In this document: positions 1-64,000 of the stretch, piece after piece | How positions within the stretch are numbered: the first letter of the stretch is position 1 | How the letters are laid out: each line of letters begins with the position of its first letter | Notes under the pieces: model-generated | Databases searched by the model: none | The model's input: only the letters and a program-made list of their open reading frames with translations | What the model was told of the DNA's origin: nothing | Translations under genes and position numbers: made by a program | Assembly (NCBI GenBank): GCA_963783305.1 | Contig: CAWAMW010000015.1 | Location: forward strand, 32,001 to 96,000 | Length of the DNA: 64,000 nt | Source: an uncultured Gemmatimonadales bacterium | GTDB taxonomy: Bacteria; Gemmatimonadota; Gemmatimonadetes; Longimicrobiales; RSA9 | Direction of reading: 5' to 3'

Positions 1-1661
1 AACGACTGGGGCTCCCCGCCCACGCCGAGCCACTGGTGCCGAGTAACGTGCGCACCCGCGGCCAGCACGCGTGTGGCGCTCGCGGGGACGCCCACCAGGT
101 AGCGGTTCGAGGTCTGGCCATCCAGGACCGTGAGGGCGTCGGCGTCGAAGGTGGCGCCCGTGAGCCAGAGGTGGTAGTCGCCTCGCTCGTGGATGGCCAG
201 GGGCGTGATCCGGACCTTCCAGAGGCCCGGCTGGGGCGGCGTGTCCGCTTCGGCATCGAGGATCCCGATCAGCGCCGCGTGGTCTCCGTTGGACGGCGCC
301 GGTCCGTCCACCGCGTTCAGAACGACGATGGCGCCCGCGGCGGTCCGGAGCGTGGCGGAATCCCCCGTCGCCACGGTCACCGCCTCGCCGGCGGGGGTGG
401 TGACGGTCACGGCCAGGGAGTCGGAGCCGCCGTACCAGAGCTCCAGGAGCACACCGTCATTCACCGCCCCGGGTGCAGGAGAATAGGGCGGGATCCGAAC
501 CCCCGAGGAGCCGCTCCCCGCCCGTCCCTCCGCGTGATTGGGCCCGTTCGGGGCGGGCGGGAGCGTGTTCCGATGATCGCCCGCATTGCCCGATCCGGAC
601 ACGACGATTCGGCCGGGGCCGCTCAAGGCGTCGAGGGCCTCCTCGAGGAGGGTGGTGCCGTCGTGGGGGCCGGCCTGGGAGGAGAGGGACACGTTGACGA
701 CGGCGGGGCGCCCGAGCGCCTCGGCCCGGGCGAAGATGTAGGCGACGCCGTCGACCAGCTGGTCGGCATGGAACTCGGTCTCGCCACCCTTCACCACGAT
801 GAGGTCGGCCCCGGGCGCGCCGCCGGGGAACCGCCACGGATCCTGGCCGAGACCGGTCGCCGATCCATCCCCGGCGGCGGTGCCGCTGACGTGGGTGCCG
901 TGGCCGCCGCGATCCCGCATCGGGCAGTCGCCGCCGTCGATGGCGGGGGCGGTGCACTCGACACCGTAGGTGAAGGAGTGCTCGCCCAGCATGCCGGGGC
1001 CGGAGCCGGTCTCCGACTGGTCCCAGGCGAAGAGCACGCGGGTGCCCCCATCGGGTTGGCGGAAATCGTCGTGCTCCAGGTCGAGGCCGCTATCGTAGAT
1101 CCCGACAATCACGCCCGCCCCCGTGAGCCCGTCCCAGCGCTCGCCTACCCGGCTGCGCAACCGGTCGAACCCGGCGTCGGCGTTGGCCGAGTCGTTCATG
1201 GCGACCGGGGGTGGGGGGAGGGTCGGGTGCGCCGCCGGCGCCCAGTAGAGCGGCCGGAGGGGCGTAGCGGCCTCCATGGCCTGGATCCCGGGGTCCGCGA
1301 GGAGCGCGGGGACGGCGTCCAGGGGAATCCGGGCGGTGACGATCTCTCCGGCTCGGCTGCCGATGATCGCGCCGGCGCGGAGGAGGGCGGACTCTCCGCC
1401 CGGACCCAGGCGCACGAGGGTGCGGACGCGGAGCGGACCGGCGGATGCGTCCAGCGCCAGGTCGAAGAGGCCCGGGAGGGAGGGTGAGACGGCGTCAGGC
1501 CGGGGAAGCGGGGCGCGCCGGTCGGCGGCTGGGGCCTCCGCGGCAGGACGGTTCATGAGGAGGAACCGGAGGGCGGGATCAGCCCTGGACAGGTCCTGTG
1601 CGGAAGCCGCGGTCGGCGCGACGAGGGCGGTGGCGAGGATCGCCATGGCCAGGCGAGTCAA
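1..1661 (-). CDS. S8 family (subtilisin-like) serine peptidase, secreted; runs off the left edge of the window
   Basis: Not in the ORF track (no stop in window). Manual translation gives a signal peptide (MTRLAMAILATALVAPTAASAQ), GAGVIVGIYDSGLD (catalytic Asp), GGHGTHVSGTAAG (catalytic His) and SGSGNAG (oxyanion Asn). The catalytic Ser lies outside the window. Start is TTG 1661 or ATG 1646. Confidence 0.9.
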   Translation of the reverse strand, partial: MTRLAMAILATALVAPTAASAQDLSRADPALRFLLMNRPAAEAPAADRRAPLPRPDAVSPSLPGLFDLALDASAGPLRVRTLVRLGPGGESALLRAGAIIGSRAGEIVTARIPLDAVPALLADPGIQAMEAATPLRPLYWAPAAHPTLPPPPVAMNDSANADAGFDRLRSRVGERWDGLTGAGVIVGIYDSGLDLEHDDFRQPDGGTRVLFAWDQSETGSGPGMLGEHSFTYGVECTAPAIDGGDCPMRDRGGHGTHVSGTAAGDGSATGLGQDPWRFPGGAPGADLIVVKGGETEFHADQLVDGVAYIFARAEALGRPAVVNVSLSSQAGPHDGTTLLEEALDALSGPGRIVVSGSGNAGDHRNTLPPAPNGPNHAEGRAGSGSSGVRIPPYSPAPGAVNDGVLLELWYGGSDSLAVTVTTPAGEAVTVATGDSATLRTAAGAIVVLNAVDGPAPSNGDHAALIGILDAEADTPPQPGLWKVRITPLAIHERGDYHLWLTGATFDADALTVLDGQTSNRYLVGVPASATRVLAAGAHVTRHQWLGVGGEPQS

Positions 1662-1663
1662 TC

Positions 1664-2167
1664 CTACGGCTCCGATGGGTCGAATCCGAACGTGTAGTAA
1701 TCGGTCGGGCGGCCGGCGATGTCTCCAATGGCACCGTCCAGGCGCTCCAGGGTCGCCGGCTCCTCGCCCGCTCCTTCGGCGGCGGCCCGGATTGATTCCA
1801 GTATGGCGCGCACATCGTCTGGCTGGAGCAGGACGTAGGATCGCGGATCCTCCGCCTCACCGCGCCGGTGGACGACCAGCTCCACCCGGTCGGCATCGCC
1901 CGAGAGCTTCCAGACGTCCCCCGTCTTCTTCAGCAGCTTGTCCGACGTCTTCACCTCCGCGTGGACCGCCTTCACCAGCCGCTGAACCTCCCGATCCGTG
2001 CTCTCGCCCCTGCGGCGGCCGAACCTGCGACCCAGTTCCAGCGGGTCCCCCTCCTCCGCCCTCTCCACCGCACGGTTCATCAGTCCACCGACCTGGGCGT
2101 AGATTCCCAGGACGAGCGGGACGGGGTCGATCGCTATGCGCATCGGGACTGCCTCCGTTATCACCAT
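1664..2167 (-). CDS. hypothetical protein
   Basis: C-terminal part of ORF 1664..2770 with protein-like composition. Its stop lies 2 nt before the S8 start. Start is ATG 2167 or 2143. Confidence 0.65.
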   Translation of the reverse strand: MVITEAVPMRIAIDPVPLVLGIYAQVGGLMNRAVERAEEGDPLELGRRFGRRRGESTDREVQRLVKAVHAEVKTSDKLLKKTGDVWKLSGDADRVELVVHRRGEAEDPRSYVLLQPDDVRAILESIRAAAEGAGEEPATLERLDGAIGDIAGRPTDYYTFGFDPSEP

Positions 2168-2368
2168 TGCCACGGACGGCCGACGCCTTCTACGCCGGAC
2201 GCCCCCAAGTTTGTGGGCCCGAGCGGCGCACGTCCAGTCGAGACGGCAGGGAGGCGTCGGCATGAGGTGGCGTTCGGCCCCGACAGGGCCCATCTTTTGG
2301 TCCTTCGCGACGTCGTCCCGGCTGCGTCGCCCCAGGAACACATGGAACGAACCCGACGGAGATGCGGC

Positions 2369-2827
2369 ATGAAGGGGATATCGAAGATCGCGCTGTTCGG
2401 CGCAGTCGCGCTGGTGGGATGCGAGAACATGGGGCTGGATTACGCCGGCGCGGCCGAGGAAGCGCGCGTCGAGGCGCCCACGGCGCTGGTGGCGGCGGTC
2501 CATCCGCAGGGGTCGAAGCCCGAGTGGCCCCCGCTGATCGTTGACGGGAAGCGCTGGGTCGCCGCCGGCGAGGCGGTGGCGGTCGACGAAGTGGACGTCC
2601 ATCCCGTCGGCTCCGCCAGCGGCACCACTGTGTACGCGCGCAGCTGGGACACACCCCCCTACGACCAGCTCTTCACACGCGGTCCTTCGGACGCCGCGAT
2701 GGATGGCGAATGGCGGTCCTACCTGCCGGTGATCGGCGAGAGCGGTATGCGCGGTGGGGCCGGAGAGCACGAGGCGCCACGCGGCGCGGCTGACGACACG
2801 GCTACGGACGAGAGCGCCGGACGCTGA
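2369..2827 (+). CDS. hypothetical lipoprotein
   Basis: MKGISKIALFGAVALVGC signal peptide with lipobox; GGAG upstream. Confidence 0.75.
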   Translation: MKGISKIALFGAVALVGCENMGLDYAGAAEEARVEAPTALVAAVHPQGSKPEWPPLIVDGKRWVAAGEAVAVDEVDVHPVGSASGTTVYARSWDTPPYDQLFTRGPSDAAMDGEWRSYLPVIGESGMRGGAGEHEAPRGAADDTATDESAGR

Positions 2828-2828
2828 C

Positions 2829-3206
2829 CTAGGCGCCGGCGGCTGTTTCCCGCTCGAGCGCGTCGGCCGTGACCGCGCGGTGGGAGCCGTGCCAGGCGAC
2901 GGTGCCCCTGCGCAGCACGAACGCCTGGGGCGATTCGTGGCGGACGGAGAGCCGGTGTTCCACCTCCCGCGACATCGATCGGGCGCGAATTACGTCCACG
3001 AGGTAGACCGGGACGTCCGGGTTGTCCTCCATGAAGGACCGCACCTCACGGAACACCATGTCCGACAGGCCGCACAGCGGGCTGTGCTTGTAGAGGACGG
3101 CCAGCGGCTCTCCCAGCGCGCTCTCGAGCGCCTGCGGGTCTCGGATAGGGATGGGCTCGACGGCCTCCTTCGGACCGGCGGCGCGCCCCTTCTCCTGGCT
3201 ACTCAC
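2829..3206 (-). CDS. ytxJ: YtxJ/BrxC family (DUF2847) monothiol thioredoxin-fold redox protein
   Basis: KHSPLCGLS and VRHESPQAFV motifs; GTGA overlap with the DUF72 stop. Confidence 0.85.
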   Translation of the reverse strand: MSSQEKGRAAGPKEAVEPIPIRDPQALESALGEPLAVLYKHSPLCGLSDMVFREVRSFMEDNPDVPVYLVDVIRARSMSREVEHRLSVRHESPQAFVLRRGTVAWHGSHRAVTADALERETAAGA

Positions 3207-4018
3207 AGGAACAGGTCCTGTTGCGGTGACAGCTCGGCAGGCTCGACCGGCTCCTGACCGAGGTGACGTTGGAGCCTGCGTGCGCTGGCCGGGCTGTGAC
3301 CCTGATACTCGTTGTTGAAAAACGCGAACACTTCACCTGCCTCCAATCCACGAATCAGCTTTCCCCATCTTCGGATCTCATGGTTCCGCTCCTCCACGAC
3401 CTCCGCCGGGCTCCGTCCCCGGGCGGGCGCTCCGAGCCAGCGGAGGTACACGAGCCCGCTCCCTCCCTCCTCCACCAGCTCCACCAGCGCGGCCCGTGCC
3501 GCCGCCTCGTCCAGCCATGGCCCCACGCTCAGCGCCAGGGCCACGCCCAGCTCGCGGAGCATGGCGCGCGTCTCCGGCACGAGCCAGGCGCGGTCGCGGA
3601 ACTCGATGGCGAAGCCGAGGTCCGTGGGCAGGACTCGCAGGAACGCTGCCGTCACGTCGAACGCGGCGGGGCCGTGGCTGGCCGGGAGTTGGATGAGGAT
3701 GGGGCCGAGCTTGCGGCCCAGCTCGCGCGCGTCGTCGCAGAAGCGGAGTGCGAGGCGGGCGTCCTGAAGGCTCAACTCGTGAGTGGTCTCCCCGGGAAGC
3801 TTGAGGGTGAACACGAACCCGTCGGGCGTCCGCTCCCTCCATGAGACAAAGCGCTCGCGCGGTGGGGGGCCGTAGAAGGTGGAATCCACCTCCACGACGT
3901 CGAAGGCGCGCGCGTACAGCGCGAGCCGGTCGGCGGAACGGACGCCGGCGGGATAGAAGCGGCCCACCCAATCGTCGTAGCTCCAGCCCTGCGTCCCGAC
4001 GCGTACCCGTGGGCTCAG
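3203..4018 (-). CDS. DUF72 domain-containing protein
   Basis: VRVGTQGWSYDDW, VEVDSTFY, LGPILIQLP, AIEFRD and FFNN motifs. The conserved N-terminus lies upstream of the first canonical start (GTG 3967), implying a CTG start at 4018. Confidence 0.9.
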   Translation of the reverse strand: MSPRVRVGTQGWSYDDWVGRFYPAGVRSADRLALYARAFDVVEVDSTFYGPPPRERFVSWRERTPDGFVFTLKLPGETTHELSLQDARLALRFCDDARELGRKLGPILIQLPASHGPAAFDVTAAFLRVLPTDLGFAIEFRDRAWLVPETRAMLRELGVALALSVGPWLDEAAARAALVELVEEGGSGLVYLRWLGAPARGRSPAEVVEERNHEIRRWGKLIRGLEAGEVFAFFNNEYQGHSPASARRLQRHLGQEPVEPAELSPQQDLFL

Positions 4019-4344
4019 CGGGGGCCCTCCCCTTCCCTGTCTTCCTCAGCCAGTTCGGGATCGAACAGGATGCCGTGATCGTTTTCGGCGGACGGCTCTC
4101 GAGGGGTGCGGGGGAGTGAGCGGGCTTGCGGACGCTCCGCCAGCAGGCGCTCGAGGAAACGCTGCTGCTCCTGCAGGTCGTCCAGCCGGTTTTCCAGGAG
4201 ACCGATGGCGCTCTCGAGGCGATCGAAGCGCGGCTCCGACGACGGATCCAGGGGACGGCGCTCGCCCTTGATCCGCTGGAGCCCACCCGCGAGAAGCAGC
4301 GCACCCATGACGATGGTGAAGACGAAGATCATGAAGCCCAACAT
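4015..4344 (-). CDS. small membrane protein, N-terminal TM helix plus coiled coil (PspB-like architecture)
   Basis: AAGGAGG RBS before ATG 4344; hydrophobic MLGFMIFVFTIVMGALLLAGGL then RFDRLESAIGLLENRLDDLQEQQRFLERLL heptads. Confidence 0.75.
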   Translation of the reverse strand: MLGFMIFVFTIVMGALLLAGGLQRIKGERRPLDPSSEPRFDRLESAIGLLENRLDDLQEQQRFLERLLAERPQARSLPRTPREPSAENDHGILFDPELAEEDREGEGPR

Positions 4345-4372
4345 TCTGCCTCCTTCGACCACGCCAGCCGGT

Positions 4373-4924
4373 CTACAGGTCCACCCGGAGACCGATCCCG
4401 GCCAGCGTGAGGTTCAGCCTCGCGATCCGCTCCCAGCGGAACTCCGCGTAGGGCGAGACTCGCTGGAGGACCCGCCAGTACAGCTCGATCCCCATGAGGT
4501 ACGACAGGACGGTTTCGTCGGCGAAGCTCGCGCCCGCGCCGGCCCGGAGGGCGGCATGCACACCGGGCTCCGTCGGATCGCGCGTAAGCAGGGTCTCGGC
4601 GCCCGCCCGTACCACCCAACCCTCTTCCGCGCACGCGATCCCCGGGACGCACTCGAAGTCGGGCCGGCTGAAGCGGGCGCCGTCGGCCCACGGCTGGAAC
4701 CCGGAGGACCGGGGGACCGTCACCCGGAGCCCCACCGACACCATGTCTCGCGCCACGTCGAAGGTGCCGAATCCTCCCACGCTGGCTGCGCCTTCGAGGG
4801 CGAGCTGGAGGCGCGGCGCGGTGGACGCATCGGCGCTCTGCGCGCCCACCGCACTCGGTCCCAGCGCGCTGAGCAGCCCGCTGAGCAGCGCAACGACGAG
4901 CGTCCGCGCGAGCGCGATCCTCAG
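4373..4924 (-). CDS. hypothetical secreted protein, probable small outer-membrane beta-barrel
   Basis: Alternating amphipathic strands ending in LTLAGIGLRVDL. A complete signal peptide (RIALARTLVVALLSGLLSALGPSAVGAQ) appears only if translation starts at CTG 4924. Confidence 0.65.
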   Translation of the reverse strand: MRIALARTLVVALLSGLLSALGPSAVGAQSADASTAPRLQLALEGAASVGGFGTFDVARDMVSVGLRVTVPRSSGFQPWADGARFSRPDFECVPGIACAEEGWVVRAGAETLLTRDPTEPGVHAALRAGAGASFADETVLSYLMGIELYWRVLQRVSPYAEFRWERIARLNLTLAGIGLRVDL

Positions 4925-5199
4925 AAGAGCTTCCCCGCCAGCGACGGCTCCTTGTCTGTGCGGGTGCCGATCTTGACGAAGCTCGCGATGCGGATGGTGC
5001 CTTCGGCGTGGAGCGTCTCGTGGACCCGCCGGATCGCGTCGAGGACATCGGCCAGCTCGCCCTCCATGTTGGTCCCGTTGCCATGCAGCTCCACCTTCAC
5101 CCCGGACTCCTCGAGGATCTGGTGCGCTCGCTTCACTTCCCGGCGAACCGACACCCCAGAACCGATGGGGATCACCTGGACTTCTGCCGTAGCTTTCAT
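4921..5199 (-). CDS. MTH1187/YkoF family thiamine-binding protein
   Basis: AEVQVIPIGSGVSV...GTNMEGE...KIGTRTDK pattern, 92 aa. Confidence 0.85.
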   Translation of the reverse strand: MKATAEVQVIPIGSGVSVRREVKRAHQILEESGVKVELHGNGTNMEGELADVLDAIRRVHETLHAEGTIRIASFVKIGTRTDKEPSLAGKLF

Positions 5200-5263
5200 C
5201 TGATCTCTCTCTCGGATGTTCTGCCGTAACGGAACGGTGGGGCGGCCCTCTCCGAAAAGCAAT

Positions 5264-6025
5264 TCAGGGGGAGACCAGAATGCTGCAGCAGGTGACGCCG
5301 GCCTCCGCCTTGGCCAGCTCGGAGAGGTCGACCTCCACCACGCGCACTCCCCGGGCCCGGAGCCGTTCCCGGGTACGGGGCTGCCCCGCCGGCATGATCA
5401 CGCTGCCACGGACGGCGAGGATGTTCGCGGCGAACGGCTCGTCCGGATGAACCTCGACCAGCTCGAACCTGGCGAACGGCGTCGTGTCCACCCATTCGGG
5501 GTTCACGAGGAGGGAGCCATCGACGGCGGCGGAGATGGCGGTCTTCAGGTGCAGACACCCCCGCACCGGCACCTGCTGGACCTCATAGCCGAGTGGCTCC
5601 GCGATGGCGCTGAGCTGCCCGAAGCCCGCCGCATTCGTTCGCTCCGACTGGCCGACCCAGAGGGTGCGGTGGACTCGGAGCACATCACCGCCATCCAGGG
5701 TGCCAGGGGCCTCGATGCGGCGAAGGGGCCGCAACTCCATGAGCGCTTCGGCCACTGCCTGGGTCTCCGGCCGCCGGCTCTGAGCGCCCGGTCGCGCCAC
5801 GATCGCCACCTCGTCCAGCACCACGGCTGTGTCCTCGACGAAGACGGAGTCCGGCAGGTCATCGGCGGCCGGTATTTCCACGATCGTGCAGCCGAGGTCC
5901 TGCAGGGCGGCGCGGTAGAGGTCGTGCTGTCGCGCGGCGGCGGCGGGATCGATGGACGTGCGCTGGAGGTGCGACAGCTCACACCGGCCGATGGCGGGGC
6001 TCACGGCCCGGGTAAGGGCGAGCAT
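5264..6025 (-). CDS. dimethylarginine dimethylaminohydrolase (amidinotransferase family)
   Basis: DLPDSVFVEDTAVV, LDGGDVL, LHLKTA and C-terminal GVTCCS motifs. Confidence 0.9.
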   Translation of the reverse strand: MLALTRAVSPAIGRCELSHLQRTSIDPAAAARQHDLYRAALQDLGCTIVEIPAADDLPDSVFVEDTAVVLDEVAIVARPGAQSRRPETQAVAEALMELRPLRRIEAPGTLDGGDVLRVHRTLWVGQSERTNAAGFGQLSAIAEPLGYEVQQVPVRGCLHLKTAISAAVDGSLLVNPEWVDTTPFARFELVEVHPDEPFAANILAVRGSVIMPAGQPRTRERLRARGVRVVEVDLSELAKAEAGVTCCSILVSP

Positions 6026-6255
6026 CAGTTCGGCGAAAGGAGCCGAGTGATGTGTCGGAGTGGCTCGATGAACCAGAGGCGCGCGGGCATCCGGCTCTCC
6101 CGGGGTACGCGATCCTGGTATCGGACGACCGGTTGCGGATCCCCGAGGAGTCTCTGCTCGCGCTCGGACCCTGCCGCCTCGACAAAGCCGATCACCGCGC
6201 CGGCAAGGATACTGCGCCACGGGCTCCAGCGCGTCACGCCTCCCACGTTCTTCAT
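6025..6255 (-). CDS. possible small hypothetical protein (76 aa)
   Basis: Fills the prfC-DDAH gap. ATG lies 10 nt after the prfC stop and its stop forms a TGATG overlap with the DDAH start. No clear RBS. Confidence 0.35.
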   Translation of the reverse strand: MKNVGGVTRWSPWRSILAGAVIGFVEAAGSEREQRLLGDPQPVVRYQDRVPRESRMPARLWFIEPLRHITRLLSPN

Positions 6256-6265
6256 CGCCGGCCAG

Positions 6266-7858
6266 CTACGGCGCGATGGCGTGAAAGGCGAGGCTCTCCT
6301 CGCGCTCCTCGGCGTGCTGAAGGCCCCAGCGGCTGCTGAACAGGATGAGCGGACGCTCTCTGGCGTCGAACACCAGCAGGCGCCCCTCCCCGCGCGCGAC
6401 TCGCCGAATATCGGGCTCCGGCCCCACCACCCAGCGGGCGTGGGTGTACGGCAGGCGCTCGAGCCGGGCCTTGGCGCCGTACTCGCCCTCGAGCCGGTGG
6501 AGAAGCACGTCGAACTGGAGCATCCCCACCGCACCCACAATGGGCGTATGCCCGGCCTGGATGTCCTCGTAGAAGACCTGCGCCGCCCCTTCCTCCGAGA
6601 GCTGCCGGAGCCCTGTATCCAGCTGTTTCCGCCGGAGCGGGTCCTCCGTCCGGATGCGAGCGAAATGCTCCGGGCTGAAGCGAGGGATCCCGCCAAAATG
6701 GATGTCACCGTTGGCGGAAAGTGTGTCCCCGATCCGGAGCTGGCCCCGGTCGTGGAGCCCGATCACATCCCCCGGCCACGCCTCTTCGACGGCCGTCCGG
6801 TCCTGCGCCATGAACTGCTGAGGCTGCGCCAGCCGGACATTCTCACCCGTCCTCGTGTTCTCAACCTGCATTCCGGGCTCGAACCGACCCGAGCAGATCC
6901 GAAGGAAGGCGATCCGGTCGCGGTGGCGCGGATCCATGTTCGCCTGGATCTTGAAAATGAAACCGGTGAAGGCCCCGTGCTCGGGCAGGATCGCCTCGCC
7001 CTCGTCGGTCTCCCGGGGAGCGGGACGCGGCGAGTACTCGAGGAAGTGCCGGAGGAGCGGCTCCACACCGAAGTTCGTGAGCGCGCTGCCGAAGAATGTG
7101 GGCGATAGTTCGCCCGCCTCTACGGCGGCCGGGTCGAATTCGGCACCCGCCAGCTCCAGCAGCTGCAGCTCTTCCTTCACGCGCTCCAGCACTTCGGCGG
7201 GCACGCGCTCGGCCACGCGAGGATCATCCAGTCCCCCCTCCAGCACCTTCGCTCTCCTGGCGCCATGGTCACCGCCCTTTTCGAACAGGCGAACCACGTC
7301 CTCCATCCGGTCATACACGCCAAGGAACTCGTTGCCGTGATGGATCGGCCAGGTGATAGGGTAGCACCGGATCCCGAGATCGCTCTCCACGTCATCGAGC
7401 AGCTGGAGCGGGTTCTCGCCCGCCCGATCGCTCTTGTTGACGAAGGTGAAGATGGGGATCCGACGGAGCTTGCAGACCTCGAAGAGCTTTCGCGTCTGCT
7501 CTTCCACACCCTTCCGGTTGTCCAGGAGCATGATGGCGCTGTCGGCGGCCACCAGGGTGCGGTACGTGTCCTCGGAGAAATCCTGATGCCCCGGAGTGTC
7601 CAGGAGGTTGATCCGATACCCCGAGTAGTCGAACTGGAGGACGCTGGAGGTGACGCTGATCCCTCGTTCCTTCTCGAGCTCCATCCAGTCCGAGGTCGCG
7701 TGGCGCTTGGCCCGCCGGGCCTTCACCGACCCCGCCAGGTGGATGGCGCCGCCGTACAGCAGCAGCTTCTCCGTCAGCGTCGTCTTGCCCGCGTCCGGAT
7801 GGCTGATGATGGCGAAGGTCCGCCGTCGGTCGATCTCTTTCTGGATTGTGGCCGTCAT
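6266..7858 (-). CDS. prfC: peptide chain release factor 3
   Basis: RRRTFAIISHPDAGKTTLTEKLLL, DWMELEKERGISVTSS, DTPGHQDFSEDTYRTL, FKIQANMDPRHRDRIAF. Confidence 0.98.
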   Translation of the reverse strand: MTATIQKEIDRRRTFAIISHPDAGKTTLTEKLLLYGGAIHLAGSVKARRAKRHATSDWMELEKERGISVTSSVLQFDYSGYRINLLDTPGHQDFSEDTYRTLVAADSAIMLLDNRKGVEEQTRKLFEVCKLRRIPIFTFVNKSDRAGENPLQLLDDVESDLGIRCYPITWPIHHGNEFLGVYDRMEDVVRLFEKGGDHGARRAKVLEGGLDDPRVAERVPAEVLERVKEELQLLELAGAEFDPAAVEAGELSPTFFGSALTNFGVEPLLRHFLEYSPRPAPRETDEGEAILPEHGAFTGFIFKIQANMDPRHRDRIAFLRICSGRFEPGMQVENTRTGENVRLAQPQQFMAQDRTAVEEAWPGDVIGLHDRGQLRIGDTLSANGDIHFGGIPRFSPEHFARIRTEDPLRRKQLDTGLRQLSEEGAAQVFYEDIQAGHTPIVGAVGMLQFDVLLHRLEGEYGAKARLERLPYTHARWVVGPEPDIRRVARGEGRLLVFDARERPLILFSSRWGLQHAEEREESLAFHAIAP

Positions 7859-7936
7859 AGCCCTGAATGGTCGCGCCAACCGGGCCAGGATTCAAGGGCA
7901 GGGGTCCGACAGTCACGTCCGGGCGCTGCTCCGGGA

Positions 7937-8686
7937 CTACCGCCTCCGGATGGGAATGTAGATCTCTTCCTCCACAACGGCGGAGAGACGAATGCCATCG
8001 TGCAGCTTGGGCTCGAAGTCGGTGCCGAAGACCCAGTCCATGAGGAACTGGTCGACGACGGTGTCGCCGCTCGGGCGCGGCAGTCGCACGCCGGTGATCC
8101 GTCCGTCAGGGTCGAGGAAGATCTGGATCGGGTAGCGGCGACCACGCGCATGCTCGAGCGCGGCCAGGTCCCGTGCGGAGGTGACGAGGGGGATCACCCG
8201 CTGCCGGAGTCCTTTCCTCGGCTCGGGCGGACAGATGACCGACGGCTCCAGCCCCGCGACATCGCCGCCGACCACGTGGACGCGCACTCCCCAATCGATG
8301 GGCCCTGCCTCGTTCAGCGACTCCATGAAGAGACGCTCCAGCGTCGCGACGCGGGTCGGGTCGAGGGAGGATTCTATCGCCTGGACCCAGGCGAGGCGCC
8401 CCTGATCGTCATATCGTACGGAAAGGACGACGCTGTCGGAGGGGGTCAGGTCGAGACCCCAGAGCGCGACATTGCCGCGGGTCCCAAGCCGGGCGAGTCG
8501 CGAGAAGGCGGGGAGCTCGGCGTCCCTCGAGGCGAACTGGCACGTCCGACCCTCCACGCCCGGCAGCTCGACCCGGGCCATACCACCCCGCCGCAGCTCG
8601 CCGGGAGGGGTACGGCCACCGCACGCACCGACTCCCGTTGCGAGAATCAGCGCCAGTCCCACGAGAGCAGCGTTCCTCCGCACCAT
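7937..8686 (-). CDS. lipoprotein with TonB C-terminal-like domain(s)
   Basis: Lipobox VGAC; IQIFLDPDGRITGVRLPRPSGDTVVDQ...FEP resembles TonB_C, with a weaker copy VVLSVRYDDQGRLAWVQAIESS. Confidence 0.65.
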   Translation of the reverse strand: MVRRNAALVGLALILATGVGACGGRTPPGELRRGGMARVELPGVEGRTCQFASRDAELPAFSRLARLGTRGNVALWGLDLTPSDSVVLSVRYDDQGRLAWVQAIESSLDPTRVATLERLFMESLNEAGPIDWGVRVHVVGGDVAGLEPSVICPPEPRKGLRQRVIPLVTSARDLAALEHARGRRYPIQIFLDPDGRITGVRLPRPSGDTVVDQFLMDWVFGTDFEPKLHDGIRLSAVVEEEIYIPIRRR

Positions 8687-8787
8687 GGCCCTTCTCCACG
8701 TTCAGATTCTTCTACGGCACCCGAGCTGTGCCGGCTGCACATAGAACGACTCAGGGCCGGCCGATGGGACACCCCATTATGATCGCT

Positions 8788-9531
8788 TCATGGGTTCGGA
8801 GGCACCAGCGCGTCGTCCACGACGCGGCGAGTCTCCACACCCGTCAACCACGAAAGGAGCGGGAGGAAGACCGCGTAGCTGACGCCCTCCACGAGGGCAG
8901 GAAACGCGTTTTCGCCCCGGTAGAGGTCGGCGGCCAGAAGGAGCATTAGCCACAGGTATGACATGCCGACGATCGCCGTCGTCCCTCCAACGGATCCGAA
9001 GTCCCTCGAGAGCCGTCGTGCCGAAGTGTAACCTGGGCCTCGCCAGATCCACGGGAAGGTCGTACTCGACTGGCCCAGCTCGTCGGGCACGACCACCCCC
9101 AGGGCGGCCAAAGGCCAGAGTCGCGCCAGAACCGGCAGAAGAGCCACGGCGGCACCCGCCACCTCCGCAGCCGTCCCGGGCAGCCCCAGGAAGTCGCCCA
9201 GCATCCCGCCGAGGGTTCCGCCCACCGCGCCCGCCAGTGCCAGGAGCAGAAGAAGTACGAGCAGGTTCATCGCATGACTCGGCAGCCTCCGAAACGCGAG
9301 CTGGGCCACGTTGCGACCAGCGTGAAGGCCTTCGGAACGGGCGGCGGCGGCGACCACCAGAACGCTGCCCAGCACGGCCAGCGCAACCTCCTGAACAGCC
9401 GGCGCCGAGGGCGCACCAGCAAGCAACCAGACCAGCGCCGCCGCGGGCGCCATTCGCAAGTACGCCACGACGAACCGGCCGAGGCTCAGGTCGGGTGCCG
9501 AACCAGTCCGGGCGCTGGGCACCGTAGGCAC
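8788..9531 (-). CDS. hypothetical integral membrane protein
   Basis: About six hydrophobic segments; co-oriented with neighbours. Confidence 0.65.
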   Translation of the reverse strand: MPTVPSARTGSAPDLSLGRFVVAYLRMAPAAALVWLLAGAPSAPAVQEVALAVLGSVLVVAAAARSEGLHAGRNVAQLAFRRLPSHAMNLLVLLLLLALAGAVGGTLGGMLGDFLGLPGTAAEVAGAAVALLPVLARLWPLAALGVVVPDELGQSSTTFPWIWRGPGYTSARRLSRDFGSVGGTTAIVGMSYLWLMLLLAADLYRGENAFPALVEGVSYAVFLPLLSWLTGVETRRVVDDALVPPNP

Positions 9532-9539
9532 TCTCGGGA

Positions 9540-9815
9540 TCAGGTCCGGGGAACCATCCCCCGCCGCTCACGCAGCATCTCGAGCGTGGCCTGGACCTTC
9601 TCCTCCAGCGCCGTAGAAACGTCGTCGAGCGAAACTTCGCTCCCTTCGATCTCGACCACGAGAGGGTCCGGCTCGGTCTCATTCAGGTCCGCGATCTTCT
9701 CCCGCAGGTCCTCCACCTTGCCGAAGGCGAACACAGCCTTCTGCAGCCATGTGGCCTCCTGCTGGATCAGACGCATCTCTCGTCGTTGTTTCCGCTTTTC
9801 CTTGCTCTGGTTCAC
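9540..9815 (-). CDS. hypothetical helical protein
   Basis: GGAGG RBS, GTG start, charged helical sequence. Confidence 0.7.
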   Translation of the reverse strand: MNQSKEKRKQRREMRLIQQEATWLQKAVFAFGKVEDLREKIADLNETEPDPLVVEIEGSEVSLDDVSTALEEKVQATLEMLRERRGMVPRT

Positions 9816-9942
9816 TCCGCCTCCATTGAGTTGATCCGATGGGTCGACTCTGCTCCTACCAACGAGAGCCCCTGAAGGTCCGAGCGCCGATCCACTCGAC
9901 CCGGGGTTCGGGCGAGACGCCCGGTCGCCATGCCTTCACTAA

Positions 9943-9957
9943 CGGCAATCCTGATGC
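9943..9957 (+). promoter_or_regulatory. sigma54-like -24/-12 promoter motif upstream of the transposase-like ORF
   Basis: CGGCAATCCTGATGC; GG at 9944-45 and GC at 9956-57, canonical spacing. Confidence 0.4.
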
Positions 9958-10011
9958 CGCCCATGCCCTTTCAGCCATTCCCGTGCCCCGCCGGGGAGCA
10001 CACACTCGCGC

Positions 10012-10857
10012 ATGGCCAACGACCTCCTTTCCACAGCAGCCGCGATTTCGTCGCGGAGCTGCCCACGATGCGCCTGTCCGCGCAGCCACCGCTGGGGACG
10101 ATTCTCGAACCGGCAGCGGTATCGGTGCCTCGGCTGCCAACGGACGTTCAGCACGTTTACCGGCACGGCGCTCCATTATCTGAAGAGGATCGATCGGTGG
10201 CCAGAGTTCTGCCTCGCGATGCAGGGAACGGAGACCATCCGAAGGACCGCGGTCCGGCTGGATATCCATCGTGACACCGCCTTCCGCTGGCGGCACCGAT
10301 TTCTCGCGACTCTGGGTCGCGGCGAGTCGGTGCTTTTGTCGGGAAACGTCGCGGCAGGAATGATCCGGTTCAGGTACACCCGAAAGGGCGCCAGAGAGCC
10401 CGGCCCCGAAGCCATGGGTGGAGTGACCCGAGGAGATGTCCAGGCATGGGTCGCACTGGCACGGGACCACCGGGGTGCCGCCATCAGCGCAGTCACGATC
10501 GCCCCCGGCATCGGCGTGACCCACCTCGTCGAGGCGCTCACGGACCGTGTAGCGCCGGGTGCCGTGCTCCGAAGCCGCGAGGGACCCTACTCCTGGACGG
10601 CCATCTGCGCTCGGCGCATGCGGCTGCGGTTCGAGTCTTTGCCGCGTCACAGACAGTCGCCGCACGACCCGGAGCAGATCGCTCTCTATGCGCTCCGAAT
10701 CCGAAAATGGATGGTCCGGTTCCGGGGCGTCGCGACCCGGTACCTGGCGCACTACCTCGTCTGGTTCCGCGCAGCCGATGCCGGTTGGCGGACGGATCGC
10801 TGGGACTGGTCGGCCGTCGCTCCCGGCGTCGGTGGGGGAATCGAACGGGGAGAGTAG
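10012..10857 (+). CDS. IS1595/ISXO2-like transposase derivative lacking catalytic residues
   Basis: Zn ribbon CPRC...RQRYRCLGCQRTFS, HTH IHRDTAFRWRHRFL and C-terminal RFRGVATRYLAHYLVWFR are retained. The expected VEADET, xxDG and HIQNVN segments read VAAGMI, RSREG and HDPEQI. Confidence 0.8.
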   Translation: MANDLLSTAAAISSRSCPRCACPRSHRWGRFSNRQRYRCLGCQRTFSTFTGTALHYLKRIDRWPEFCLAMQGTETIRRTAVRLDIHRDTAFRWRHRFLATLGRGESVLLSGNVAAGMIRFRYTRKGAREPGPEAMGGVTRGDVQAWVALARDHRGAAISAVTIAPGIGVTHLVEALTDRVAPGAVLRSREGPYSWTAICARRMRLRFESLPRHRQSPHDPEQIALYALRIRKWMVRFRGVATRYLAHYLVWFRAADAGWRTDRWDWSAVAPGVGGGIERGE

Positions 10858-11027
10858 AAGCGTCGAGCCGGCCATCGTGGCTTCCGCTCCGCGCGCCCCC
10901 CCGGGTGCGCAGGGTGTCCGTCCACAGGTTCTGCCGGACGGTAGATCCAGGGGGTGGATCGCCACCCTCGTTCGTGCCCGCTATTGTTCGGACCGCGGAC
11001 GGCGTCTTTCGCTGCTAATATCGCTGT

Positions 11028-11170
11028 TTGTCAGCGGGAATTGTGGGCCGGCAGCAATATCGGGGGAGCGGTCGGGACGAAGGCAGAGTTCAGGGGGGCG
11101 GCCCCGGATTCTCAGCGCCTGCCGCACATTCCTCTACGCGCCAACAGTTCCTGCCGACAATCTCAGAGGG
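11028..11170. repeat. inverted-repeat-bounded element (MITE/REPIN-like), copy 1
   Basis: TTGTCAGCGGGAATTGTGGG (11028-47) and CCAACAGTTCCTGCCGACAA (11141-60) are 16/20 complementary; the same motif recurs at 28201-28288. Confidence 0.7.
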
Positions 11171-11222
11171 TCGGGGCCCGAGGACCCGGCTGTAGCATTT
11201 CCCATCGTCTGGGGCGGCGCCC

Positions 11223-11555
11223 TCACCGACCCGCGGGGTCTTCTTCCCTTATCATCACGAGCATCATCTTGAACTCCACCCGCGCCTCCAAGCCGTGAGG
11301 CACACTGGCGGGCAGCGTCATCGTCTCGCCCTTCCGGACGGTGTGCGGAGTCCCTCCCACCCTTATCTCCGCCTCCCCGTCGAGGATCACGACCAGGGCC
11401 TCATACGGAGAAGTATGCTCCGTCAGCCCCTCGCCTTCCCCGAACGCGAAGAGCGTAACGTTGCCACCGCGCCGACCTAGAATCTTACGACTCACCACCG
11501 ACCCGGGCTGATACGATACCAGCTCCTCCAGCACGTTCACATCGATATCACTCAT
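11223..11555 (-). CDS. cupin domain-containing protein
   Basis: VTLFAFGEGEGLTEHTSP...LPASVPHGL cupin motifs. Confidence 0.9.
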   Translation of the reverse strand: MSDIDVNVLEELVSYQPGSVVSRKILGRRGGNVTLFAFGEGEGLTEHTSPYEALVVILDGEAEIRVGGTPHTVRKGETMTLPASVPHGLEARVEFKMMLVMIREEDPAGR

Positions 11556-11673
11556 GACCCACCTTCTGCCCTTTCCGCGCCGGCTGGCGCCATCAAGCGA
11601 AGCCGCTTCAGTCCGCTAATTCTGAGCCGTGGCTCCCGGGAAGGCCAGCGTCGTCCGGGTATATTCCACGGGG

Positions 11674-11699
11674 CGTGAGGTCGAGCGCTCGACCTCACG
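11674..11699. promoter_or_regulatory. perfect 26-bp palindrome in the cupin/S9 peptidase divergent intergenic region
   Basis: CGTGAGGTCGAGCGCTCGACCTCACG, just downstream of a TATATT -10-like hexamer. Confidence 0.45.
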
Positions 11700-11770
11700 T
11701 CTGGGATTGCCGGAGCCCCGCCCTGACTCCATGTTCTCGGCAGGTAACCTCCCGAAAGGAAAATCTCGCC

Positions 11771-14005
11771 ATGCGATCAGCTCTCCGCGGGCTCCCCTTC
11801 CTGATCCTTATCACAGCCTGTGCCGGGAGTCGCGTCGGCTCCGGTGCTGGCGTTCCGATCTCCTCCCGAATCGTGGACCAGTCGGTCGACCGCGTCACTG
11901 CGGCCGACTACTCGCGCGCAGAACGCTTCCTGCCTGCCAACGTCTCGGGTCTGGTCCTGCACGAACCGAGGGAGATCTCCTGGGTCGGCGGTGGGGATCT
12001 CCAGTACCTGACCTTCAGCGAGGCGGGCATCGAGCGAGTCCTGGTCGATCCGGCGACGGGGACAGTGGAGCGAACCCTCGTCGGATCGCCCGCGGACACG
12101 GCGGCCGGAGGGAGTGCGCCGGGGATCCCGGCCCCTGACGGCGATGTGGACCGATCCATGGTGGTCTCCCCTGATGGATCGTTCGGGGCCTTCCGTCGCG
12201 AGCACGACCTCTGGATACGAGAACTGCAGACGGGGGCCGAGCATCGTCTGACCGAGGGGGGAACGGCGGAATTCGGATACGCCACGAACAACGCGGGCTG
12301 GGTGCGAAGCGACCGCCCCGTTCTGCGCTGGTCCCCCGACTCACGCCGGATCGCGACGTTCCGCCACGACGCCCGTGGTGTCGGCGAGATGTACCGCGTG
12401 TCCACGAACGTGGGACACCCCACGCTGGATGCGTGGGCGTACCCGCTCCCGGAGGACACGGTGATTTTCCGGATCGAGCGGCTCGTCATTGACGTGTCCG
12501 ACCCGTCCGCACCGCGGGTGGTGGAGTTCAACATGCCGGCGGATCCGCACCGCTCGTCCGTATGCGATCACGTGTACTGCGACGGAACGTTCACCGACGT
12601 GGAGTGGTGGCAGGACGGATCGCACCTGGCGTTCGTATCCTCCTCTCGCGACCACAAGCGCGCGACACTGCGTGTCGCGGATGCGGAAACGGGAGCGGTG
12701 CGGACGGTGCTTGAAGAGCGGGTCCCGACCTTTTACGAATCCGGTCACAACGCCTACAACTGGCGCGTGCTGCCGGAGAGCGACGACGTGATCTGGTATT
12801 CACGCGAGAGCAACTGGGGGCATCTCTACCTGCACGACCTGCGTACGGGTGATCGCAAGCACGCGGTCACGGCGGGCGATTGGAACGTCCTCGAGGTGGT
12901 CCGGCTGGACTCCCTCTCCCGCACCGCGTGGTTCATCGGCAACGCGCGGGAGCCGGGCGATCCCTATTTCGAGTACCTGTACCGCGTCGGGCTCGATGAC
13001 GGAGAGGTGATGCTCCTGACGCCGGACAGCGCTATGCATGAGGTCTCCCTTTCCCCGGATGGCCGGTATTTCGTGGACACGTACTCCACGCCCGTGAGCC
13101 CTCGGGTCACGGTTCTGCGGGACGCGTGGACAGGGGAGGTCGTGCAGCCGCTCGAGCGCGCCGACGCATCCCGCCTCTACGCAACCGGTTGGCGGCCGCC
13201 GGTCCCATTCTCCGTCACTGCCCGCGACGGCGTCACACCGCTCCACGGGCTCCTCTACCGTCCGACCTCCTTCGATTCGTCCAGGACATACCCGGTGATC
13301 AACTATATCTACCCGGGACCGCAGTCTGGAAGCGTGGGGACCCGGGGCTTCAGCCCTTCACGGCGAGATCACCAGGCGGTAGCGGAGCTCGGGTTCGTCG
13401 TCGTCACATTGGACGCCATGGGTACGCCAATGCGGTCCCGCAGCTTCCACGAAGCGTACTACGGCGACCTCGGTGACAACGGGCTGCCCGACCAGGTGTC
13501 CGCGATACGGCAGCTGGCATCACGGCACGCCTGGCTGGACCTGGACCGGGTGGGGGTTTGGGGCCACAGCGGGGGCGGATTCGCCGCCGCCGGGGCGATC
13601 TTCCGGTATCCTGACTTCTACAAGGTGGCGGTGAGCGAGGCCGGCAACCACGACAACCGCAACTACGAGGACGACTGGGGCGAGAAGTGGCACGGCCTCC
13701 TGCAGGCGCGACACGACGGCGGCACGAGCTATGACACCCAGGCGAATCAGCTCCTGGCCGCCAATCTCAGAGGGAAGTTGCTGCTGGCGCACGGCCTGAT
13801 GGACGACAACGTGCCGGCCTCCAACACGCTCCTCGTGGTACAGGCGCTGATCGAGGCAGACAAGGATTTCGACCTGATCGTATTCCCCGAAGCCCGGCAC
13901 GGCTTCGCCATGCACCCGTACATGATCCGGCGTCGCTGGGACTACTTCGTGGAGCACCTGCTAGGCGCAGAGCCCCCTACGGACTACGCGATCGGCGAGT
14001 ACTAG
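11771..14005 (+). CDS. S9B family dipeptidyl peptidase IV-like lipoprotein
   Basis: Lipobox ITAC; DPPIV N-terminal propeller; GHSGGG, DDNV and RHGF catalytic triad motifs. Confidence 0.92.
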   Translation: MRSALRGLPFLILITACAGSRVGSGAGVPISSRIVDQSVDRVTAADYSRAERFLPANVSGLVLHEPREISWVGGGDLQYLTFSEAGIERVLVDPATGTVERTLVGSPADTAAGGSAPGIPAPDGDVDRSMVVSPDGSFGAFRREHDLWIRELQTGAEHRLTEGGTAEFGYATNNAGWVRSDRPVLRWSPDSRRIATFRHDARGVGEMYRVSTNVGHPTLDAWAYPLPEDTVIFRIERLVIDVSDPSAPRVVEFNMPADPHRSSVCDHVYCDGTFTDVEWWQDGSHLAFVSSSRDHKRATLRVADAETGAVRTVLEERVPTFYESGHNAYNWRVLPESDDVIWYSRESNWGHLYLHDLRTGDRKHAVTAGDWNVLEVVRLDSLSRTAWFIGNAREPGDPYFEYLYRVGLDDGEVMLLTPDSAMHEVSLSPDGRYFVDTYSTPVSPRVTVLRDAWTGEVVQPLERADASRLYATGWRPPVPFSVTARDGVTPLHGLLYRPTSFDSSRTYPVINYIYPGPQSGSVGTRGFSPSRRDHQAVAELGFVVVTLDAMGTPMRSRSFHEAYYGDLGDNGLPDQVSAIRQLASRHAWLDLDRVGVWGHSGGGFAAAGAIFRYPDFYKVAVSEAGNHDNRNYEDDWGEKWHGLLQARHDGGTSYDTQANQLLAANLRGKLLLAHGLMDDNVPASNTLLVVQALIEADKDFDLIVFPEARHGFAMHPYMIRRRWDYFVEHLLGAEPPTDYAIGEY

Positions 14006-14044
14006 CAGGACCCCACGCGCCTGCAGCCCTGGGGTCGGCCGCCA

Positions 14045-16489
14045 TCACTCGGCCGACAAGACCCGAACCGGATCCAGGCTCGCGGCGCGGATCGCCGGGA
14101 CAGCGGCCGCGGCTCCGCCCGCGATCAGGAGCACGGCGGAGACACCGACGAACGTCAGCGGCTCGAGGGCGGGAACCCCGTAGAGGAGACCTTCGATGAG
14201 ACGCGTGAGGAACGCGGCAGCTCCCGCACCGAGGACGACCCCGACCGCGACCAGGACCATACTCTGCCGCAGGACCATGGCGGCGACGTTCCGGCTGGTC
14301 GCGCCCAGCGCCATGCGCAAGCCCATTTCCGGCAGGCGCCGACCTACGGTGAAGGAGACGACACCGTAGAGTCCCACCACCGCCAGGACAAAAGCGAGGA
14401 AGGCGAAGAGCGAGAGTAGAATGGCGACGAAGCGATCCGGGGCGATGGCGGCCAGGACCAGTTCGTCTATCGTCGTGATCTGACCGGCGGCCAGCGTCTC
14501 ATCCAGCTCGGAGATGGCACTGCGGACCGCCGGAACCAGGGTCTTCGGCGGCACACTCGTCCTCAGGACCGTGGCGGCGTACCCGGCGGGGGCCTGGGCG
14601 TACGAAGAGTAGGTCGCCACCCTGCTGTCCTCACGGACGCCGAAGTTCCTGATGTCGGCCGCCACGCCCACGATCTCCCGCCAGGTCGGGTCGATCGAAC
14701 TCCCGAAGTTTATCCTTTGCCCCACCGGATCCTGACCGGGGAAATGGCGGCGGGCGAATGTCTCATTGATAATGAGCACGGGCGGGGCACTGCCGTCATC
14801 GGTGGCCTGGAACGAGCGCCCGGAGACGATCCGGATCCCCATGGTCGAAAAGTACGCCGGCGTTACGCGGCGGAACCACGTCGCCAGCGTCTGACCCCGC
14901 TCGGGGATCGGCTCGCCCTCGATGTTGAAGCTGACATCGCTGTCGAAGCCGGTGAGCGGGAGCGTGCTGGTCAGCCCCACGCTCACCACGCCCGGGAGCG
15001 CGGCCAGCCGCTCTTCGATAACGTCGTAGAAGGCCCTCCGCTGATCATCGGTCTCGTACTGCTCGCCCGGCAGGCTCAGCTGCAGGGCGAGGATGTTGGA
15101 TGGCTGGAACCCGAGGTCGGTGGTGCGCAGGTTCCGGAAGCTCTGCACCAGCAGACCGGCGCCTATGAGGAGGATCAGCGCGAGCGCGACCTGCCCCACC
15201 ACCAGAGCATTCCGGGCACGCGCCGTCCCGCGCCCGACGGAGCGTCCGCGGCCGCCCTCCCTCAGCGCGGTCGCGGCGTCCTCCCGGCCCGCCCGTATTG
15301 CGGGCACGAGTCCGAATATGACGCCCGCCACCATCGTCACGAGCGCGGTCACCGCGAGCACCCGCCCGTCCAGCCTCACCTCCTCGATCCGTGGAGTCCC
15401 TTCCGGAGCCATAGCGACCAGGAGGTCGGTCCCCCAGCTGGCAACGAGCACGCCGAGGGCGCCGCCCGCGACGGCCAGCAAACCGGCCTCCGTCAGCATC
15501 TGCCGTACGATCCGGCCCCGGGGAGCGCCCAGCGCCGACCGCACCGCCAGCTCTTCCCGGCGAGCGGTGGACCGGGCGAGCAGCAGATTGGCCACATTCA
15601 CGCACACCACCAGCAGCACGAAGCCCACGGCGGCCAGGAGTACGAGAAGCCCGGTCCTCGCCTCCGACACTACGTCGTCCCGGAGTTCGATCGCGTCAAA
15701 CGTCATGGCGACGTTCGACTCCGGATATCGTTGCTCGAGTCGCGCCCCGACCGCCCTCAGCTCCGCGTCCAGCGCCTCCATGGTCGTGGCATGGGTGCGG
15801 CGCCCCACGGCTCGCAGGTAGTAGGCGCCGCGGCGGACGGCCTCCTCGGACATGTCCGTTCGCAGCGGCGCCCACAGCTCCGCGTCCGGGACGAACGGCG
15901 GAAGGAACCGCGGGGGCATCACCCCGATCACTTCCCACGACTCACCACTGATCCGCAGCGTGCGCCCGATCACCGTCGGGTCTCCGCCAAATGCCCGCTG
16001 CCAGAACCCGTGCGACAGGATCAACGTCCCCTCTGACCCGGGATGATCGTCGTCCGGCCGGAAATTACGTCCCAGCTCCGGCTCGACCTTGAGCACGTGC
16101 GAAAACATGTCGTGCCCCACCGCCGCCCCGGTCAGCTGCTCGGCCTCACCCTCCCCCGTCAGGGTTCCGCGCCACCCTCCCCACGCCGCGAGGGCTTCCA
16201 AACCCGCCGTTTGTTCACGGAGATCGTGCAGATTGGCGTAGCTCAGCCACTCCTTGGACGGCTCGCCGCGCGCGCTCGCATCCGTCCACACGCTCACCAA
16301 CTCGTGCGATTCCGGGAACGGAAGGGGCCGGAACAGGATGCCGTCCACCACGCTGAAGATCGCCGTGTTCGCGCCGATCCCGAGCGCGAGCGTAACGAGG
16401 GCGACCGTGGTGAAGACCGGGTTCCGCGACAGCTGGCGCAGTCCGAATCTGACGTCCTGTCGCAGTACATCGAGGCGGGTAGGCTCCAT
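14045..16489 (-). CDS. ADOP-type duplicated ABC permease (MacB/FtsX domains)
   Basis: TLALGIGANTAIFSVV, CVNVANLLLAR, GLYGVVSF..RRLPEMGLRMALGA. Confidence 0.92.
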   Translation of the reverse strand: MEPTRLDVLRQDVRFGLRQLSRNPVFTTVALVTLALGIGANTAIFSVVDGILFRPLPFPESHELVSVWTDASARGEPSKEWLSYANLHDLREQTAGLEALAAWGGWRGTLTGEGEAEQLTGAAVGHDMFSHVLKVEPELGRNFRPDDDHPGSEGTLILSHGFWQRAFGGDPTVIGRTLRISGESWEVIGVMPPRFLPPFVPDAELWAPLRTDMSEEAVRRGAYYLRAVGRRTHATTMEALDAELRAVGARLEQRYPESNVAMTFDAIELRDDVVSEARTGLLVLLAAVGFVLLVVCVNVANLLLARSTARREELAVRSALGAPRGRIVRQMLTEAGLLAVAGGALGVLVASWGTDLLVAMAPEGTPRIEEVRLDGRVLAVTALVTMVAGVIFGLVPAIRAGREDAATALREGGRGRSVGRGTARARNALVVGQVALALILLIGAGLLVQSFRNLRTTDLGFQPSNILALQLSLPGEQYETDDQRRAFYDVIEERLAALPGVVSVGLTSTLPLTGFDSDVSFNIEGEPIPERGQTLATWFRRVTPAYFSTMGIRIVSGRSFQATDDGSAPPVLIINETFARRHFPGQDPVGQRINFGSSIDPTWREIVGVAADIRNFGVREDSRVATYSSYAQAPAGYAATVLRTSVPPKTLVPAVRSAISELDETLAAGQITTIDELVLAAIAPDRFVAILLSLFAFLAFVLAVVGLYGVVSFTVGRRLPEMGLRMALGATSRNVAAMVLRQSMVLVAVGVVLGAGAAAFLTRLIEGLLYGVPALEPLTFVGVSAVLLIAGGAAAAVPAIRAASLDPVRVLSAE

Positions 16490-16663
16490 CGGTGCAGCTC
16501 TCCGGGTCGGATGATCGGTCCAGTGTATCGAGGGAGGAATCGTGCCCGCGCACGTCACACGCCGAACACGCTGGGGCCCAGGGGGATAGGGATTATGTCG
16601 GGCGCAGCGACCTGTTCGAATCCGGGACAACCCACCCCGGAACCGCGCTTTGGACGAGGGCCG

Positions 16664-16975
16664 TCAGGGGTCCCGGGCTGGGGGTGCCTCGGTACGGCCA
16701 CCGGCAGAGAGCCCGGCCAGGCGGTCGGGCCTCCGAAGCTCTTCGACGAAGTCGAGACGTTCTTCGATCCGGGCCAGCCGCGTCTCGAGCTCCTCGATCA
16801 CGACGCTGTCGAGCCGTACGCCCGACTCCAGTGCCTGCCGGCTGGCCTTCCGTTCGGCCGACATCTCCTTCAGCAGGTCGCCGAGATGCCGGCCTATGGG
16901 CGCCGCGATCGCCACGCCGGCTTTCCCCAGCGTGGTGATCAGGATGATCAGGAGTACGAAAGTGAATACGTCCAT
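16664..16975 (-). CDS. small membrane protein, TM plus coiled coil (PspB-like architecture)
   Basis: Hydrophobic N-terminus and LETRLARIEERLDFVEEL. Confidence 0.7.
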   Translation of the reverse strand: MDVFTFVLLIILITTLGKAGVAIAAPIGRHLGDLLKEMSAERKASRQALESGVRLDSVVIEELETRLARIEERLDFVEELRRPDRLAGLSAGGRTEAPPARDP

Positions 16976-17013
16976 AGGCCGCCTGCGCTCGGGTTCGGAG
17001 GGTGCCGGTGGGA

Positions 17014-18105
17014 TCAGCGGTAGATGGCGATGTCGACGCGCCCGTCGGCGTCGATGAATCCGCGGTACATGCCCGGCGTATTGAACATCATCACGATGTT
17101 CCCCTGCGAGTCAAGCCCTACGATCCCGCCGGTCTCCGGCTCCTGGGCCTCCAGCTGCTCCATGATCATGGCCCGCGCGGACTGCTCGAGTGTGATGTCC
17201 AGATACTTCATGCGCGCGCAGATGTCGTAGGCGACCACGTTGCGGATGAAGTACTCGCCCCACCCGGTGGCGCTGATGCCACAGCTCTCGTTCGCGTAGG
17301 TGCCCGCCCCGATGATGGGCGAGTCGCCGATTCGTCCCCATTTCTTGTTGGTCATCCCGCCGGTGGACGTGCCCGCCGCGATGTTTCCACGGGCGTCGAG
17401 GGCAATCACGCCCACGGTGCCGAACTTGGAGTCACGAACCTCGGCAGTCGGTGCGCCGTGTGCCTGCGACCCGCCGGCATCGGCCTGCTTCGCTCTTTGC
17501 AGCGCCTCCCACCGACGCTCCGTGTAGAAATAGGAGGGCTCCACCTGCTCGACCCCCTGCTCGGCCGCGAACGCCTCCGCCCCCGCCCCCGCCAGCATGA
17601 CGTGCGGAGAGTGGTCCATGACGGCCCGGGCCAGCCGGATCGGGTTTCGGATCGTCTCCACACCGGCCACGGCTCCCGCCTGGAGTGTGGACCCGTCCAT
17701 TATGCTGGCGTCGAGCGAGTTCGTACCCTCCGCCGTGAAGACCGCCCCCTTGCCCGCGTTGAACAGTGGCGAGTCCTCGAGTACGACGATGGTCGCGACC
17801 ACCGCGTCCACGCTGCTGCCGCCATCGCTCAACACCCGGTGCCCGGCCCGCAGCGCCTCCTCGATCCTGGAGCGATAGGCGCTCTCCACCTCTGGCGTCA
17901 TGCTCCCGCGCCGGATCGTCCCCGCGCCTCCGTGCATGACCAGGCCCCACTCGATCCGTGGGCCGTCCGTCACCGCCGTGGACGCGGGTCCCTGGGGTAC
18001 CGGAGTGGACTGTGGTCCGGCCGTACAGCCCGTGGCCACGCCCATCAGCAGGGCGAGGACGGTGCGGCGCGCAGGTCGGCCCGCGCGGATCAGGCGGATG
18101 TTCAT
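17014..18105 (-). CDS. iaaA: isoaspartyl peptidase/L-asparaginase (Ntn hydrolase), lipoprotein
   Basis: HGGAG, LEDSPLFNAGKG, GTVGVIALD, TSTGG, GRIGDSP motifs. Confidence 0.92.
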   Translation of the reverse strand: MNIRLIRAGRPARRTVLALLMGVATGCTAGPQSTPVPQGPASTAVTDGPRIEWGLVMHGGAGTIRRGSMTPEVESAYRSRIEEALRAGHRVLSDGGSSVDAVVATIVVLEDSPLFNAGKGAVFTAEGTNSLDASIMDGSTLQAGAVAGVETIRNPIRLARAVMDHSPHVMLAGAGAEAFAAEQGVEQVEPSYFYTERRWEALQRAKQADAGGSQAHGAPTAEVRDSKFGTVGVIALDARGNIAAGTSTGGMTNKKWGRIGDSPIIGAGTYANESCGISATGWGEYFIRNVVAYDICARMKYLDITLEQSARAMIMEQLEAQEPETGGIVGLDSQGNIVMMFNTPGMYRGFIDADGRVDIAIYR

Positions 18106-18113
18106 GGACTCTC

Positions 18114-19094
18114 CTATTCCAGGGGGTTCAGTCCGGCGACGATCTCCGTGCGGCGATCCTCCAGGAACGGTGGCAGGGCGACCGTCTCGCCGAGCGCCCC
18201 GGGGTCCTCGTCCACTGCGAAGCCGGGGCCGTCAGTGGCGATCTCGAAGAGGACGCCCGCGGGCTCACGGAAATAGAGGCTCCGGAAGTAGTAGCGGTCC
18301 ACCGGTCCGCTGTTCGGGATCCCGAGGTCGCCCAGCCGCTCGATCCACCGTTGGTACTCCTCGTCGCTCGGGGTGCGGAACGCCACGTGGTGCACCCCAC
18401 CGGCGCCCTGCCGGGACGGGGGCAGGTCGGGCTGGACGGCGACGTGGAGTTCGGCGTGGGGGCCAGCCGCCGATGCGTCGCCCATCTCAAAAACGTGCAC
18501 CCCGCCGGGACCATACAGCGAGCTCCGGTACTCGCGCACGGCACGCATTCCGAGCGCCTCCGTGAGCACCCGATCGGTGGGACTGAGGGTGGGCACGCTC
18601 ATCGTGACAGGACCGAGTCCGCGGAGCTGATGCTCTGCTGGCACCGGCGAGCCGCTCCATGCCACCGGATCGTCGCCCGCGCCCCCGTCGTCCACCAGTG
18701 AGAGCCGCTGACCTTCCGGGTCCTCGAAATCCAGGACCGCCCTTCCGTCGCGCTCTGACACCCCGCCGGGCTGGACGCCGTGCCTTCGCAGCCACTCGCT
18801 CCACCACGTCAGCGCCGACTCGCCCGACACCCGGAACCCGGTCCGGACCACGCTGTGCGCCCCCCGCCGCTCCCGCGGCATGGGCCAGTCGAAGAATGTC
18901 ATGTCCGTGCCAGGGCTGCCGGCGCCATCCGCGAAGAAGAGGTGATAGGCGCTCACGTCATCCTGGTTCACGGTCCGCTTCACGAGCCGCAGCCCGAGAA
19001 CTTCCGTATAGAAACGGAAGTTCGCGCGGACATCCGCCGTGATGGCGGTCAGGTGGTGGAAGCCGTGCAGCTCCACGGGGCGCTCCGGGCTCAA
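18114..19094 (-). CDS. ring-cleaving dioxygenase/glyoxalase (MhqO-like VOC family)
   Basis: [55 protein letters not shown] overlap with the upstream stop. Confidence 0.92.
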
Positions 19095-21205
19095 TGAAGG
19101 CGGTCGAGCAGGTACGCGTAGGTCAGCGCGTACATGCGGGCCCGCTGCTCCGGGGTCACGCCGGATCCGTGCCCGCCCTCCATGTTCTCGTAGTAGAAGA
19201 TCGGGTGCCCCATGGCCGCCATTTTTGCGGCCATCTTCCGCGCGTGCCCGGGATGCACGCGATCATCCCGGGTGGTGGTGTAGAAGAAGGGGGTGGGATA
19301 GTCCACATCCTCGTGCACGTTGTGGTAGGGCGAGTACTCCCGTATGTACGCCCATTCCTCCGGGATGTCCGGGTTGCCGTACTCGGCCATCCAGCTGGCG
19401 CCCGCCAGGAGCTTGTTGTAGCGGCGCATGTCGAGCAGCGGGACCTGGACGACGACGGCATCGAACAGCTCCGGCCGCTGCGTCATGGCCGCGCCCACCA
19501 GCAGACCGCCGTTGCTCCCGCCCATGATGCCGAGGTGGTCCGGCGACGTCACGCCGTGCTCCACCAGGTACTCCGCCACGGAGATGAAGTCGTCGAACGC
19601 CCGCTGGCGGTGCTCCTTCTGTGCGGCGCGGTGCCAGGACGGGCCGAACTCACCGCCGCCCCGGATGTTGGCCACCACGTATACGCCCCCGCGCTCGAGC
19701 CAGGACTTCCCGACGATGGCGCTGTACGAGGGCGTCTCGGAGATCTCGAAACCGCCGTAGCCGTAGACGAGCGTCGGGTTCGTGCCGTCGTGGGGGATCC
19801 CCTCGCGATGGACAATGAAGAACGGGACGCGCGTCCCGTCGGCAGAGGTGGCCGCGTGTTGCTCCACGACGAGCCCCTCGGCATCGTACATGTCCGGAAG
19901 CTGCCGGACCTCCCTCACGGTGCCATCCTCCTCGGCCAGGTAGAGGGTGTTGGGTTGTGTGTAGCTGCTGTAGGTGAAGAAGAAGCGGTTCGTATGCACG
20001 TCCGTCGCCACGACCCCGATCGTTCCCATTTCTGGCGCGTCGATCTCCTCACCGACCCATTCGCCGTCCTCGCGGTGGTAGCGCCACAACTCGCTCCGCA
20101 CGTTGTCCAGCATGCTCACGAGGAGGTAGTCCCGGGTGTCGGAGACGCCGCGCACGGTCTGCCGCTCATCGGGACGGACCACGATGTCGAACTCGCGCTC
20201 GCCCTCGAGGAACCGATCGTACGGCATGGCAACGACCGATCCCTCCGGATACGTCGCGCCGCCGACCTCCCAGGGGGTCCGCAGGTAGACCACGATCTGA
20301 TCCGCCACGAGCATGGGGTCCGCATCCACCGGCACGTCGAGCGCCCTCAGCGCGCCATCGTCGGCCAGCACGTGAACCTTCCCCTCGAAGAAGCTGGGGC
20401 GGTGGAAGACGACCGGGTATCGCGCTTCCGCTGTCTCGATCGAGCCCACCCACACCCCCACATCGCCCGGGTCTCCTTCGAACAGCGTCTCGGCGCTCGC
20501 CAGCGGCTGACCCCGGCGCCAGAGCCGGGCCACCCGCGGGTACCCGGACGTGGTCAGGGAGCCCTCGCCGAAGTCCGTGGATATCAGCAGCTCGTCCGCG
20601 CTCCTCCACGCGACGCTGTTCTTGGCCTCCGGCACGAAGAACCCGTCCTGCACGAAGGTGGCGGACTCCAGGTCGAACTCACGGATCTCCGTCGCATCCG
20701 CACCACCGCGGGAGAGGCTCACCATGCACCGGCGGTACTCGGGGGCGAGGCAGGCGGCGCCACCGAACGCCCACCGCTCACCCTCCCTCTCCGCCAGCGC
20801 GTCGATGTCGAGGATCACCTCCCAGGCGGGCTCGCCCGACAGGTAGGACTCCCAGCTGGTCCGGCGCCAGATCCCGCGTTCGTGCTCTTCATCCGTCCAG
20901 AAGTTGTACAGGTGCTCGCCCATGATGGACGGGTAGGCGATACGCTCGTCGGAGTTCAGGATCTCGAGGGCATCCACGAAGAGCTGCTCGTACTCCGGAT
21001 GTGCGCCCAGGGTCTCCAGCGTCGTGGCGTTCCGGGACGCCACCCACTCCAGCGCCCTCTCTCCCTCCACTTCCTCGAGCCACATGAACGGGTCGTCCGC
21101 TTCCGGCGTCTCCTGGGCGGATGTCGGGCTGGCGGAGACGAGGACGGCAGAGGCCGCGAGCGCGGCCACCGCCAGGATCGGCATAACGTGCATCCTAGCT
21201 GTCAT
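19091..21205 (-). CDS. prolyl oligopeptidase (S9A), secreted
   Basis: Signal peptide, [33 protein letters not shown]. Confidence 0.93.
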
Positions 21206-21437
21206 TTTGGACGACCGGGGTACGCTGGTTTGCGGGTCACGCCGGGCGACGGCGGGCCGCCGGCAGCCATAAGCGTACGCCGCCAGAGGCCCGCGCGCGA
21301 GGTGGGGCCGGACCGTGGCCCACGCAGACGAGCCGGCACCGCGGTGCCTTGCCCCACGACCTCCGCCGCTCCAGCTTCGACGAACCACACCCGCGGTGGG
21401 GCTCCCACCCGGATGAAGCCCTCGATGGAGCGATCCC

Positions 21438-22457
21438 ATGGCAGAGAATCCCCGCCCGACGGGGGTGGATGTAACCCCCAGCCGCAGGAACTTCCTCATC
21501 ACCGCGGGGGCGGGAGTCGCCGGGGCCACACTCGCCACCCTCGCCCTTCCCACCGCGGCCATGGGTGCCACCATTCCGGCGACCGCCGCTGCCAGGAGTA
21601 CGCGCCGAGCCGGAGAACCCTGGGGGCGCCTGGAGCCCGTGGCGGATGGCTGCTGGGCCCTCGTCTCCACCCCGCTCGCCGGAGGCGCCGAGTCCCGCCG
21701 GACCCTCTGCAACGGTGGCATCATCGCCGGGCGAGAGGGCGTCATGGCGGTAGAGGCGTTCGCGTCCATGGAGGGCGCCGCCTGGCTGTCCGACGAGGCG
21801 CTCCGCCTCACGGGCATGCGACCCACCCACGTGGTCCTCACCCACTACCACGGCGACCACGTGTCCGGCGGCGCCGGCTACCTGCTGGGAGGGGAGGCGC
21901 CCCGACTCATGGCCACCCGCACCACTCGCCGCCTCATGGCCGAGCAGGAGGCGGCGCTCGCCGACGACCGCACGGACGCCCGGCCGCTGTTGATGCCCGA
22001 CACGGTGCTGCCGGATGAGGGAGAGGGCACCGACATCGACCTCGGAGGCCGCGCCGTCCGGATCACACCCCGACGCGGCCACACTCCGAGTGACCTCGTG
22101 ATCCGGACAGATTCCGTGATCTTCACCGGTGACCTGGTCTGGAACGCCATGTTTCCCAACTACATGGATGCGATACCATCGGAGTTGTCACGGCACGTGC
22201 GGGCGCTCCGGAGCCAGAGGGCCGACGTCTACGTCTCGGGTCACGGCGCCCTCTCCGAGGCCGCAGATCTCGACCGCTACATCGACCTGCTGGACGACGT
22301 GGAGGCGGCCGCCCGCCAGGCTCTCACGGCCGGTCGACCCCTCGGCGAGGCCGCGGCCGAGTACGCGGTGCCGCCGTCACTGGGCGACTGGCACTTGTTC
22401 TCGCCCCGCTACCCGGAGGTCGCCTTCCTGGCGTGGTCGCGGGAGCTCACGGAGTAG
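21438..22457 (+). CDS. Tat-exported MBL-fold metallo-hydrolase
   Basis: SRRNFL Tat motif; THYHGDH, GHT, GD, GHG metal ligands. Confidence 0.88.
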   Translation: MAENPRPTGVDVTPSRRNFLITAGAGVAGATLATLALPTAAMGATIPATAAARSTRRAGEPWGRLEPVADGCWALVSTPLAGGAESRRTLCNGGIIAGREGVMAVEAFASMEGAAWLSDEALRLTGMRPTHVVLTHYHGDHVSGGAGYLLGGEAPRLMATRTTRRLMAEQEAALADDRTDARPLLMPDTVLPDEGEGTDIDLGGRAVRITPRRGHTPSDLVIRTDSVIFTGDLVWNAMFPNYMDAIPSELSRHVRALRSQRADVYVSGHGALSEAADLDRYIDLLDDVEAAARQALTAGRPLGEAAAEYAVPPSLGDWHLFSPRYPEVAFLAWSRELTE

Positions 22458-22467
22458 AGCGTCGCCG

Positions 22468-23733
22468 TCACGCGCGAGGGCGGACGCCGCAGAACCGCAG
22501 GATCGTTAGCACGAGTACGCGGGTCGCGGTCTCCAGGTCGGCGATCTCGATGTACTCGTCGGGGGCGTGCGCACGCCGAACGTCGCCGGGGCCGTAGAGG
22601 ACCGTAGGCACGCCCCCCTCGTTGGCGAGTAGCCGCATGTCCGCGCCATAGGGCATCCCCCTGACCTCCGGCGGTTCCCCGACCACATCCGCGTGAGCGG
22701 CACCCACCGTCGCGACGATCGAGTGCTCCACGTCCGTGGCCGCGGGGGAGAACTGGCCGCCCCACCACTCCACGGTCGGCGCGTTCGCGCGCAGCCACGG
22801 ATCGCGCTCCGCAGCTTCCTCGACCGCTCGCTCCAGCTCGCGTCGGGCCGCGGCGGAGTCCTCGTCCGGGGCAATGCCCATCCGCCCCTCGAACGTGACC
22901 GACTCGGCGACCGTGGAGGCCCAGATCCCGCCCCGGATCGTGCCGACACAGAGCGCGAACGGAAGCTCCATGTCGCGGAACAGCGCGTGGCGTGGCCGCG
23001 CGTTCCGCTCCCGCTCGAGCGCCTGGAGCGCGCGGTACAGCGGGATGAAGCGGTCGATGGGGTCCACGCCCTCCGCCCTGAGGGCACCATGGGCGGCCCG
23101 GCCAGGCACCGTCACTCGGAAGTTGAACGCTCCCGCCTGCGCGGGGGCCAGCACCAGCCGGGTCGGCTCCAGGACGATTGCGGCATCACCCGCAGGACCG
23201 CGACGGACCGCCGCCAGCGTGCCGAGCCCGCCGTCCTCCTCCCCGACCACGCTCTGGACCAGCACCGACCCCGCCAGCTCGACGCCCGCCGCGCGCAGTG
23301 CCCTCAGAGCGAACAGCCCGCACAGCAGCCCCCCCTTCATGTCGGCGGAGCCACGGCCGTAAACCCTGCCGTCCCGAACCGTGGCCTCGAAAGGCGGGAC
23401 CGACCATCGGCTGGGCTCGCCGGCGGGGACCACATCCACGTGTCCGTTCAGCACGAGCGTCGGGCCTCCTTCGCCCATGCGCCCCACCACGCCCAGCGCC
23501 TCCGGCCGGCCCAGCTCTTCCGAGTACGAAGGGTCCTGCCGCAGCGCCGGGAGGTCGATCTCCCAGCGGTCCACGGCCAGTCCAGAGTCTGCCATGAATG
23601 CCGACATCCACTCCTGGGCCGGGCCCTCCCTCCCGCCGGAGCTGTCGATGGCGATCAGCTCCCGCAGCCGCGCCACGAGGCCGTCCACGTCCACGGCGTC
23701 CAGCGCCCTCCGCTCTTCCCGCTGGCGGCTCAC
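22468..23733 (-). CDS. ArgE/DapE family deacylase (M20)
   Basis: [31 protein letters not shown] motifs. Confidence 0.92.
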
Positions 23734-24914
23734 GTCAGGCGCGCGAGGCCGGCCTCGAGGTCAGCGACCAGGTCCTCGCCGTTCTCGATCCCGACCGAGT
23801 AGCGGATCAGCGATTCCGGGATCCCCGCCGCGGCCCGCTGCTGCGGCGTCAGCTCCACGTGGCTCGTCGTGGCCGGCGGTCCCACGAGTGTCGCGACCGA
23901 GCCCAGGCTGGCGGCGCGGTGCGCAAGCTCCAGCCCGCCGAGCAGCGTCCGGACGTTGTCGAACCCACCCACGAGGGCGAAGGCCAGAACGCCACCGAAC
24001 CCGCTCATCTGCCCGCGCGCCACATCGTGGCCCGGGTGGTCCGGAAGCCCCGGGTAGTGCACGGCGGCCACCGCAGGGTGCGACGCGAGGAACTCCGCCA
24101 CCCGCTGGGCATTCTCGTTCTGACGCCCGACCCGGAGCTCCAGTGTGCGAATCCCGCGCGCCAGCAGCGACGCGGAATGGGGATCGAGCGAAGCGCCATT
24201 GATCTCGCGGAACCGGAAAATCTCCCGAACCCGGGCCACGTCGCCCACGACCACCCCGCCCATGGCATCCGAATGTCCGCCCAGGTACTTGGTGGCGCTG
24301 TGCAGGACCAGGTCGGCGCCCAGCTCGAGCGGCCGCTGGTTGATGGGCGTGGCGAATGTATTGTCGACGACGACGGTGGCGCCCGCCCGGTGGCCGGCGG
24401 CGCCGAGCCGTCGGATATCCAGAACCTTCAGCGTCGGGTTCGTCGGCGTCTCCAGGTAGAGCAGGTCGCAGCCGCGGCCGATGGCCTCCTCTATGGCCGC
24501 GTGATCGCTCGTGTCGCACAGCTCCACGTCCACGCCCCAGCCCGGCAGGAAGTCGTTGAAGATCCGGTTCGTACCGCCATACGTGTCCCGGATGCTCACC
24601 ACCCTTCGGCCCGGCTCCAGCAGCGCAAAGAGCGTGTTGCTGATCGCGGCCATTCCGGTAGCAAAGGAGGTCGCCGCCTCCGCCCCCTCCAGCAGCCGCA
24701 CCTTCTCCTCGAACACGGCCACTGTGGGGTTGGTGTTCCGCGAGTAAATGTGACCCGCCTTCTCACCGGCGCCCACCGCTCGCCACTCATCCAGATCGTC
24801 GTATGAGAAGGTCACGCCGTGGTAGATGGGCGTGACCGTCACCCCCTCGGGACCTCGCTTCGGCTCCCCGTCCCAGACGCAGCGGGTCGATTTCCCCCGT
24901 TCGTCAGCCGACAT
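23730..24914 (-). CDS. cystathionine gamma-synthase family PLP enzyme
   Basis: [43 protein letters not shown]. Confidence 0.92.
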
Positions 24915-25161
24915 CAAACGACCGCGGCGCGCGCGGCTCCGCTGGCATGAGAAGCCACAGGATGAGGTACACGATCAGCCCCGGGAAGGCGGCAGAGAGC
25001 GCCGAGACGGCGACGAACGCGATCCGCACGTTCGTCGCGGACCAGCCGAAGTAGCGGGCGATCCCACGGCAGACGCCGGCCACGAGCCGGCCCCTCCGCG
25101 GACGATAGAGGCCGCCCCGTGGCGCCTCGTCACGGAACTGCACCTGATCACGGTCCGCCAT
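24904..25161 (-). CDS. PspC domain-containing protein
   Basis: LYRPRRGRLVAGVCRGIARYFG...VRIAF...LIVYLILWLLMP. Confidence 0.88.
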   Translation of the reverse strand: MADRDQVQFRDEAPRGGLYRPRRGRLVAGVCRGIARYFGWSATNVRIAFVAVSALSAAFPGLIVYLILWLLMPAEPRAPRSFDVG

Positions 25162-25310
25162 CACGACTGTCGCTCGGGCGTCGGCCCCGGGGGAGTGATG
25201 GCACCCGGCACACGCAGCAGGAGCCAGATCGGGATGGCGGCGGCCACCAGCGCCATGACCGCCGCTCCGGCGGCGAGAACGGTAAGGACGAGCCTCAGGA
25301 TTCGCGTCAT
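25161..25310 (-). CDS. small membrane protein (49 aa)
   Basis: Single hydrophobic helix; TGATG overlap with the PspC-domain gene start. Confidence 0.5.
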   Translation of the reverse strand: MTRILRLVLTVLAAGAAVMALVAAAIPIWLLLRVPGAITPPGPTPERQS

Positions 25311-25470
25311 AGATCGTTTCACTTGGGGACGGAGCATGGACCGCCCGGGGCGATCCCGTGGGGGCGCAGCCGCGGGGTTCCGGTCCTCTACCTTCCAATG
25401 TGGTCCAAGCCGGGTCGTGGGACCAGACGCCCCTGCACTTCGCGCGGAAAACCCGATACATTCCGCGGCC

Positions 25471-27552
25471 ATGATATCCGTATCGAACCTAGCCAAGGAA
25501 TTCGGCGACCGCACGCTGTTCGAGAACGCTTCCTTCCAGCTGAACCCGGGGGAGCGCTACGGACTCGTGGGCGCCAACGGTTCCGGAAAGACGACGCTGC
25601 TCGGCATCCTGACCGGTGACGAGCCCGCCTCCGCCGGCCATATCTCCATCCCGTCCCGGATCGACATGGGCGTGCTCCGGCAGGACCAGTTCCTGTACGA
25701 GGACGAAGAGATTCTCGGCGTCGCCATGCGCGGCAACCCGGAGCTCTGGAAGGCCATGGTCGAAAAGGAGAAGATCCTGGCCAATGCCGCCGAGCACTTC
25801 GACACGAAGCGCTACGGCATCGTCGAGGAGACCATCGAGCGTCACGACGGCTACGCCGCGGAGTCGAGGGCCGCCGAGATCCTCGAGGGCCTCGGCATCC
25901 CCACCGAGGTCCACCGCCGTCCCCTCAGCACGCTCTCCGGCGGCTTCAAGCTGCGCGTCCTCCTGGCCCAGGCCCTGGCCGGCAATCCCGACATCCTCCT
26001 CCTGGACGAGCCCACGAACCACCTGGACATTCTCAGCATCCGATGGCTCGAGAAGTTCCTCAGGGGCTTCGGCGGTCCGGTGGTCGTGATCAGTCACGAC
26101 CACCGCTTCCTGGACAACGTCTCGACCCACATCCTCGACGTGGACTACCAGACCGTGACCCTCTACCACGGGAACTACACCGCCTTCGTGGAGCAGAAGC
26201 GGGAGGAGCGGGAGCGACGGGAGAAGGAGATCGGGGCGCGGGAGAAGGAGATCGCGCATCACCGGGAGTTCGTCGACCGGTTCCGGGCCAAGGCGAGCAA
26301 GGCGCGCCAGGCCCAGAGCAAGCTGCGAATGATCGAGAAGAAGGCGGAGCAGCTTGAGCCGCTGGCGCCGAGCTCCCGCCGCTATCCCAGTTTCCGGTTC
26401 GACCCGTACCGGCCCAGTGGGCGGGATGTCCTGGAACTGGAGGGGGTTCGGAAGGCGTACGCAGAGAACGAGGTCCTCCACGGGGTCGATCTCGAGGTCC
26501 GGCGCGGCGACCGCCTGGCGATCATGGGACCCAACGGCATCGGGAAGTCGACTCTTCTCAAGATCGCCGTCGGAGACCTGGCCGCCGATGACGGAGAGGT
26601 GGAATGGGGCCACGCCGTGCGGGTCGGCTATTTCGCACAGGACCACCACGAACAGCTCGACGATCCGGGGGTCAGCGCCGAGCAGTGGGTCGCCCATCAC
26701 CACCCGGCTCTCTCCACGACCTACCTCCGTGGCGCCATGGGCGCCGTCCTCTTTTCCGGCGATGAGGCCGAGAAGCGGCTGTCCGCCCTCTCCGGTGGTG
26801 AAGCCGCGCGCCTGGTCTTTTGCAAGCTCGCCCTCGAGAAGCCCAATGTGCTCGTCCTCGACGAGCCCACGAACCACCTCGACCTGGAGTCCATCGAGGC
26901 TCTCGTCGAGGGACTTCAGGAGTATGAGGGGACGCTGATCTTCGTCTCCCACGACCGCTGGTTCGTCAGCCGGCTCGCCAACCGGGTCGTGGAGATCTCG
27001 GCCACCGCGATCCGCGATTACCGCGGCACCTACGAGGAATACGTCCACTGGTGTGGCGACGACCACCTCGATGTGGACACGGTGATGGAGAAGGAGCGGT
27101 CGCGGAAGTCGGACGGCGAGGCCCCGACAACCCTCCCGTCGAACCGCGCAGCCGCGAACGCGACCGACCAGTCCAACAGCAAATCTGCTCCCACCGAACC
27201 CGATCGACCCAATGTGCAGGCGGGGCGGGGTGGCAGCGCACCGGTCGGCGGCGGCAGCGAGTCGGTCGGCGGCGACAGCCAGTCGCCCCCGGTCGGGACC
27301 GAGCGGGGGCGCCGCCGCGATCCTTACAAGGTCCGGAAGCTCGAGGAGCGGCGCGACGAGCTCACGCTGCGGATCGACCGGGCGGAAGCACGCCTCGGGG
27401 AGATCGAGCAGGCCTTTGCGGACCCCGGGCTCTACGCCCCCCAGCGCCAGGAGGAGGTCCGCTCTCTCGAAGAGGAGCGGACCCGGCTCGAGGGCAGCAT
27501 CGAGAAGTGGATGGCCGAGTGGGAAAGCGCAGAGCGCCAGCTCGCCGGCTGA
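25471..27552 (+). CDS. ABC-F family ATP-binding protein
   Basis: Two NBDs (GANGSGKT/LSGG/LDEPTNHLD; GPNGIGKS/LSGGE/LDEPTNHLD), no TM segments, C-terminal coiled coil. Confidence 0.95.
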   Translation: MISVSNLAKEFGDRTLFENASFQLNPGERYGLVGANGSGKTTLLGILTGDEPASAGHISIPSRIDMGVLRQDQFLYEDEEILGVAMRGNPELWKAMVEKEKILANAAEHFDTKRYGIVEETIERHDGYAAESRAAEILEGLGIPTEVHRRPLSTLSGGFKLRVLLAQALAGNPDILLLDEPTNHLDILSIRWLEKFLRGFGGPVVVISHDHRFLDNVSTHILDVDYQTVTLYHGNYTAFVEQKREERERREKEIGAREKEIAHHREFVDRFRAKASKARQAQSKLRMIEKKAEQLEPLAPSSRRYPSFRFDPYRPSGRDVLELEGVRKAYAENEVLHGVDLEVRRGDRLAIMGPNGIGKSTLLKIAVGDLAADDGEVEWGHAVRVGYFAQDHHEQLDDPGVSAEQWVAHHHPALSTTYLRGAMGAVLFSGDEAEKRLSALSGGEAARLVFCKLALEKPNVLVLDEPTNHLDLESIEALVEGLQEYEGTLIFVSHDRWFVSRLANRVVEISATAIRDYRGTYEEYVHWCGDDHLDVDTVMEKERSRKSDGEAPTTLPSNRAAANATDQSNSKSAPTEPDRPNVQAGRGGSAPVGGGSESVGGDSQSPPVGTERGRRRDPYKVRKLEERRDELTLRIDRAEARLGEIEQAFADPGLYAPQRQEEVRSLEEERTRLEGSIEKWMAEWESAERQLAG

Positions 27553-28116
27553 CTACGCGCCCGGCCAGAGCCAGCCGAACACGCCGCCCGTCAGCAGGGC
27601 GTAAATGAGCCCGTCCAGTGTGTTCTTGCCCGCCGTCGTCCACTTCTGTCCGAACCAGATCGTCTCCTGCCACGTTCCGAGCGCATAGGCCGCAAAGGCC
27701 GTCGCCCCCGCGAACCGGAACGCTTCGCCGTAGTACGCCCCCGGGTTCAGGGCGCGCCCCGAAATGTAGGCGGCGAAGATGGAGACCACGAGGCAGTAGA
27801 TGAACCAGGCGATCAACTCCCGGCTCATGTTGATCTGCCCGCTCGGGAGGATCGTGACCAGACCCACGGGCCCCTTCTCTCGTTTCTCGACATAGGCCGG
27901 CGCCTTCATCGCATCGCGTGACGCCGCGTGCGGCATGACATAGGTGCCGGGCGGGATGTCGTGCGCTCGGAGGGACGCCATGATCGCGTCCTCCGCCGGA
28001 AGCGGTGCGAAATCGGTCGAGTGATACGTCATCACGGTGTGCAGGATCGCGCTCACGACGAAGATGAGGGCCGCGGCCACGAGGATGGGGAGCCACAGGG
28101 AGAGCACCGGCACCAT
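27553..28116 (-). CDS. hypothetical membrane protein
   Basis: GGAGG RBS; four hydrophobic segments; SLWLPILVAA...FGWLWP. Confidence 0.8.
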   Translation of the reverse strand: MVPVLSLWLPILVAAALIFVVSAILHTVMTYHSTDFAPLPAEDAIMASLRAHDIPPGTYVMPHAASRDAMKAPAYVEKREKGPVGLVTILPSGQINMSRELIAWFIYCLVVSIFAAYISGRALNPGAYYGEAFRFAGATAFAAYALGTWQETIWFGQKWTTAGKNTLDGLIYALLTGGVFGWLWPGA

Positions 28117-28200
28117 TGCCACCTCCAGGTTGGGATAGGGGATAGGCAAGGATGCAGCGGGGGAGGCGCCACCGAAAGACTTTTGTAGGAGACGCGAGGC

Positions 28201-28288
28201 CCCTCTGGGATTGTCAGCAGGAACTGTGGGCAGGGTGAACGGGCCCCCCGCATGTCCGCATGGGTCCAACATTTCCTGCTGACAATCT
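28201..28288. repeat. inverted-repeat-bounded element (MITE/REPIN-like), copy 2
   Basis: TTGTCAGCAGGAACTGTGGG (28211-30) and CCAACATTTCCTGCTGACAA (28266-85) are 18/20 complementary; the reverse complement of 28201-30 matches 11141-70 at 27/30. Confidence 0.75.
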
Positions 28289-28342
28289 ACGAGGATTCGG
28301 TGGGCCGACCGGGGCTGGCTTCTGCCCTCCCCTCTCCACCGA

Positions 28343-28969
28343 CTACAGCTGCGCGATGGCCACGAAGTGACAGGCGCTCCCCGCAAGCACGAACACGTGC
28401 CACGCCACATGAGCGTACCGAACCCGATCCATGTGGTACACGAGCGTGCCCACACTGTAGATCAGCCCTCCGGCGGCGACCCACGCGAGCGTCACGTAGC
28501 TCAGCCTCTCCACTAGCGGCACGAACGCCAGGAGGGCCAGCCAGCCCATGCCGAGATACAGCCCCGTCGACAGCCGGGGGAACCGGTCCAGGAGCGTCAG
28601 CTTGTACACCACACCGCCCACCGCGAGCGCCCACGCAAGGCCGAACATGAACCAGCCCCACGCCCCCCGAAGCGGCAGCAGGAGGAAGGGCGTGTAACTG
28701 CCGGCGATGAAGAGGAAGATCGCCGAATGGTCCATCACTCGGAGGCGCCACTTCAGGTCAAGCCTCGTGACACCGTGGTACAGCGTCGAAATTGTGTAGA
28801 GCGCCACCATTGTGATGCCGTAGATGGCCATGCTCAGAATGCGCCAGCCATCCCCAGCCCGCAGCGCGTCGAGGATCAGGTATCCAGCGCCCACAGCTGC
28901 CAGGGCCGCCCCGATACCGTGCGTGATGCTGTGGAAAAGCTCTTCGTGTCTCGTATAGAAATCGGTCAT
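28343..28969 (-). CDS. hemolysin III/PAQR family membrane protein
   Basis: EELFHSITHG, STLYH, DHSAIFLFIAGSYTP, HVAWHVFV. Confidence 0.92.
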   Translation of the reverse strand: MTDFYTRHEELFHSITHGIGAALAAVGAGYLILDALRAGDGWRILSMAIYGITMVALYTISTLYHGVTRLDLKWRLRVMDHSAIFLFIAGSYTPFLLLPLRGAWGWFMFGLAWALAVGGVVYKLTLLDRFPRLSTGLYLGMGWLALLAFVPLVERLSYVTLAWVAAGGLIYSVGTLVYHMDRVRYAHVAWHVFVLAGSACHFVAIAQL

Positions 28970-29101
28970 CTCTATGTTCCCTGGTCCGCCATCCTCCCAT
29001 GCAACCGCGGGGCCAGCCTTCCGTTTCGTCCGCTGAAACCCGCCCCCGCCCACCGCCGTACGGCCAACCGATCACGATACCTGAACTGGAGCACCGCCCG
29101 C

Positions 29102-30310
29102 ATGTCCACCGGCCGTATATACGTCAAGCACGCTCTGACCCGCTCTCTGGCGCGGGTGCTCCTCAGCACGGCTTTCCTCGGACCGACCTTCCTCGGACCG
29201 ACCTTCCTCGGACCGACGCTCCTGGGATCCGCACTGCTCATCACCGCGCCGGCGCGGGCGACCGCGCAGGGCGTAGAGGTGACCGTCGGGGACGTGGGCC
29301 TGGGGATCGGGCCGGTACCCCGGATCGACGGGCTCCGCGTGAACTTTCGCGACGACTATCGCCTGGAGAGAGTCCGTGGCGTCAACGCCACCATCTGGGC
29401 TCCCCATGATGACATCCAGGGGGACGTCTACGGGCTCGCGCTCGGCCTCCCCCTCACCGGCGCGCGTAACCTTGCAGGCCTCGGACTGGGCGCGGGCATC
29501 GCCGTTCACGGCGACTTTCGAGGCATCGCGGTTGCTCCCATCGGCATGGGTAGTGGCGGCGACCTCGGCGGCGTGGTCATAACCGGGATCGGTGTGGGCG
29601 CGGGAAACGACGCGCACGGGATCGTCGTGGGCGGGATCGGCGTCGGCGCGGGAAACCGCCTGTCGGGTATCGCCGTCGGAGGAGTGGGTGTCGGAGCCGG
29701 GAACAGCGCCACGGGAGTACTGGTGGGGGGCGTGGGAGCGGGCGTCGGCAACAGCATGCGCGGGATCGCCCTGGGCGGCCTCGGCGCGGGTGTGGGCAAC
29801 AGCATGACGGGCCTCCTCGTCGGCGGCCTCGGCGTGGGAACGGGCAGCGACCTCACGGGGATCGGAGTGGGCGGCCTCGGGGTCGGCGTCGGCAACCAAA
29901 TCACCGGAATCGCGCTCGCCGGGGGGGGGATCGGCGCGGGCAACGGGATAAAGGGCATCGCTCTGGCCGGCCTTGGCATCGGGTCGGGCGGCCACCTCCG
30001 CGGCCTCTCGGTGGCAGGGCTGGGCATCGGCGCGCCCCGCATCACCGGCCTCGCCGCGGCGCTGGCCGTCGGTGGGCAGGACATTCACGGGCTGGTGCTC
30101 GCCCCCGCCTATTTCCGACTGGAGGAAGACGGGCAGCTTCGGGGAGCCGCAGTGAGCGCGTTCAATGATTTACGGGGGGAGCAGCGCGGACTGGCGATCG
30201 GCCTCGTCAATATCGCCCACGAGCTTCATGGGCTGCAGATCGGCATCATCAACATCGCCCGGAACAAGGATTCGTTCCCCATCATGCCCATATTCAACTA
30301 CCACCCGTAG
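29102..30310 (+). CDS. secreted glycine-rich repeat (beta-solenoid-like) protein
   Basis: Signal peptide ending ARATA-Q; about 11 tandem 16-aa repeats such as GIAVGGVGVGAGNSAT; ends GLQIGIIN...MPIFNYHP. Confidence 0.8.
   Translation: MSTGRIYVKHALTRSLARVLLSTAFLGPTFLGPTFLGPTLLGSALLITAPARATAQGVEVTVGDVGLGIGPVPRIDGLRVNFRDDYRLERVRGVNATIWAPHDDIQGDVYGLALGLPLTGARNLAGLGLGAGIAVHGDFRGIAVAPIGMGSGGDLGGVVITGIGVGAGNDAHGIVVGGIGVGAGNRLSGIAVGGVGVGAGNSATGVLVGGVGAGVGNSMRGIALGGLGAGVGNSMTGLLVGGLGVGTGSDLTGIGVGGLGVGVGNQITGIALAGGGIGAGNGIKGIALAGLGIGSGGHLRGLSVAGLGIGAPRITGLAAALAVGGQDIHGLVLAPAYFRLEEDGQLRGAAVSAFNDLRGEQRGLAIGLVNIAHELHGLQIGIINIARNKDSFPIMPIFNYHP
29174..29218 (+). repeat. 15-bp tandem repeat x3 (FLGPT) in the signal-peptide region
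   Basis: TTCCTCGGACCGACC twice exactly, plus a third copy differing at the last base. Confidence 0.9.
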
Positions 30311-30336
30311 CGTCGGCATGACCTTTCAGGAGGCAT

Positions 30337-30351
30337 GGGTACGCGGCTTGC
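30337..30351 (+). promoter_or_regulatory. sigma54-like -24/-12 motif
   Basis: GGGTACGCGGCTTGC with canonical GG-N10-GC spacing, 40 nt before ATG 30392. Confidence 0.45.
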
Positions 30352-30391
30352 GAATAGCTCCACCACCATGAACCCTCCCACGGAGAAAAAC

Positions 30392-30685
30392 ATGAGAACG
30401 CTAGCACCCCTGTTCCTGCTACTCGCACTCCCCACCTTTGCGGCGGCCCAGCAGGCGGATGTGACCGATGAGGCGCCGGTGGTCGAACTCCAGCAGAGCA
30501 CCGCTGCGCCGACCGTCAGCCCCGCCTCGATGAACGCCGACGCACCGGCACCGGACGTTGAGATCCAGAGCCGAGACATCCCCGCTGAGAACCCCGCTGC
30601 GATGCAGGACGCCGGATCCCGCCAGTGGTGGTACCTCGTGGGGGCCATCGTGGTCGGCGGACTGATCCTCGCCGTCCTGCTCTAG
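30392..30685 (+). CDS. small secreted protein with C-terminal membrane anchor
   Basis: Signal peptide (…FAAA-Q), Ala/Pro/acidic linker, terminal WWYLVGAIVVGGLILAVLL. Confidence 0.7.
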   Translation: MRTLAPLFLLLALPTFAAAQQADVTDEAPVVELQQSTAAPTVSPASMNADAPAPDVEIQSRDIPAENPAAMQDAGSRQWWYLVGAIVVGGLILAVLL

Positions 30686-30851
30686 CGGGACTACATCACA
30701 CTCCACGCAAAGCAGGACACATGAAGGAAGCGCCCGTAGCTGCCGTGCGGGCGCTTCCCCATCCTGACCCTCACGTCGGCCAGTGCTTGCCTGTCGACCT
30801 GGTTTCGACAATGAGTTCTGTGGCACCCCCCGGTGCAAGGAGGCTGTGCAC

Positions 30852-31841
30852 ATGAAGCCGATCCGCCACGTCCCGCGCTCATTACGTGCGACCACGCTCC
30901 TCGCTCTGGTCCTCGGTCTGACACCCGGGTGCGCAGCGTTCGGCGCCGGACCGCATGCAAACCGAACCACGGACCCGATCAGCTCGCCCGTTCCGGGCGG
31001 CACTCTTCAAACCGTGAACGGCACTCGTCTCTACGTCCGCACCGAGGGCAGCGGCGCTCCGGTGCTCCTGGTGCACGGCGGACCTCTCCTCGACCATGGC
31101 TACCTGGTGGCGCCCTTCAGTCCGCTCCGCACCAAATACCAGCTGGTATTCTATGATCAGCGGCTCAGTGGGCGGTCTGAGGGCCAGGTGGACAGCGCCT
31201 CTGTCACCCTGGCGCAGTTTGTGGCGGATATCGAGGGGGTTCGGGAGGCACTCGATCTCGAGCGGATTCACCTGGTGGGCCACTCCTGGGGCGGGCTGCT
31301 GGCGATGAAATACGCGCTCGCTCACCCGGAGCGACTGCGGTCGCTCGTGCTCGTGAGCCCCATGGCACCGACGGCCGAGCTTTGGCGTGCGGAGGAGGCG
31401 GCGCTGCAAAGATCCCTCGAGCCCACGGACACGGCCGGGCTCGGTGAGCTCCGCGCGTCCCCCGCCGTCGCGGCCCGGCATCCTGCGGCGATCGAGCGGC
31501 TGCTCCAGCTCTCCTTTCGGGCCCAGCTGCATGACCCTGCCCTTGCGGACCGACTCCGGTTCGAGATCCCCGAAGACTACGCGGCGCGCGGCCGTCAGTT
31601 CGCGCGGGTGACGCCGGAGCTGTCGAACTACGACCTGCTGGGCTCGCTCCGCGCGCTGCGGGTGCCGACGCTGCTCGTTTACGGCGGCTCCGAGGCGGGT
31701 GCGAGCATCGGCGCTGAGGCACTGCGCGCGGCGGTGCCGAACCTGGTCGTCGAAGTCATCCCCAACGCCGGTCATTTTGCGTTCCTGGAACAGCCGGAGA
31801 TCTTCCGCCGGATCCTGGAGCGGTTCCTCGAGGGCACCTGA
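30852..31841 (+). CDS. alpha/beta hydrolase, proline iminopeptidase-like (S33), lipoprotein
   Basis: HGGP, YDQR, GHSWGG, AGHF motifs. Confidence 0.88.
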   Translation: MKPIRHVPRSLRATTLLALVLGLTPGCAAFGAGPHANRTTDPISSPVPGGTLQTVNGTRLYVRTEGSGAPVLLVHGGPLLDHGYLVAPFSPLRTKYQLVFYDQRLSGRSEGQVDSASVTLAQFVADIEGVREALDLERIHLVGHSWGGLLAMKYALAHPERLRSLVLVSPMAPTAELWRAEEAALQRSLEPTDTAGLGELRASPAVAARHPAAIERLLQLSFRAQLHDPALADRLRFEIPEDYAARGRQFARVTPELSNYDLLGSLRALRVPTLLVYGGSEAGASIGAEALRAAVPNLVVEVIPNAGHFAFLEQPEIFRRILERFLEGT

Positions 31842-31919
31842 CTTGCACTCTGCCGTACAGTGGACGGCCGGCACGGGCGATCGCTCCGGCCGTGTCATTT
31901 TGTCGAGCAAAGGAGCGAC

Positions 31920-32546
31920 ATGAGCGATCTGAAGCTGGCCATCGTGTACTACAGTACGTACGGGACGAACCACGAGATGGCGGAGCTTGCGGCGGAGGCC
32001 GCGCGAGAGGCGGGGGCGGAGGTCCGGGTCCGGAAGGCACGGGAAACGGCACCGCGGGATGTCGTGGAGTCGCAGGACGCGTGGAAGGCCCAGGAGGCGC
32101 GCACGTCCAATGTGCAGGAGGCCTCGCCCGACGACCTGGTGTGGGCGGACGCATTCCTGTTCAGCGCTCCTACGCGCTACGGCGGCGCCGCCAGCCAGAT
32201 GCGGGCGTTCATCGACACGCTCGGCCCGATCTGGAAGGAGGGCAAGCTGGTGGACAAGACATTCAGCGCCATGACGAGCGCCGAGAACGTCCACGGCGGT
32301 CATGAGACGACGCTGCAGACCCTCTACGTCTCAGCCATGCACTGGGGCGCGATCCTGGTTCCGCCGGGCTACACGGACGCGTCGATCTTCGAGGCGGGCG
32401 GCAATCCGTACGGCGCGAGCGTCGCTGCGGGCGCCGATGGGATCACCGAGGGCATCGAGAAAGCGATCCAGCACCAGACGCGCCGGCTCCTGGACGTGAC
32501 GGCGCGCCTTCAGCGCGGGTCCGAGGCGCACCAGGAAGCCAGCTGA
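31920..32546 (+). CDS. wrbA: NAD(P)H:quinone oxidoreductase WrbA
   Basis: [40 protein letters not shown]. Confidence 0.92.
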
Positions 32547-32550
32547 ATCG

Positions 32551-34104
32551 TCAGGCGTCCGGCGACGCGGCCACCCTTCGGAAGGTCGCGAAGCCCGGGA
32601 TCGTCAGCTCCCCGACCGTGCCGGCGGCGTCCAGCGCAAACGTCACGTCATCATGGCCGTATCCGGCCCGCCGCCAGGTGGCGCGGAACGTGTCGAAGTG
32701 CCAGTGCCCGAGGTCGGCCACGTAGTCGGCGGAATAATGCAGCACGAGCCCACCCTCCTCCATGGTGACGCGGACATCGCCGAAGAGGCGGTCGCGGTAT
32801 GTGCCGGTGTATTCCTCCAGCGGCAGCGACGGCCGGGTGTCCAGCACACGCGCTGCGTCGTGTTCCGCCGACCGCTCCTCCGAGCGTTCCGCGGAGCGCG
32901 TGGAGAGGGCCAGGTACTCCGCGCTCCAGTCGGTTTCAGGGACGCCCAGAAGGGCATCGAACACGCGGAACATGAGGGCCGTCTGGAGTTGACTCGAGCT
33001 CAGATTCGCCAGCACCACGACCGCGATCCCCTCCTCCGGTATCATGGCCACCTGCGTCCGCATGAAGTTCACCGCGCCGGTGTGCTGGACGATCTTGTGG
33101 CCGTGGTAGTCCTGCATACGCCAGCCGAGCCCGTACGCGCGGAAGTGGGTGGACGGGAACATCCGACGATCGACGCTGTCGCTTGACATGACCATCTGCG
33201 GCTCGTGCATTTCCGCGATGGCGGCTGAATCGAGAAGTCGGCGTCCTTCGAACTCGCCGTAGTTCAGCTGGAGCCGGAGCCACTGCGCCATCTCCCACGC
33301 GCTGGAGAAGACGGAGCCGGCGGGCCCGAGGGCATCGTAGTCGCGATGATCGATGGCTATGACTCGACCATCGGAAAGCACGTGTGAGCCGGACACGTTG
33401 TCGCGCCGGGCGACCACAGCGGACCGGGGCGTGCTGCGCTCCATCCCCAGGGGCTCGAACAGGCGCGTCTCGATGAACGTGGCCCACGGCACGCCCGCCG
33501 CCGCCGCCAGCACCTCGCCCGCCACCATGTACATGATGTTGTTGTAGCCGTACCCGCCCCTGAACTCGCTCGACTGCGGGAGGTATCGCGCCCGCCGCAC
33601 GATCTCCGCGCGATCGAAGGGCGCCGCGATCCACACGTTGTCGCTCCTGGAGACGCCCGTGCGGTGCGTCAGCAGATCGCGGATGGTCACGTGACGCGTG
33701 ACGAACGGGTCCTCCAGCTGGAACTCGGGGAGGTAGCGGGTGACGGGGTCGTCCCAGTCGAGGACGTCTTCCGACACCAGCATCCCGAGGCCGGCCACGG
33801 TCATTGCCTTGGTGGTGGACGCGATGGCGAAGAGCGTGTGCTCGTCCACGGGAGCGCCGGAGCCAAGACGGCGCTCACCGAATCCCCGCGCATATACCAC
33901 CCGGTCGTCCTGCACCACGGCAATGGCCAGTCCGGGGATCTCCCACTCCCGGACGGCCTGCTCGATGTACGAGTCCAGCCCCGACAGGCGCTCGGGCACC
34001 GTGGGTGCGGCCGGGAGCGTGGCCACCTGCGCCGACACGGGCGAGCCCAGGAACAGCCCCAGGAGCAGCAGCAGAACAGGACGAACGCGATCTATGGCTT
34101 GCAT
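32551..34104 (-). CDS. serine hydrolase (S12/AmpC-like) with C-terminal DUF3471-like domain
   Basis: ASTTK (SxxK), LLTHRTG, YNN, HTG motifs; signal peptide. Confidence 0.9.
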   Translation of the reverse strand: MQAIDRVRPVLLLLLGLFLGSPVSAQVATLPAAPTVPERLSGLDSYIEQAVREWEIPGLAIAVVQDDRVVYARGFGERRLGSGAPVDEHTLFAIASTTKAMTVAGLGMLVSEDVLDWDDPVTRYLPEFQLEDPFVTRHVTIRDLLTHRTGVSRSDNVWIAAPFDRAEIVRRARYLPQSSEFRGGYGYNNIMYMVAGEVLAAAAGVPWATFIETRLFEPLGMERSTPRSAVVARRDNVSGSHVLSDGRVIAIDHRDYDALGPAGSVFSSAWEMAQWLRLQLNYGEFEGRRLLDSAAIAEMHEPQMVMSSDSVDRRMFPSTHFRAYGLGWRMQDYHGHKIVQHTGAVNFMRTQVAMIPEEGIAVVVLANLSSSQLQTALMFRVFDALLGVPETDWSAEYLALSTRSAERSEERSAEHDAARVLDTRPSLPLEEYTGTYRDRLFGDVRVTMEEGGLVLHYSADYVADLGHWHFDTFRATWRRAGYGHDDVTFALDAAGTVGELTIPGFATFRRVAASPDA

Positions 34105-34156
34105 GGTTCTCCAGTACCCTCGGTAGGTGAACAGTTCTCCGCAGGCGGCTCGCCGG

Positions 34157-35497
34157 CTACGGTCGCTCGGGTGCCCCGCCTTCCATGCGGTAGCGTACAC
34201 GTTTGCCGAGCGGGTCCTCGGCAATGACGAAATGGGCGGGCGCGTTCAGCGCCAGCCCGCCGGCAGAGTCGAGCGCCTCCTGAAGAGGGACGAGAAAGAG
34301 CCCATCCACGCGCAGCGTGTCCTGGGCCAGGGTGCCCTCCAGATCGCCAATGTCGCGGATCGTCCCGCCGCGCCTCAGCAGCGACTCCTCGTAGCCGATG
34401 AGGACGTCCGCCTCCAGGAGCGGAAGCCCGGGCACCGCGATGGTGCCACCGGTGATGAGCAGCTCCTCGGGCTGGGGTCCGTTCTCCGGCAGGGCCTGGT
34501 AGTCGGCGATGTCGTACGCTCCGTAGGACCCGGTTGCTATGGCCTGGAGCCCGCTCAGGATGGCGACGAAGTTGGCTCGCCGCAGATGCTGCTTCTGCGG
34601 GTCGTCACGCCAGCCGCCGGCCTCGATGAGCACGGTGCTGGCGCCCCAGGCGCCCACCAGGTCGCCGAAGGCCCGTGGATTGAACGTGTCGTCGTAGCGC
34701 GCCACATGGCCCCCGACCAGCGGCTCCAGCGCCCGCGCCATGACGGCGGCCACCTGCATCGCCCGGTGCCGCTTCCCATCAATGTCACGAGCCTCGTTGA
34801 ACGCCGGAGCCAGGAGCGCGATCGCGACCTGCTTCCCCGTGTCGCCCACCCGCGTGGCCGGACTCTGATCGTGCAGGTTGAAACCGAAATCCGGCTGGAC
34901 CACATCCCGGACCGCCTTCAGGATTCGACCCTCCGGAGTCTGGAGCCGCCGCGCGTCCCGGTTGATGTCGATCCCCTGCGCGTTCCGCCGCTGGAATCGC
35001 GCGGCGCCATCGGGGTTCAGGATCGGCACGATATGGATCGTGGCGCCCTCCGCCAGCCGACGGGCCATGGGGTGGTCCGGCTCCTCGTGGAGAAATCGGA
35101 GGAGGTCGGCGAGGGCCATGGTGGCCGTGCTCTCGTCCCCGTGCATCTGCGACCACAGGAGCACGCGAACGGGACCCGAGCCGTAGGTGATCCTGCGGAT
35201 CTCCCGGCCTTCGGCGCTGGTCCCCGCCACCTCGACCTGGAACGACTCCAGGTACGGATCCACCGCGTCCCAGAACGCGGAGGGCTGGAAGCGGCGGTCC
35301 TCCAGACCCGGCACCCGCACGGTCTCATGGAGCCGGATGAGGTCTTCTGATTCGGTCGATATGGTCATTTCGGAAGGGTTCGATGCGGGCGATGGGGCCC
35401 GCACTCCGGCGCAGCCGGAGGCAACGAGTGCGGTGGTCCCTGCCGCGGCCATTCTCGCGGCGAGTCGGACGGTGCGCGAGCGCATGGTATGGCGCAT
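34157..35497 (-). CDS. M14 family zinc carboxypeptidase, lipoprotein
   Basis: SQMHGDE, NPDG, DINRD, FNLHDQ, LIEAGG. Confidence 0.9.
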   Translation of the reverse strand: MRHTMRSRTVRLAARMAAAGTTALVASGCAGVRAPSPASNPSEMTISTESEDLIRLHETVRVPGLEDRRFQPSAFWDAVDPYLESFQVEVAGTSAEGREIRRITYGSGPVRVLLWSQMHGDESTATMALADLLRFLHEEPDHPMARRLAEGATIHIVPILNPDGAARFQRRNAQGIDINRDARRLQTPEGRILKAVRDVVQPDFGFNLHDQSPATRVGDTGKQVAIALLAPAFNEARDIDGKRHRAMQVAAVMARALEPLVGGHVARYDDTFNPRAFGDLVGAWGASTVLIEAGGWRDDPQKQHLRRANFVAILSGLQAIATGSYGAYDIADYQALPENGPQPEELLITGGTIAVPGLPLLEADVLIGYEESLLRRGGTIRDIGDLEGTLAQDTLRVDGLFLVPLQEALDSAGGLALNAPAHFVIAEDPLGKRVRYRMEGGAPERP

Positions 35498-35533
35498 GGT
35501 CTCCTGACGTGCGAGGACGCGTGGGCAAAGCGA

Positions 35534-35562
35534 ACGGCCCCGCCCCGTGGGGGCGGAGCCGT
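35534..35562 (-). terminator. GC-rich hairpin downstream of the SusD-like gene
   Basis: ACGGCCCCGCCCC-loop-GGGGCGGAGCCGT; short U-tract on the minus strand. Confidence 0.55.
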
Positions 35563-35591
35563 CGCGTTGCTGCCCCGGCCGGCGGAGGGGA

Positions 35592-37034
35592 TCAGCTCCC
35601 CATCCACCAGACCGGGCTGTTCAGTGTGGCGCCGCCCTGCCGCGCCTTCGCGGCTTCCACCGCGGTCCGGTTCAGCGACTCCTCGAGACCGGGGTAGAAC
35701 AGACGCACCGGGATCCGGCCGTCGTTCAGCGCGTCCGGCCCCGCCACGAGCGCCGGGACACCCGTGCGCCGCCACTCGGCGTACGCCTCGGCACCATTGC
35801 CGAACAGGGCGATCCACTTCTGCAGCGCGATCTGGTCGAGGCCCTCGGCGTCACCCTGGTAGGCGATCTCCGGCTGCGCCAGGTACGCCGTGATTTCGGC
35901 GTCATCGATCCCGTTGAACTCCATGGCCGCCCGGATGCCGGCGGCGTACAGCGTCGCGGCATCGCCACCGATCCACTCGCGCTCCGCCGCCTCAGCCTGC
36001 AGGAGCAGAAGCTCGGCGTAGCTCATGAGCACGCCCGGTGAGTCGGCGCTGCTGTAGAAGGTGCCAATGAGCGATACCTTGTCGAGCGGCGGGTCGACGA
36101 TGACCCCGTTCGGGGCGCCCCAGTACTCGCCGTCGGAGTTGGTCTGGGCGTAGACCGCCAGCCGCGGGTCGTCCAGCCCTCGCAGCGTCTCGATCATGGT
36201 CTCACTGACCGAGTGGTCGTTCCGGCCGAGCATGTACTCGTGGATCGGATGCCGGTTCAGGCCGTTGTCTACGTACCAGAGGATCGCGTTGTCAGCGTTC
36301 GACTGGAACCCGCCGCCGGCGAACGCGTCAGCGAACTCCAGAGCGGCCACCCCCGGCTCCACCTCCGACATCCGCATGGCCACGCGCATGCGCAGGGAGT
36401 TGGCGAACCTCTCCCACCTCTCCATGTCGCCGTCGTAGATGAGATCGGCCGAGCCGATCGTGAGTCCGTCCGGATCGACCATGTCCGCGGCCGCCCCGAG
36501 CTCCTCGAGGAACGCGTGATACACGTCCTGCTGGGGATCGTAGCTGACCGTGAGGTCGCTGCCGATCTCGCGGCCGTTGAGCGCCGCGGAATACCCGATG
36601 TCACCCCACAGGTCCGTGACCACCTGGGCGGTCCACACCTTCATCACCATCCCCATGGCCACGGTATTCGGCCGATCGTCCTCCTGGCCCTTCCGGATCA
36701 CCTCCTGGAAGTCCTCCAGCGGACCCGAGTAGAACCCGGACCACTGACCGTCCACCCGCGAGTCGGTGAGCTCGTACCGGTCCTCGATCGTGTACTCGTG
36801 CTCCACGTAGTGCTGCGCCCACAGACCCGCCAGGTCCAGGTTGACCGAGTTGCCGATCACCCGGCTCACGGACGCTTCCACCGCGTTCGCGAACAGGTAC
36901 GAGGCGCTCACGTCCACCGGGTCGTTCGGGTTCTCGTTCAGCTCCGCGAGCCCCGAGTCACACCCTACGGCGGTCAGCGCCACGAGTCCCGCAGCGCCCC
37001 ACCCCTTCAGTCTCTTCATCGTATGTATCATCAT
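35592..37034 (-). CDS. SusD/RagB family nutrient-binding lipoprotein
   Basis: Lipobox AVGC, NENPN, TDLWGDIGYS, WERFANSLRMR, IALQKWIAL, EAYAEWRRTG. Confidence 0.92.
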   Translation of the reverse strand: MMIHTMKRLKGWGAAGLVALTAVGCDSGLAELNENPNDPVDVSASYLFANAVEASVSRVIGNSVNLDLAGLWAQHYVEHEYTIEDRYELTDSRVDGQWSGFYSGPLEDFQEVIRKGQEDDRPNTVAMGMVMKVWTAQVVTDLWGDIGYSAALNGREIGSDLTVSYDPQQDVYHAFLEELGAAADMVDPDGLTIGSADLIYDGDMERWERFANSLRMRVAMRMSEVEPGVAALEFADAFAGGGFQSNADNAILWYVDNGLNRHPIHEYMLGRNDHSVSETMIETLRGLDDPRLAVYAQTNSDGEYWGAPNGVIVDPPLDKVSLIGTFYSSADSPGVLMSYAELLLLQAEAAEREWIGGDAATLYAAGIRAAMEFNGIDDAEITAYLAQPEIAYQGDAEGLDQIALQKWIALFGNGAEAYAEWRRTGVPALVAGPDALNDGRIPVRLFYPGLEESLNRTAVEAAKARQGGATLNSPVWWMGS

Positions 37035-37056
37035 GTCTGTACCGTGGATTCGGGGG

Positions 37057-40000
37057 TCAGGGCGTGAGAACGACGGAGAATCCGAACGTCCGGGCCGTGG
37101 GCATCTGGGCGTACTCGAAGCCCTGTACGTTGCCCGAGTTGAACGCGGTCTCGGGGTCGATATGCGGCACGTCCGACCACAGGGCCAGGTTCCGGCCGAC
37201 GAAGGCCACCTCAGCCGCCGCCACCCGCAGCCGTTCCGTCCAGGCCGCCGGCAGTCTGAAGCCCACGCGGACCTCGCGCAGCTTCATGTACGTGGCGTCG
37301 TACGTGTGCGCCTCGGTGATCCCACCCAGGCCGCGCCAGTAGTCCTGGGCGTCCACGACGATGTCGTTCGGGACCGTGTCGCCATCGACGACCATCACGC
37401 CCGGCACGACGAGCCCGCCGCCCTCTTCGGGCGTACGGCCGTTCTCGCGGCCCTGGAGCGTTTCGATCAGCACGCCCGACCGCTGGCCATACCGGTTCGT
37501 CATCGAGTAGACCAGGCCGCCCTGCTGCCCGTCCAGAAGCACGTGGGCAGAGAACGGACCGTACTCGAACCGGTTGCGTAGCCCCCAGCTCCAGTCCGGG
37601 TTGTAGTTGCCCAGCAGTCCGTTCGGGTTCTCCGACGAGTTGAGTGGGCGGCCGTTGCTGCCGACCACCACGTTGCCCTGGCTGTCGCGGACGTATTTGC
37701 GCCCGTACATCGCGCCGTAGGGCTCACCCACGCGGGCCTCGACGCTCACGCCGTAGTAGGTGTCCAGAACCAGCGTCTCCAGGCCCTTGGCCAGCTCCAC
37801 CACTTCGTTGCTGTTCCGGCTGTACGTGGCGCTCGTCTCCCAGCGGAACCCGTTGTCGAGCCGGACCGGGACCGCGTCCACCATGACCTCGATGCCCCGG
37901 TTCGAGATGGTCCCGGCGTTCATGACCCGGGAGGTGAAGCCGGTGAGCGGCGTGACCTCGACGGGCACGATCTGGTTGCTGGTCTCGGCGTTGTAGTACG
38001 TCAGATCGAAGCCCAGCCGGTCCTGCAGGAATCGCATCTCACCGCCGATCTCCCACGACTCCGTTTGCTCCGGCTTCAGGTTGAAGTTGCGCAGGCGGTT
38101 GCTCGCGGTGAAGCGGGGCTGGCTGTTGAACGGCTGGTCCGCCAGGTACGGATCCACGAGCTGGTACGCCGCAGCGTCGTTACCGACCTGCGCCCAGCCG
38201 ACCCGCAGCTTGGCGTAGCCGGCGTACGGCAGGTCCACCAGATCGCTCACGATCAGGCTCGACGAAATGGACGGATAGAAGTACGAGTTGTTGCTCTCCG
38301 GCAGCGTCGACGACCAGTCGTTGCGCGCCGTCGCCTCGACGAACCACACGTCACGGAACCCGAAGTTGGCCGCGCCGTACAGGCTGTTGACCCGCGTCTC
38401 CTCGCGGTAGTCGGACATGCTCGGCGTGACGGCCGCGTTGCCCAGGTCGTAGAGCCCTGGCACGACCAGCTCGCTCGCGTATGCACCCAGCGAGTTGTAG
38501 TTGTTGTCCCGGCGGCTGCCGCCGAAGTTGCCGCTCAGCGACATCCCCTCGAGCCCCGGCATCTGTGCGCTCAGCAGGAAGTCCAGGTTGGTCTCCTGCC
38601 GGGAGATCGACGTCTCACCGAATGCCCCCGTGGGCGACGAAACCGACTTGGTCCCGGCGGCGAAGACGTTCTTCCGATGCTCGCTGGACACGTCGGTCCC
38701 TCCCCGGAGCATCAGGTCGAGCCACGGCATGAAGCCGTAGGTCACCGAGCCGCTCCCGATGAAGCGGTTCCGGTCGTCCCAGTTGCGGTCCTCGAGCTGC
38801 GTCCAGTACGGGTTGTTGTTCCACCGCGTGTTCCAGTTGAACTGACTCCCGTCAGGGTTGTACCGACGCGCACGCAGCAGGTCGGTGTCCACCTGGCGGC
38901 CGAACCACACGAACTGCCACATCACATTGTCCTCCCCGTATCCCTGCGCCGGCCGGTTCTCGGCCCCGGCGTTCAGGTACTGGAGTGACGCGTCCGCCCG
39001 CAGCCGGTCCGCGAGGTTGGCGCCACCGCTCACGGACACCGTGGTCCGCTCCTGCTTGAAGCCCGGCAGCATCCCGTCCTGGTTCAGGTTGGCCAGCGAC
39101 AGTCGCACGCTCGCGTTCTGGTCGCCGGCGGCCAGGGAGACGCTGTTGTTCATCGTCAGCCCGGTCTCGAAGAAATCCTCGACGTTGCCCGGGTGCGAGT
39201 TGAACGGGGCCGGCTCATCCCCGTAGAGGGGCTGGACGATCATCTCGCCGGCATCGAGCTTCGGGCCCCAGCTCTCGTCCCACGTGGCGCCGTAGCTGCC
39301 CCGGGAGCCCTGGCCGTACATGTTCTGGTACTCGGGAAGCTTGAGCGGCGTCTCGAACGTGATGTCCGACCGCGCCGTGATCCCGGAGCCCGTCCCTTGC
39401 ACGCCCTTCTTGGTGGTGATGATCACCGCACCGTTGGCGGCCCGCGAGCCGTAGAGCGCCGCCGCGTTCGGCCCCTTCAGGACCGAGATCGACTGGATGT
39501 CGTTCGGGTTCAGGTCCTGGACCAGGTTGCCGTAATCAATGGCGTTGTAGCCGCGCGTCCCGTCCGTGGACGCCGCGTTGCTCACTGGCACGCCGTCCAG
39601 CACGAACAGCGGCTGGTTGTTGCCGGTGAGGGAGTTCACGCCGCGGATCACCATCCGTGCCGATCCGCCCGGCGTGTTCGAGCTCCGGATGTGGACGCCG
39701 GAGATCTTGCCGGTGAGCGAGCTCACCAGGTTCGATTCGGGCGCGCGCGACAGCTCTTCACCACTCAGCGACTGCACCGCCGTGGTCAGCTCCCGGCGTG
39801 GCCGCTCGATCCCCAGCGCCGTCACCACGATCCCGTCCAGGGCCACGGCCTCCTCGGAGATCCGGAAGTCGACCCGGACCGTCTCGCCCGACCGCACGTC
39901 CGCCGTGTGCGTCAGGTCCGCGTAGCCGATGGACTGTGCCACTACCTCCACCGCGCCTGCCGGTACGCCGGCGATGCGGTAGCGGCCGGCGCGGTCCGAA

Positions 40001-40206
40001 AGCGTGCCAAGCTCGGATCCCACCACGGAGATCTGCACGTTGCTCAGCGGCGCCCCGGTGGTGGCATCGGTCACCTCACCCAGGATCATGCCGGTCTGCG
40101 CCTGCGCTTCAGCGGCACCGGCGGCAAAGGTGAGGATGCCGGCCAGCAGCATGCCGAGCACGGACGGCAGGCCTCCTGCTCTCCAGCTCGTACGGGATAG
40201 ACTCAT
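37057..40206 (-). CDS. SusC/RagA family TonB-dependent outer membrane protein
   Basis: AGGAGGAG RBS; VVTALGI, NNQPLFVLDGVP, KGPNAAALYGSRAANGAVIITTK, NLKPE. Confidence 0.95.
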   Translation of the reverse strand: MSLSRTSWRAGGLPSVLGMLLAGILTFAAGAAEAQAQTGMILGEVTDATTGAPLSNVQISVVGSELGTLSDRAGRYRIAGVPAGAVEVVAQSIGYADLTHTADVRSGETVRVDFRISEEAVALDGIVVTALGIERPRRELTTAVQSLSGEELSRAPESNLVSSLTGKISGVHIRSSNTPGGSARMVIRGVNSLTGNNQPLFVLDGVPVSNAASTDGTRGYNAIDYGNLVQDLNPNDIQSISVLKGPNAAALYGSRAANGAVIITTKKGVQGTGSGITARSDITFETPLKLPEYQNMYGQGSRGSYGATWDESWGPKLDAGEMIVQPLYGDEPAPFNSHPGNVEDFFETGLTMNNSVSLAAGDQNASVRLSLANLNQDGMLPGFKQERTTVSVSGGANLADRLRADASLQYLNAGAENRPAQGYGEDNVMWQFVWFGRQVDTDLLRARRYNPDGSQFNWNTRWNNNPYWTQLEDRNWDDRNRFIGSGSVTYGFMPWLDLMLRGGTDVSSEHRKNVFAAGTKSVSSPTGAFGETSISRQETNLDFLLSAQMPGLEGMSLSGNFGGSRRDNNYNSLGAYASELVVPGLYDLGNAAVTPSMSDYREETRVNSLYGAANFGFRDVWFVEATARNDWSSTLPESNNSYFYPSISSSLIVSDLVDLPYAGYAKLRVGWAQVGNDAAAYQLVDPYLADQPFNSQPRFTASNRLRNFNLKPEQTESWEIGGEMRFLQDRLGFDLTYYNAETSNQIVPVEVTPLTGFTSRVMNAGTISNRGIEVMVDAVPVRLDNGFRWETSATYSRNSNEVVELAKGLETLVLDTYYGVSVEARVGEPYGAMYGRKYVRDSQGNVVVGSNGRPLNSSENPNGLLGNYNPDWSWGLRNRFEYGPFSAHVLLDGQQGGLVYSMTNRYGQRSGVLIETLQGRENGRTPEEGGGLVVPGVMVVDGDTVPNDIVVDAQDYWRGLGGITEAHTYDATYMKLREVRVGFRLPAAWTERLRVAAAEVAFVGRNLALWSDVPHIDPETAFNSGNVQGFEYAQMPTARTFGFSVVLTP

Positions 40207-40421
40207 GGCTCCTCCTGGTGGGGGTGTCGGGTTTCCGGACCATACAGACGGCCGGGGGCGAGTGGCTCTGTGCCCAGTCTCGTCGGGGGATCGCATTGGT
40301 CGGTTTCTCACTGTTTAGGAGGCGGGTCTGACAGAGTGGAGCCCGCCGCAGGGTACCGCCGAGTGCGCAGCCTCTTAGTAGGAAGATTGGAGAGAAATTG
40401 GCCGCGCCTCGGACGTGAGAC

Positions 40422-40451
40422 AGAATAATGAACTCCCGTCTATAAATGCAA
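40422..40451 (-). promoter_or_regulatory. sigma70-like promoter for the SusC/SusD pair
   Basis: TTGCAT-18 nt-TATTCT in an AT-rich patch, about 215 nt upstream of the ATG. Confidence 0.45.
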
Positions 40452-40489
40452 CAGCAGTCCGGGAGCGGAGCGCTCCCCCGCCGGCCACA

Positions 40490-40504
40490 TGGCGTGCCTC
40501 GTGC
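40490..40504 (+). promoter_or_regulatory. sigma54-like -24/-12 motif
   Basis: TGGCGTGCCTCGTGC with canonical spacing, 41 nt before ATG 40546. Confidence 0.4.
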
Positions 40505-40545
40505 ATGCTGAGCCGCCACGCCATGACGACCCGAATCCCGGAACC

Positions 40546-41382
40546 ATGATCGACCTGCGCACTGCCGCAACGGCCACTCTCGTCCTCTCCACCCTGGTGG
40601 CCTGCACCGGGAAAGGCGATGCCGACCCGGACCCGGACACCGCTGTCTGCCTTCAGGGCGGCCCCTTCAACGTGGATGGAGAACTACCGGTCGACGGGAC
40701 CGCAGCTCCGACCGAGGCTCCGCTCGAGATCTCGGGCCTGCGCTGGGATCGACACGTCGGCTGCGAGCGTTTCGTGGTCGACCTGGCCCGGGAGAACGGT
40801 GGGACCGCGGTGGCGGCGGGGCCGGTGGACGTGAAGCTACTGAGAGCGCTTGGCGTGGTGCGGATCCGGCTGGAGCGAGCGGAGACGGTGCGCAGTGATG
40901 CTACCGACTCCCGGTTCGACGGCCCGCTGGCCCGCGCGGCCTACGTGGTGCGTGCGCCGGGGGGAAGCGGCATGTTCGTGGACGTGCATCTGGCGGGGCC
41001 GACGGAAGCCCGGGCGCTGCTGCTCACGGACCCGGCACGCGTGGTGGTCGACCTGCGCCCGGGGGGAGGCGATCTGGCCGCGCCGGCGGCGGCCGGCCAG
41101 CGGGTCGTGATTCTGGAGCCGAGAGCGGGCACGGCGTCGTACCCGCTCACCGTACGGGGCTACGCGCGCACATTCGAGGCGAACGTCGTGGCGCGCCTCG
41201 AGGCCTCGGGAGAGACGGTCGCCCAGGAAGTGACCACGGCCACGGGCTGGGCCGACGCCTGGGGCTACTACTCGCTCACCATCCCCGACGGACCCGTGGG
41301 TCTGATGCGACTGCGGGTGGGCGAGCACTCCGCGCGTGATGGCACCTGGGAAGGGGTTTCCGTCGAGCTGGACATGAGATGA
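40546..41382 (+). CDS. lipoprotein with AMIN-like and Gmad2 immunoglobulin-like domains
   Basis: Lipobox LVAC; CERFVVDL...DPARVVVDL; PLTVRGYARTFEANV...WGYY. Confidence 0.75.
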   Translation: MIDLRTAATATLVLSTLVACTGKGDADPDPDTAVCLQGGPFNVDGELPVDGTAAPTEAPLEISGLRWDRHVGCERFVVDLARENGGTAVAAGPVDVKLLRALGVVRIRLERAETVRSDATDSRFDGPLARAAYVVRAPGGSGMFVDVHLAGPTEARALLLTDPARVVVDLRPGGGDLAAPAAAGQRVVILEPRAGTASYPLTVRGYARTFEANVVARLEASGETVAQEVTTATGWADAWGYYSLTIPDGPVGLMRLRVGEHSARDGTWEGVSVELDMR

Positions 41383-41399
41383 GTCGTCCCCGCCGCTGA

Positions 41400-44081
41400 C
41401 TACTCCTCGCGGAGCGACCGGCTGGGACTCACCCGCGCTGCCCGGAGGGCCGGGACCGCGCCCGCCAGTGCCCCGATGACCAGCACTATGACCGGCATGC
41501 CGACGAAGACCGCGGGATCCCGCGGGCTGATCTGGTACAGCTGACTCGACAGGACACGCACCGCTGCCAGCGAGGCCAGCGCCCCCAGGGTCACACCCAC
41601 ACCCACCAGCACCAGCGCTTCCCTGATGACCAGACCCGCCACGTCACGTGCGCGCGCGCCGAGCGCCTGCCGGATGCTGAGCTCGTGTGAGCGGAGCGAC
41701 ACCGCGTATGCCAGCACACCATAGATCCCGAGCGCGGCGAGAAGCGCGGCCAGCACGGCGAAGGACGCGACCAGCAGCGAGACCAGCCGCGGTCTCGCCA
41801 CCGCCTCCCCCACCACGTTTCGCATCGTGGTCAGATCGGCCACGGCCATGTCCGGGTCCAGCTCCTGGACGCGCGCGCGCACCTCCGGCGCGAGCGCTCC
41901 GCCGTTGGGAGACCGCACCACCAGGTTCAGGGAGGCGAACTCCGGCAGTTGACGGTACGGGACGAACAGACCGGGCCGCCCCTCCGCCGCCACTTCCCGC
42001 TGCCGCACGTCGCCCACCACGCCCACCACCTCCAGCAGCAGCTCCTCCGCGCCCCACGGCAGCACCACCCGGCGGCCCAGGGGGTCCCCGCCCGGCCAGT
42101 TCGCTTCGGCGAACGCTTCATTCACCAGAGCGACCCGTACACCGCCCGCCGCGTCGGCGCGCGTGAACGTACGGCCCCGCAAAAGCGGGATCCCCAGAGC
42201 GTCGAGCACCTCGCCCGCCACCGCCTGCACCTCCGTCCCCGGCAGCTCCCCCGGGCCTGGACGCGGACGATCGGGGAGGTAATAGCCGGTGGTGGTCCAC
42301 GCACCGGTGAGCGGCAGCCAGGAGATCGCCCCGGCGGCGCGCACCTGGGGGAGCGCCCCCAGCGATTCCACCGCCCGATCGACGAACGTCGCTCGCGCCT
42401 CTCCCTCGCGATACCCCGCGCCGCGGAGTGTGACTCTCGCCGTGAGCACGTCCTCCACCTGGATCCCCAGGTCGGCCCCACGCAGCTTCCCGAAGCTGCG
42501 CACCAGGAGTCCCGCGCCGATGAGCAGCATGAGGGAGAGCGCCACCTCGCCCACCACGATGGCCACCCGTAGACGCCGCACCGAACGACCGCCGCCCCCG
42601 CTCCCACGCCCCTCCCGCAACAGCCCCAGCAGGTCGGAGCGGAAGGCGTGGAACGCAGGCGCGAGGCCGAAAATCGCGCCCGAAAGGATAGCGACGAGAG
42701 CGGCGAAGCCGAGCACATCCAGATCGACCGTGGCCTGGTCGAGGCGCGGCACTCGCAGCGACTCGGGCATCCCCACCACGAGCGCCCGCGTGGCGAGCCA
42801 GGCCAGGCCGGCCCCCAGGAGTCCGCCGGTCAGCGACAGCAGCAGGCTCTCCGTCAGCAGCTCTCGGAGGATCCGGCCGCGACCCGCGCCGAGCGACGCG
42901 CGCACCGCCAGCTCCGTGCGGCGGGACGCCGCCCGGACCAGCAGCAGGTTGGCGACGTTCACGACGGTGACCAGCAGAAGGACCCCCACAGCCGCGAGCA
43001 CCACCAGCAGCGCCGGCCGCACATCGCCCTTCACCTGCTCATCCAGCGGGACCACACGCGCGCTCCACTGGGCGTTGAACGCCGGGTACCCCTCCGCCAG
43101 CGAGCTGGAGATCGCCGCCATCTCCGCCTCCGCCGCCCCCATCGTCGCCCCCGGGGCCAGCCGTCCCACCACGCGGATGAACCGCCCCATGTCCGTACGG
43201 TTGCCCCAGGCAAAGTCCGTGGGCATCCAGAAGTCCACGTCCGGGGCGAAAAAGTCGAGATCGGGACCCATCACCCCCACCACCTCCACGCGCCCTCCCA
43301 CCAGGTCGATCTCGCGACCGAGGACGTCCCGATCGCCGCCGAAATGACGCATCCAGAAGCCGTGGCTCAGAACCACCACCGTCGCCCCGCCCGGAGGGGC
43401 GCGCCCTTCCTCGGGCGAGAACACCCGGCCCAGGCGCGGTTTCACCCCCAGGACCCGGAACAGCGCCGGGTCCGCAAGCTGCATCACGACTTCCCGCGCC
43501 TCTCCGTCCGCCAGCAACGTCACCGGCAGGTCGAAGATCGCCGCCAGCGACGAGAAGGTCTCGGAGCGCTCCCGCCAATCCCTGTAGTTTGCGGGGCTCA
43601 CCAGGTTGTGCTCCGACCCCTCCTCCCCTTCGTGCGCCTCCCAGACCATGGCCACGCGCTCCGGCTCCGGCACCGGCAGCGGCTCCAGCAGAACGGCGTC
43701 CACGACCGAATAGATCGCGGTCGTCGCGCCGATCCCGAGCGCCAGCGTCACGAGCGCCAGAGCCGTGAAGGCCGGCGACCTCACCAGCGACCTCGCAGCG
43801 TATCGAATATCCCGTATCATGTCGCTCGCCCACTCCCGTCTCCGGGTGGCCCTCATCCGTCGGGTCGTTTCCTGAAGCATCTCGCGCCGTACCGCAGGCA
43901 GGTCGCCGAAGCGACGAAGCGCTTCCGCCCGCGCCTCCTCCGGCGACAGCCCCTCAGCCTCCAGCTCCGCAGCCCGAAGCGCCAGGTGCAGCTCGATCTC
44001 GGCATCCAGATCGGCGGCCGCCTGCTGCCCCGCGGGACGCGGCACACGCAGGATCCGACGACGCACGCCCGACCTCCTCAC
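41400..44081 (-). CDS. ADOP-type duplicated ABC permease with N-terminal prefix domain
   Basis: EIELHL...EARAEALRRFGD, TLALGIGATTAIYSVV, NVANLLLVR; GTGA overlap with PadR. Confidence 0.92.
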   Translation of the reverse strand: MRRSGVRRRILRVPRPAGQQAAADLDAEIELHLALRAAELEAEGLSPEEARAEALRRFGDLPAVRREMLQETTRRMRATRRREWASDMIRDIRYAARSLVRSPAFTALALVTLALGIGATTAIYSVVDAVLLEPLPVPEPERVAMVWEAHEGEEGSEHNLVSPANYRDWRERSETFSSLAAIFDLPVTLLADGEAREVVMQLADPALFRVLGVKPRLGRVFSPEEGRAPPGGATVVVLSHGFWMRHFGGDRDVLGREIDLVGGRVEVVGVMGPDLDFFAPDVDFWMPTDFAWGNRTDMGRFIRVVGRLAPGATMGAAEAEMAAISSSLAEGYPAFNAQWSARVVPLDEQVKGDVRPALLVVLAAVGVLLLVTVVNVANLLLVRAASRRTELAVRASLGAGRGRILRELLTESLLLSLTGGLLGAGLAWLATRALVVGMPESLRVPRLDQATVDLDVLGFAALVAILSGAIFGLAPAFHAFRSDLLGLLREGRGSGGGGRSVRRLRVAIVVGEVALSLMLLIGAGLLVRSFGKLRGADLGIQVEDVLTARVTLRGAGYREGEARATFVDRAVESLGALPQVRAAGAISWLPLTGAWTTTGYYLPDRPRPGPGELPGTEVQAVAGEVLDALGIPLLRGRTFTRADAAGGVRVALVNEAFAEANWPGGDPLGRRVVLPWGAEELLLEVVGVVGDVRQREVAAEGRPGLFVPYRQLPEFASLNLVVRSPNGGALAPEVRARVQELDPDMAVADLTTMRNVVGEAVARPRLVSLLVASFAVLAALLAALGIYGVLAYAVSLRSHELSIRQALGARARDVAGLVIREALVLVGVGVTLGALASLAAVRVLSSQLYQISPRDPAVFVGMPVIVLVIGALAGAVPALRAARVSPSRSLREE

Positions 44082-44410
44082 GCGGGCGTCAACACCAGCT
44101 GCACCGCCTTCGCGTACAGCCGCCAGTTCTCCACCTCCGCCACCAGCTGCTGCCGGCCTCGGGCCGTCAAGGTGTAGACCTTGGCCCGGCGGTTCGTTTC
44201 CGTGAGCCCCCACTCCGCCTCGACCAGACCCCGCCCCTCCAACCGGTGCAGCGCCTGGTACAACGCCGACTCCTCCACCCCTAACAGCCCGTCCGTTCGC
44301 TCCCGCAGCCACTTCGACACCGCGTACCCGTGCATCGGCTCCCACGCCAACGTCCGCAGTACCAGCAGGTCCAGGGTCCCGCGCAAGAGGTCCAGCGTCT
44401 CCGTACCCAT
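44078..44410 (-). CDS. PadR family transcriptional regulator (Acidobacterial type)
   Basis: LLRGTLDLLVLRTL, MHGY, LYQALHRLE, EWGLTETNRRAKVY. Confidence 0.93.
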   Translation of the reverse strand: MGTETLDLLRGTLDLLVLRTLAWEPMHGYAVSKWLRERTDGLLGVEESALYQALHRLEGRGLVEAEWGLTETNRRAKVYTLTARGRQQLVAEVENWRLYAKAVQLVLTPA

Positions 44411-44624
44411 GTCACCCCCCAGGTTCTGACCCATAAGCATCTATAGTATGACCGTGAGATCGCGCTCAGGCAATGGTCGTACAACGCCTGGACCCTTCAG
44501 CGGCCTGCGAGAACCTTCGGTGGGGCACCTCGACCGAGCGGGAGGAAATGGAGGAACGGCCCGCCCCGCCTACCGCGGAACGGGCCGTTCTCCCGTGGGG
44601 TCGCTGCTGCCCGGCGGTGGCGGC

Positions 44625-44855
44625 TCAGGCCCCCGGCTGGCGCGGCTCGCGCGGTGGGGGCGGCTCGCGCGGCGGGGGCGGCGGAGTGCGGGCCTCGGTG
44701 TCCCGCAGGTTCCCGGCGAGGCTGATGATGGCGATCCCCGCCACGACCACGACGCCGATGGTGATCCAGAGGGTGGGCACGCCCAGAATGGAAGCGGCCC
44801 AGGCCAGTCCTGCGATGAGAACGATGAATCCGAGTACGTAGAGTGCTGTCGCCAT
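44625..44855 (-). CDS. small two-TM membrane protein with Pro-rich tail
   Basis: AAAGGAGA RBS; ALYVLGFIVLIAGLAWAA..GVPTLWITIGVVVVAGIAII. Confidence 0.8.
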   Translation of the reverse strand: MATALYVLGFIVLIAGLAWAASILGVPTLWITIGVVVVAGIAIISLAGNLRDTEARTPPPPPREPPPPREPRQPGA

Positions 44856-44883
44856 GTTCGTCTCTCCTTTTGTCATGCGCAGG

Positions 44884-44899
44884 GGCAAGTAGCTTGCCA
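44884..44899. promoter_or_regulatory. palindromic sigma54-like -24/-12 site
   Basis: Minus strand TGGCAAGCTACTTGC; plus strand GGCAAGTAGCTTGC; both have GG-N10-GC spacing. Confidence 0.55.
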
Positions 44900-44990
44900 C
44901 TCGAGCGGCCGGGGGGTTGACATGCGACGGTTTTCCCGCGAGGCTTGTGTCTGGCGAACAGTCCGGCCGAGTCCGGACACCAGCAACGTG

Positions 44991-45023
44991 AGGACCTGGG
45001 CGCTTACCGCTCGGGTCTTTTTT
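44991..45023 (+). terminator. terminator-like hairpin within the cold-shock gene leader
   Basis: AGGACCTGGGCG-CTTAC-CGCTCGGGTCTTTTTT, downstream of TTGACA (44917-22) and upstream of the csp ATG. Confidence 0.55.
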
Positions 45024-45109
45024 GTTGGCCGCCAGAAAGAGGTGAGTTCGAGAGGTACGGAAATACCGTTACCCCGGGAGCACCACAAGAACACAGGGAG
45101 TACGGTATT

Positions 45110-45316
45110 ATGCGTACCAAGGGAACCGTGAAGTGGTTCAACGACGAGAAGGGCTTTGGCTTCATCACGCCTGAGGACGGCAGCAAGGACTGCTTCGTCC
45201 ATCACAGCGCGATCCAGGCCCAGGGCTTCAAGAGCCTGTCCGAGGGACAGGCCGTCGAGTTCGACGTCGTGCAGGGCCAGAAGGGCCCCGCCGCGGAGAA
45301 CGTCCACGCGGTCTGA
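45110..45316 (+). CDS. cold-shock protein (CspA family)
   Basis: [40 protein letters not shown]. Confidence 0.97.
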
Positions 45317-45365
45317 CCGTAGAGGACACCTCGTCGTGACGGCCTCGCCGTCATGATGTCGAGCG

Positions 45366-45396
45366 GCCGCCCCGGTGATCACCGGGGCGGCTGTTT
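45366..45396 (+). terminator. intrinsic terminator after the cold-shock gene
   Basis: Perfect palindrome GCCGCCCCGGTGATCACCGGGGCGGC followed by TGTTT. Confidence 0.65.
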
Positions 45397-45499
45397 CGCG
45401 TTCGGGGAGGACCCACCGCCGCGCAGCGGGGTACGAGGAAACTCACCCTTTCGGACGCCCCCCGTGGTTCGATCTTCTCGATGGACTGGAGCGCCTCTC

Positions 45500-45673
45500 A
45501 TGGCCAAGGTCAGGATCAGCAAGAAAGATGGAACATCCACTCCCTACTTCTGGTCCGACAAGGATTCGGAGGACCGGACGAAGAAAACGGTCTACAAGCA
45601 GACCACCGATGGCGTGAAGCGGATGCGGGGCGTGCATTTCGACCCCGTGACGAACCGCATGCACAAGCACTGA
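45500..45673 (+). CDS. small basic hypothetical protein (57 aa)
   Basis: GGAG RBS; MAKVRISKKDGTSTPYFWSDK...; GC3-biased codons, Lys-rich unlike shadow ORFs. Confidence 0.7.
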   Translation: MAKVRISKKDGTSTPYFWSDKDSEDRTKKTVYKQTTDGVKRMRGVHFDPVTNRMHKH

Positions 45674-45774
45674 CTTCTGGTAGGAACCGGCGCCCGCCTG
45701 AGAACGCAAACGGGGGGGGCGGCCGGCTCTTTGGTATCACCTCTGACGCTCTTGAGCGCCGCTTCCACCGCGTT

Positions 45775-46233
45775 CTAACGGTCTCGCATGGCGGCGGTGA
45801 GCACCCGGTCGAGCGCGGCCGCGAACGCCTGCTTCTCCTTCTTGCCGTAAGGTTTCGCTCCACCGGTCTCCACCCCGGCCCCCCGAAGCGAGTCCATGAA
45901 GTCCCGGATGGAAAGCCGCTCCCGCACGTTCTCCGCGGTATAGAGATCGCCGCGAGGATCCAGCACCATCACATCCTTCTCCACCAGGTCCGCGGCCAGC
46001 GGAATGTCCGCGGTGATGGCCAGGTCGCCGGCAGAGGCGTGGTCGACAATGTGACGATCGGCCACGTCAGGACCCCCGGGCACCCGGACCGCGCTCACAT
46101 ACGGATTGTGCCGTGGCGTCCCCATGGACTGGTTCGCCACGAGCACGGTCTCCAGCTCCAGCCGCTTCGCCGCGCGATACAGGATCTCCTTCACGTCCCG
46201 CGGCGCCGCGTCGGCATCGACCCAGATCTTCAT
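45775..46233 (-). CDS. YaiI/YqxD family protein
   Basis: MKIWVDADA, DVAD, ITADIPLA, PRG motifs. Confidence 0.93.
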   Translation of the reverse strand: MKIWVDADAAPRDVKEILYRAAKRLELETVLVANQSMGTPRHNPYVSAVRVPGGPDVADRHIVDHASAGDLAITADIPLAADLVEKDVMVLDPRGDLYTAENVRERLSIRDFMDSLRGAGVETGGAKPYGKKEKQAFAAALDRVLTAAMRDR

Positions 46234-46883
46234 ATCCGCTGCTCCAGCAGCCATTCCGCCACCCTCTCTTCCTGATACGCGCGGTCCCACGAGTTGTGTC
46301 CTATGCCCGGATAGAGCGTGAGCTTTGGATCGCCACCCGCGGCCCGGACAGCCTCCACCATGCTCTCGGAGTGCCGCGGCGGGACGACCGGATCGGCCTC
46401 GCCGTGGAACGCCCAGGTCGGCAGACCGGCAAGCTCGGGCGCGTCCGCGGGGTCGCCGCCGCCGCAGACGGGCGCGATGGCCGCGAAGAGATCTCGCCGA
46501 CGCGCGCCCAGCAGCCATGAGCCGAAGCCGCCCAGGGACACACCGGTCAGGTAGATGCGGGCAGGATCCACCGCCCACTCATCGCGGGTCTGCGCGAGGG
46601 CGCCCAGCGCCAGGCTGGCGTGCTCTACCCAGCCGTGCGGGTCTCGCGGCTTCTGCGGAAACACCGCAATGAAAGGCCAGCGGTCCGGCGCCAGCATGAT
46701 GGCGGGGCCGAGCCCAACGGCCACCTGCGCCCACCCGTCGGTGCCCTCCTCGCCGCGGCCGTGGAGAAAGAGGAGGGCTGGGGTGAGCTCCACCGGATCG
46801 TAGGTATCGGGGACGTACACCACGTAACGGCGCTCTGCGCCGCCGTTGACCCAGTATCTCCGCAGGAATCCGCGCTCGCTCAT
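46230..46883 (-). CDS. alpha/beta hydrolase (predicted peptidase/esterase)
   Basis: LFLHGRGE, RIYLTGVSLGG, FHGEADPVV, GHNSW. Confidence 0.88.
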   Translation of the reverse strand: MSERGFLRRYWVNGGAERRYVVYVPDTYDPVELTPALLFLHGRGEEGTDGWAQVAVGLGPAIMLAPDRWPFIAVFPQKPRDPHGWVEHASLALGALAQTRDEWAVDPARIYLTGVSLGGFGSWLLGARRRDLFAAIAPVCGGGDPADAPELAGLPTWAFHGEADPVVPPRHSESMVEAVRAAGGDPKLTLYPGIGHNSWDRAYQEERVAEWLLEQRI

Positions 46884-46937
46884 GTCACCAAGATACGGCC
46901 GGGAGACCGGGCGTGCCGGCGGCGGCCGACCGCTTCC

Positions 46938-48197
46938 CTAGGCCGCCGCCGCACGCCCGCGCGCCCGACGCAGCTGCACGTCGCGCCGAAGCGTCGGCAG
47001 CTGCCGACGGAACACCGCCGCTGCACCCAGCGCGATGACCCCGCCGATCATGACCGTGGTCGGTGCCCCCACGTGCTCGGCCATCCAGCCGGAATAGAGG
47101 CTGCCGAGCGGCAGCGTGCCGATGAAAGCCATGGTGTACAGGCTCATGATCCGGCCGCGCATGGCCTCGCCCACGATGGACTGGAGGAACGTGTTCGAGG
47201 CCGCGGACTGCACCATCAGCCCGAACCCCGCCACCGCCAGGACCGGAAGTGACAGCCAGACGGAAGGGGAGGCCCCGAAGAGGAGCAGCCCACCGCCGAA
47301 GAGGGACGCGGACCCGCCGATGAGGGACCCCAGCCCGGTCGTTTTCTCGCGCGCGGCGAGGAAGAGCGCCCCTGTGAGCGCTCCCACCCCCTGCGCTGTC
47401 ATTAGGAGCCCCAGGGTACCGGGTCCTCCCCCCAGCACGTCGGAGGCGAATACGGGCATGAGCACCACGAACGGCACTGCGAAGAAACTGATGACGGTGA
47501 TGAGGAGGAGCACCGCCCGGATCGCCGGGAAGCGCCACGCGAACTCGAACCCCTCACGCAGGTTCCCGAGGACGCTGGTCGGGCTCCCCCGCTCCGCCAC
47601 CGGCTTCACGCGCATGAGGAGGAGCGCCAGCAGCATCGAGAAGTAGGTGATGCCGTTGAGGGCGAAGACCCAACCCTCCCCTATCAGCGCAATGAGGATC
47701 CCCGCGATGGACGGGCCAATGAGCCGAGCCACGTTGAACACGCTCGAATTCAGCGCAATGGCGTTCCCGAGATCATCCGGATCATCGATGAGCTGGACGA
47801 AGAACGACTGGCGGGCGGGAATGTCGAACGAATCCAGAATGCCCAGGAACATGGCCAGTGCCAGGACGTGCCACACCTGGATGACGCCCGAGAGGACGAG
47901 CGCCGCGAGCACCAGCGCCTGGAGCATGCTCAGGGACTGTGTGAAATAGAGGATCCGGCGGCGATCCCAGCGGTCGGCGGCCACACCGGCAAACGGCGCC
48001 AACAGGAGCGTCGGGATGCGGCCGGCGAACCCCACCAGCCCCAGGATGAGGGCGGAATCGGTGAGACGATACACCAGCCAGCCCATGGCCACTCGCTGCA
48101 TCCACGTGCCGATGAGCGAAAGTCCCTGGCCCGTGAAGTACAGCCGGAAGTCCCTCGCCCGGAGTGACCTGGTCGCCCTCCGTGCGGCGCCCCGCAT
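46938..48197 (-). CDS. MFS transporter
   Basis: RDFRLYFTGQGLSLIGTWMQ, ADRWDRRR, ARLIGPSIAG, MRGRIMSLY; exact start uncertain. Confidence 0.92.
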   Translation of the reverse strand: MRGAARRATRSLRARDFRLYFTGQGLSLIGTWMQRVAMGWLVYRLTDSALILGLVGFAGRIPTLLLAPFAGVAADRWDRRRILYFTQSLSMLQALVLAALVLSGVIQVWHVLALAMFLGILDSFDIPARQSFFVQLIDDPDDLGNAIALNSSVFNVARLIGPSIAGILIALIGEGWVFALNGITYFSMLLALLLMRVKPVAERGSPTSVLGNLREGFEFAWRFPAIRAVLLLITVISFFAVPFVVLMPVFASDVLGGGPGTLGLLMTAQGVGALTGALFLAAREKTTGLGSLIGGSASLFGGGLLLFGASPSVWLSLPVLAVAGFGLMVQSAASNTFLQSIVGEAMRGRIMSLYTMAFIGTLPLGSLYSGWMAEHVGAPTTVMIGGVIALGAAAVFRRQLPTLRRDVQLRRARGRAAAA

Positions 48198-48437
48198 CCC
48201 GCGGCGCGCCGCCGTCACCCGTCCTGTCGTGCCTGTTCTCACCTGGTTCCAATCCCCGCCATTCCCGCGCCGCCCGACTGCCGCCACAGTTCCTCACATA
48301 CCCTGCCCAATCAGGGTGTTCCCATCCGCTGCTGGGCATCAACGGGGTCGACCCCGCCGGGGTACGGTCCTATATTCGGCACGAGCGGCGACAACCGACG
48401 CCCCGGGACCTCCTCGGTACACTCTGGATCCGACTAG

Positions 48438-51146
48438 ATGGACAGGCATCGCGCCATGAAGCGCCTCCTCCCGGTGGGGATCGGACCGCTGAGACTCGGG
48501 GCCGCTGAGCGGTTCGCGCTTCGCGTTGCTCTGCTTTTCGGCGTGTTCGGGGTGGCCTGGATATTCCTGTCCGACCATCTGGTCAATGCTCGCCTGGTTC
48601 CGCTGGACGCCGCCGCGGTCCAGACCTTCAAGGGCCTCCTGTTCGTGGCGCTCTCCGCGTCCCTGATCTTCGCCGTCTCCCGGCACGGCTATCGGAGCCT
48701 CGCGTTCGTGGCACAGCGGCTCGCGGACGTACAGCGCCTGTCCCACACCGGGGACTGGTCCCTGGACACCGGGACGGGCGAGATCCGCGCCTCCGACGAG
48801 CTCCACCGCATCTACGGCCGCGAGCCGCAGGACGGTCCGCTCTCCAGTGAGGTGATGCACGACGCGATTCACGCCGAGGACAGGGAGTGGGTCGTGGAGA
48901 CGATTAGCGCTGGTATGGCCAGCGTCAGCGAGTACGAGGTGGAGCACCGGATCGTCCGACCGGATGGCAGTGTTCGATTCGTGCATTCGCGCGGGGAACC
49001 CTGGTGGCGTGCCGACGGCTCGGTGGGCGGTATCTGCGGAACCGTGCACGACATCACGGTACGGCACGAAGCGGAAGCGGCTCTGCGCCGGAGGGTCGAA
49101 ATCGAGGGAGCGCTGGCGCGAATCTCGTCGGTGCTGGCGTCGGGAGCCGCGGACGCCCTGGACCAGACCCTTCAGGTGATTGGCCCCCTGCTCGCCACCA
49201 GTCGCGCCGGGATCTACCTGTTCAGCGACGATCGGCGATCCCTGGCCGCGGCGCACGAATGGTGCGCTCCGGGAGTGGCTTCCCTTCGGTCGAGGCTCCA
49301 GGGCGTGCCCGTGGAGAGGCTTCCGTGGTGGCTGGGCCAGGTCAACGCCGGCGATGCCATCCGCTACGCCGATGTGGACGAGCTGCCGGACTCCGCCCAG
49401 AAGGAGAAGGCCTTTTTCGTGGCCCACGGGGTCCGCAGTGTGGTCGCGCTGCCGCTCGAGGGGCGCGATCCCGTCTCCGGTTTTCTGGGCCTTCACAGCC
49501 ACGCGCCCCGGCGGTGGACCGATCCGGAAATCGAGTTGCTGAGGCTGGTGGCGCGTACGGTCGCCACGGAGCTCGAACGGCGGCGAGCGGAGGAGCGCTT
49601 GCGGTTCCTTTCCAGGGCCGTGGAGCAGAGCCCTGCCTCCATCATGATCACCGACCTCACCGGCGCCATCGTCTACGTCAACCCGAAGTTCTGTGCGGTC
49701 ACGGGCTACCGCTCGGACGAGGTGCTGGGCAGGAACCCGCGCCTCCTCCAGTCCGGCGTCCACCCGCCCTCATTCTACGAGGAGCTGTGGCGCACCATTA
49801 CCGCCGGGCAGGAGTGGCGGGGCGAGCTGCGGAACCGGCGGAAGAGCGGCGAGACCTTCCTCGAGGTCGTGGCGATCTCACCGGTGGTGGGCATGGACGG
49901 CGAGGTGACCCACTTCGTGGCGGTGAAGGAGGACGTGACGGAGAGCCGTGTGCTCCAGAAGAAGTTCGAGGAATCGCAGAAGATGGAAGCGGTGGGACGG
50001 CTTGCGGGAGGGATCGCCCACGACTTCAACAATGTCCTCACGGCCATTGGCGGGCACGCGCGCCTGATGCTCGACGAGGTCACTCCGACCCACCCGCTGC
50101 GCGACGATGTGGAGGAGATCGTCTCGGCGTCCGACCGGGCCGCTGGTGTGATCCGTCAGCTTCTACTCTTCAGCCGCCGCGCCAGCAGCAACCCGACTGT
50201 GGTGGACCTGAAGCATGCGGTGGACGGCATACGCCGGATGCTGAAGCGTCTGCTGGGCGAGGACGTGCGGCTGCTGGTGGAGGCGGTCGGGGAAGCGAGC
50301 GCGGTCCGCGCCGACCGGTCGCAGATCGACCAGATCCTGATGAACCTGGTGATCAACGCCAGGGATGCCATGCCCGCCGGCGGCACGCTGCAGATCCAGC
50401 TGGAGCGGGTGGAGCTTCGTCCCGAAGACGTCGAGGAGCGGGAGGCGCTGCGACCCGGCCCGCACGTCCGGCTCAGCGTCGCCGACACCGGGACCGGGAT
50501 TGAGCCGGAAGTGCAGGAGCACCTGTTCGAGCCGTTCTTCACCACGAAGGATCCGGGCAAGGGGACGGGTCTCGGTCTGGCGACGGTCTTCGGGATGGTC
50601 CGGGAGAACGACGGCCACATCGAGGTGCAGAGTGATCTCGGTCGGGGCAGCACGTTCACCATCTACTTTCCCGAGGTCCCGCTCCTGAGCACTGGTCCGG
50701 TGACGGGGCCACCGGGAGAGGCCGGCGCGCCCGGCGGAAGCGAGCCGGAATCGACCGACCGAGCCCCCGTGGTTCTCGTGGCGGAGGACGAATCGGCCGT
50801 TCGCGCGCTGGTGCGGCGCGTGCTCATTCGTCAGGGATACGAGGTTCTCGAGGCATGCGATGGCGCGGAGGCCGAGTACGTCTCCGACACCTATAACGGT
50901 CGGATCGACCTGCTCCTGACCGATACCGTCATGCCCGGGTTGCGGGGCCCGGAGGTGGCTCGGCGGCTGAACATGAGCCGACCCGAGCTCAGCATCCTCT
51001 TCATGAGCGGCTACACCTTCGACGAAGCGACCGTCCACACCATTCCGGACGGTGCCCCATTCCTCGCCAAGCCGTTCACGCCCGAAGCGCTGCACCGTGC
51101 GGTACAGGATGCGCTCGTAGCGGGAAAGACCTCGTCCAGCGGCTGA
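48438..51146 (+). CDS. PAS/GAF hybrid sensor histidine kinase-response regulator
   Basis: Two TM segments, PAS, GAF, PAS, GIAHDFNNVL H-box, NARDAM, GTGLGL, receiver EDE..TDTVMP..KPF. Confidence 0.95.
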   Translation: MDRHRAMKRLLPVGIGPLRLGAAERFALRVALLFGVFGVAWIFLSDHLVNARLVPLDAAAVQTFKGLLFVALSASLIFAVSRHGYRSLAFVAQRLADVQRLSHTGDWSLDTGTGEIRASDELHRIYGREPQDGPLSSEVMHDAIHAEDREWVVETISAGMASVSEYEVEHRIVRPDGSVRFVHSRGEPWWRADGSVGGICGTVHDITVRHEAEAALRRRVEIEGALARISSVLASGAADALDQTLQVIGPLLATSRAGIYLFSDDRRSLAAAHEWCAPGVASLRSRLQGVPVERLPWWLGQVNAGDAIRYADVDELPDSAQKEKAFFVAHGVRSVVALPLEGRDPVSGFLGLHSHAPRRWTDPEIELLRLVARTVATELERRRAEERLRFLSRAVEQSPASIMITDLTGAIVYVNPKFCAVTGYRSDEVLGRNPRLLQSGVHPPSFYEELWRTITAGQEWRGELRNRRKSGETFLEVVAISPVVGMDGEVTHFVAVKEDVTESRVLQKKFEESQKMEAVGRLAGGIAHDFNNVLTAIGGHARLMLDEVTPTHPLRDDVEEIVSASDRAAGVIRQLLLFSRRASSNPTVVDLKHAVDGIRRMLKRLLGEDVRLLVEAVGEASAVRADRSQIDQILMNLVINARDAMPAGGTLQIQLERVELRPEDVEEREALRPGPHVRLSVADTGTGIEPEVQEHLFEPFFTTKDPGKGTGLGLATVFGMVRENDGHIEVQSDLGRGSTFTIYFPEVPLLSTGPVTGPPGEAGAPGGSEPESTDRAPVVLVAEDESAVRALVRRVLIRQGYEVLEACDGAEAEYVSDTYNGRIDLLLTDTVMPGLRGPEVARRLNMSRPELSILFMSGYTFDEATVHTIPDGAPFLAKPFTPEALHRAVQDALVAGKTSSSG

Positions 51147-51152
51147 GCCCGT

Positions 51153-53018
51153 TCAGGGCAGCTCGGGCTCTACGTCCAGACCGCCGTCCGCCGCCCCCAT
51201 CGCCGCCCCCATCGCCGCCGCCATGTACACAAGGTTGGCGCTGCCATCCATGATCGGCTCGTTGGTGGAGTAGTCGCCGAAGTCGTCGTGGTAGACGATA
51301 GGGCCGGTATTGAGGGCCTCGTAGCGGTCGGGCCGGTAGAGTTGGATGTACATGAGGTTCTCGTAGATCGACCGATAGACGGGGCCGTCGACGAGGCCGC
51401 CGAGCTGAGTGGCCGGCCCCATCTCCCGAGCGATCACCGAATGCGGGTCGTCGGTGCTGTTCCCGTTGCCCGGGTAGCCGATGACCATGGATGCGCCCCA
51501 CGGATTCGCCCCGAAGATCCAGTCGATCGCGGCCTGCTCATACGTCCGGAACGTGGTGTCACCGGTCATCCGCCGGTACAGGTAGGCCTGTGTGGCGAAA
51601 GAAGCCATCAGGTCGTTGGAGCACCAGATGAACGGAATGCCGATCCGAAAGCCGTTGTCGGCCCGCTCCGCCACCCGCTCCAGACCCTCGCGGTAGAAGT
51701 CGGACATGAGGCGCCGCACCTCCGGATCGCCCTCTCTCCACACCTGGTAGTGGCCGTAATTGTGCCAAGGGTACCACTGGTAGTGCCGCGCCGTGTCCTG
51801 CCCCATCCAGGGGGTGACGGGCTCCTCGCGGGCGTACTCCACGGCCTCCCGCAGATAGCGCTCCTCGCCGGTCAGGTCGTGGAGCTGAGCGGCCGCAAGC
51901 TCCATGTCATCGACCCAATTGTCCTCCTCATAGAAATACGGAGCGCGAGCCGGGGCGGTCTGGCACACGCCCGGGTGGCGCCGACCCAGCTCGTAGGCGG
52001 AGAGCGCCCGGGAGCGCAGCGTGTCCGCGAGCGTCGGGTCCCGATCGGCGATGAGGACGGCGCCGAGAGCCATGGCCGATGTGAATTTGCCGGCCGTGGA
52101 CGCGAGCCCATCCGAGCGGTTCTGGTGCTCGAAGAGGCCCTGCGGCCGGCCGGTGCACGGGTACACGGGCCGGTACCCGCCCTTGCCCCAGCCGTAATCG
52201 GCGGAGTCGGTGGTGGGTAGAGACCAGGTGAGGTGGTCTCGGTCGTCGGCGATCTGGTTCAGCAGAAGGTCAGGCTCGGGATGCATGGCCACCAGCCACT
52301 CCAGTCCGTGGCGGGCCTCGTCCAGCACGTCCGGAATCCCGTTCGAGCCTGGCGTTCCATCCGCACGGTGGAGGTCACCGAACGCGTCGGGGTGATCGCG
52401 GTAGGCGGCGAGAAGCGAATAGGTGGCGGTGGCGGAGGTGGCAACGTACTGGAGGTAGTCGGCGGCGTCGTGCCAGCCGCCCGCGACCGGAATGAACTCC
52501 CCCGCCCTGGGATGATCCACGAGGATCCCGTCGGTCCGGTGGTGGACGGAATCCATGAAGAGCGGGTTGTATCCCGACCGCTGCTGCCGCATGTACATGA
52601 GGAGCGTATCGGCCGCGCCGGCGTACGCGTCCGCCGCGACCCGGACCCGCCGGGAGGTCACACCACCCGCGGACAGCCGGTAGGTTCCCGGGCGTCGCAG
52701 CGACGAGAAGTCCAGCCGATGGGTCACGGCGCAGGGGCCGAACCCCGGCGCCCGCTCCGCGGGACCCTCGAGTGCCACGCTCCCGTCCTCGTCGACAACC
52801 GAGAACGAGTCGACCTCCTCCTCCTCGATCGAGCAGACCACGGCCACCTTCGGACCGTCCGGGAGGTAGCCGACCTGGTTGACCCTGATGAAGCTCGTTA
52901 CGGCCGTATGGGCGCCCGCGTCAACGGGAGCCGCGGTCGCGGGATCCGCCGGTGGTGCGCACGCGCTCATGGCCAGGAGCGCCATGAGGCAGGTGCGTGA
53001 GACAGAGCGCTGCTTCAC
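51153..53018 (-). CDS. glycoside hydrolase family 9 lipoprotein
   Basis: IRVNQVGY, GGWHDAADY, DWIFGANPWG, DYSTNEP. Confidence 0.9.
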   Translation of the reverse strand: MKQRSVSRTCLMALLAMSACAPPADPATAAPVDAGAHTAVTSFIRVNQVGYLPDGPKVAVVCSIEEEEVDSFSVVDEDGSVALEGPAERAPGFGPCAVTHRLDFSSLRRPGTYRLSAGGVTSRRVRVAADAYAGAADTLLMYMRQQRSGYNPLFMDSVHHRTDGILVDHPRAGEFIPVAGGWHDAADYLQYVATSATATYSLLAAYRDHPDAFGDLHRADGTPGSNGIPDVLDEARHGLEWLVAMHPEPDLLLNQIADDRDHLTWSLPTTDSADYGWGKGGYRPVYPCTGRPQGLFEHQNRSDGLASTAGKFTSAMALGAVLIADRDPTLADTLRSRALSAYELGRRHPGVCQTAPARAPYFYEEDNWVDDMELAAAQLHDLTGEERYLREAVEYAREEPVTPWMGQDTARHYQWYPWHNYGHYQVWREGDPEVRRLMSDFYREGLERVAERADNGFRIGIPFIWCSNDLMASFATQAYLYRRMTGDTTFRTYEQAAIDWIFGANPWGASMVIGYPGNGNSTDDPHSVIAREMGPATQLGGLVDGPVYRSIYENLMYIQLYRPDRYEALNTGPIVYHDDFGDYSTNEPIMDGSANLVYMAAAMGAAMGAADGGLDVEPELP

Positions 53019-53887
53019 TCCGGTCGGGCCTTCCGCATCAGCTCGCGGGTCTCACGCTCCAGCAGGCTCGGGTAGGTGTATTCCAGGTCCCGGCCGACCA
53101 TGCGGGCGGCGTGGCTGAACAGGTCGGCCATGGCGTCCAGCGCGTCGGCGTGGCTGCGGAGGGTCTGGCTGGCATAGGTGGTATCGAGTGCCTCGCGTTG
53201 GTCCGGCTCCAGGAGCCAGCGCAGCCCGCTGCCCCGCACACCCACGCTCTGCTCCCACTGTCGGTTCACCTGGACGTACCACTCCAGCATGGGGAGCAGG
53301 CAGCGGTAGCGGAGGACGGTCTCGAGACTGTAGCGCGCGGGCAGAAGCTCACCGCGGCCGACCCACTTGGCCACGTACAGCGATTCCCACCAGAACTCTT
53401 CCACCACCGCCCGGTACTCCGCTTCACTGGGTGGGCGCGGCACGTAGGCGGCGGCTGAAGGGGGGCGGAGCCGCTCGGCGATCCCGTCGCGGTCGAGCAG
53501 CACCCGGTAGCCGGCGGCGAGCCAGTCGGGCAGGCTTTCCTGCTCGGCGATCCGGCGGAGTAGCTCGATCCGGGACAGGGTGAAATCGATCCGATGACCG
53601 CCTCGGTACTGGACCAGACGCACCGGCACCGGCTCGCCACGGTGCTCACCGGTCTCCCGGAAAATGAGGAGCGGCCGACCGAATGCCTCGAGCCAGTCAT
53701 CCCGTTCGGGGAGGCGGCTCCCCTGCTCCAGGAAGAGGACGAAATCGTGATCGGAGAGCCCGTCCCGCGCCCCCTGCGGCGACCCCCTCGATCCCACCAG
53801 CAGGGCCGCGCGCACGTCCAGCGCGCCGGCGGCCCACTCCACGACCTTCGCCTCGACCGCGTCGAGGGATGATTCCTCGTGTTTCAT
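53015..53887 (-). CDS. aminoglycoside 6-adenylyltransferase family nucleotidyltransferase
   Basis: GSR...DGLSDHD, RIDFTL, VLLDRDG, EEFWW, MLEWY pattern of the AadK/AadE family. Confidence 0.85.
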   Translation of the reverse strand: MKHEESSLDAVEAKVVEWAAGALDVRAALLVGSRGSPQGARDGLSDHDFVLFLEQGSRLPERDDWLEAFGRPLLIFRETGEHRGEPVPVRLVQYRGGHRIDFTLSRIELLRRIAEQESLPDWLAAGYRVLLDRDGIAERLRPPSAAAYVPRPPSEAEYRAVVEEFWWESLYVAKWVGRGELLPARYSLETVLRYRCLLPMLEWYVQVNRQWEQSVGVRGSGLRWLLEPDQREALDTTYASQTLRSHADALDAMADLFSHAARMVGRDLEYTYPSLLERETRELMRKARPE

Positions 53888-53959
53888 GGCTGCACTCCCT
53901 GGGCAATGGCCATCGCACCGGCCAACATAGCCGGTCGATGGGGGCCGGTCACGGGCACA

Positions 53960-56209
53960 CTACCGCCGGCCCGGCCGGTACTCGCGGATGGTGGCGGACC
54001 GGACCTCCTCCGGGGTGAACGCCACGGGCTTCATGTGGTTCTCCGTGAAGAGTCGAAGCTGATCGTTGAAGTGCGGCGAGTCCGCGCGGTTGCTCTGCCC
54101 GTAGGCAAGGACGGAGTACGCCCGCGGGACCTCGCCGAACTCCACGGCGAGCACCCAGCCATCGCCGCCGCGGACCTGGAGCCGCCGCGGATCCTCGTCG
54201 TGGTCCACGAACCAGAGGACGCGGAAACACCCCAGTGCGCCCGCACAGCCGCCCACCGGGAGGTCCAGCTCGCCGATCCGGGCGCGGTGCACCGCGCCCC
54301 AGGGGAGGTCCCATCCCCCGTAGCGACGCGTCGCCTCGCTCACCGCCCACCGGAACGCCTCCACCGCGCGATCGGGGTCCGCGAGGCCGCGGGGCGTGTC
54401 CAGCGGCCGCTCCGGGGACCACGGCACCTCGAAGAGGGATCCCGCCGTGGCGTCGAACCCGGACGACGCCGGCGACCCGGGCGCCGCCTCTCCACCTTCC
54501 ACGTAGCGCCACCACCACGTCTTGAACAGCACGCCGCCGCGGCTCTCGCGCGCCACCGTGCCGTCCCACGTGTCGATGAGGGCGATCGCGTCGGCCACCT
54601 CCCCGGCGGGAGCGGCGGCGCGGACGGCGGCCACCAGGTCATCCTTCACCCGGTCGGCGAGCAGCATCCGCATGCTGTGCTTCCGCTCCACCACGTCCTC
54701 GAGGGAGAGGATCTCCTCGGTTCCGATCAGCTGGAGCGAGAGCTGGCTCCGCAAACGCAGCCGGGGTGCGGGGTAGTGGGCGGGGAAGTCGTCGGCATCC
54801 AGGAGTGCGGCGAGGTTCGTGTAGTGGAACTCGTCGTTCTCGTTGTGCAGGTATCCGCCGGGGGGGTTCAGCAGCTGGGGAAGTGAGTCCCACGGCACGA
54901 GGCGGGTTCCGATCTCAGCCCGGCTGGTGACCGCCACCGCCGCGGTGTCCCCCCCGGACACATGGGGAAGCACCGGTATGGTGGCGTTCCAGACGTAGAA
55001 GATGTTCCCGTCCGCGTCGGCGTATGTGAAGTTCGAGGAGGTGTGGCCCCGGAGCCGCATGGCCTGCTTCCACTCGTTCAGCGAGGTGGCCTGCAGCATC
55101 CGGAGGAACTGCTCGCCGGCACGGAAGCCCCCCTCGTAGGCGGTGCTGAGGACGTGGATCATTCCGCCGCCCTGATGGATCACGGGGCCGAACGGGGTGG
55201 TGAGGAACTCCCTCGACTCGACCCCGACCTCGTCCCCGTCCCTGAACTCCACCAGGACCGTTTCGCGCTCGATGGGGCTCGAGACGCCGTCCAGGATGTA
55301 GTGGTCCGGACGGTGGGGATCGAGGGCCAGGGCGTAGATCTCGTCCAGGTCCGGGGCGTTGTTCGTGGTGCTCCAGCCCAGGTGACGATTGAACCCGCCG
55401 ATGGTACCAAAGGGCCCGCCCACCCGGAAGTCGCCGTAGAAGTCCAACGATCCCGGCACGGTCACGTGGGCCTCGTAGTAGCCGGCGCCCCAGGAGAGGT
55501 GCGGGTTGCGGACCAGGATGGCGCGCCCGGAGGTGGTACGCTCCGGCGCCAGCGCCCAGGTGTTCGATCCGGCATCCGGGTGCGGCTCGGGGGCGGCCGC
55601 GGCCAGACGCCGCCACATCTCGGTCGCGTTCGACGAGCCGTCCCCGGTCCGTTCCTGGGCCCCGCTCCGCTCCCGCTCCAACCGCTCCAGGAACCGACGC
55701 GCGCTCCGGGGGCTCGCTCCGGTGATGCTGAGCGCGTGGATGTCGCGCCCGTCGAACGTCGGTCGGACCCAGGATGGGAAGAACGACGGGTTCAGCTCGA
55801 TGTAACGGTTCACGCCGGCCGCGAACCCCTCGAGGACGTCGCGGGTGTCGGCGCTTATGAGCGGGTAGGTCTCCACCGCCCGGTCGTGGCGGCGACGGCT
55901 GAGCGCGTCCCCATCGATGGCCTCGGGGCCGGTGTACCGCGACCATTCGCCCCGGGCCCGGATCAGCCCTTCCACGACGTCCATGCCGTAGTCCTCGAGC
56001 TGCACCCAGCCCATGCCGTACCCGGCGGCCCTCAGATTCTCCGCCTCGATGTGGGGCACACCGTAGGCCGTGCGCCGAATCACCACCTGCTCGGAAAGGT
56101 CTACGGTGGCGCCCTGCGCGGGCATCTCCCGGCCGGGGGAGCCCGTCGCGCACGCGGCGGTCAGGACGGAAAGAGCAAGGGCGAGAGCCCGCACCGGGCG
56201 ATAGGACAT
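53960..56209 (-). CDS. penicillin acylase family (S45) Ntn hydrolase, lipoprotein
   Basis: IRRTAYGVPHI, GSNTWAL (N-terminal Ser of beta chain), NPHL, YGQS..DSPHFNDQ. Confidence 0.92.
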   Translation of the reverse strand: MSYRPVRALALALSVLTAACATGSPGREMPAQGATVDLSEQVVIRRTAYGVPHIEAENLRAAGYGMGWVQLEDYGMDVVEGLIRARGEWSRYTGPEAIDGDALSRRRHDRAVETYPLISADTRDVLEGFAAGVNRYIELNPSFFPSWVRPTFDGRDIHALSITGASPRSARRFLERLERERSGAQERTGDGSSNATEMWRRLAAAAPEPHPDAGSNTWALAPERTTSGRAILVRNPHLSWGAGYYEAHVTVPGSLDFYGDFRVGGPFGTIGGFNRHLGWSTTNNAPDLDEIYALALDPHRPDHYILDGVSSPIERETVLVEFRDGDEVGVESREFLTTPFGPVIHQGGGMIHVLSTAYEGGFRAGEQFLRMLQATSLNEWKQAMRLRGHTSSNFTYADADGNIFYVWNATIPVLPHVSGGDTAAVAVTSRAEIGTRLVPWDSLPQLLNPPGGYLHNENDEFHYTNLAALLDADDFPAHYPAPRLRLRSQLSLQLIGTEEILSLEDVVERKHSMRMLLADRVKDDLVAAVRAAAPAGEVADAIALIDTWDGTVARESRGGVLFKTWWWRYVEGGEAAPGSPASSGFDATAGSLFEVPWSPERPLDTPRGLADPDRAVEAFRWAVSEATRRYGGWDLPWGAVHRARIGELDLPVGGCAGALGCFRVLWFVDHDEDPRRLQVRGGDGWVLAVEFGEVPRAYSVLAYGQSNRADSPHFNDQLRLFTENHMKPVAFTPEEVRSATIREYRPGRR

Positions 56210-56326
56210 CAAGAACTCCTCGTGGACGCTGCGTCGCGTGGGACCCGATCACTACTCGGTCCCCGCAATTGGCCGCCTCGAGGCGGCCGCGTCAACGGTG
56301 CGGCGCCGGGCCGGTGCGCCGGCCGG

Positions 56327-56779
56327 TCAGCTTTCGGTCAGCTCGTCGATGGCCGCGCGCACCGGGCCCGGGATGGAGGCCCGACGCCGGGCGCCATAGT
56401 CGTACGACACGACTACGCCCACGCCTTCCGCGACGATTTCGCCCGTTGACTGGCTCAGCACCCGATAGGTCTGGGTGAAGCGGTCGTCCGCCACCGCCGT
56501 CGTCCGGACGGCCACGGTCACGGTGTCGGGAAACTCGACGGGGCGCCGGAAACGACAGCCGGTGGAGGCGAGGATGGGGCCGACGCCGCCGGCATGGCCG
56601 CCCGCGGTGAAGCCGATCGCCTCCAGGAAAGCGATACGACCGGTCTCGAACCAGCGGAAGAAGACGGTGTTGTTCACGTGGGCGAAGGCGTCCATGTCGC
56701 CCCACGCCACGGGAATGTCTACGCGAATGGGGTACCCGGCGATCGCGTCGGTCCCCTGACGACCCTCAGGTGGCGCCAC
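56327..56779 (-). CDS. acyl-CoA thioesterase (hotdog fold)
   Basis: WGDMDAFAHVNNTVFFRWFETGR. Confidence 0.92.
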   Translation of the reverse strand: MAPPEGRQGTDAIAGYPIRVDIPVAWGDMDAFAHVNNTVFFRWFETGRIAFLEAIGFTAGGHAGGVGPILASTGCRFRRPVEFPDTVTVAVRTTAVADDRFTQTYRVLSQSTGEIVAEGVGVVVSYDYGARRRASIPGPVRAAIDELTES

Positions 56780-57761
56780 GTCCGGACTCCCTCAGGGCCT
56801 GCGAGAGCCCCTGCCCACCCACGACGTGGCCGCCGAAGTCCAGTGTGCGGATCGGGAACGGGATGGTGATGTCGGCGCGATCGAACGCCGCCTTGATCGA
56901 CATGATGGCCTCGCTCCGCGCGCTGAGGAAATCCACCTGGCGGCTGAAGCGGATCCAGAACCGGATCTGGAAGTTGATGGAGCTGTCGCCGAACTCCTCG
57001 TAGAAGAGGTCCACGGGCTGGTTCGGATCGCGCAACTCCAGCGCTTCCAGCGCCTCGATGGCGACTCGACGGGCCTTTTCCAGGTCGTCCCCGTACGCCA
57101 CTCCCACCGCGATGTCCACCCGCCGGCGGCCGGACTGTGAGTAGTTGATCAGCGGGTTCTTGAACACCATGGCGTTCGGGATGAGCACCCGCTGCCCCTG
57201 GAAGGTGCGGATCGTCGTCGCCCGCAGCTGAACGCGCTCGACGATCCCCTCGTAATCGTTGCTCGAGACGATGTCACCCTCGGTGAACTGGTCCTGTACG
57301 TTCAGAACCACGCCGGCGATGAAGTTCTCTGCGATGTCCTGGAACGCGAAGCCCAGCGCCAATCCCAGGATCCCGGCACCGGCCAGCAGCGAGGTGACGG
57401 TGCGGTCGAGGTTCAGGGCGCCCAGCGCCAGGACCAGGCCGATGCCGATCACGACCACGTACGCCGCGCCCGCGGCCAGGCGGCTGACCTCCGGCTGGTG
57501 CGCCAGACGGTCCACCACCCGCGACACGATTCCGCGCGCGAGCCGCGCCAGCCCCCAGAAGGCGACCAGTACGAGGATCGCCGCGAGGATGTTCGGCAGG
57601 CTCTCGATCAGGCCATACGTCCAGACGGTGACCTTGTCCCACGCGTCGGTGAGCGCCGCGTTGACGTCCACCACCGCGCTGGTGGTGTCCGGGGCGGCGC
57701 CGTTCGACGAAGCTGCTTCCTGCAATCTGTACATGGGGATCGACTGGCTCCACTCGTTCAT
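56766..57761 (-). CDS. small-conductance mechanosensitive channel (MscS family)
   Basis: GLALGFAFQDIAENFIAG, IPN, VGVAYGDD, ITIPFP. Confidence 0.92.
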   Translation of the reverse strand: MNEWSQSIPMYRLQEAASSNGAAPDTTSAVVDVNAALTDAWDKVTVWTYGLIESLPNILAAILVLVAFWGLARLARGIVSRVVDRLAHQPEVSRLAAGAAYVVVIGIGLVLALGALNLDRTVTSLLAGAGILGLALGFAFQDIAENFIAGVVLNVQDQFTEGDIVSSNDYEGIVERVQLRATTIRTFQGQRVLIPNAMVFKNPLINYSQSGRRRVDIAVGVAYGDDLEKARRVAIEALEALELRDPNQPVDLFYEEFGDSSINFQIRFWIRFSRQVDFLSARSEAIMSIKAAFDRADITIPFPIRTLDFGGHVVGGQGLSQALRESGRGAT

Positions 57762-57970
57762 TCGGTTCGCACGCTAACCTAGAACGGTGGCCGCGGAGCC
57801 ACAAACCCGGCGACTGAAACGATTGCGCCAACCCGCTGGGGCGTCTAGTCATTCGAGGCGGGCGCCACTCCGACCCCGAACCCGACCGCCGACGCCCGAG
57901 GAGCAGCCGTGGCCATCCGGATCGTCCGCCTGGTGACAATGGCGAGGGCGAGGGGCACTGGGGAGATCAC

Positions 57971-58318
57971 ATGACGAGCCTGGCTGGAAAGCTGCAGATG
58001 ACGGAGGCGCCGATCCGCATCGTGGACGCGCCTCCGGAGTTGGATCTGGGGATCCCCACCGCGGTTGACGCCGCCGGGCTCCTTGTCTTCGTCCGGAACC
58101 GCCTGGAGCTGCTCGCCCGGCGCGGCGAGGTCCTGCAGACGGCCCGCAGCGGCCACCTTTGCTGGATCGCGTACCCCAAGGGCGGACAGCTCGGCACGGA
58201 CCTCAACCGCGACACGCTCTGGAAGGAGCTGCACAGCAAGGGGGTCCGCCCGGTCCGGCAGGTTTCCATCGACAGCATCTGGAGCGCGCTGCGGTTCCGG
58301 CCCACGCCAGACGCCTGA
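57971..58318 (+). CDS. hypothetical protein (DUF3052-like)
   Basis: GGGAG RBS; WIAYPK...TDLNRD...QVSIDSIWSALRFR. Confidence 0.75.
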   Translation: MTSLAGKLQMTEAPIRIVDAPPELDLGIPTAVDAAGLLVFVRNRLELLARRGEVLQTARSGHLCWIAYPKGGQLGTDLNRDTLWKELHSKGVRPVRQVSIDSIWSALRFRPTPDA

Positions 58319-58474
58319 GCCCCCCGGCCGACGCCCGGGCCCAGCCGCGGCCGAACTGGACCGGGCCGTCGTAGCTCTCGCCGGCCTCGGGAACGGACGC
58401 GCAGCAGGCGACGCCAACCACTGTGAGCAGAAGCAGTGCGCGCATGAGCTCGGCCCGAGACCCCACGTTCGTCA

Positions 58475-58740
58475 TCATAACGTTCGAGCTCCTGACCCTG
58501 TGGGTTCAAGAGTGGCCCCTCGGGAAAACGGCTGAAGCGCAGCCGGATCCGCACCCGCGCGGCGCACCCGGGCCTGGTCGATCACGCCTTTCAGGGTGAC
58601 GCCGCCTCCAACGCCGCCGAACAGGACCGTCAGGACCAGCGCGTCACTCGCCACCGCGAAAGTGGAGCCGCCGCCGTGACCGCCACGAACAGCGATGCCA
58701 TGGCACCAATCACCGGACCTAACCGCTTCCACTCGCTCAT
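58475..58740 (-). pseudogene. probable frameshifted small membrane protein
   Basis: RBS-ATG frame gives MSEWKRLGPVIGAMASLFVAVTAAA then stops at 58630; a second hydrophobic helix (ALVLTVLFGGVGGGVTLKGVI) continues in another frame. Confidence 0.4.
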
Positions 58741-58817
58741 GATCGCTCCGGATTAGGGGGCTGACCCGGTTCCCGGCCCGGGGTCACGGAAACATGTCCC
58801 CGGGGCGGCCCGACCTG

Positions 58818-59150
58818 TCAAAGCAGGCGCGCCCCGGGCGGCACATCCCCATCCGGAACGCACAGCGACACCCGCCCCTGCTCGTCGTGGAAGCCCGTCA
58901 CCAGGCACTCCGACTCGACGGGGCCGATCTGCTTCGGCGGGAAGTTCACCACGCCCACCACCATCCGCCCGACGAGCTGATCCGGCTCGTACAGCTCCGT
59001 GATCTGTGCGCTCGACGTGAGCACGCCGATCTCCGGCCCGAAATCCACTCGCAGCACGTACGCCGGCTTCCGCGCTTCCGGGAACTGGCGCGCCTCGATG
59101 ATCCGGCCCGCCCGCAGATCGACGCGCTCGAAATCCTCCCAGGTGATCAT
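58818..59150 (-). CDS. csaA: tRNA-binding OB-fold protein/export chaperone CsaA
   Basis: [41 protein letters not shown]. Confidence 0.92.
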
Positions 59151-59159
59151 GTCGTGACG

Positions 59160-59648
59160 CTACCGCTCGTCGGCCGTGGGGCCGTAAATCGACGGCAGCG
59201 GCACGTCCAGGAGCCGGAGGTAGACCGTCAGCTGACCGCGATGGTGGATCAGATGGCTCAGGTGTTGTCTGGCCGCCGTGCGCCGGGGAGCCGCGAACAT
59301 GACCCTGTCGCCGTGGCGGAGCGTCCACTCCACGTCCAGCGCCTCACCGGTGACGTCCCGAAGCGCTTCCCGTGACGTGGCCGCCCCGTCCTCGAACACC
59401 TCGAGCAGCGCTTCCGTCGGCTCGAAGCTGTACTTCAGGTCGGATTTCGCGAAGTCGAGCTCCGTCGCCGTGAGCGTGGAGCCGATCCACGCCGGCATCC
59501 ACGCCACCAGCTGCGCCAGGTGCCCCAGTGGGAACGACTTCTCGTGCGGCTTCCACTCGCCGTGCTCGGTGGGCACCCGCGCCAGCAGCCGCCGCGTGGC
59601 GTCCATCTCGTAGTCGAACTCGTCCAGCGGGATCAGTGGCTCACTCAT
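59160..59648 (-). CDS. DinB family protein
   Basis: TRRLLARVP, WKPHEKS, HLIHHRGQLTVYLR, PSIYGPTADE. Confidence 0.9.
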   Translation of the reverse strand: MSEPLIPLDEFDYEMDATRRLLARVPTEHGEWKPHEKSFPLGHLAQLVAWMPAWIGSTLTATELDFAKSDLKYSFEPTEALLEVFEDGAATSREALRDVTGEALDVEWTLRHGDRVMFAAPRRTAARQHLSHLIHHRGQLTVYLRLLDVPLPSIYGPTADER

Positions 59649-60651
59649 CGGGTTCCTCCGCAGTGGATGGGGCGCGACCGCCCCAGTGCTCGAAGACCGC
59701 TCCGGACACGGCGCGGATCAGCGCCTCGCCTTCATTGTCCCGTTCCCAGCGCGCGTCCTCCTGCTCGCGGGTCATGATGCACAGTACGTAATCGCCGGCG
59801 GGCGCATTGACCAGAAGCACCTCCGACCGCGCGCGGCTCACCGCGCCGGGCTTCGCCGCCACGTTCACGTCCGCGGGCAGGACCGAGGTCGCACCGTCGG
59901 GCCACCAGCTCCTGCTCAGCAGCCGGTACATCTCGTTCGAGGCCTCCTCGCTCACGACCGCGCCGTTCCGGATCATGGTCAGCAGCCGCGCCATCTCTCT
60001 CGGTGTGCTCTGGCCCCAGCCGTAGACCTCCCAGTCACCGTTCCGGCCGTCGACCCGCGAGTTGACCCGCGTGTGCTCGAAACCCCGCTCGGTCAGCCAC
60101 TCGTTCACCTCGCCACCGCCCACGAGACCCTGGATCCACAGGCTCGCCGTGTTGTCGCTCAGCACGATCATCTGGACCGCGAGCTGCCAGAGCGACAGCT
60201 CCGACCCCGCACTCAGCTTGTTCACCAGATCCTCCTCGCTCTCGTAGTACAGCGAGTCCGCATACTCCAGGCGCGCATCCAGATCCAGCCGCCCCTCCGC
60301 CGCCGCCTCGTACAGCCCGATCAGCAGCGGCACCTTCACCATGCTCGCCGTCGGATAGATCTCGTCCGCGGCAATGCTCACTTCCGCGCCGGTCCCGAGC
60401 CGCCGGGCGTACACCCCCACGTGTCCGCCGAACCCGTCGAGCAGCCCCTGCAGCTCGGCCTCCAGCTCCCGGTCGGTCGCGTCCGCACCGGGGTCGGCGG
60501 CGGCGGCGGTCCGTGCCGTTGCGCCCGATGAGCACGCAAGCGCGGGCAGGATGACCAGGGGCAGGAACATCAGCGGACGAGTCCATGGGGGCCGGCGGCG
60601 GAAGGGTCGGGCCGCGGACGGTGACGCTGACGGTGGAGTCGGGAGGCGCAT
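59641..60651 (-). CDS. class A beta-lactamase-like serine hydrolase, lipoprotein
   Basis: TASMVK (SxxK), SDN, STPREM, and KPG at the KTG position. Confidence 0.85.
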   Translation of the reverse strand: MRLPTPPSASPSAARPFRRRPPWTRPLMFLPLVILPALACSSGATARTAAAADPGADATDRELEAELQGLLDGFGGHVGVYARRLGTGAEVSIAADEIYPTASMVKVPLLIGLYEAAAEGRLDLDARLEYADSLYYESEEDLVNKLSAGSELSLWQLAVQMIVLSDNTASLWIQGLVGGGEVNEWLTERGFEHTRVNSRVDGRNGDWEVYGWGQSTPREMARLLTMIRNGAVVSEEASNEMYRLLSRSWWPDGATSVLPADVNVAAKPGAVSRARSEVLLVNAPAGDYVLCIMTREQEDARWERDNEGEALIRAVSGAVFEHWGGRAPSTAEEPDE

Positions 60652-60742
60652 GGCTAGCTCGGGGTGATGTGTGAAGGCTGCGGGATCGGAGCGTATCTTG
60701 CACGCCGCGAAGTCGACGCGCCATTCCCTCCGAGGAGAGTTC

Positions 60743-61120
60743 ATGTCCATCCGCACACTCTCGACCGTTGCTCTGGCACTCGGACTCGCCACGGCCTGTG
60801 CCCCCGGCACGGGCGGCCAGGCGCCCTCCCCGTCGGACGGGGTCACGACGATCAGCGTGATCCACGATGTCCGTTCGGCGACATCGCTCACGGTCTTCCT
60901 CGTCACGCCGACCCGCGCGGAGCGGCGGCTCGGCGTGGTGCGGCCCGGGAGCGTGGAGCGGTTCGAGTTCACGGACCCGCCGATCTCGGGTCAGTACCGG
61001 CTGATCGCTCGCCTGTCCAACGGCCGCACGTACACGTCGCGGGAGTTCATCCTCCTGGGGCGCGACGGAGTGGAGTGGAGCCCGGGCGACAACATCGTGT
61101 CACCGATCTCGCGGAACTGA
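60743..61120 (+). CDS. hypothetical lipoprotein (beta-rich)
   Basis: GAGGAG RBS; lipobox ATAC. Confidence 0.75.
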   Translation: MSIRTLSTVALALGLATACAPGTGGQAPSPSDGVTTISVIHDVRSATSLTVFLVTPTRAERRLGVVRPGSVERFEFTDPPISGQYRLIARLSNGRTYTSREFILLGRDGVEWSPGDNIVSPISRN

Positions 61121-61154
61121 CCCGTGCCCGTGGCCCCTCCTCGAGACTCAGCGC

Positions 61155-61475
61155 ATGGGTAAGCGTCGCGAAACCCGCCACTCCGATTCCGTCCCCCGGA
61201 CGCTCCACACGGAGCGCGTGGTGGATACCCTCGACCTGCACGGCTTCACCGGGGACCAGGCGGAGCGTCGTCTGGAGATGTTCCTCGACCGCGTGGCGGC
61301 CGCCTCGCCGAACACCGTGGTGAGGATCATCACGGGGCGCGGCTCCGGATCGGCCGGCCCGCCGGTACTCCAGGGGCTCGTGCGCGACGCGCTCACCGGG
61401 TGGCTCGAGCACCGGGTAGCGGAATGGGCGGTGGACCTGGGCGGTGGTGCCTATCTGGTGCGGGTCAGGCGCTGA
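61155..61475 (+). CDS. stand-alone Smr/MutS domain protein
   Basis: LDLHG, IITGRGSGS, GGGAYLV. Confidence 0.9.
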   Translation: MGKRRETRHSDSVPRTLHTERVVDTLDLHGFTGDQAERRLEMFLDRVAAASPNTVVRIITGRGSGSAGPPVLQGLVRDALTGWLEHRVAEWAVDLGGGAYLVRVRR

Positions 61476-61537
61476 CGGCCGGGGCGACGTACCTTCCCGG
61501 GGACCCGTCCACACACCGACAACGAGAGGTGCGCACC

Positions 61538-62671
61538 ATGGCCGCCGCGACTCCGGTCGACCCCGATGGCCTGCTCGAGTACTCCGTGGTCTTCACCGAC
61601 CGCTCGCTCAACCACATGTCCGCGCGGTTCCAGCGCGTCATGCGGGACATCTCCGAGACGCTCCGGAACACATACGCCGCGGCCGCCGTCGTGGTGGTCC
61701 CCGGCGGGGGCACCTACGGCATGGAGGCCATCGCCCGCCAGTTCGCCCACGACCGCAGCTGCCTCGTGGTCCGAAACGGCTACTTCAGCTATCGCTGGAG
61801 CCAGATCTTCGACACGGGCAGGATCACGGACAGCGTCGTCGTGCTGAAGGCGAAGCCGGCGGCTGCGGGGCCCCGAGCGGCGTGGGCGCCGCCGCCACTG
61901 GCGGCGACGCTCGCGGCGATCCGGGAGCACGAGCCCGACCTGGTCTTCGCGCCCCATGTGGACACGTCCTCCGGGATCATCCTCCCGCCCGACTACCTGC
62001 GTGCCCTCGCGGACGCCGTCCACGCCCACGGCGGCCTCTTCGTCCTGGACTGCGTGGCGTCCGGCGCGGTGTGGGTCGACATGCGCGAGAGCGCCGTGGA
62101 TATCCTGCTCTCGGCGCCGCAGAAGGGGTGGAGCGCGCCGCCGTCCTCGGCTCTCATCATGCTCGGCGAGGAGGCCGCCGCTCGGTTGGAGCAGACGCAC
62201 AGCAGCAGCTTCGCCTGCGATCTGCGACGGTGGCGGGAGATCATGCGCGCCTACGAGGAGGGCGGACACGCCTACCACGCCACCCTCCCCACCGACGCAC
62301 TCACCCGCTTCCGCGACGCCATGCTCGAGACCGTCGAGATGGGCCTGAACGAGGCGGAACGGCGGCAGTGGGAGCTCGGAAACCGTGTCCGCGACCTCCT
62401 GGCGCAGCACGGGTTCCCCAGCGTCGCCGCACCTGGCTTCGAGGCGCCCGGCGTGGTGGTCAGCTACACCGACGATCCGCTCATCCAGAACGGAAAGAAG
62501 TTCGCCGAGGCCGGCCTCCAGATCGCCGGCGGCGTGCCGCTAATGTGCGGCGAGCCCGACGACTTCCGCACCTTCCGACTGGGCCTCTTCGGCCTGGACA
62601 AGTGGGAGGACGTGGACGGCAGCGTCCGGAAGGTGGAGGCGGCGCTCGAGGAGGTGGGCCGGACGGGATAG
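61538..62671 (+). CDS. class V aminotransferase (alanine-glyoxylate/serine-pyruvate family)
   Basis: LLEYSVVFTDRSLNHMS, LDCVASG, SAPQKGWS, FRLGLFGLDK. Confidence 0.9.
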   Translation: MAAATPVDPDGLLEYSVVFTDRSLNHMSARFQRVMRDISETLRNTYAAAAVVVVPGGGTYGMEAIARQFAHDRSCLVVRNGYFSYRWSQIFDTGRITDSVVVLKAKPAAAGPRAAWAPPPLAATLAAIREHEPDLVFAPHVDTSSGIILPPDYLRALADAVHAHGGLFVLDCVASGAVWVDMRESAVDILLSAPQKGWSAPPSSALIMLGEEAAARLEQTHSSSFACDLRRWREIMRAYEEGGHAYHATLPTDALTRFRDAMLETVEMGLNEAERRQWELGNRVRDLLAQHGFPSVAAPGFEAPGVVVSYTDDPLIQNGKKFAEAGLQIAGGVPLMCGEPDDFRTFRLGLFGLDKWEDVDGSVRKVEAALEEVGRTG

Positions 62672-62700
62672 CAGAGCCGGATCGCAGCCCAGCACAGCTG

Positions 62701-62843
62701 CGGACCAGGTTCCATATTCCACTTTACGCAGTTCGGGCCCCCAAGCACGGGCAGCGCCGCGGACCGCGGCAGGGAAGGATCAAGGTCGGGCCGGCCATCA
62801 GCATAGCTGAATGGGTCGAAAGTGGAATATGGAACCTGGTCCG
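62701..62843. repeat. element bounded by perfect 25-bp inverted repeats (MITE/REPIN-like)
   Basis: CGGACCAGGTTCCATATTCCACTTT (62701-25) and its exact reverse complement (62819-43), 93-bp spacer, between convergent genes. Confidence 0.85.
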
Positions 62844-62866
62844 GTACGTTATGGTCCGGTACGTTA
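62837..62866. repeat. 15-bp tandem direct repeat
   Basis: TGGTCCGGTACGTTA twice; overlaps the right inverted repeat and the stop codon of the neighbouring gene. Confidence 0.9.
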
Positions 62867-63442
62867 CACCGACCCCACCACCGCTTCCCCCTCCCCCGCG
62901 GTGAAATACACCGTCTCCTGCGACCGCTCGGGGAACCGGACGAACTTCATGACGTTGCGCTGATCGTCGAACAGCTCGAAGAGGAGTGTGTTGCGGACGG
63001 TGAATCGCGCGATCGGGGCGTCGGCCTGATACCGCACGACCACCCACCAGGCGGGGTGCCGGTCCAGCTGGTCCTCGCCGCTCTCCACGATCGAGGGCGT
63101 CAGCAGAGCGCCGTCCAGCTCGACCCGCAGGTGGTCGCGCAGGTAGCGGAGGACCAGCGCGTCGGCCTCGGCGCCCCGCGTCAACGTAACCATGTCCGCT
63201 CCCAGGAGGGGACCCAGCGCCTGCTCCAGCTCGTGCTTGAAGAAGCGCAGCCGTCCCGCCATGACGCTCCCCTCGATGGCTATGTCGGCCGTAACGGTGT
63301 GGAGGTCGTGAACGGGCAGCAGCTCCGACGGGCCCGCGTCCGCCGGCGCCCCTCCTGCTCCCGACGTGGAGAGCAGGAGGAGCAGCGGCGGAAGGAGCCG
63401 CCGGACCCCGGCGTGTCCGGGGCTACGGGGTCGCGCTCGCAT
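62864..63442 (-). CDS. DUF6702-like secreted protein
   Basis: Signal-like N-terminus, HDLH, FFKHELEQAL, NTLLFELFDDQRNV; follows the M1 peptidase. Confidence 0.7.
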   Translation of the reverse strand: MRARPRSPGHAGVRRLLPPLLLLLSTSGAGGAPADAGPSELLPVHDLHTVTADIAIEGSVMAGRLRFFKHELEQALGPLLGADMVTLTRGAEADALVLRYLRDHLRVELDGALLTPSIVESGEDQLDRHPAWWVVVRYQADAPIARFTVRNTLLFELFDDQRNVMKFVRFPERSQETVYFTAGEGEAVVGSV

Positions 63443-64000
63443 TGCTTTCGACGCCCGCCGCGACCCAGGTGTTGTTGTCGCGATCGATGTCGGCAAAGGA
63501 CTCGTCGGGGTCGATCGTGACGCTCACCAGGTCGCGGTCGCTGAAGAAGCCCTTGGTGAAGGAGAGCTCGTTGTTGCGCCAGACGTCCACGGGGAGGTCG
63601 AAGCGCTCGGTGGTGCCGTCGGTGTAGACCGCTTCGATCTCCAGGGGCATGACCAGACCGCCCCGGTTCTCGACGGTGACGCGGTAGTAGTGGCTTCCAT
63701 TCTCCGCGGTACCCAGCAGCTCCGTGGCGTCCTGCGCGGAGACGTCCGCGATGGCCTGGTCGTTGGCGTGCGTGGTGTAGAACCAGCCGCGCCAGAACCA
63801 GTTCATGTTCTCCCCGGCGCCCTCCTCCATGGAGCGGAAGAAGTCGGCGGGCTGCGGGTGCTTGAACGCCCACGTCTTCGAGTAGCCGCCGAAGGCGTCA
63901 TCGAAGGCCTCGTTGCCGAGCACGTCCTCGCGGAGCATGTGGAGCCCGGTGGCGGGCTTGGCGTAGCCGTTGTTCCCGAAGTCCTTGTGAATGAGGTCGG
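63423..64000 (-). CDS. M1 family metallopeptidase, C-terminal part (start outside window)
   Basis: GNNGYAKPATGLHMLRE, WAFKHPQPADFFRSME, WFWRGWF, IDP...DIDRDNN. Confidence 0.9.
   Translation of the reverse strand, partial: DLIHKDFGNNGYAKPATGLHMLREDVLGNEAFDDAFGGYSKTWAFKHPQPADFFRSMEEGAGENMNWFWRGWFYTTHANDQAIADVSAQDATELLGTAENGSHYYRVTVENRGGLVMPLEIEAVYTDGTTERFDLPVDVWRNNELSFTKGFFSDRDLVSVTIDPDESFADIDRDNNTWVAAGVESNASATP

Follow-up and report, generated by a model that had tools for sequence, protein, structure and literature searches.

What becomes of a transposase gene when its catalytic residues are lost, yet the gene stays intact? One such gene, a derivative of the IS1595 family, lies in the stretch of DNA analysed here. 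The stretch comprises 64,000 nucleotides from an uncultured Gemmatimonadales bacterium and is called the window below; the genome it comes from is G000, and other G numbers likewise denote genomes. A preliminary description, made from the letters alone, had proposed that the transposase was exapted as a DNA-binding protein which recognises repeats nearby, under sigma54 control. This is supported in part: the loss of residues, a clade, selection, synteny and matching repeats are all found. The sigma54 control is not supported. The features involved are collected in Table 1.

Table 1. Features of the locus and its surroundings, in window positions
Feature	Position	Strand	Basis or remark
Release factor RF3 gene, upstream synteny marker	6266..7879	-	order as in G005, G032
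Sigma54-like string CGGCAATCCTGATGC, judged chance, outside the system	9943..9957	+	78 genome matches, 1/39 loci
IS1595 (ISPna2-type) transposase-derivative gene, triad lost, 281 aa	10012..10857	+	ORF, profile, alignment, model
Four-Cys zinc ribbon (C17, C20, C39, C42)	10060..10137	+	NF050000 and NF048018 above cut-off
Helix-turn-helix (HTH), residues 76-103, with TxFRWRH	10237..10320	+	model helices, weak HTH_23 match, conservation
Catalytic position 1: G116 replaces D	10357..10359	+	alignment to active relatives
Catalytic position 2: E190 replaces D	10579..10581	+	register uncertain by one residue; R189 in another alignment
Catalytic position 3: A224 replaces N	10681..10683	+	register uncertain by one residue
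Left-type arm, gene-adjacent doublet	11019..11048	-	PWM 22.8 bits
Right-type arm, gene-adjacent doublet	11140..11170	+	PWM 19.3 bits
Convergent cupin gene, synteny marker	11223..11555	-	PF07883; downstream flank common to G002, G005
S9 peptidase gene, downstream synteny marker	11675-14005
Left arm, orphan doublet	28201..28231	-	intergenic, HlyIII-family gene / membrane-protein gene
Right arm, orphan doublet	28265..28294	+	PWM

The gene and the loss of its triad

The reading frame has no internal stops, and the four cysteines, TAFRWRHRFL, ALARD and RFRGVATRYLAHYLVW that had been reported in it are all there. Descent of the gene from IS1595 is clear. The IS1595 transposase model NF033547 matches with E 3.8e-15 and 56.4 bits, where the model cut-off is 75; PF12762 does not match. 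A structure model of the protein, built from a 95-sequence alignment, has a pLDDT of 88.5 and puts the HTH helices at residues 76-83 and 87-103. Its top fold matches are retroviral integrases, Mos1, ISCth4 and Sleeping Beauty, all with modest scores (E from 3.5e-4, TM about 0.3). Given these integrase- and DDE-type matches, the RNase H-type core is kept. A sequence search for solved structures resembling the protein gave no match.

The closest relatives belong to a subgroup which we take to be ISPna2-type, with signature DDN/GGCnnTG. Active ISPna2-type relatives were found in Massilia, Methyloglobulus and Marinobacter, and plasmid matches carry the names ISAma5 and ISOar1. D-D-N columns and GGC ends are indeed observed in the active relatives.

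At these three columns the window protein has G116, E190 and A224, the last right after HDPEQI. The alignment thus bears out the suspected loss of catalytic residues, and does so across the family. A protein search with the window protein gave 415 matches; among the best 120, which were aligned, the first D is kept in 16, the second D in 4 and the third-position N in none, and no row has both D's together. A profile search added 122 proteins. Overall, D-D-N is present in 2 of 242, and both of these branch with active elements. A second alignment was made against a profile of active proteins only, and its 310 rows are partly redundant. It has the first D in 34 rows, the second in 39 and the N in 4, with at least two of the three residues in three distinct proteins.

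The strongest result to speak against one clean loss comes from G002, whose ortholog of the window locus (L008, the same as P0054; L236:273-1049) aligns as D-D-N in two aligners. This alignment needs a one-residue insertion, no E follows the first D, and there is no match to PF12762. Going by its sequence, this protein would be the best natural candidate for residual activity. The first D also survives in several subclades. Given such survivors at the first two positions, the triad decayed piecemeal, and some of the spread may predate its death.

The string CGGCAATCCTGATGC, just ahead of the gene, has the spacing GG-N10-GC, and RpoN is encoded in the genome. The degenerate sigma54-like pattern, however, has 78 matches in that genome, and it is absent upstream of the other 38 of the 39 homologous loci; the proposed promoter is not supported.

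Relatives, selection and position

The triad-less Gemmatimonadota proteins lie on one side of a single branch, with support 98/95 in a tree of 26 sampled rows and 99/99 in a tree of 30; both trees use subsampled rows and a single-matrix model, and have no true root. This outcome favours the preliminary reading. The alignments, trees and repeat counts include three rows (L013, L030, L193) that come from the unpublished G021; none of the conclusions hinges on these alone.

Homologues from this clade are present in 22 of 36 genomes of the same family, and in none of 24 genomes from two sister families. Presence across the family is patchy. The nearest homologues carry Gemmatimonadota names, which assigns the host to that phylum. 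Outside the family, 250 genomes of the phylum yield two more strong matches, of which one is active and one triad-less. Genomes hold 1-8 matches to the triad-less clade, at many loci. G000 has a single copy plus a paralogue on contig C16 (G000:C16:184633-185845), which is 40% identical to the window gene, likewise triad-less, and has a repeat type of its own; the preliminary description had missed it. Near-identical gene copies at unrelated sites are not found in G000, and G080 and G095 are the possible exceptions to this absence. No IS1595 match in the G000 genome exceeds the cut-off. At G000:C6:185673-185855 there is a broken fragment whose parent IS1595 element was from another subgroup.

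The gene is under purifying selection. Eight close syntenic pairs have a dN/dS (NG86) of 0.16-0.23; for six distant pairs, which include the window gene and whose dS is near saturation, it is 0.28-0.39. For the window gene itself it is 0.32 against G005 and 0.37 against G002. All these values are well under 1. None of the 51 match rows, from 61 genomes, has an internal stop; four weak fragments carrying stops turned up in a separate search. Within the clade the zinc, HTH and C-terminal motifs are 90-100% conserved while the catalytic columns are lost, and the zinc-ribbon cysteines are kept in 96-100% of 248 non-redundant members. The residues specific to the clade are all in the N-terminal DNA-binding part, and none are in the RNase H-type core.

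The gene is also inherited vertically, at a fixed locus. All 10 distinct pairs with at least 67% identity share flanking genes. The window order of RF3, TonB-C protein, gene, left-right doublet, cupin and S9 peptidase is repeated in G005, and in G002 on the assembled side only. In G032, which is of another genus, a gene of this kind lies between the same RF3 and S9 markers. This means that the locus is common to two congeners and a member of a second genus. The gene was not found at the corresponding, rearranged locus of the congeners G001, G003, G004 and G006, and one G032 gene that was looked for in its congener G067 is absent there. Identity of the window gene to its orthologues is 39-42%, against 62-72% for the cupin.

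A gene for a 91-aa protein without a Pfam family (window:9540-9815, minus strand) stands divergent from the transposase-derived gene; it occurs in 10 of 72 family genomes, with 70-81% identity within the genus.

Repeat arms and dispersed sites

Every gene has kept inverted repeats whose sequence type is particular to it. Arms of one locus have 168 non-consensus letters in common, where the expectation is 55. The position weight matrix (PWM) for these repeats was trained on 53 sites from other genomes. On G000 it gives 13 matches at 15 bits, where the reversed genome gives 1; from 18 bits upward the counts are 9 and 0. Eight of the G000 sites are credible: the window type accounts for four (11.0-11.2 and 28.2-28.3 kb), the C16 type for the other four. 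The related repeats that had been noticed next door and at 28.2 kb are of the window gene's type, and they co-vary with the gene.

As had been observed, there is no left repeat upstream of the window gene; none is found even at a PWM score of 8. The left-type arm is downstream instead, paired with a right arm, so the gene sits outside its own left-right pair, where most relatives are arranged left arm, gene, right arm. The layout of the window is repeated in G005 and G002. Across loci, the pair may enclose the gene or stand before or after it, and there are tandem arrays with a period of 50-63 bp. Just outside a left arm in G032 there is a 9-bp tandem array of about twelve units (L290:3900-4030).

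In origin the arm is an ISPna2-type end. In active controls the ends start with GGC, and 38 of 73 pairs have an 8-bp target duplication. Triad-less pairs have none (0 of 31), and a search at offsets 0-13 in 65 triad-less pairs found no duplication above shuffles. The old terminal bases, GG included, drift in triad-less arms, and 94% of these arms have a T at -3, outside the old end. Doublets are oriented outward, as in MITEs. Other MITE features (homologous interiors, ends at the repeat tips, target duplications) are absent from them, and in seven genomes the interior of one doublet is no more alike to that of another than background.

In folding, the 28.2-kb doublet has z scores of -2.6 and -2.8, and the gene-adjacent doublet a weak -1.4 to -1.6. 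G-U mismatches in the arms number 40 and 45 by strand, with no strand bias that would point to single-strand pairing. Three other repeats in the window are a perfect 25-bp inverted repeat with a 93-nt spacer (62701-62843), unrelated to the arms, and, within one long ORF, a 15-bp tandem repeat in the signal-peptide region (29160-29219) and 48-bp Gly-rich repeats (29628-29915).

The sites make up a dispersed system that extends across the family, which the preliminary description did not see. Among 73 family genomes, at least 3 sites are found in 33 of the 42 with an IS1595-family match, versus 3 of the 31 without; since the genomes are related, this test overstates the association, and a small number of the 42 have matches to another IS1595 subgroup only. 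Where arm-pattern matches are common, genomes have 4-49 of them, often clustered near the gene. All 10 orphan loci of G032 are within 110 kb of a gene of their own type; G067 and G000 agree with this, and clustering is looser in G017, G066 and G068. No sites are found in the 58 kb of G067 that are syntenic to the missing G032 gene. The unpublished G085 does not fit this association: it has 45 sites, yet the family profile finds no gene there.

Orphan doublets have counterparts at orthologous sites in G000/G005, as for the one at 28.2 kb, and in G081/G035; only the arm is conserved. Between the congeners G032 and G067 sites have been gained or lost, and types are species-specific. One of the gained or lost sites adds 30 nt in frame close to the start of a gene, and another is a same-length replacement inside a coding region. 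Where G000 carries the C16 gene, G032 has an empty doublet. A C16-type orphan doublet lies between convergent genes at C16:326740-326825, 141 kb from the C16 paralogue.

Three genomes show signs that copying has happened recently. Gene ends in G080 and G095 are identical over 121-141 bp but continue into different spacers and arms; since assembler overlaps are just as long, the cause may be duplication or conversion of gene bodies, or else strain variation. About ten arms of G063 are inside a larger repeat that extends beyond the arm on both sides. At contig ends of that genome (L358-L371), arms are within a repeat family of at least 400 bp, 70-95% alike, that breaks the assembly. No transposon-like ends were found at these signs in the three genomes, nor did a search of them with an active protein find a helper. 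The 73 family genomes as a whole yielded no active ISPna2-type helper: their only IS1595 matches of about 200 bits have D-D-H or D-D-E triads and fall in another subgroup. Within the phylum, G181 has one active ISPna2-type element whose end is similar.

What the protein may do

The catalytic residues are lost, yet the gene is intact, in place, under selection and accompanied by matching repeats; it therefore likely encodes a protein that the host keeps for binding and looping its arms. We put the probability at roughly 0.55 that the gene is a sessile, selected, triad-less IS1595 derivative whose product would bind DNA sequence-specifically and loop pairs of its own arms of about 30 bp. The zinc ribbon and HTH would recognise the arm, a role that these types of domain also have in IS1, and the RNase H-type core and C-terminal helices would hold an oligomer together. 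Inverted doublets and the arrays of about 58 bp could then be paired or cooperative binding sites. Arms would be paired as in a transpososome, without cutting. The likely benefit would be local control of transcription, or of chromosome folding, around the gene; InsA-like self-repression is among the possible forms of such control. No regulon is evident, since the genes around it vary from locus to locus. New arms would most likely come from recombination or template-switch copying between nearby sites and not from transposition, with selection keeping arms in step with the protein.

The gene/repeat system as such is real, selected and apparently undescribed in print; a literature search that had most subscription journals outside its coverage found no published description of it. 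A more elaborate picture can be offered only tentatively. Here a system resembling RAYT/REP would have arisen from a DDE transposase that does not cut, with genes and 30-bp sites co-evolving as lock and key. The dead protein would give rise to further sites, and on rare occasions to copies of itself, no more than tens of kilobases away. This copying would be driven by synapsis and need no DDE chemistry, and it would mark out a local chromosome domain.

Local looping or repression is ranked first here, followed by self-copying, mobilisation in trans, defence and decay. Self-copying means that the element perpetuates itself without DDE chemistry: the protein captures nearby DNA on bound arms and provokes repair or template switching, which copies the arms, and rarely the gene, in cis. 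Selection would then come from copying and not from a benefit to the host. We consider this unlikely, but it does account for one triad-less clade at many loci with 1-8 matches per genome, for the site differences between G032 and G067 with their species-specific types, for the insertion and replacement inside genes, for the empty G032 doublet, and for recent copying in G063, G080 and G095 where no active helper was found. However, the genes are stationary over species and genus distances, so copying alone is too slow for a dN/dS near 0.2. The concentration of clade-specific residues in the DNA-binding part also tells against it, and the G080 and G095 junctions, equal to assembler overlaps, may be strain variation or gene conversion.

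It is quite improbable that the sites are a non-autonomous IS and MITE family, mobilised in trans whenever active ISPna2-type transposases pass through, while the dead protein serves as an end-binding helper or brake. Multi-copy IS are often absent from metagenome assemblies. The descent of the arms from ISPna2-type ends, the outward-facing doublets and the G181 element are in favour as well, and the IS1 transposase works in trans on DNA bordered by IS1 ends (PMC12903888). The eroded terminal GG, the lack of duplications, the mutually unrelated doublet interiors, the existence of single arms, and the restriction of the stronger IS1595 matches to another subgroup all point the other way.

Defence against incoming ISPna2-type elements is very improbable. 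The dead protein would occupy the ends of such elements or poison their transpososome, and the host's arms would be autoregulatory sites or decoys. Its end-binding domains are intact, no active ISPna2-type element was found in the 73 family genomes, and InsA represses IS1 through binding both ends (PMC12903888). However, genomes without the gene are likewise without active elements, and the arms diverge per gene, with gained determinants outside the old end, so that no external target is tracked. Finally, an ordinary, functionless decaying IS remnant can hardly be right: low identity compared to the cupin and patchy presence would fit, but dN/dS (0.16-0.39) and motif conservation largely refute it, as do 51 rows free of stops, the selective loss of catalytic columns, and arms that are conserved where spacers are not.

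Comparison with known systems

IS1595 elements carry a zinc finger at the N terminus and produce an 8-bp target duplication (PMC8101967). The window gene has the zinc finger; the triad, gene-enclosing repeats, duplication and near-identical copies are not found. As in ISPna2-type elements there is a zinc ribbon, an HTH, an RNase H-type core and a C-terminal RFxGVATxYL motif, as well as ends of about 25 bp with the same inner motif and, in most relatives, a unit of about 1.0-1.1 kb with the arms around the gene. Unlike the active ones, this family has lost the triad, the conserved terminal GG and the 8-bp duplication. Its arm is extended about 5 bp outward, it is sessile, it has orphan arms and arrays, and the window gene is outside its own arm pair.

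RAYT genes (TnpA-REP) with their REPs and REPINs are low-copy and vertically inherited, with their own short flanking repeats and dispersed, mostly extragenic doublets (PMC5581495). Their maintenance is described as unexplained, and RAYT as an IS200-related tyrosine transposase for which nuclease activity is reported. The window family similarly has a sessile low-copy gene, with flanking repeats that recur elsewhere as doublets. Its protein however has a DDE fold without triad and is not an IS200-related HUH tyrosine transposase, and its arms are IS ends. With another fold and no triad, the window family is not a member of RAYT/REP.

The nearest functional precedent is InsA of IS1, a non-catalytic product with zinc finger and HTH that binds both ends and represses (PMC12903888). 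The window protein is likewise a non-catalytic transposase product with such domains, and its binding is predicted. InsA is encoded by the N-terminal frame of an element that is still live, whereas the window protein has the full-length fold, is immobile, and has sites beyond the element.

Catalytically dead, domesticated DDE transposases are known in eukaryotes, for example PiggyMac-like partners (PMC6143343). These have also lost catalysis and retained fold and host selection. They differ in being eukaryotic and of other superfamilies; limited descriptions of them, on which this comparison draws, include no cognate family of end-derived sites. The window gene shares the intact frame, purifying selection and vertical inheritance at a fixed locus of domesticated transposases generally.

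Known bacterial domesticated transposases with dispersed repeats, that is RAYT/REP, have retained their nuclease, and their persistence still awaits an explanation. The window family would be a second, independent case, in which repeats and selection are kept and the triad is gone. This separates binding from cutting, and thereby makes the question of persistence testable. Dozens of natural protein-site pairs that differ in specificity would show how the zinc-ribbon/HTH module of the IS1/IS1595 group reads DNA. In addition, triad-less genes are annotated as IS1595 transposases, which inflates counts of mobile elements.

Two Bacteroidales genes, L055 and L077, form a second pair of intact IS1595-like genes without a triad. 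They branch among active elements and represent an independent loss, which suggests that the route to such genes recurs.
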